Source: Salisapilia sapeloensis CBS 127946
Taxonomy: Eukaryota > Protista > Oomycota
Direction of reading: 5' to 3'
Length of the DNA stretch: 32,655 nucleotides
NCBI GenBank assembly: GCA_023334545.1
Contig: JAADVB010000213.1
Coordinates: forward strand, 1 to 32,655
In this document: piece by piece, positions 1 through 32,655 of the stretch
Numbering within the stretch: position 1 is the stretch's first letter
How the letters are laid out: every line of letters starts with the position of its first letter
Notes under the pieces: model-generated
Database searches by the model: none
Seen by the model: only the letters and a program-made list of their open reading frames with translations
What the model was told of the DNA's origin: nothing
Made by a program: the position numbers and the translations under genes

Positions 1-1765
1 CTCCTTCTTGTTGCGCAAGATGTTGAAAGACGGCAGTGTATTGGGAGGTTAAGTGGGTGTATGCTAAGCCCCTCTGGAGTGCTGTTGAAAGCGAGGGCTT
101 CTTGGTGGTTGGTCGACTGCTTCGTATAAACGTTCGCGTCGATTCACTGGGTTAGCATGTTTATACAAACGGCTTGTGGAATTCTAGTAACTTGAGTGGT
201 GTGCAAATGAGTCTGGACTGAAGTCCGTGCCAAATTTCTCTTCAGCACTAGTAATTTGAAGTAGATTGTGTATGTTGCCTCTCTAATGTATCCTTGGTCG
301 TTTCTTTCGCTTTATCTAAGCAGATGAAAACTGCTCTAACTGTCGATGGACTGTATCTTCAAGTAAGATGGTTACCATCGCGCAACACAGTAGTTCTAAC
401 GCCTACAAGTACTGCCTGGAACAAAAATTTGGAGACATTTGAAAGATATTGGCATGTGCGCTGTAGTTAACAAGCCAATAGGTTTACTTGAAAAACTGTT
501 GATCTAGATCACTCATCAGTTCATTCGAGAAAGGAGTATGGAAATAGTGATCCTTCTCGACAGAATCACGGAAACTTTATCGATTTTTCCGTGATATCAA
601 AGAAGGATCCGTTTGAGTATGTGGCTCTGAATGGACATCTTCCAGAATTAGTCAAAACCGTACGCATTGTCGATGCCGGAGTCGTCGTCATCTAAACTGC
701 GTAGACGAAAACAGCTGGCTGTGCGGATCTCCTGCTCAGATCTTACCATGAAAGTCGAAGGTGAATGCCATGATATGAACAAATACGAGTATGAAATACA
801 TGCGCGCAGCTATCAGAACGATGAAGACGACGCTACAACAAAAAGCGTATATCAATGTAATGCAGCCATGATAGTGCTCCAATGGCTTGCGTGCACCAAT
901 GCTAGGATTAGATACTTGGCTTCTATGCTTGCAGCATTTAAGCCGGTAACTAATGGCGAAGTACAAGCAAGAATTTACTCTATCCGTTTCTCTTCTCAAG
1001 TTAGTGAATGCAAACCACTTAGGGCGCAACATATACGAACATTTATACAAGAAATAATAAGTAGATGGTCGGTTAACTATGAAGTCATTTGGCTCCTGTT
1101 GCGATAGCTCGCCTACCAAAACGGAGGCTCGCCTTCTCACCGGTTACAATTTTGTCTCCTCATTCCATCCAAAACCAGATAAACTACTGCACTAGTAGGA
1201 ATATTCAGATCAATTTCAAAGTTACACTGGTTTATCTCCACGTTCGTACGAATCAAGATGGAAGCGTTCCACCTTGTCCGTTGTGTCGGACAGGGATAAA
1301 GTAGGATCATCAAGATATTCCAATGGCGGCCATACACACATACACATACAAATGGAGGATTCAGACTGGAGGTCAAAGCCTCATGGGATAACGTTGATTT
1401 CATCGCAAGTCCACCAAGCGTTGGTCGAACCTGTCTCGAGATGAGCTGGGTTAATCCAAAGTCATCAGCATACTCCGTCTACACTACAGATCGCTCATGT
1501 CCAGTTTCTGTTAATTAACCGGAGCGTTGAATGTTCTCAACATAACCATTGGTTAATACTGCCTGGGGCGGCGACATTCGGTAATGCTAATCACTGCGAT
1601 ATCGGTCGATGAAGTCAAATTGAAGAGTGAGCTTTCTGTTTGCTTGATATAGAAATGACTGGAGCAGAGCATACATGAATTTCTACCAATCCGAATGCTG
1701 TAAAAATGCATTCTAACAAGTTAGGAACGAGTTCCATACTTAACTTGCGATCGGAACACGTCAAG

Positions 1766-2157
1766 ATGGCAGCCCGTCAAGGAGCTCGGAAATGGCTCTC
1801 GAATTTGTTTGGGGATGCCGCTGGTGCTGGAGCGTCATCCTCGGGAGGCCCGAAGTCCAAGTCAGTTGCAAAAGAACGGCTGCAGATTATTCTGGCACAT
1901 CAGAGAGGCAGCCAACTGCTTGCCGGCGTCGACCTCGACAAACTCCAATCGGAGCTCTTGGAATGCGTCCAGCGTCACATTCAAGTTGCCAATGGCGCCA
2001 ACATCAACATTGCAGGTACCTAGTTGCTCTTGTATGCAAAGATACGTGGAGTAGGTGGTAACTTTGGTTTTTGCTAGTGAAAAATGAGGGCGAACTCGAC
2101 ATTTTTGAGATGCAGGTGCCGGTGGATGGAGCTGGACAGTCGCAGGAGAAGAGATAA
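1766..2157 (+). CDS. minE: Cell division topological specificity factor MinE (nuclear-encoded, probably mitochondrial), 109 aa, 2 exons
   Basis: Exons 1766-2015 and 2078-2157, separated by a 62-nt phase-1 intron (GTACCT...TTTGCTAG). Spliced product: MAARQGARKWLSNLFG...SKSVAKERLQIILAHQRGSQLLAGVDLDKLQSELLECVQRHIQVANGANINIAVKNEGELDIFEMQVPV. This matches bacterial MinE (AKERLQII motif; C-terminal D-I/V-x-E-x-x-V strand). Splicing restores the C-terminal strand that the ORF track lacks. Confidence 0.92.
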
Positions 2158-3116
2158 GTTTGAGTGGTTGCATAAGAAGGAAATACAAGGAAAGGAATCA
2201 TATCAGTAAACGACACTGTTATCAGAAGCAAGACTCTAGTACGTTGCCCGTGTCCAAGGATGCCGAACGAGTAAATCCTTCGCTACTGCACATCCTCTCA
2301 ATTTTCAGTCGTACGCAAGAGCTACTTGTATCTTTATAACCGACGTTCGAAGCTTCCCACTTGGCATCATCATTATAAAAGCTACTCAGATCTCAATTCT
2401 CCTAACAAAGACTACGAATCAGACGCTAAAGGCTACAATCGTCTCGTGAAGACGGAAGAAGGTGGGATGAGTATTTCCAACACGGAAATCAACGCTCTCT
2501 ACTGATCCAATCAACATCCGTAAGAAGTCACTCAATAGCTATTTTAAAACAGGTTATAGCACACTCCTTCGCATGATCAATCTGTCTGGTAACTGCGTGG
2601 GATGGTACGGCGCTTTGCTTGATAGCGCCTCTTCATGATCCGTGCTGACCACGAATAAAGATACTTTCTCCGACCATGAGATCATGCAGCCGTAGATTCC
2701 TCTATCTTTTGTTCGAAAGCAGACAGGGCATATCCGCCTCTTTGGTACCAACAAATTCATTAAAAACATCGATCTTTGGACCTTTCTCCGCGCATTTCCA
2801 GACTGACAGATGATGACTAGCGGCATCCAGGTGGTCTGCTTCGTCCCTAAGTCATTTAAGTTCTTGCGCTCGACGCCGGCAGTAGTGTCAAGGTCGAGGA
2901 AAGATAGCCCAACGCAATAAGTAACGCGGCTCTTAGCCTCTTTGTTCGCGTCAACAGCCACTAGATTCCAGTGGAGCACCTGCACACGTTACGTCCAGTC
3001 TCTTGAGCTGACAAAAAACATTCTTCCTCACGTTCCCTCTCGGGTGCAGACACCTCTGACCTCGTAGCAACTTGTCTTTCGTTCAAAACGGCATAAGCTC
3101 AACTGCTACGGCGTGC

Positions 3117-6100
3117 ATGCATAGACCCGACCAACTGCACGTAGGATCACCGTCTCCTCCTACGAGTAGGATCTACCACTCGTATCTAGCTCACAAATCG
3201 CCCTGCAGTCCAGACTTCCAAATCGTCAATTCACCGACAGCCCACCGGTCACCAAGTCCAACGACGATTTCGCCAGAAGCATTAGAGTCCGACCGGACGT
3301 CATCTCCTGTGCCCTATAGACGGACCTACAGTCACTCGCATCCCTTGACAGCTATCTTGGGCGGTCGAGTGGATGCATCTACAAGTGCTCTGAGCTCCCC
3401 AGGAGATGTCCTTCACTCTAGCATCCAGTATACTTCTACGAATGCAGGGACTCGAGGCTCCCTCCTTCCTATCACACCCCCTGGAGATCATCCGGAGCTG
3501 CAAAAGAAATCATCCTTCTGGCTACTACACTTTGAGTGGCAAAAAGCTCGAGCACACTTGCGTCGCCTATGTTTCTGGGGTCTCGTTGTCGCAGTCTTTG
3601 CCTCAGCATTCGGTCTCACCTACGTCATTCCGAGTGATTTGCAGTCTCAAGCGCCTGTAGTAGTCGGCAGTCTTCTCAGCCTCTTGTCCTCATGCTTCAT
3701 TCTCGTCTCGTTCACATGTGCCAAGACTCACCGGCGATTTCCGAACGAAATCCTAGTGTACGTAGCTCTATGTGAGCTCGGCCTAGCCATCCTCTCTATC
3801 GTCCACGTCGCCATGTACTGTTCCAGTGGCGAGTCCGTCACTCGTCGAACGTGCGCGATGCAGTCTATAACGACATGCAGCGTCCTCTCCGGCGTGCGTT
3901 TATTCCTCTTATGCGGCAGTGTTGGCTGGTTCGCGTCGGCAATCTTCCAGCTCTTTGTCGCTGTCTCGAATCCCTTCGCCGACCACAAGTCGCAGCTGAA
4001 GCTCTATCATCTAGTCGTCTGGACTGCTTCAACCATAATGGCAGTAGCCATTCCTCTCATCCTTTTTTCCAACGGGTTCCAGAGACAGTATGACATGACA
4101 AGTGAAGAGATATGTAGTACAGCCAGCTTACTCTTTCCTCTCTTGCCTCGTGTCGAGTCCAAGAGGGACTTGGAGTGGCGTGTGAGTCAGTGGAAATCAC
4201 TTGTACTGCTCTATTGGGGAGCTTTCCTCGGTCTCGTCGTCCTCCTTGTCATTGCAGCTCAATTCACCTTGATCATAAGCTGGTGGCGATCCAACAGCGG
4301 GACGGTGATCGCCTTGAAAGCTCGAAGACGGATGATGAAACGCATGACAGTGTACGTCCATTCGTTGAACGCCACTTGGCTCTTCATCCTCGCGTCGTTC
4401 TTTGTCTACTGGTCCAATGACACTGCTCTCCAGCAGCTTCCATCTTCGTATGGTCGCATGAGCATCCATACACCCAATACGTCTACGACGAGAAACACAG
4501 GTGCGCCTCATGTCCTCGTTGCGTTATTCCAGTACTTGTTGTCAGCAAAAGGCTTTTGTCTTGGTGTCGTGTGGATACTCGTGAACCGATGGGGTTTCGC
4601 ATGTCTCCGGTCTCATCGAGACACTAGTGAAGAGGAATCCAACGGGCAGCATACGAATCCAGCTACCTACAGCGATTCGAGTCCACACGACCTCTTCTCC
4701 AGTCCCGAGTTTGAGCGTCAGCATCGTCTAGGAAGAGCCCTCCAATCCGTCGGGTCGGCTTCCTCTCTCCTATCGTCTCGATCGTCCAAGACGTCGACCC
4801 AAAGCACGGAAACGCTGCAACAAGAGATCATTTATTACACCGTGTCAGGCATCACAAAAGCCATCTTGCATGCTTCTCAGTCCCATGACACGCACCAGTT
4901 CTTCCAGCAGCTTCTCGTCGGAGCTGAACGAGATCCTACCTTTGCCAACGTCACCTTCTTCTCTCACGTCCAGAGCGTTGACATGGTCAACTCGCCTCGT
5001 GCCTTTTGTGCCCCGACATCTCGCATGCAGACTGTCCCGGACCACTTAATGTCAGGTGGGAGCACGTCGCCGCCGCGTCGATCATCTACGCAATGTCAAT
5101 CGTATGGCCAAAACCAGCTCAGCTCGACTTTCTTGCGGGCTAGTGCCTACTTTACTCGTTTGTCCCAAGAGCACGTTTCGTCTAGAAGTAGCATCGGTCG
5201 TTTCTCCCTCTATCCAGTCTCCCACGTCCCGTTCGAACTCTTTGAGCAGGAGATTGAGCTCCAGAGTAATCAGTCCCCTACAGCCAAATCGTCTCCGCTC
5301 TTTGCAGGTCTCAAACGGTCCGCGACGAATGTCTGGAGTAAGCCTAGTAGCTTGGAACATCCGAAACCCAAGGTCTTTATCGACTATGCTCCAGCAGAGT
5401 TCAGGTCGATACGTCTCGCGTTTGGTCTATCAGACGAAACGTACTTAGCGTCGTTCCGTGCGACGGCGAAAGAACGCGTGAGTGGTGGATCGAGTGGTGC
5501 GTTCATGTTCTTTTCAGGTGACAACGCTTTGATTGTGAAGAGCATGAAAGAGAAGGAGTGTCGGAAGCTCGTGAGAATGGTACCCAAGTACGCTGAGTAC
5601 ATCAAGACGCACTCCAAGAGTCGTATCATTCGTTTCTTTGGTTGCCATCGCATTCGACTGTACGGACGCAACTTTTACTTTGTCGTCATGTCCAACGTCC
5701 TCCATAGTGTCAAGCACACGCCGACGATCAGTGAAAAGTATGACGTGAAAGGGTCGTGGGTGGATCGAGTGGCCAAGCGACCGCAGGAAGGAGAGGAAGT
5801 GACGTGCTCGGATTGTAATGCCAGCTACGCCTTTGGTCTCGACGATGACTGTCACATGCTTCAGGACCACTACCATCGTCCGGATATGATTTATAAAGAC
5901 CTCGATCTGAAGCGGTCGCTCCACCTCGCGCCACAAGTAGCTCAGAGCCTGTACCTGCAACTGGAGGAAGATTGTGAATTTTTGAATTCCATGGGTATCA
6001 TGGACTACTCTTTGCTCGTTGGCATTCACAAGTGCCGACTGCAGGAACCGTATCACGAACACGAAGCCACACCGTCTAACCACATGGACAGCTTGTACGG

Positions 6101-6347
6101 GCACAAGGACTCGACGGTGAGTCAGAACTTGGAACCGATTGAAGACGCCGGGCACGGTCCGGAAGAAGTCTACTTTGTCGGTATCATTGACATTTTACAA
6201 GAGTGGGATTGGGCCAAGCAATTGGAAAAGGCTGGAAAAGTCTTGATGGGGAAACCGTCCCAAGGCATCTCGGCCGTCGACCCGGATACGTACTCTAGAC
6301 GATTTAAACTGCGCGTGCGTGAGATTTTGCAATTGCAAGAGGAATGA
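3117..6347 (+). CDS. GPCR-PIPK fusion: multi-TM GPCR-like domain plus phosphatidylinositol phosphate kinase domain (oomycete GK/PIPK-D family)
   Basis: Single long ORF; first ATG at 3117 (the track starts at TTG 3072). It has a run of hydrophobic segments at aa ~166-505. The C-terminal PIPK domain carries GGSSGAFMFFS..LIVKSM, YDVKGS, YKDLD, MDYSLL and YFVGIIDILQEW. The linker contains LQQEIIYYTVSGI, resembling the conserved LRxGI-type motif. Confidence 0.93.
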   Translation: MHRPDQLHVGSPSPPTSRIYHSYLAHKSPCSPDFQIVNSPTAHRSPSPTTISPEALESDRTSSPVPYRRTYSHSHPLTAILGGRVDASTSALSSPGDVLHSSIQYTSTNAGTRGSLLPITPPGDHPELQKKSSFWLLHFEWQKARAHLRRLCFWGLVVAVFASAFGLTYVIPSDLQSQAPVVVGSLLSLLSSCFILVSFTCAKTHRRFPNEILVYVALCELGLAILSIVHVAMYCSSGESVTRRTCAMQSITTCSVLSGVRLFLLCGSVGWFASAIFQLFVAVSNPFADHKSQLKLYHLVVWTASTIMAVAIPLILFSNGFQRQYDMTSEEICSTASLLFPLLPRVESKRDLEWRVSQWKSLVLLYWGAFLGLVVLLVIAAQFTLIISWWRSNSGTVIALKARRRMMKRMTVYVHSLNATWLFILASFFVYWSNDTALQQLPSSYGRMSIHTPNTSTTRNTGAPHVLVALFQYLLSAKGFCLGVVWILVNRWGFACLRSHRDTSEEESNGQHTNPATYSDSSPHDLFSSPEFERQHRLGRALQSVGSASSLLSSRSSKTSTQSTETLQQEIIYYTVSGITKAILHASQSHDTHQFFQQLLVGAERDPTFANVTFFSHVQSVDMVNSPRAFCAPTSRMQTVPDHLMSGGSTSPPRRSSTQCQSYGQNQLSSTFLRASAYFTRLSQEHVSSRSSIGRFSLYPVSHVPFELFEQEIELQSNQSPTAKSSPLFAGLKRSATNVWSKPSSLEHPKPKVFIDYAPAEFRSIRLAFGLSDETYLASFRATAKERVSGGSSGAFMFFSGDNALIVKSMKEKECRKLVRMVPKYAEYIKTHSKSRIIRFFGCHRIRLYGRNFYFVVMSNVLHSVKHTPTISEKYDVKGSWVDRVAKRPQEGEEVTCSDCNASYAFGLDDDCHMLQDHYHRPDMIYKDLDLKRSLHLAPQVAQSLYLQLEEDCEFLNSMGIMDYSLLVGIHKCRLQEPYHEHEATPSNHMDSLYGHKDSTVSQNLEPIEDAGHGPEEVYFVGIIDILQEWDWAKQLEKAGKVLMGKPSQGISAVDPDTYSRRFKLRVREILQLQEE

Positions 6348-6506
6348 ACTATTCGTACATGTTTCTTCAACCTTTTTTAATCATTTATTGATCTTTAAAA
6401 CAAAAGGCGATGGAAGGCAAAAGGATGTAAGTGGTACCAATTGAGTATCTTTGGTGTTGATCAATGTGAAGCATACGCAGGACGTGGACGGCTGTAGGGA
6501 GGCGCG

Positions 6507-7157
6507 TTAGATGTTGACAGAGTAGGACATCTCTTCGTCTTGCGGTAGCTCGTTGAAGTGCTTGGTGCAGAGGTTGTCCGTACGTTCGTATGCTTGTTTT
6601 AGGCATCCGTCTTTGATGCACCGCTTACCACCGCCATGTGCCCAGCAAAGACCTTTGGAGATAGCGATTTTATCGCATGTCGTGTCTTTGCACTTGGTAC
6701 CGCCGCCGTGCGACCAGCAAAGTCGTCGCGACTTGGCACGGTTTTCGCATCCAGGCTGCATGCACTGGGTCGATCCACCATGTTTCCAGCACCTGCCATA
6801 GTGCTTTGCGCGACTGTTACAGTCGTGCTCGATACATCGCTTTCCACCGCCGTGCTTGACACATAAGCCTTTGTCAACGACGTACTGGTTGCAATCGTCC
6901 ACTTTACAAACGCGGTTGGCTGGACGAGGCGAGTTACTCTTGCTACCAGTTGCGACGGCACGAGTGGGAACTGGAGGCATCTCCTCGGCTGTTGCCGGCT
7001 CTTGATGCATATACACCTTCGTGGGTGAGTGCATCATTGAAAACGAAGAGGCATGCGGGGCATGGAATTGGTGATTGCCATCGAGGATGAACTGCAAGGA
7101 CGACTTGGACATAGAGTCTCTTTGGTCAAATTCGCTTTGGGTGTAGGACATCGTCAT
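6507..7157 (-). CDS. WRKY19-like zinc-finger repeat protein (five C-x4-C...C-x2-H-GG repeats), 216 aa
   Basis: Five ~24-aa repeats such as CKDTTCDKIAISKGLCWAHGGG at 6558-6908. ATG at 7157 lies about 50 nt downstream of a clean INR+FPR. There is no WRKYGQK motif, so this is not a true WRKY factor. Confidence 0.88.
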   Translation of the reverse strand: MTMSYTQSEFDQRDSMSKSSLQFILDGNHQFHAPHASSFSMMHSPTKVYMHQEPATAEEMPPVPTRAVATGSKSNSPRPANRVCKVDDCNQYVVDKGLCVKHGGGKRCIEHDCNSRAKHYGRCWKHGGSTQCMQPGCENRAKSRRLCWSHGGGTKCKDTTCDKIAISKGLCWAHGGGKRCIKDGCLKQAYERTDNLCTKHFNELPQDEEMSYSVNI

Positions 7158-7190
7158 AGAGGCTGCAAGTGGCGGTTTACTCTTTGCGTT

Positions 7191-7206
7191 GCAAACTAAA
7201 AAATGA
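7191..7206 (-). promoter_or_regulatory. Oomycete INR+FPR core promoter of the WRKY19-like gene
   Basis: The minus strand reads TCATTTTTTAGTTTGC, matching the YCAYTYY initiator followed by a MWTTTNC-like flanking element. Confidence 0.7.
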
Positions 7207-9147
7207 TCTCTTTCAAGCTGCCATCGAGTCGAGTTAGCTATTTACATCGTACGATCGAGCTGAAGCGGCGATGCAATGCGCTCATATGATACCGCGGCGT
7301 AGCCAATTGGCTGCTTTTCAGGAATGACAGACGGTATGGTCGAAGTGCCGAAACCAAGATGGGCGCCTCAACGGTCGTACCTACATGACGCTTGAGTGAC
7401 CATCCGTCTTCGGCATCATTAATAGAGTGTGTCGCTGCGAACGATGGGATGCAAAAAGCTTTTGAGCTCACACCAAACGACGTCAATAGGTTAAAAAGGA
7501 GATACTCGGGATGGAATAAACCCCGCTGACGTCCGTTGTAAAACATCCCTACGATTTCTTTTGCGGCAGTAATGGTCAGGGAAGCTACTCTGGTGACGTT
7601 TGAAACTCACACCAGCTTGACTGGAAGAAATAAGCCAACGGCTTTGTAATTGCCAAGTGCATATCACACTGTCGACCTTCAAACCTTCGACAATACAGCA
7701 ATGTTTCGTGCATTTGCTGTCGTCATAACCTTCACGTCCCACTTGTCTGCTCTCAAACTTGTAGATGACCACATCGGGTAGTGTCGACTATCCGCTACAA
7801 CTTATACCTCTAGTATGACAGAAATTCGTTATATTAAGTCGATGATAGACTAAACTTGAATGAGCATGCCATCAGAGCATTGTATGCAGGCAGATAAGAC
7901 TTTTCTATGCAGTTGGATGAGAAAGAGTGATCATAATTGGAGGTACTTCACCCACCGCCAACAATAGGAACGTTTACGAAAAGCAGTGTGCTCAGATTCG
8001 TTGGCTCACTCCTAAACCACTATCATCCGTCCGATTATGAGGCACGGTAAGTTCGTTTACGTCGACATACTAGGATGTCTTCAAGAAGGTTAGAGTTTCG
8101 TTTCATATGCATACATGGAGAGTTCCTCTCCCTATATCTATGCCTACTCGCCCACTTCTCTATTGCTATTGTAGCTGACGCAGCATGCTCGCTTGGCAAC
8201 AACTTTGTTTATTTTAATCTCTAGTTGCCATGTAGCCACCACATCTCTATCCTACCTAGTTCCTTTTATGTGCCAATATCTGATTTAAAGCTTTCGCACG
8301 CCGCCAAAGAGATTTTTATCCTCCTATCCTCTCTCAGTTCGTGCTTGGTTAGTTGAACTCTATCTTTATCATTTCCGAACCAGAACGAATGAGTCGCATG
8401 ACCCTACTATTCTAATATAAACGCCAAACTTCTCTTTGTCATTCGTGTCAGCTTCTCGTCACCATGTGACTTAATGAGTCACCAGACTTCTTTCGGAAGC
8501 TTGACGCATTCGACCACTGAAGTCTTTTTACACGCATGGCGTAACGCTGACGAATCCCGGGGGATTCCGTGGCTTGATTGATTCGTAGGGTCGAATGTAG
8601 GCTGGACGCAGTAACTGCCTTCGTACGTCTTCGCTACAAAGCTTACAATCACGGTAAAAAAGGATTCTACAAATGTCGTAACTGTACTAATATGTCGGCA
8701 AATCGAAGACGGTTGGATGGAATGTCATGGGATCGCATTTCGCCCAAGTTTCCAATTGTCTTTGTACCTACTTGTGATCTTGATCAGTACATGAAGTGTG
8801 TTCATTACAATTTTTAACCTATATCGTAGCATTATTTATATTTAACATACTACATGAACTATTCTTTACACATTACGGCTAGTTTTAGAGTTTAATTGAA
8901 GTAAATAATACATTATAAGAAGACAATACCTTCCCGCCAAATCTCATTATAAAATACTCATACTTGTAGACTAACGTTATTTTCTATGTTATAAAGCTAT
9001 TATTTCCGTACAGACCGAAAGCAAACCGCCGGTGCCATTGACGCCGCCTGCTGTCTTCGCATCTCCGTTCGAGTTCTTTCTAGCGTCCATACGCTCGTAG
9101 AACTCATCTCGACCGTACCATTCATCTAGCACAATACACTGTAAGCC

Positions 9148-11058
9148 ATGGATCTGCTTTCTTCGGACCGACAAGATGCTGTCCGTCTCATTCGCGAGCA
9201 TCTCACGTGTATCCTCTGGTACGTCCACAAGCTTCATAAGACACTGCAACGACACTTATATCATCTATACAGATAATCTAACGTGAATTATTTCTAATAT
9301 TCTAGTAAAAACCTCTTTGTCGAGCCACAAGCACTCGATTGTAAGCACAACTTTTGTGCCAATTGCATTTCATACTACCTCAGTAGAGCCGAGAGTTTCT
9401 GTCCTACTTGTCGACTACCAACGCGTCCGTCCGAGTCGACTAGGAATCAATCTCTCGAAAGCCTTCTAGCTGCTTGGAAAGTCGTCGAGCAGCAGCTACA
9501 AAACGTATCTGACGCGAATGTCGACAATGCCATCACTGCCAATATGGCTGAAAAGGTTTTCTCTGCCAATACTGACGATAATCCGATCGTTTGGAAACCA
9601 ACACCAGAATCATCCAACGCAAGTAGAGGCTCTGCTCCGTCTCAAAAGTGGAATGTAGACATTTCGTCTATTAAGCAGACGAGTGGAAAAGCACGAAAGA
9701 ATGGACAGAGCACGAGTACCTGTCGGTCTAATGCACTAGAGGTAGAAGTACATACATCGAATACCGGTGGTGGTAACACGAGTTTACTGGAAGACATGGC
9801 GTCTGACTCTGGCACCGGTGCATCTGTAGACAATGAGTCTTCCAGCGTCATGCAGACACAAGACTTGGACGCTTACATGTCAACGATCCGACAGCAGGAA
9901 GCAGATCTAGACCGTGCGACTTCTCCACCATCCAATCGCAAAGCCAAGAAACGGAAACGTGCGAGCGAGTACATTCCAACAGCTAACTTTGGCCATTCCA
10001 ACGTCCTTGCGAATATATTGCAATCGCAATCTTCCAATGAAGAAAAAGATGACAGTCAAGCCCGAATGCCATTCTCTCCTGACCTCTTATCAACTCCCCA
10101 GTCGAAACACAACAAGAAACGACAGTACGCTAGCTCTCATTGGGGCTCCACACGGGCACAGAAGGGGAATAAGACGTCCAAGGAGAAAAGTAGGGTTGAG
10201 AATAATGTAGCGGATACACCGAGTAAACAAGTGTGGCGGAGAAATTGGGAAGAGCCGGATCAATTGATCGAGGATCTCACCCAGACACCTACGTCAGACG
10301 ACGTCCAACAAGATGTAAACGCTCGATTAAATGCTGCTATGCAAGTAGAAGCGAAAGTAGAAGTGGAGACACTCGTCGATATACCGACAGATAAGTTCAT
10401 GTTCGTATCTACAGACGTACCACCAAAGAGGGCGAGACAGGTACTAGAAGCTTGCAAGCAGCTCGGCGCACGCTTCGGGCCGTCCTTTGACTGCTTCTAC
10501 GATGAAGAGCACAAGACGTATTCGACGTCTGTCACGCACTTGCTCACCCGCACCAATGCGTCTGGACGGTGTAAACGCACCGCAAAGTACATGCGAGCGT
10601 TGGCAGAAGGCTGCTACATCGTTGATGTGACATGGGTAGAAGATAGTGCTGCGTCGGGCAAGTGGATTACGGATATGGACAAATATGAAGTCATCGGAGA
10701 CATGTATAGTGACGCGACGCATAAGCCTCGGGAAGCAAGACAACGACGTTGGGTGTCTGGGAAACGTAACGAGATCTTTCGAGGACTGCACTTTGTTCTA
10801 TTGGATGAAGTGGACGCATTTGGCTTTCAAATGGACAGTTTGAATGAAATTGTAGGACATTTTGGAGGAAGGATGACGATGGAGATGGAGGAAATGGACA
10901 AGAAACAGTCTGTCGGGATCGTGCCGAACACCATGTCGTGTGAAGAGGCAAGAGCGTGTTTTGATCGGTGGCACAAACCGATTGTTCGAGTCACGTGGCT
11001 GTTCGATAGTATTAGTCATCTAGAAGTGCTTTCGTTTGATGACTACTATCCGTATTAA
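9148..11058 (+). CDS. BRCA1/BARD1-like protein: N-terminal C3HC4 RING plus C-terminal tandem BRCT, 607 aa, 2 exons
   Basis: Exons 9148-9218 and 9306-11058, separated by an 87-nt intron (GTACGT...TTCTAG) that splits the second RING Cys codon. Spliced RING: LTCILCKNLFVEPQALDCKHNFCANCISYYLSRAESFCPTCR. BRCT motifs RTAKY..ALAEG.YIV..TWV, GD....PREAR, IFRGL and PIVRVTWLFDSI resemble BRCA1. KAKKRKR is a candidate NLS. Confidence 0.9.
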
Positions 11059-12404
11059 GATAATAATTGACGAATCATGTATTCAAGTCGTGGTCTTTTG
11101 GGTCCAAACACGAGTTCAGGTAGGAGGCGCAAGTGTTGTACATTAAAGGAGCCAAGACGGAAGATGTACCTCGAGGATACTTCATTCTTTCGAGACATGT
11201 AATCAGAGCATTGTGGTAAGAGTTTGCGTGCGGCTAAAGTTACCAGATGACGGTGAAGCTGTCTCTAGGCTACCACAAACTATTATTCTTTACGATATGT
11301 CTCGCAAAGGTGACGATGGTCCTGTGCTGTATAAGCTGAGTATCTTGATGGGTCTTAGTGTTGGATCAGCAAAGGGTTAGTCCACTGCTGCATGAGAGAT
11401 AAGTGTTCAACGACACCTACTTTACTGACTTGAACGAAATGTGGAGTAGTACTCGACCTTTGCTTGTGCGTATCCAATAGAATGCCGCTGATAAGTGGAG
11501 TGGCTGCAAACACAAGAGTTTGAACACTTTGCTGGACCCTAGTTTGACGAAATATCTTGGATAAAACGATTTGTAGCATTTGATGCTGTTCGAATGATGT
11601 CATAGGCTTCCATGAACTTTACAGCTTCAACGTCCCACGACATGATATTCTCTTTTTTAGGGATAGCACAGTTATATTTCGACGCGACAGGGTAAATTCC
11701 ATAGCCATTATATCTCAAACAGTTGCTTTTATCTTATCCCTAAAGCTTGCCAAGGAAAGCAGTCTATAGCTTATACTATGCGAGCCGATTCGGATAGATT
11801 TTAACTGCAAGATACACTTCTGGGTTGGATGTATGCCAATCGGAGCATACGCGCGGTCTATATCCCTTGGCATGAATTTTCAGAACTAAGCACATCATCT
11901 TTTGACCACCAGTTACGCTTTCATGATGTTCTATTTCTAAAGAAGATGGAATAGCTATAAACAGTGATAGCTTAAGGTAAAGATGTGTATGCGCAAGCTC
12001 GCATGAATCAGTAGCATGCACGAATTGAACAGCGATATCCAAATTGGTATTTGCAAGCCACTATCTACGTTTGCGATATCTTCGCGACATTAGCCTGAAT
12101 TGATACCAGCAAAGACGCCAGGAAAGTTTCTTTGAGTAATGTATGGCATAAGCTCTCCTGCCCTACGAATTCTATCTTCTAAATTGTTGAAAGTCAACAT
12201 GCTCCACCAGGGGAGCACCTATTTTTTGTAACCATGCGCCTGAACCCATGTATCCGTCACCACGGATACTCTTCCCGTTGATTACCACGCTACAATTCGC
12301 GATTTTACCTTTATTAAAGTATGCACTACTTCAACCTGAACTGACCAGGTTTCCACCACTCCTTCTGAGTTCTTGCCATCCCGGTATTCCTTGCTCGACA
12401 TTCC

Positions 12405-12420
12405 TCACTTCTCAAATTCC
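12405..12420 (+). promoter_or_regulatory. INR+FPR core promoter
   Basis: TCACTTCTCAAATTCC, 68 nt upstream of ATG 12473. Confidence 0.6.
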
Positions 12421-12472
12421 CTTCTCTCGGACAAACCAACAGCCAACAAGCTATAAGCCAAGCATCTACAAT

Positions 12473-13084
12473 ATGAAGCTCCAACTTGTCATTCTCGCAG
12501 TTATTGTCACGATCATCAGCGCCCAGGACCCTGAAGTCTCCGCCCAGATATCTCCTGCCGACGGCAAAGCGCCTGAAGGACCGAACAAAGAGTCTCCTGC
12601 TGAAGGCCAATCTTCTGAAGGATCCAAGCAAGGACCTTCCGTTGACGGCCAAGCGCCAGAAGGGTCTAAGCAAGGGCCATCCGCCGACGAGCAGGGCCTT
12701 AATGAACTTCAGGAAGGATCTCCTGACGAGCAGCACCTGGAGGGGTCTAACCAAGGACCAGACGCTAACGCCATGAGCTCTGGGGTTGAAGGTGCGTCAG
12801 GAGATGAAGATTTGTCTGGACAGGTTGATCCTGCGCAAGGCTCTATGGGGTCGCCCGATGATGCTAGCGTAACGGCACCTCCAGGTGCGGACGGCGCACC
12901 TGCCGAAAACTCGGACACCTCACCTACCAGTGGTGGCAATGGCTCACCTGCTGCAGGTGGTGCACCAGCTTCTGGCAACACAGCTTCAGATTCTGATAAC
13001 GGAGGGGACACTGATGGAGCCTTGACCCCAATGGCTCACGTAACTGTCACCATCATGATTGCCACTGCTGCCTACTTTTTGTAG
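12473..13084 (+). CDS. Secreted, probably GPI-anchored acidic low-complexity surface protein with 14-aa repeats, 203 aa
   Basis: ATG 12473 opens a signal peptide (MKLQLVILAVIVTIISA). The body is rich in G, S, P, E and D, and the C-terminus is hydrophobic (AHVTVTIMIATAAYFL). The upstream INR argues against the track's start at 12248. Confidence 0.85.
   Translation: MKLQLVILAVIVTIISAQDPEVSAQISPADGKAPEGPNKESPAEGQSSEGSKQGPSVDGQAPEGSKQGPSADEQGLNELQEGSPDEQHLEGSNQGPDANAMSSGVEGASGDEDLSGQVDPAQGSMGSPDDASVTAPPGADGAPAENSDTSPTSGGNGSPAAGGAPASGNTASDSDNGGDTDGALTPMAHVTVTIMIATAAYFL
12551..12757 (+). repeat. Coding tandem repeat, ~42-nt unit x ~5
   Basis: Units: SPADGKAPEGPNKE / SPAEGQSSEGSKQG / PSVDGQAPEGSKQG / PSADEQGLNELQEG / SPDEQHLEGSNQG. 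Confidence 0.8.
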
Positions 13085-13446
13085 ACCATAGTGCCTATCC
13101 TCACCACTATATGCAGTGAGACGAGTAGCTAGAAGCTATGATTTGACCAAGAATAATTCTCACAAACAAGTTTCTTTTGACTAAGCTAATGTGGCATTGG
13201 AAATGGGTACAAACTAATAGTAATTGCCACGTTGATGTATGGACAGATCGTGCATCGAAAATGATGTCTGTTCAAATACAATTGACAGAATACTTTTCGT
13301 ACGGAGAATCATCTTCGGTATTGGCAGTCGTACATCTTTCAATCTGCGGAAATTCGTAGACGAATATAGATTACAATTCTTTGAACTGATGTGCTGACAA
13401 AATCTGAGTAGACTTTGAAGATGTGTTGGCGCTCCACCTGGAAGAA

Positions 13447-13462
13447 GCATTCTTGCTTTTGC
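13447..13462 (+). promoter_or_regulatory. INR+FPR core promoter
   Basis: GCATTCTTGCTTTTGC, 32 nt upstream of ATG 13479. Confidence 0.55.
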
Positions 13463-13478
13463 TCGCTACAGAAGAACC

Positions 13479-13982
13479 ATGCAATTCCGTACTCTGCTCG
13501 TTGTTGGTGCCCTCGCTGCAGTGCAATGCAGTGCTCAAGGTACGACTACTGCGGACGGTCAAGGAAGTGGTTTGCCAGTCTCGAACCCGGGAGCCTCTGA
13601 TATCGTCGCTTCGAATCCAGGCTCCTTTAATGGCATTGTTGAGCGTCCCTCTTCCACAGATACGACCGGCCAAGGAACGCAAGGAAATGATGTGGCAGCT
13701 AGCAACCCGGGGTCATCCGGTAGCATCGCCGCTTCCAATCCAGGCTCTTTCAATGGCATCGTCGATCGCTCTTCCTCCATGGATACGGGCAGCAGCTCGA
13801 TGCCTTCTAGTGACTCGACGATGTCTGACGAGTCCATGTCTTCTGAGGAATCCATGTCCTCCGACGAATCCATGTCCAGCACCGGTTCCTCGGACGAGTC
13901 TGGATCTGAATCGGACTCTAGCAGCATTGCTTCGACGTCGGTGGTTACCATTGCGGTGGCGATGGCAAGCTACTTTTTCTAA
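13479..13982 (+). CDS. Secreted, probably GPI-anchored Ser-rich surface protein with internal repeats, 167 aa
   Basis: Signal peptide MQFRTLLVVGALAAVQCSA, four SNPG motifs, a Ser/Met/acidic stalk, and a hydrophobic C-terminus (STSVVTIAVAMASYFF). Confidence 0.85.
   Translation: MQFRTLLVVGALAAVQCSAQGTTTADGQGSGLPVSNPGASDIVASNPGSFNGIVERPSSTDTTGQGTQGNDVAASNPGSSGSIAASNPGSFNGIVDRSSSMDTGSSSMPSSDSTMSDESMSSEESMSSDESMSSTGSSDESGSESDSSSIASTSVVTIAVAMASYFF
13599..13880 (+). repeat. Coding repeats: 66-nt direct repeat (13599-13664 and 13722-13787) plus 15-18-nt MSS(D/E)ES repeats (13821-13880)
   Basis: DIVASNPGSFNGIVERPSSTDT versus SIAASNPGSFNGIVDRSSSMDT (123-nt period), followed by MSDES-MSSEES-MSSDES-MSS. 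Confidence 0.8.
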
Positions 13983-14253
13983 TCACTTTCAATCTACTCT
14001 AACCCTTTACGAAACAAACTTGATGTTTCTTATTCGTTTCTATATGAAGACAAGTAAAAATTGATAAATAAATCTCTTTGACTTGTTCTTGTAACTTTCA
14101 TTAAGCGACGCTTTGGCTCTCGTATGATGCATGAGTCGGCGTTCCCTCTTGCTCACCCTAGTGCAAGAGACACATGCCAATGTAACCGTCAGAAGCTTGT
14201 TTATGAGTTATTTAGAATACTGGAAAGAAAAGATCGTGACACGATCTAGCAGT

Positions 14254-15316
14254 CTATGTAGCTGGTGTTTTGATACTTACCGCGGCAAAGACGTGGTCTT
14301 CAGAAGTACGTCGTGGCTTCCGACGTGAGTGCAGCCAAAAGACAATGGCGTCACGGTTCCAATAGACTACAAATGCCGAGAGCATGAGGACTAGGAGTAG
14401 AACCACGAGGATTCCTATCCAGACGCCATTGTTGCGGTTACTAGTTGTACTAGTTTTTGTTGTGGACTCTTTTTTATCTTCCTCGTCGGAAGAGTCGGAG
14501 CTCTCATCTTCTGAATGATCAGCTCGTATGGTTGGCTTCGGAGATGCGGTTTGGACTTCCCCATGGGAGGTTTGGACTCGAATAATATCTCCATCGTCAA
14601 TACGACTACCACTGTTCGCACCTAAATCCAAATCGTACGGATCTAGATAAGCATGTTTAGTACGTACTACTAACAAACCGTATAAACAAGATGAACCTTT
14701 GGATGTGGGGCAGAAGACGACGGACATGATGGCACTGGATGGACAATTGTGGGTCTTGTCGTTCTGTTCTGGGTACTGATAGGCATCTTCACAGCCGTCT
14801 TCAAGACACGAGAGCGTTCGGCAGTTAAATCCGTTCGTATCACTTTGAGGAGAGATTTGCAAAGCGACATTAAAGCCTACGCCGCCAGTATGCTCCTTGC
14901 AGTTGCTTAGACTGTCACAATACTCGGGCTACGAAGACACAGTGATTACTTCTAAAAATATCAGGAACTTGTAGAAGATGAACGTACGCCGCTTTTGGGT
15001 CCGGTCGGAATGATACTTATGTCGTACCAAGTCTTGTCTTCTTGGATGGAGAACTCGGCCACTAGCATACTACTGAGTCATGTGGTCACTTTCTGGTATG
15101 AGAAAGATGTATCATACGAGTAGCTTGGTTGCTCATGCCACTTCGGTAAGCTCGAATATCCCCAGGCTCCAGTTCTTGCTTAACGGCGGAATTGGACTTG
15201 AGACGGTCAGTGTTACCATTGTCGTACAATAGGATGTCGTCGTCACAAAGGTTGAGGAGGTAGATATCGACGGCTTGAGCAGTTGCAGCCCAGAGCACTA
15301 GCAAAACAGCCTTCAT
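14254..15316 (-). CDS. Thaumatin/osmotin-like protein with signal peptide and C-terminal transmembrane helix, 315 aa, 3 exons
   Basis: Exons 15316-15118, 15061-14988 and 14928-14254; introns of 56 nt (GTATGA..GCTAG) and 59 nt (GTACGT..CGTAG). Spliced product: MKAVLLVLWAATAQA...NQATLAEFSIQEDKTWYDISIIPTG...PEYCDSLSNCKEHTGGVGFNVALQISP...CRTLSCLEDGCEDAYQYP...NC...VVFCP, then an acidic S/T linker, a TM helix (14424-14359) and a short basic tail. Confidence 0.9.
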
Positions 15317-16351
15317 ACTGCCTACATGCATTTTACGTTGTGTCCTTAGCCGTGGCCGTCGGTCCGGACTCGGCACCTCGAAAAAAATAATAATCAAACG
15401 CTATCATCTGCTGACGCCGAAACTTTCTACGGGATAGTCCCGTTTTGTAGTATCCATTCCCAACGGAATGGAAGGCAGCGCACCATGAGATAGTTATGCG
15501 GACCGAGGCTGACGCTACCACACATGAACTTCAAGCATAGCTAATGAGGAGCTACATGTCGCTATTTATGTTCACTTATATCGGTCTGAACGAACGCAAG
15601 CCCAAGAGCAGCATGGATATCTGTAGGTCTTGCTAGCAGCTACTGGCGACAGATTGAAGTCAAAATATTGCCTGTCAAGCAACTCATGTCGCATCGGGAT
15701 TCTGTCAACTACGCAAAATTTTTCTGCGGCTTGCCCAGTGTACCCATATCAGGCAGTGGGCTTTGAGACGAGAGTGTACCGCGTCCGGTGGAAGTGATTG
15801 GAGTTCAATATCATGAACAACACGGTTGCCCAAGAAACGCTGGATAGGATGGTAACCTGATTTTCTTAGATATTTTTTGAATAGATCAAGCCTGATCTTC
15901 TGACTATTTAAGACAGCATTTCACTTGTGGAGGTGCAACTTACATTGCTCAGAGTATCTCTGCAAGGTACCAAACTCTATTCGGCATAGAACAAGATCCG
16001 AGTGATATGCTATGGCGAACAAATCTACTACGAATAGTATGTACGCTCTATAAAGCCTCTTTAGGCAGATCGACTGACGTCAGTTATTTCATAGCAGATG
16101 CCATCGCACAAGATACCAGACAAGATCATCTCCTCAGCAATGGTTGAAGATTAAGCATAGCGGATACCAAGATTGGCGCAATTACGTCTTCTTCTATTGT
16201 ACCTGGTATCTGCATCAGGAAGCGATATTGATTTTACAAGACGACGAGAGGATCGACACACCAAGGACGTATCTTTAATTGAAAAAGTTTAAAGAAGAGC
16301 ATTCAAGCGTTGTTTACAATGGTTAGCCGATATCGACAAGTAGATCGACGC

Positions 16352-17479
16352 TTACAGGTCAAGCAAGACCGAAATCTCGTTTTCTGAAATACTGTTCGCG
16401 TCGTAGTTAAAGCCATCTCCATGAAGACCAACGATTTTAATTGTGCCCGGGTCGTGGTCATGAATAAGTGTTAGGATGTTTATGTACTCTTCAGTAGGAC
16501 GCGAGAGAAAGTTTTCGTTGCCTGGAGATGGGTTCTTGTTCAAAAAGTAGTAGTGCGTTATCAGCTTCTCCACATTTGGAATCGCTTCGGCGATATCCAA
16601 TTCGCCACATCCACCAGGGTCACCCATGCCACGGCAATTGCATTGGTATTGAGAACTTCGAACTGCCTGTGCATTCAGCATCCAGATGGCTGGCAAGTCT
16701 GGCTTGCGGCCTGACTTTGGCATCTTTACACGAGTCGCAAACAGCTTCTTGCCGCCATCCCATCCATGATACCCGTGTTCGTCATGCCACCCGAGACACG
16801 AACCAGCACACTTAGCGTCCTGCATGATATTCACTTCATCCCCAGTCGCTATGCCGACACCAGCATATTTATTCGACGGATCGGAGGCATCCTCAAGTTT
16901 CCCATTAAAGCCGCTTCGAACTGTCTGCGGACTTCGCTCGGCAGTTCCGTAGTTTCGATTTTCCATGAAGACTAGATTGTTACTTGAGCCGCCCGAGTAG
17001 GACGAGACTTTATCCCATGAGCCTCTAGAGGAGCCATCAAAGACTGCAATATCCGAAATTTCCATCGGGCCGCGGAAGATGATAGAGACCTCTTCGCTCA
17101 TTGGACCGACCTTGGAATTCACCGAATGCTTCTTCTTGCTGCAGCTCTTGAGGTCAGTGACCATGTCATAGCTTCCGGAGCCTCCGGCATTACCACCAGT
17201 GTAGGCATGCTTGCCTTTGACATTTTGAGCATCTTTCAAAGCTGAACTCGGTACTTCGGACGTCCGGAAGTTACCTCTACCCGTGTCGCCTTTGTTTGCT
17301 TTTGGATCCAAGTAATCGTTCCCAGACGGAAGTTGATCTGGTGGGCTTACTTTCCCTTGCATGTACGCATTATCAGTCCAGTTTCCAACCTTTGCACTGT
17401 CCTGCAAAGCAGAGCTTTCACCGGTGATCAAGCACGCTGTGATCACACCTAGGCATACCCAAGATCGTTTCAGCAGCAT
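16352..17479 (-). CDS. Tos1/YJL171C-like putative glycosyl hydrolase (DUF2403 + DUF2401 type), secreted
   Basis: ATG 17479 opens a signal peptide. Motifs: VGPMSEEVSIIFRGPMEISDIAVF, KLFATRVKMP, DLPAIWMLNAQAVRSSQYQCNCRGMGDPGGCGELDIAE. Confidence 0.88.
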   Translation of the reverse strand: MLLKRSWVCLGVITACLITGESSALQDSAKVGNWTDNAYMQGKVSPPDQLPSGNDYLDPKANKGDTGRGNFRTSEVPSSALKDAQNVKGKHAYTGGNAGGSGSYDMVTDLKSCSKKKHSVNSKVGPMSEEVSIIFRGPMEISDIAVFDGSSRGSWDKVSSYSGGSSNNLVFMENRNYGTAERSPQTVRSGFNGKLEDASDPSNKYAGVGIATGDEVNIMQDAKCAGSCLGWHDEHGYHGWDGGKKLFATRVKMPKSGRKPDLPAIWMLNAQAVRSSQYQCNCRGMGDPGGCGELDIAEAIPNVEKLITHYYFLNKNPSPGNENFLSRPTEEYINILTLIHDHDPGTIKIVGLHGDGFNYDANSISENEISVLLDL

Positions 17480-17499
17480 GCTCGCCAAGTTTCTACGAC

Positions 17500-17515
17500 G
17501 CAAGTTTTAAAATGA
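17500..17515 (-). promoter_or_regulatory. INR+FPR core promoter of the Tos1-like gene
   Basis: The minus strand reads TCATTTTAAAACTTGC, 36 nt upstream of the ATG. Confidence 0.65.
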
Positions 17516-17703
17516 CATGCTGATGTGGAAACCCTCGTAAAGTTTTGAAACCCACGTCAATTGCCACGTTCAGTGACTAGAAACCGCACGAAACGACGTT
17601 CATACATGTGGCTGACGTGTCCACGAAAACGGATGTAGCTGCATGGATACCCTCATCTACTTTATAATGTGCACGATACAAAAGGCAAGAGTAAAAACTT
17701 GTA

Positions 17704-19866
17704 TTACATGACGAGTTCCTCGATGGAGTAGTCTGGGATACCATGCGTCTGTGGCAACGGTACACCGTTCAAAAAGTTTCCTAGCACAGACTGCACACCT
17801 TCGAATGCATCGCACCACTCGAGACTCTTCTGAACGAGCTCGTTCATCTTCTGGATAGACGTCGCGATGGACTCGTCACTTGCCGCCGCGACTACCAACG
17901 ACGTAAAGTGAGCATCTAAGAGTACGCAGACCCAATTCACAACCTGTCGAGCACTCGGTTGCGCCAAGTTCTCTTGCTTAAGCTCCAACGACCGTCGCTT
18001 TCTCGTACGTGGCGTAATATCCGTCGCATCACTATCGTTCTCAGCCAGCGCTGTCAGTAGCCTCTGCTGGCACACAGCGAGCAGTAGGACGACATCGTTG
18101 AGTGGCAAGTGCTTCACGGCTTGGCGCAAGAAGACGGGGTTGGCAGGTAGTGCCAAGACAGCCATCAAAGACGTCTCGTTGCCTTCATCCAGTGTCTTGG
18201 ATGTCTCCTTCTTCGGCCGCCGGGCGGACGACGCGCGTACTGAAGCATGGAGGAAGTGTTTCGCCAACTGAACGACAGACTTCTCGTCAATGTCGATCAA
18301 GTGCTGGACACATGCATCGAGGACGTCACTTTGCTTTTGCTGGAGCAATGTCGGAAGTAGCTTTGGGATGGCTCGAGTCGACAAGAGCTTTGTCTGCAAC
18401 GCTTGGGTCAGTAGCTGCCAAAGCGCCAAGTCTGGTGTGAGCACAGTGCGTTGGGCGACAGCAACAGCCATGGAATAGGACATACTATCGCTGGTGACGC
18501 CGTGAACACGCTTGGAGATAGCTGCCTTGGTCTTGGTTTTATCCGTGTCCAGAATGGCATCAATGGCTTCTTCCTCATTGGTCGGAGGCTTGTCGCCACT
18601 GATGAGCGTGTCAAAGTCCATGGACGCTGCAGTCGAGTAGGTGGCGTGAGCGTTGGCGCCAAGGACGTTGGCTAGGGAGGAGTGCTTGTTGCGGACGTCC
18701 ACAACAACAGCCTTTTTAGCGTATGCTGCGACGACTACCTCGCCATTAAACGAGCTTTGCAAGTCGACAATCGAGCCAGACTGGTCCGAGAGGGACGTCG
18801 ATGCGACTTTAACCTTGAACTTTGCATCCCATCCCGTGAGGTCCGTGGACGTAGAGGAAGTGAGCATGAGGTAGCTAAAGAATCCAACACCACATGCTTT
18901 GTACTCTACTGGCGACGTTTTCTTCTTCTTGGAAATGTTGTCGGTATTGCTCTCTGGGGCAATGGTAGACACGGTCTCTGTACGTGTCCAGGACAGCGTC
19001 TGGTGCACCGTATCGTGATGGCAGTAGGCCATTTCCCACTGTCCAGTGCTCCAAACGAAGGAGTAGGCAAAAATTTCAGCATGGAAGGCAGCCGTCTGAA
19101 GCGTCGCTCCATCGACTGGAGGTGTGAGGGGCACACGCAACGCAAGAGAGCTAGAGATTTTACTACTTTCTGCTTTCTTGCCACGAGGACGTTCCAACCG
19201 GTAGACGTATAATTCTACGTTTAAGCTGTACGTGTCTTCGATGACAAGTGATAGGAATAGCGTTCCCTTGGTGGGACTACGGTGGTCAGACGATAGATCT
19301 GCCCATAACGTACGGTACTCTGTGTCCGTGTCTTCTAGCTCTTGGGCGTCCACGACGTGTTCCAGAGCACTGTTGTAGACAGCAAAGGTGCCATCCGTGA
19401 ATGCCACCGCTACCTCGTTCTTCAGTTGAGGGTGTACGAGCAAGGACAGGACGCTGGCGCTACTACCGGACTGGAAGTATTGCGCATAAGGAGATTCTAA
19501 AACTACGCTTGTCCACTTGGCTGGCTCCGTGTCTTTTTCTTCCCACGTGACAAGAGATTGGCCATGAAGTTTGCCGTCACGAGCGCTACGACTTGTGCTT
19601 TTACTATTGCTACCTCCACGGATGCCATAGTAGACATTGGAGACGGGATTGCGTACTGCAGCAGCGCGTAAAGCCAATGGACTACCGGATCGGAAGGACC
19701 ATTGGTGAATACAGTCGCCTGAAATGGCATCTACGTCACGAATTTGGTCGCGTGTGGTTACCAGAACACGCTTGTTTCCATCACGGTCGATGCGAACGCT
19801 CGTTCCGACGATGGTTTCATCACCACGGGCCTCCCAGACCGTCGTAGGCTGTGCTCCGAGCTCCAT
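17704..19866 (-). CDS. NOL11: Nucleolar protein 11 / Utp8-like (SSU processome, UTP-A), 720 aa
   Basis: N-terminal beta-rich (propeller-like) region. The C-terminal helical region contains VVNWVCVLLDAHFTSLVV and ends DYSIEELVM, resembling NOL11 (DW.CLLLDA.FT...YSIE.L). Confidence 0.72.
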   Translation of the reverse strand: MELGAQPTTVWEARGDETIVGTSVRIDRDGNKRVLVTTRDQIRDVDAISGDCIHQWSFRSGSPLALRAAAVRNPVSNVYYGIRGGSNSKSTSRSARDGKLHGQSLVTWEEKDTEPAKWTSVVLESPYAQYFQSGSSASVLSLLVHPQLKNEVAVAFTDGTFAVYNSALEHVVDAQELEDTDTEYRTLWADLSSDHRSPTKGTLFLSLVIEDTYSLNVELYVYRLERPRGKKAESSKISSSLALRVPLTPPVDGATLQTAAFHAEIFAYSFVWSTGQWEMAYCHHDTVHQTLSWTRTETVSTIAPESNTDNISKKKKTSPVEYKACGVGFFSYLMLTSSTSTDLTGWDAKFKVKVASTSLSDQSGSIVDLQSSFNGEVVVAAYAKKAVVVDVRNKHSSLANVLGANAHATYSTAASMDFDTLISGDKPPTNEEEAIDAILDTDKTKTKAAISKRVHGVTSDSMSYSMAVAVAQRTVLTPDLALWQLLTQALQTKLLSTRAIPKLLPTLLQQKQSDVLDACVQHLIDIDEKSVVQLAKHFLHASVRASSARRPKKETSKTLDEGNETSLMAVLALPANPVFLRQAVKHLPLNDVVLLLAVCQQRLLTALAENDSDATDITPRTRKRRSLELKQENLAQPSARQVVNWVCVLLDAHFTSLVVAAASDESIATSIQKMNELVQKSLEWCDAFEGVQSVLGNFLNGVPLPQTHGIPDYSIEELVM

Positions 19867-20104
19867 AATTGCTTTGAGTTATTGGTGTTCGGTTGGATGT
19901 CGGGTCAAACGCTTTTCGGCCAATCAAATGTGTTAAATATGTTTTTTAGCCTATATAATTGGACATGTGCAATCTTGAAGAGACGTGAAGTGGTTTCAGT
20001 GGGATGTTGTAGCCAACTGTGCTGCTATTCATGGAAATCTCGCTCCAGATCACGAGGAAGACAGGGTTCTGTCGCGTTATTGATCACTTTTGGAGGCAAG
20101 AGAT
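19867..20104. promoter_or_regulatory. Candidate bidirectional promoter between NOL11-like and CCDC42-like genes
   Basis: 238-bp head-to-head spacer with CCAAT boxes in both orientations (ATTGG 19881, CCAAT 19920, ATTGG 19957) and an INR-like TCACTTT near 20085. Confidence 0.55.
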
Positions 20105-21357
20105 ATGGATAAACCAGGTTCGGATGCTACGACGCAGGATGATGCTAGTAGTAACGTGTTTTTGACCGAGGCGAATATACGAGAGTACGCCTTCTGCTGC
20201 TTCTTTCGTCCTGACCTTTGTGAACTAACTGTGTGTAGTGGCCTTTTGCTAGGTCCAATCTATCTCGAAAAGACTTGAATGAGCTGGAGCCGGTCGTCTC
20301 CGGTGTCTCCCAAGTGGCCCAATCCACCAAGCTCTTAAAGAAACGCAAGGAGCTACGCGAACTTGAGGATGCGTTCGAGTTCATGAAAGAAGCGTACAGC
20401 CAGCGAATGGAAGCGTGCGATAGTCGACAGAAAGAGTTGGATCGACGGCAGCAAGAGATGAAGGAGCAAGTTAGTCGGTTTGAACGGTTTATTAAAGAGA
20501 ACGATGGGAAGCGAACGAGAGCAGAGCTCAAGGCAAAGAGTGAGAAGCGAATAACCGAGGCGAACGATCAGCGTCGGAGGCAGTTGATGCATCAACTCGA
20601 GACGGACATGAAAGAACGGGATGAACTAGAAGCGAAACGAGGTTCATTGACACTACCGTCTTCGTAATACTTTTGCGCGTACAAATTAATACTATGATGA
20701 ACAGATATGTTGCACAAGTATCGTCAATATTTAGAAAGTACGGTGGAAGCTTCAGACGGGGAGTATGAAGAAGTAGGCGACATTTTGAATCGCTACGCGA
20801 CGCTCGTGGACACCAATCGTGATCTGACCCAACAAGTGCGATACTCCGAGCTCGAGTCGGACCAATTCCGACAGAAACTTCGAGCTTTAAAGATCGAAAC
20901 GCAGAATCTCGTGCTGGTGCAGAATAGCAAGATACATGGGTACAACTGTATCTGATTCCACTTTGGATGCATGAGCTAAATGGTGTATACGGATAGTCTA
21001 CAGCAGCAATTGGAGTCACTTCGAGGGGAAGCGATGAAGTTGGAAGTAGCTAGACAGCGAAATGACCGCGTGGCGAATGATCGAAGTCGAGAATCCGGAC
21101 AGATCGTGCTGACTGTTTCGAATTTGTACAATCGATGTCGCTTGAGTCTCGGGGGTCGACTTCCACCTGTGAAAGAGCAAGACGCTGATGCAGTCCAGTA
21201 TGTCCAGAGCCTTCTGCACATCATCGCGTCTCGCATCACGGACTTGGACTCGATGGTTGCACGCTACAAGGATCCAAGATCCTCGAACAACAATAATGAT
21301 GGGAAAGATCGAGGTGGTAAAAACGTCAAGCTTCCTCTACTTAGTAATCCATCCTAA
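20105..21357 (+). CDS. CCDC42: Coiled-coil CCDC42/CFAP73-like flagellar-associated protein (DUF4200), 354 aa, 4 exons
   Basis: Exons 20105-20184, 20253-20641, 20705-20939 and 20997-21357 total 1065 nt and stay in frame; introns are 68, 63 and 57 nt. Motifs STKLLKKRKE..E....F...., QV.RFERFIKENDGKR.RA..KA and KY.QYLES.VE...EYEEV.DILNRY.TL..TN.DL match the CCDC42 family. Confidence 0.85.
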
Positions 21358-21846
21358 TGCATCCATGGATCGCTCTATCTCTCGTAACGCCTTAGTCGTT
21401 TCTTTCTCGTCAGCTGCCTCGACAGCAACCCATTCCGACGTTACAAGATTGCTGTCCATTTAAATACGACCCTGTCTGTCAGATCTACTAGTCCACTTCA
21501 ATCCTCTTTTACCCGTTTGACGTCCACCTTCTTATGAAATGTCACTGGAGTTATTTTCCACACACACCTGACACAAGAAAAGTAGACTAGCACGGCTTGT
21601 CATCCAGGAGCCGACCGAGCTTACCTAGTGCCGTTCCTACGACCTCCCCATCGCTTTCCCTCTAGTAGACGTTGGACTCGTATAGCCAGCCGCATATCGA
21701 CGTTCTCTTGACTAGCTTGACGTCCCTCTGGCACTCTGTCTTTTTATACCGTCCTGACTCGCTGTCAAGAGTTCCACCTTTTTCCCCATCCAGCAGCCTC
21801 GACGCACCACTTGCTTGCTGCTTGAAAAGGTTATCGAGTTATCTTT

Positions 21847-21862
21847 CCATTCTTGAATTGAC
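21847..21862 (+). promoter_or_regulatory. INR+FPR-like core promoter of the LARP6-like gene
   Basis: CCATTCTTGAATTGAC, 57 nt upstream of ATG 21904. Confidence 0.5.
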
Positions 21863-21903
21863 CACCAACGCGCCACATCGTCCAGAATATACCCATCGGT
21901 AGT

Positions 21904-23598
21904 ATGACATCCCCACACCATGGGAGCAACCCAGCCAAGCAGGAGCAGGATGACCCCATTGCCTTTGCCATGGCACACACGTCAGATATTGAACATGACG
22001 CTCGACGTCTATACAGCCAGTCGGCACTAGCTGCTGCCACCTCCTCTTCCTTTAATCTGGACCCGCACTACCATCCCCTGCGTGCTTCTGGCAACGCTGG
22101 CGGCACGTCCGACCTGGACGTCATGGCGCAGCTAGCATCGCACTACTATCCGACGGTCCCTCGCAGCCGTTCATCGTCTGCACCTTTAGCTCCATCGGCG
22201 ATTCAAACGAGCAACACTTGGCAGTTTGCAGACACGAATACGCTAGCAAATGACCTCAATGGCCTCAGCCTACGTCCGTCGCACGAGCCGGAGAATGAAC
22301 CGAATGACTCGAGTGCCCCGTACCCAGCCACGTTTCTCAAGACGATATGTGATCAGTTGGAAAGCTACTTTTGTGATGAAAACTTACCATCGAATCTCCT
22401 CTTGCTTAAGAATATGAACACGGACGGATATGTCAAGCTAGAGCTCTTGGCATCCTTTCGAGAGGTCAAGAAGCTTACGACGGACATTCACATGCTCAAG
22501 CGAGCGTTGGAACTATCGACAAAGCTACTGCTGAGTGAAGATGAGAGCATGGTCTGTCGAAAAGAACCTCTTGCGCCAGAACAGACGTACCACGGACGCC
22601 TGGCACGCACTGCCATTGCGTACAACCTCCCGGAAGACGCGTCTGTAGCGTCACTGCGTGAAATCTTCCAGACGTGTGGCGAAGTGCAGTACTTGCGTCT
22701 GCTCAAGAAGGACAATGCAACCGGCAGAAATGCTGTGCTCAAACCTCCGATCGTCGCAGGAGAGACGTACGCGATCGTCGAGTTTGCAGATGAAGAGATG
22801 GCCAAGCACGCAGTTTTGACGCTGTCGGACCAGTATCATTCGCAGGCAGGCATGCAAGTCGTTCTCTTCGACGGCACGAACTGCGATAAGCTCAAGCAAA
22901 AGATGTTTCCGATCAGTCGCAACCGCGTGCACTCGGCACCAAGTGTCGGCCAGCGTCCTGTGCATGTGGAGCAAGTGGGCGAAGGATTGGAAGGTTTGAG
23001 AGAAGGAAAGGTGAGTACCGGGACGGTCTATTCCATCCGTGGCGCTGGTGGACTCATCACACCTACGCGCCAAGATCATGCCAGCATCTCCTTCCGCCTT
23101 ATCCCGGATGAAGATGGCAATGTCGACATTCGACAAGGCGACTACGTGTCGTTCACGGTCGGGAAGAATAAAAAGAGTGGACGCAAGTATGCGAGTAAAG
23201 TCAAGCTCGAGTTCCGACCGCCTGCGAGCTTGACGGGCGAGAACGGACCGCCGCCGAGCCCCATGGGCCGTCGAGACCGCGGGCGAGCTGCGACGTTCGG
23301 ATCGAATGCGCCGCCGAGTCCGAGCTTCCGTCCGCGTTCGAACAGCGGACAGAGTAGCAACGGCTCGTTTGGACCGAGCATGGGTCGACCGCGACTGAAT
23401 TTGCAGCCGCAGACGCCGACGAATGGGGGCGGCGTGATGAGTCCGCAGATGGGCAACGGGTTTCGACAGGCCCTCGGACCTGACGGTACGCGTGGCTTTG
23501 GGTCTCGTCGACTGAGCGGCATGTCGGACGGAATGACGACACCCATTAGTGACCGTCGAAGAGCCCAGTCGACTGGCAGCACGCCAATGTACCATTGA
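21904..23598 (+). CDS. La-related protein 6-like: La motif + RRM + cold-shock/S1-like domain + SUZ-C/LSA motif, 564 aa
   Basis: La motif ICDQLESYFCDENL...GYVKLELLASFREVKKLTTD; RRM RTAIAYNLPED..YAIVEF; CSD-like TGTVYSIRGAGGLITP...IRQGDYVSFTVGKNKKSGRKYASKV; C-terminal FRQALGPDGTRGF. Confidence 0.85.
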   Translation: MTSPHHGSNPAKQEQDDPIAFAMAHTSDIEHDARRLYSQSALAAATSSSFNLDPHYHPLRASGNAGGTSDLDVMAQLASHYYPTVPRSRSSSAPLAPSAIQTSNTWQFADTNTLANDLNGLSLRPSHEPENEPNDSSAPYPATFLKTICDQLESYFCDENLPSNLLLLKNMNTDGYVKLELLASFREVKKLTTDIHMLKRALELSTKLLLSEDESMVCRKEPLAPEQTYHGRLARTAIAYNLPEDASVASLREIFQTCGEVQYLRLLKKDNATGRNAVLKPPIVAGETYAIVEFADEEMAKHAVLTLSDQYHSQAGMQVVLFDGTNCDKLKQKMFPISRNRVHSAPSVGQRPVHVEQVGEGLEGLREGKVSTGTVYSIRGAGGLITPTRQDHASISFRLIPDEDGNVDIRQGDYVSFTVGKNKKSGRKYASKVKLEFRPPASLTGENGPPPSPMGRRDRGRAATFGSNAPPSPSFRPRSNSGQSSNGSFGPSMGRPRLNLQPQTPTNGGGVMSPQMGNGFRQALGPDGTRGFGSRRLSGMSDGMTTPISDRRRAQSTGSTPMYH

Positions 23599-24896
23599 GC
23601 AAGGTGGCAGGACACGAATGAGAGAAATTTGTTTGTTTGGAAATTCTTTTTCTTTTCTGTTGGTGCTATCGGAAGTACGATGATTCTTAGGTACAGACGT
23701 GTATGGCAGGTATGTATTTACTATGCTGGTGCAAGTGAGGTTGCCTAGTGTCAAGTAGGAGGTAGGAGATGTACATCGTGGGTTGTGCGATGTTGGAGGG
23801 CGTCTGGAGATACATGTGAGAGGGAGGTTTGTGAGAGCTGATTCGCAAGTTTAGGATATGCGTGATGCTTGGGAGTGATGTCTTGCGTGCTCTGCAAATA
23901 CTATGGAGCTTTCGTTATGGTTTAAAATCGTTCTGCGAGCTCTATTGGGTCCACAGAGTGTATAATGGAAGTGAATTGCTGTGAAAGTCAGGGTACGACT
24001 GGAAGCTTCAAAGGTAGAAGGCAAGCACACTAAATTTGGGGAAACGTGTACTTGATGGCATTCAATCTAAACGAAGAAGGATGGAAGGCATTGCAGGTAG
24101 AGTTGACAAGCAGATAGAAATAGATTGGTAGGCATTCGAGTAGGAGCCGTGTTAGAGCGTAGAAAATGATATGAAATTACACTTGCACGTTCAGACCGAA
24201 AGAAAGCTCTCGAGGTAAATAGACAAAAGAATAAAAGGTAGACAAAGCTGTATGGACAAGAAGGAAGCACAGGCGTGATCGGTATCGCCTAGAAGATCAC
24301 AGGCAGCTTCAAGGTAAACGCCATCTTACAATTTTAAGATCTCCAGTGAGGGGTGTAAAATAGCCAGATCGTCTCATCGCTATTGAACACCACCATATTC
24401 TATAAACTACCATCTCTTGTATACTTTATTTCATATAAATGGAAAAGAAGTTCGTCGATACTCGCTTCTAGTCAAAAAGACAAATCTATTGCTTTTTGTA
24501 TGGCAGCAGTTTGAGGTGATTGAGCCCAACAAAACGCAAAAGACCGCAAGATAAGCGCAGCTAGCACGCACTGCGCAACGAGATACCAAGGCGTACAAGC
24601 ACGTCTACATCTACTAGGACCTTTCCAAGGCTTCTACATTCGCACAGCCTTCACCTCCGATCCACTGCTCGTGTCAGAACCTCTTAAGAGAGAAACTACA
24701 AGAGCAGATACATTAACGTCGAACGAGTGCACTTGACGAGATCCAGGACATTTTTTCTACCTCCACTCGTCTCCATCCCCCCACTATACCGTACGTATTC
24801 CGTTTTTCGCACTCTTGTCGTTGTACCTGCCATACTCAATGTATCGATTTATAACGACTATCCTAGTCTTTTATTTCTTTTTCTTTCTGAATTAAG

Positions 24897-26135
24897 ATGG
24901 CGACTTCCCAATCCACGCACGAAAGCGAGAGCGCTTGGAAGAACACGTTGAAGAAACCTGCCAAGGATGCTCGTATCCAGACGGAAGACGTGACGAACGT
25001 CAAGGGCAATGAGTTTGAAGACTACTTTTTGAAACGAGAGCTTCTGATGGGTATTTTCGAAAAAGGGTTTGAACGACCTTCACCTATTCAGGAAGAAGCT
25101 ATCCCGATCATGCTCGCTGGACGCAACGTCATGGCTAGAGCGAAAAATGGAACCGGCAAGACTGCTGCGTTCATCATTCCGTGCCTCGAGAAGACGGACC
25201 CAGCGAAGAATGTGATCCAGAACCTGATCCTCGTCCCGACGCGAGAGCTGGCGTTGCAGACGTCTGCTATCGTCCGCGAGATTGGAAAGCACATGGGTGT
25301 CGAGTGCATGGTGTCCACGGGCGGCACGAGCCTCAAGGACGACATCATGCGTCTGTACAACCCCGTCCACATCCTCGTGGGCACTCCCGGTCGCGTGATG
25401 GATTTGGCCAATAAAAAGGTGGCCGACTTGTCCAACTGCTCAACGGTGGTCATGGACGAAGCCGACAAGCTTCTGAGTCCGGAATTCCAGCCTCTGCTGG
25501 AACAATTGCTGAGCCACACGCCGTCGGAACGTCAGATTTGTCTGTTCTCGGCAACTTTCCCGGTGACGGTCAAGGCGTTCAAGGACAAGTTTATCGAGAA
25601 TCCGTACGAAATCAACTTGATGGACGAATTGACGTTGAAAGGTGTGTCGCAGTACTATGCGTTCGTGGAAGAGCGTCAGAAGGTGCACTGCTTGAACACG
25701 TTGTTTGCGAAATTGGAGATCAACCAGTCGATCATCTTTTGCAACTCGGTCAATCGTGTGGAACTCTTGGCGAAGAAAGTGACGGAGCTCGGATACTCAT
25801 GCTTTTACATCCACGCGAAGATGAATCAAGCGCATCGTAATCGTGTTTTCCACGAGTTCCGGAACGGCGCGACGAGACACTTAGTGTGCTCGGATCTGTT
25901 CACGCGAGGCATTGACATCCAGACGGTGAATGTCGTGATCAACTTTGACTTCCCCAAGAACTCGGAAACGTACCTCCATCGAATCGGACGTTCAGGACGA
26001 TACGGCCACTTGGGTCTGGCGATCAACATGATCACGTACGACGATCGGTACAACTTGTTCCGCATCGAGCAAGAGCTCGGGACGGAGATTCGTCCGATTC
26101 CGCCCGTCATTGACCGCAACTTGTACTGCAAGTAA
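24897..26135 (+). CDS. DDX6: DEAD-box RNA helicase DDX6/Dhh1/Me31B, 412 aa
   Basis: Q motif [41 protein letters not shown] and HRIGRSGR, plus the family-typical [19 protein letters not shown] and [13 protein letters not shown]. No introns in the CDS. Confidence 0.98.
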
Positions 26136-26282
26136 CTCGAGAGACGTATCGACAGAGATGTTAATGAACGAATCCAGCACCTTTGTCGTCTCCCTAGCAC
26201 TCGCTCTCAAACGAAAAAGAATCCGGATGCAACTAAAGTTCGTTTCTTTCATTATAGAATAAATAGGAAATGTCGTCTGAAA

Positions 26283-27080
26283 CTAGGCAAAGTCCACTTC
26301 GGCGAACACACGCCGGCGAGGCGGAATCGACGCCTTGGACAGACCGGAAGGAGCGCTAAGGCCGACCTTTCGGATGGGAAACATGGGCGTCGTCGCCTTA
26401 TCCTCGACTTTGCGGGCCTTTGGCGACTTGTTCAACAGCTCGTCGTAGCTGCCCAAACTCCCGCCACAGGAACTCACGTCCGTGCCGTCATCACTCATGC
26501 TGCTGTGGAACGACCCGACAGAGTGGGTAGGGAAAAGGGGCGCCGTTGGACTCAATGTGCGTGCCTTGGCTTCCATGTCTATGTCACCATGGCTGCTGAG
26601 CTGGCGCTTGCGACCTTTGCAAGATCCCCGGCGATGGGCATCGTGCTGAGCGAACTCTAGAAAGTCGCGTACGAGAAGCGCGAGTCGGCGCTCGATGCTG
26701 CCGACGCCGCTGCGGAAGATGGAGCTGTCGACGTAGCAAGCAGTTGCGCGCCTGACGACAAGCTCTAGGAGCATGTTGAGTGTACTGATGGTTTCCTTTT
26801 CCTGCGATCGACGCATGGTGACGACGTCTCGAAAGGCGTAGTGATCAATAAAGGACGCGAGCCACTTGGCGGCGACGCTCGTTTTCGCTTCTGGTAAATG
26901 TGCCTGTGCGCTTTTAACTTCATGCGCTAAGCTCGCGAGTCCGTCCCATAGCAGTTGAAAGTCCGTGAGCGACTTGTAGACAAAGTATTTTTCCTGGTTA
27001 CACGGTGCGACTTGTATGGCAAACGTGTCGTCGAGTTTTCCACCGACGCACGAAGTGACGGTCGCGACGAGGCCGCGCAT
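26283..27080 (-). CDS. Hypothetical protein with PX-like N-terminus and Ser-rich C-terminus, 265 aa
   Basis: GC-rich ORF with first ATG at 27080. The N-terminus (DTFAIQV..CNQEKYFVYKSLTDFQLLWDGL) resembles the PX pattern F.I.V....V.R.YSDF..L; the PX assignment is tentative. Confidence 0.7.
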   Translation of the reverse strand: MRGLVATVTSCVGGKLDDTFAIQVAPCNQEKYFVYKSLTDFQLLWDGLASLAHEVKSAQAHLPEAKTSVAAKWLASFIDHYAFRDVVTMRRSQEKETISTLNMLLELVVRRATACYVDSSIFRSGVGSIERRLALLVRDFLEFAQHDAHRRGSCKGRKRQLSSHGDIDMEAKARTLSPTAPLFPTHSVGSFHSSMSDDGTDVSSCGGSLGSYDELLNKSPKARKVEDKATTPMFPIRKVGLSAPSGLSKASIPPRRRVFAEVDFA

Positions 27081-27321
27081 GCCGTCGTCCACCGGCTCGT
27101 GTGCTAGCGTCGAGTCGATGATACTGCCTGATAAATCGAGTGCTTTCTCGGTTTTCAGCGTTTGAAAGGAGAAAGCGAGGTGGATGCACTTTGCTGTTGA
27201 TAGCTGTCTAACGCGGTGTCGGGCGTATCTGTTTACTGTATGAAAATCCAGTCAATTTTTCTTCTCAAGCTGCCTGGCTTTTCGAGCCGGTCAGAGCCTT
27301 CCGCGACGTGCGCAGGAGAGA

Positions 27322-27337
27322 GCGAATTCGCAAGTGA
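27322..27337 (-). promoter_or_regulatory. INR+FPR core promoter candidate for the PX-like gene
   Basis: The minus strand reads TCACTTGCGAATTCGC, about 255 nt upstream of the ATG. Confidence 0.45.
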
Positions 27338-29248
27338 CAGCTCGACACTACGTTTTTGTATGACATTCCAATAAGAGCTTGCTCGCGCCAGCTGGGACTG
27401 GAATCTGTCAAAGAAAAGGAGATAGGGTTTAGGACTCTTACCAAAGGGTCGGAAAAGCGTCAGTGGGCTCGGTAGGCCAACGCTTGGGTGCAGTCCAGAG
27501 CGTGGTCATGATGACGGATGGAGGCAGTGCGTGCGCTTCGGAAGTAAAAATTTACATGTAGACTTGTCGTGTGCCCCCAAACGTTAGCTGCGTTTGTATT
27601 TTCACTAGCGAACGGTCACGAAAGGATACGCGGACTATTTATAATTCAAGCCTTCAATCTTTTTCACAAGTAGCATGGACGTACGAAGACCAGGTCAGAC
27701 TGCCAGTCACCACTGATCGCAAATGCTGCTTGTTACGAGCAGGAGCCGGTGACGCTATTCGACGGTACAACAAACGATGCGGCAGTGTACTGCGCAACCC
27801 CATTCGCGATAAGCATTCGCTGTCTTTTCGAGAGCCCTTGTCACACCCAAAGCCGCGGAGAGTCGAGTGGGTCTCGCAGACGAGACGGGATCGTTGAGCA
27901 CGTCGTTGATGGATAAGTGCTTGCTTGACTGACAGAAACACACACACATATCTGGGATGAGGATAGCATCCACGATGCGAGTCAAGATGTGAAACAAACC
28001 GACCAGAATCAATGCTGGTCACGCATTTGCACCGGCTCATCGTTTGTGCTCTTGCTTACGCTGCTGGTGCAAATGGAGCGAAAATCATGGCATAGACAAA
28101 CAACGACGACACTCAATTTGATTGCCACTCGTGCGTCCAGTACCACATTCAGTAAGCGAGTCACGTTTCCGTATCAGGTTGATATAGTATGGAACGCATG
28201 GCACTAGATCGGATCTCAGGTTGCGTTTAATATGCAACTACCTGATGCAGTTAAAGCTTTGGCTTTCCGATGCACTCTTCTTCAATCATGGAGTCATACC
28301 AAGTCACGTCAATTGACGTCAAATGGTTAAAGTATACATTGATTCTCTCTCTCGCATGACCGGTGACCGCGAACCCTGTACGATTGACAATGGAAACGTC
28401 AAGTTTAAGTTGCAGTCCTGTGTGATGGAGACCCATCACGAGCTCCTCGAACACTCTCTTGAAAAATCAAGGAAAGATTGGGCACTGTGTCCATGCAGGT
28501 TCAATCCTGTCAAACGATTCTTCCTCGTCAAGCTAGGTACTCTTCTGCGCCTTGTCACACGTGCTTTTTCGCATATTGCCATCCTCACTCTCTCTCTCGT
28601 CCAAAGATTCCTATCCTATCTGCAAGCACTATCTATCCCCATTTCCATCTAGACGCCAACTCGCACTTGCACTCGACATGACTACACCTCGTTTCCAGTT
28701 TAACATTTCACCCTATCCTTGACTGTAATCATCATGCGCATCTCAACTTGCAGCTTTAAAAATTCAACTAGGTCAATTTACTGCAACGAAAGGATAGACG
28801 TGATGGATGTTCATATAACCGCGTGCCGATTAAAACAGACGATAAGCATCAACCGTAAGGATCAGGGTTCGAATTTCCACTGGTCTGGAGCCAAATAGCC
28901 ATTGAAGCGAGAGATGGTATGCTCATCACGTGTCTACCGTTTCTTTAACTTTAGACCTACCTTGAATTTAGAGCTAATGAAGTTCTGACAGGAGTTTGGC
29001 CAGCATTAAGATGTCGAGGACCGTTCCAAGCGATTGGAGCGATAGATGGATGACGATGGCGACGGGAGTGTCACGTCGAGAGCTTAAACACGGGAAATGT
29101 TTAGACCAAAATAAATTGGTGGTCTATACTTCTGTTTTATCGAATAAAGAGTGCTAAATTTTCAAGCATGCAGTCACAAGTGACACGAATCCATTTTTCT
29201 CATCTTACCATTCATTTCATCATCCTTCCTCTTTCCTTTTGATTTCCA

Positions 29249-29845
29249 TCAGGCAGACACGGCAGCGTGAGGGTGCATTGAGTCACCAACTTTTTCGAAA
29301 CTAGTGCGACTGATTGGCAACGAATGTCCGCTTTCCTGCATCTCGGCATACAAGGCGTCTCCCAACGCTACAAACGTATCGGATGAAAAACCTTCCGGCA
29401 ACTCGTGGCTTAATTTATCCAAGTCGCGCATCGCCATCGACTGCATTGCCGACTGATTCACCGAACGGTCGCCATCAGTACCGTTCTGATGGCTACTACT
29501 GTGTATGCCATCCGATGACGTATCGTTGGCGACTTGGAAAAGCTTGTAAAGCTCTTGCAGTCGAGCGAATGCGCGCGTCGAGTCTCGTTCTTCATTCGCA
29601 ACCGTCTGCACATGATTCCGAATAGCAATGCGTAATGCATGAATGTCATCTTGAGGGGAAACGCTAGTCTTTCGAAGAGACGCGCTTCCGCTGTCTTTCT
29701 CGTGATTGGTATCCTCACTGAGACTGAGCGAGATGGCGCCAGCGTGCGGAGAGTCGTACAGCGCATCATTCGGCTCATGCCCCTCCGCAACTGGTTTGTG
29801 GACAGGGAACCGACGCCGCGCACGCTGGACAATTCGACGTAGCAT
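29249..29845 (-). CDS. Orphan hypothetical protein, 198 aa, with Arg-rich N-terminus
   Basis: The first ATG at 29845 gives MLRRIVQRARRRFP. An INR-like TCATTTTTGAAC lies at 29925-29914 and CCAAT boxes lie further upstream. No recognisable domain. Confidence 0.5.
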   Translation of the reverse strand: MLRRIVQRARRRFPVHKPVAEGHEPNDALYDSPHAGAISLSLSEDTNHEKDSGSASLRKTSVSPQDDIHALRIAIRNHVQTVANEERDSTRAFARLQELYKLFQVANDTSSDGIHSSSHQNGTDGDRSVNQSAMQSMAMRDLDKLSHELPEGFSSDTFVALGDALYAEMQESGHSLPISRTSFEKVGDSMHPHAAVSA

Positions 29846-30152
29846 GCTATACAAACGTACTGAAGATTCAAAGGCGATCAAGTAGCGCCGCTCCAATGCC
29901 CAAGCGACAAGGAGTTCAAAAATGAGAAAATGTATGCGAAGAAATCATTTGTTCAGATAGACAAGTTTCTTTTGCTCTGTACAGGACATCTACGTTTTTG
30001 TATGGAATAGATGTGATTGGTAACTTGGGGAAAGCAAAGCGTACTCGTTCGTGCGGAAAGAGAGCAATTGGTATATTCGCAAATCCTTAGTTTCATTTCA
30101 TTTCTATGAGCAAATGACATTGCGTTGATAGCCATATCCGGTGGCTGTCCGA

Positions 30153-31589
30153 CTATAGTGTGAGGATCATGACAGCGAACGCCGTCAGTGTCATGACCAA
30201 ACTCGTACAGACGGTCGCAGTAGCGCCTGCACTGCCAGATCCAGATCCCGTTGTCGGTGCTGGTGTAGGTGCAGCTGTAGGCGCAGTTGTAGGCGCAGCT
30301 GAAGTCGGTGATGGAGGGGCATCCGTAGGAGCTCTTGAAGGGGTAACTGGTGGTGGTGTGCTTTCCGTTGGTACGTCATTGGACGAATCCTCCGTATGGC
30401 CAATATCAATTTCATTTTCGTCACATTCCATGTTGTTCATAAAGTGTAGACATTCATCATCGAGCATAGAATGCATTTGCGCCATGGCTTTTTTGGCCTC
30501 ACTCACAATGTCTACGTTTAAAAGACTCCATTGCGACTCATTAGACACATCCTCCCCATAAACTTCCGTCACCATATAAGCCAACTGGCTACGTATGGCC
30601 TCCATTAAATTGATGAGCATCATAATCGGTTTATCGTCTTGCTCCATCCAATCGATCACAGTCTTTGCGTTAACGCATTCACCTTCCGTAAATAGATCGG
30701 TCAGAGCAAAAGTCATGTCGTTCATACGGACATTTGTTTCCTGCACGATTGGCATGGAAGCAATTTGCGTCATAAAGTCTCTATACGGCTTATAGCAAGC
30801 ACCATAATATGTGCCACTCGCGCTCATGAACTGAACTTTGTCGCCGGCGCTCGTTTCCACAATCTCTCCATTCACTGCCTTGCAAATCTGGGTTTCAGAT
30901 ACGGCTGATAGCGCAACAAGAGCCGTCCCGATGTTACCAAATTGGGCGTCATTGACCTGGAGCACTGCATCCGCCAACGTTTTTCCACATAGTTCGGACG
31001 TGGTAACGTCGTCAGCGCTAGTGACAGTGTTTTTAGAGCACACGATTTGGTTCATAAAGCCGATCATGAGTTCGGCTGTAGGAAGGATATCGTCGCCAAA
31101 CATCGACATCATCATATTGTTCATCTCATTGCAGCATGACGATAGCTTAGCTTTCTCCTGGAGCTTCTCAATAATGAATGTCATCGGACAGCTTGTTGTC
31201 AGGGATTCCATGGATGCGCACTCTTCCTCCAATACGGATTCTCCGTACTCCACTACCGACTGTTTCGGGTTCAGCATCGTGTCCAATGTATCTCCGCACT
31301 CGGTTATTTGGTTCGGAGTCAAACCCAAGATTATGTCACCAACATCAATACTGGCCATACAGCGAGAGACTGCTGGTGAAATATCTTCAATTATCGCAAA
31401 GATCGGGTTCTCTTGAACAGGCCCCAATTCGTTGTATTCGGTGGTCATCGATTTGATAAGTTCACTTTCCGCGTCAGTTAAAGACTTGCACTCAGCCTCT
31501 TGATTTTGTGCCTCATCCATTTGGTTCGCTGAAGCGACGGCTAGACCACCAAGCAAGGTAGCCATCGAATACCATTGCAAGCACTTCAT
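30153..31589 (-). CDS. Secreted Cys-rich acidic protein with Pro/Thr mucin-like stalk and probable GPI signal, 478 aa
   Basis: ATG 31589 opens a signal-like MKCLQWYSMATLLGGLAVASA. The ectodomain holds 14 Cys, the stalk is PTAAPT-type, and the protein ends GSGSGS followed by hydrophobic ATVCTSLVMTLTAFAVMILTL. Confidence 0.88.
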   Translation of the reverse strand: MKCLQWYSMATLLGGLAVASANQMDEAQNQEAECKSLTDAESELIKSMTTEYNELGPVQENPIFAIIEDISPAVSRCMASIDVGDIILGLTPNQITECGDTLDTMLNPKQSVVEYGESVLEEECASMESLTTSCPMTFIIEKLQEKAKLSSCCNEMNNMMMSMFGDDILPTAELMIGFMNQIVCSKNTVTSADDVTTSELCGKTLADAVLQVNDAQFGNIGTALVALSAVSETQICKAVNGEIVETSAGDKVQFMSASGTYYGACYKPYRDFMTQIASMPIVQETNVRMNDMTFALTDLFTEGECVNAKTVIDWMEQDDKPIMMLINLMEAIRSQLAYMVTEVYGEDVSNESQWSLLNVDIVSEAKKAMAQMHSMLDDECLHFMNNMECDENEIDIGHTEDSSNDVPTESTPPPVTPSRAPTDAPPSPTSAAPTTAPTAAPTPAPTTGSGSGSAGATATVCTSLVMTLTAFAVMILTL

Positions 31590-31642
31590 GCTTTCAAGTA
31601 TACTTCTCTGACCGCGAGGGGAGGCTTCGAACGAGGTAGGTG

Positions 31643-31658
31643 GCAAAGCTTCAAATGA
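31643..31658 (-). promoter_or_regulatory. INR+FPR core promoter
   Basis: The minus strand reads TCATTTGAAGCTTTGC, 69 nt upstream of ATG 31589. It lies downstream of the track's start at 31715, which supports the shorter protein. Confidence 0.65.
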
Positions 31659-32655
31659 GAAATTGTCCAGGAGCATAGAGTTGCTTGAAACTCCCGTACA
31701 TTTGATCAAGAGCATTATCCTGGTCGTTTCAGTAGAGATAACAGAGACATAAACGGATTTCTAGACCACTAGGTGCCAGTTATCTTCATCTAAGGCTACA
31801 TATGAGTGGTTTCATCTGCAGCATCCGTTTCAAGTGCAATACAGGAATGAGTCGTTTTTATGAAAAAGATGAAACGTTCGAGCACCATTTTGAGGTCGGA
31901 GCCTCTTTTGTTCCTTATAATGACTATCAGTTTCAGCTCTTCGTGCATGGTCGCATCGTGCGCATTGAACAAACCTCACGTGTAGATCAGACAACAAAAT
32001 GAAAACATCAAATGCCACGGAGCTTTATGATCAGGACGAGTTAAATTTTAACGATGGCGAGCCTCAACTTCATAGCTATGCTGTTGTTTTTGTTATGCGT
32101 ACAGCTAGCCAGAGATGCAGTCATGTTGTGTTCTAGCTAAAGCCAGATACGATGACTAGAAGACATGGATAAGTGTCATCGGTAACCCTTGTAGAAGCTA
32201 ATACAAATTCTTTAAAACACTTTGCGCATGAAAACACGCTCTAGATCATAACGTCAACCTAGAAACTAGATGGAAGCGAATTTCCATAGCCGAATAGTCA
32301 GTTTCTGTCGATAGGAGTACGTCTGGGCTGGGGACAGCATTTATCAGGTTGCCACACGTCGTTCAGCTCACTGAATCCTTTCTATAGCCTCAATTTCTTC
32401 GCATCTTTATGTATATGTAGCTATTGTCATTTTCGTTTAAATGTACCGACTACCGGCTATTCTAAGCGAAAACGAAAGCGCACTGGCATCTATACTGCTC
32501 TTCCGTATGTACTCAATGATACATGGATGCAGACGGCTACGCATATCTGCAGTACGTGTGCTGCATAGCTTTCCGCCTACATGGGTCTTTTTAAATTTTT
32601 GGTAGTCCACGCCGCATGGCTCGAATTTCAGCGGTCCCGTGCTTTTCCTTTAAAC

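Follow-up and report, generated by a model that had tools for sequence, protein, structure and literature searches.

Positions 1766-2157 of a contig from Salisapilia sapeloensis CBS 127946 are confirmed here as a single-copy nuclear oomycete MinE gene with one intron. From the literature and from reasoning about the protein's parts, we consider it probable that the product is imported into the mitochondrial matrix and regulates mitochondrial division by MinCD and FtsZ. The stretch that we analysed, which we call the window, is contig JAADVB010000213.1 (assembly GCA_023334545.1), positions 1-32,655 of the forward strand, 32,655 nucleotides in all.

The gene lies on the + strand and has two exons. 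Exon 1 (1766..2015, 250 nt) carries codons 1-83 and the first base of codon 84, and exon 2 (2078..2157, 80 nt) completes codon 84 and encodes residues 85-109, which make up the last strand and the tail, followed by a TAA stop codon at 2155-2157. Between them is a spliceosomal intron of 62 nt (2016..2077) with GT..AG ends, which lies in phase 1 and contains in-frame stops. Read without splicing, the frame of exon 1 reaches a stop two codons inside the intron; removal of the intron rejoins the split valine codon (codon 84) and gives a frame of 330 nt encoding 109 amino acids. The preliminary description of this DNA had proposed a 109-residue MinE that is complete only once a 62-nt intron has been removed, and all of its coordinates and numbers proved exact.

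We aligned transcript contigs from four runs (X1-X4), which come from one study with at most three samples and whose RNA label in the run records is a guess, to positions 1300-2800 of the window. Of the words that we sampled from 1600-2400, each run contains 42-61%. In each of the four, a contig joins 2013 to 2076, which is equivalent to 2015|2078 given two ambiguous bases, with GT..AG ends, zero mismatches and 98-228 bases on whichever side of the junction is shorter. Neither the intron (2016-2077) nor the spacer at 1609-1737 was covered by contigs in any of the four runs. Since both are uncovered despite depths of 60-140 over the flanking exons, the guess that these runs contain RNA is reasonable. 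The 2015/2078 junction, which the preliminary description had wanted confirmed in RNA reads, is thus present as an exact 62-nt GT..AG skip in the contigs of four runs of a single study, with the RNA label a guess. We take transcription of MinE and splicing of the 62-nt intron as shown.

The contigs also bear on the ends of the gene. They begin at 1738 (X2) and 1746 (X4), giving a minimal 5′ untranslated region at 1738..1765 on the + strand. An in-frame ATG at 1706, 60 nt upstream, would add 20 residues and with them a possible presequence. No transcript contig reaches it, and in three orthologous loci the equivalent region either contains a stop or lacks an ATG. The start codon at 1766 stands. 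The upstream ATG could be picked by automatic gene callers. The CCAAT pentamer noted earlier at about 1685 is indeed present, at 1686..1690 on the + strand, but it carries no evidential weight: since CCAAT occurs 88 times in the window on both strands, or 2.7 per kb, it is no evidence for a promoter.

On the 3′ side, contigs end at 2179, 2303, 2463 and 2510, up to 353 nt beyond the MinE stop, and a separate low-depth contig follows at 2551-2768. The likely 3′ untranslated region is 2158..2510 (+ strand), which is the maximal reach of contigs that can give neither the true end nor the strand. Positions 2158-2510 and 2551-2768 belong either to an extended 3′ untranslated region or to an overlapping transcript, which could lie on either strand. 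Just 5′ of MinE, at 1359-1608, a high-coverage contig with no obvious open reading frame was present in all four runs. These contigs break where they meet a CA-rich simple repeat (1300-1358), and each lies partly elsewhere. The contig may be the untranslated end of a neighbouring gene.

MinE is widespread among oomycetes. A word search returned 44 proteins, many of them named MinE, of which 43 were of oomycete type. They come from Pythium, Globisporangium, Lagenidium, Phytophthora, Nothophytophthora, Plasmopara, Peronospora, Hyaloperonospora, Peronosclerospora and Albugo, and also from Aphanomyces, Saprolegnia, Achlya, Thraustotheca and unnamed environmental sequences. The orthologues are 58-82% identical to the window protein, which is itself absent from the protein collection searched, where the best matches are 79-80% identical. 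Many are named "cell division topological specificity factor MinE" by NCBI, UniRef or JGI. The novelty that the preliminary description implied is therefore absent, as NCBI and UniRef already call the orthologues MinE in many oomycetes. With annotations in genomes throughout the oomycetes, and with stramenopile Min genes on record since 2015, the gene's presence in oomycetes was already known.

Comparison with the orthologues showed how old the gene structure is. Phytophthora cinnamomi (P0017), Pythium oligandrum (P0004), Lagenidium giganteum (P0014) and Saprolegnia diclina (P0038) share the domain order and the C-terminus, while the window protein differs from them in the sequence and length of its linker and C-terminal tail. 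In correctly modelled orthologues ...NINIA is followed by VK.EG..D.FEMQVPV, as it is in the spliced C-terminus of the window protein. For three loci that we fetched, the sole GT..AG intron that reproduces the annotated protein interrupts the same valine codon in phase 1, with lengths of 67 nt in Pythium oligandrum, 58 nt in Saprolegnia diclina and 105 nt in Phytophthora cinnamomi. Because codon and phase are identical in all three, the intron predates the split between Saprolegniales and Peronosporales.

Several public MinE models (P0002, P0003, P0013, which is the NCBI model of Pythium insidiosum, P0019, P0033 and P0043) read through the conserved intron or a second one. The unrelated residues that follow ...NINIA in such models are annotation errors and not variant proteins. 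The practical gain of this work is a verified MinE gene model for the Salisapilia genome, together with the read-through error spotted in several public oomycete models.

The neighbourhood of the gene is eukaryotic. In P. oligandrum, S. diclina and P. cinnamomi, the first gene downstream of MinE is a BRCT (RING-BRCT) gene on the opposite strand (6595-9048 in locus L081, 6400-8713 in L082 and 6603-10197 in L083), and in the P. oligandrum locus it is followed by a Tos1 cell-wall gene. The window also has a BRCT gene (9544-11058) and a Tos1 gene (16352-17503). However, its BRCT gene is about 7 kb from MinE and has the other relative strand. Unlike the three orthologous loci, the window carries a GPCR-PIP kinase gene (3072-6347) and a CCCH zinc-finger gene (6507-7157) between MinE and BRCT. 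Nol11, La-RRM and DEAD-box helicase genes are further eukaryotic neighbours. The GPCR-PIP kinase gene is an unbroken frame of 1091 codons in which a seven-helix membrane region of Frizzled type is fused with a PIP5K catalytic domain, an arrangement typical of oomycetes.

We considered whether contaminating bacterial DNA in the assembly, or an open reading frame arisen by chance, could account for the gene. Apart from the bacterial type of the protein family, nothing points that way, and we give this explanation next to no probability. Because the position of the spliceosomal intron is conserved across oomycetes, the neighbours (GPCR-PIP kinase, BRCT, Nol11, La and DEAD-box) are eukaryotic, and spliced transcript contigs were found, contamination is excluded. 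Moreover, no minD is adjacent, in contrast to bacterial operons; in the bacterial records that we compared, minE directly follows minD. The preliminary description was thus right that MinE sits among eukaryotic genes and is no contaminant, a view to which the conserved intron, the neighbours, the proximity of BRCT and the spliced contigs all contribute. It was also right that the window holds no minC, minD or ftsZ, as tblastn with bacterial MinC and MinD gave a best E of 0.87 and the tubulin signature was absent.

Profile searches placed the protein in the MinE family. Exon 1 alone (83 residues) scored 46.9 bits against Pfam PF03776 (MinE), above the cut-off of 25, matching profile positions 1-48 of 68. 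The last third of the profile falls in exon 2. The PF03776 search that had been suggested as a check was therefore passed by the first exon alone. A profile built from the oomycete proteins hit MinE chains of known structure from Neisseria gonorrhoeae and E. coli, with alignments spanning almost all of each chain (E 7e-15 to 2e-12). On the NCBIfam bacterial equivalog models NF001422 and TIGR01215, full-length orthologues fell just under the cut-offs (55.4 and 50.9 against 58; 47.7 and 46.2 against 49.3), and exon 1 alone scored 43 and 41.2. These models were built for bacteria, and such scores fit a diverged eukaryotic branch of MinE.

For the fold, an AlphaFold model was made of the Phytophthora cinnamomi orthologue P0017, the closest full-length protein (82-84% identical), rather than of the window protein. 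The model has a weakly predicted N-terminal helix and a disordered linker, followed by a strand at 38-47, a helix at 58-72 and strands at 82-88 and 91-100, with a core pLDDT of 72-84. The best five PDB matches of this monomer are all MinE, from Neisseria and Helicobacter (TM by target 0.49-0.72), and its matches include the latent full-length Neisseria MinE. Judged by this model, the window protein is predicted to have the MinE dimerisation fold, which consists of strand beta-1, a helix and a two-strand hairpin.

Alignment with bacterial MinE divides the window protein into four parts, all encoded on the + strand. Near the N-terminus, residues 9-16 (KWLSNLFG; 1790..1813) form a putative amphipathic helix that aligns to the bacterial membrane-targeting sequence, matching residues 2-9 of the E. 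coli protein and the N-termini of beta- and gammaproteobacterial MinE. The hydrophobic moment over residues 1-15 is 0.54-0.61, and the P0017 model has a helix at the matching place with low confidence. An N-terminal amphipathic membrane-targeting helix is thus predicted to have been retained. KWLSNLFG resembles the betaproteobacterial form FLSFLLGE. An oomycete-specific linker rich in glycine, alanine and serine follows (residues 17-32; 1814..1861), which is 10-14 residues longer than in bacteria and has a pLDDT below 50 in the P0017 model.

The third part is the MinD-contact region (residues 33-47; 1862..1906), which corresponds to strand beta-1 of the latent form. Within it, A35-I42 (AKERLQII) are identical to A18-I25 of E. 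coli K-12 MinE, and one of these residues is an arginine matching E. coli R21, which in the E. coli system is generally known to be required for MinD stimulation. The region was placed by alignment to chain 3r9j_C, and in entries 3r9i and 3r9j it is E. coli A18-I25 that contacts MinD. In an alignment of 19 sequences, K36-L43 and H45-Q50 are invariant. The fourth part, placed from alignments and the P0017 model, is the dimerisation (topological specificity) domain, of which residues 51-83 (loop, helix and strand beta-2) are encoded at 1916..2015. Pairwise dN/dS values are 0.11-0.35, with synonymous sites close to saturation. Thus, oomycete MinE is under purifying selection.

Bacterial-type mitochondrial FtsZ/Min machinery has reportedly been described in several protist groups, including stramenopiles, by Leger et al. 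in PNAS in 2015. That work reportedly demonstrated localisation only for Dictyostelium and for a jakobid protein expressed in yeast, and for no oomycete. Other work describes FtsZ with MinC, MinD and MinE as the ancestral mitochondrial division system, widespread among eukaryotes (PMC7050145), and regards the nuclear minD and minE genes of stramenopiles as likely mitochondrial (10.1101/109975). Mitochondrial MinC, MinD and FtsZ have been predicted in the stramenopiles Nannochloropsis and Ectocarpus (PMC3499364). For oomycetes, the only mention of localisation of, or experiments on, MinD, MinE or FtsZ in the literature that we searched was of Phytophthora infestans FtsZ, which is among listed mitochondrial proteins (PMC5322657). 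Assignment of the window protein to mitochondria agrees with these reports, and nothing that we found contradicts it.

A model that fits our data begins with transcription of the MinE gene and removal of the 62-nt intron, which yields a 109-residue protein of four parts (helix, linker, contact segment and dimerisation domain). This protein would be imported into the mitochondrial matrix, where its contact segment may bind membrane-bound dimers of ATP-bound MinD. MinE would then stimulate the MinD ATPase and displace MinC, and the MinCD inhibitor would thereby be excluded from the site at which the mitochondrial FtsZ ring assembles. In this model, MinE would act as a regulator of an ancestral, bacterial-type inner division machinery.

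MinE and MinD could instead have been kept in oomycete mitochondria for another task, such as the spacing of nucleoids or the patterning of membrane proteins. The link between MinE and FtsZ is putative, and bacterial MinDE gradients are generally known to move other membrane proteins in vitro. As the parts needed for the classical cycle (membrane helix, contact segment and dimerisation domain) are all conserved, we judge such a replacement of function very unlikely and prefer a role in division.

The N-terminus of the protein is basic and amphipathic, with no acidic residue up to position 16, but it is very short and coincides with the membrane helix. Inspection of the sequence revealed no clear cleavable presequence. 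Ahead of the helix the window protein has eight residues, a short basic stretch, while MinE of Saprolegniales has none. It is conceivable, although we would sooner expect otherwise, that the membrane helix and the Gly/Ala/Ser linker double as the import signal and stay on the mature protein, with no separate cleavable presequence. If this were true, a dual-use helix would be a compact answer to the need of MinE for a free N-terminal helix. The N-terminal arrangement is the one aspect of oomycete MinE that might merit further study.

We also examined where the gene came from. We scanned 185,579 bacterial and archaeal genomes with two peptide patterns taken from the query. The best 80 matches were all from gammaproteobacteria, betaproteobacteria or unclassified Pseudomonadota, with 40-57% identity over the core, in a scan that, because it was built on those two patterns, is biased toward sequences that share them. 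The alphaproteobacterial MinE proteins that we sampled, all plasmid-borne (Paracoccus, Thioclava, Rhizobium, Sinorhizobium and Ciceribacter), were 27-40% identical. Locally, oomycete MinE is up to 55% identical to gamma- and betaproteobacterial MinE versus 34-41% to the plasmid-borne alphaproteobacterial proteins, figures that come from a biased sampling.

A maximum-likelihood tree was built from oomycete and proteobacterial MinE (53 sequences, 86 columns). All oomycetes grouped in a single clade (100/100), whose long branch had no resolved bacterial sister. Grouping of oomycetes with alphaproteobacteria was not rejected by the AU test (p 0.34), in a data set of 86 columns with the plasmid-borne alphaproteobacterial sequences on long branches.

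These data bear on the idea that an ancestor of the stramenopiles acquired MinE laterally from a beta- or gammaproteobacterium and not from the mitochondrial endosymbiont, an origin that would still be compatible with action in mitochondria. Such a transfer would explain the taxonomy of the best 80 matches and the lower identity of the sampled alphaproteobacterial proteins, and in the tree the oomycete clade joins at an unresolved base among betaproteobacterial rows. Nevertheless, we consider it improbable. The patterns that biased the scan came from the query itself, alphaproteobacteria were represented in the sample only by plasmid genes from Rhodobacterales and Rhizobiales, whose branches are long, and the AU test, on 86 usable columns, did not reject the alphaproteobacterial grouping. 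The literature, moreover, views the system as derived from the endosymbiont (PMC7050145).

Alternatively, oomycetes could have reused a MinE left over from a plastid, cyanobacterial or red-algal in origin, that they have since lost. Plastid Min systems do exist, some hypotheses, as is generally known, give oomycetes a photosynthetic ancestry, and the sequences in our tree are those of oomycetes and proteobacteria. However, the contact segment and the N-terminal helix closely resemble those of proteobacterial MinE, and oomycetes have no plastid to divide. In addition, minD and minE occur in no stramenopile plastid genome, and the nuclear copies are likely mitochondrial (10.1101/109975). This origin is highly improbable, and descent with the mitochondrial division system is the reading that we retain.

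The oomycete gene thus belongs to an inner division machinery that the mitochondria of many protists have kept and that animals, fungi and plants have lost. Every sampled oomycete has MinE, and its mitochondrial assignment is already in the literature; the result is correct but ordinary. Oomycetes include major pathogens of crops and fish, and their hosts have no mitochondrial Min system, which makes the system a sensible topic for basic cell biology. In the literature that we searched, we found no report on the position of an oomycete Min protein, or on its oscillation in a tubular mitochondrion.

Compared with bacterial MinE (E. coli K-12 b1174, Neisseria gonorrhoeae 2KXO/6U6P and the complex 3R9J), the window protein has in common the N-terminal helix, the AKERLQII segment (in E. 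coli) and a strand-helix-strand-strand domain, although identity to the E. coli protein is 25% over the whole alignment. The oomycete gene differs from its bacterial counterparts in being nuclear, in bearing an intron and in lying outside a minCDE operon. At the protein level, the window protein has eight extra residues ahead of the helix, the linker, 10-14 residues longer, takes the place of a bacterial basic patch (RKK or EKKK), and the oomycete loop after the contact segment is longer by one residue. Like the mitochondrial FtsZ/MinCDE systems that Leger et al. (2015) reportedly found in protists, it is a nuclear-encoded Min protein of bacterial type, here in a stramenopile without a plastid. 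Plastid MinE, such as Arabidopsis MinE1, belongs to the same family, and in plants its gene is likewise nuclear and its product works with MinD on the FtsZ ring (PMC13650779). In contrast to oomycete MinE, the plastid protein is of cyanobacterial origin and plastid-targeted, and in plants MinC has been replaced by ARC3 (PMC13650779); this likeness is drawn from family, gene location and partners.
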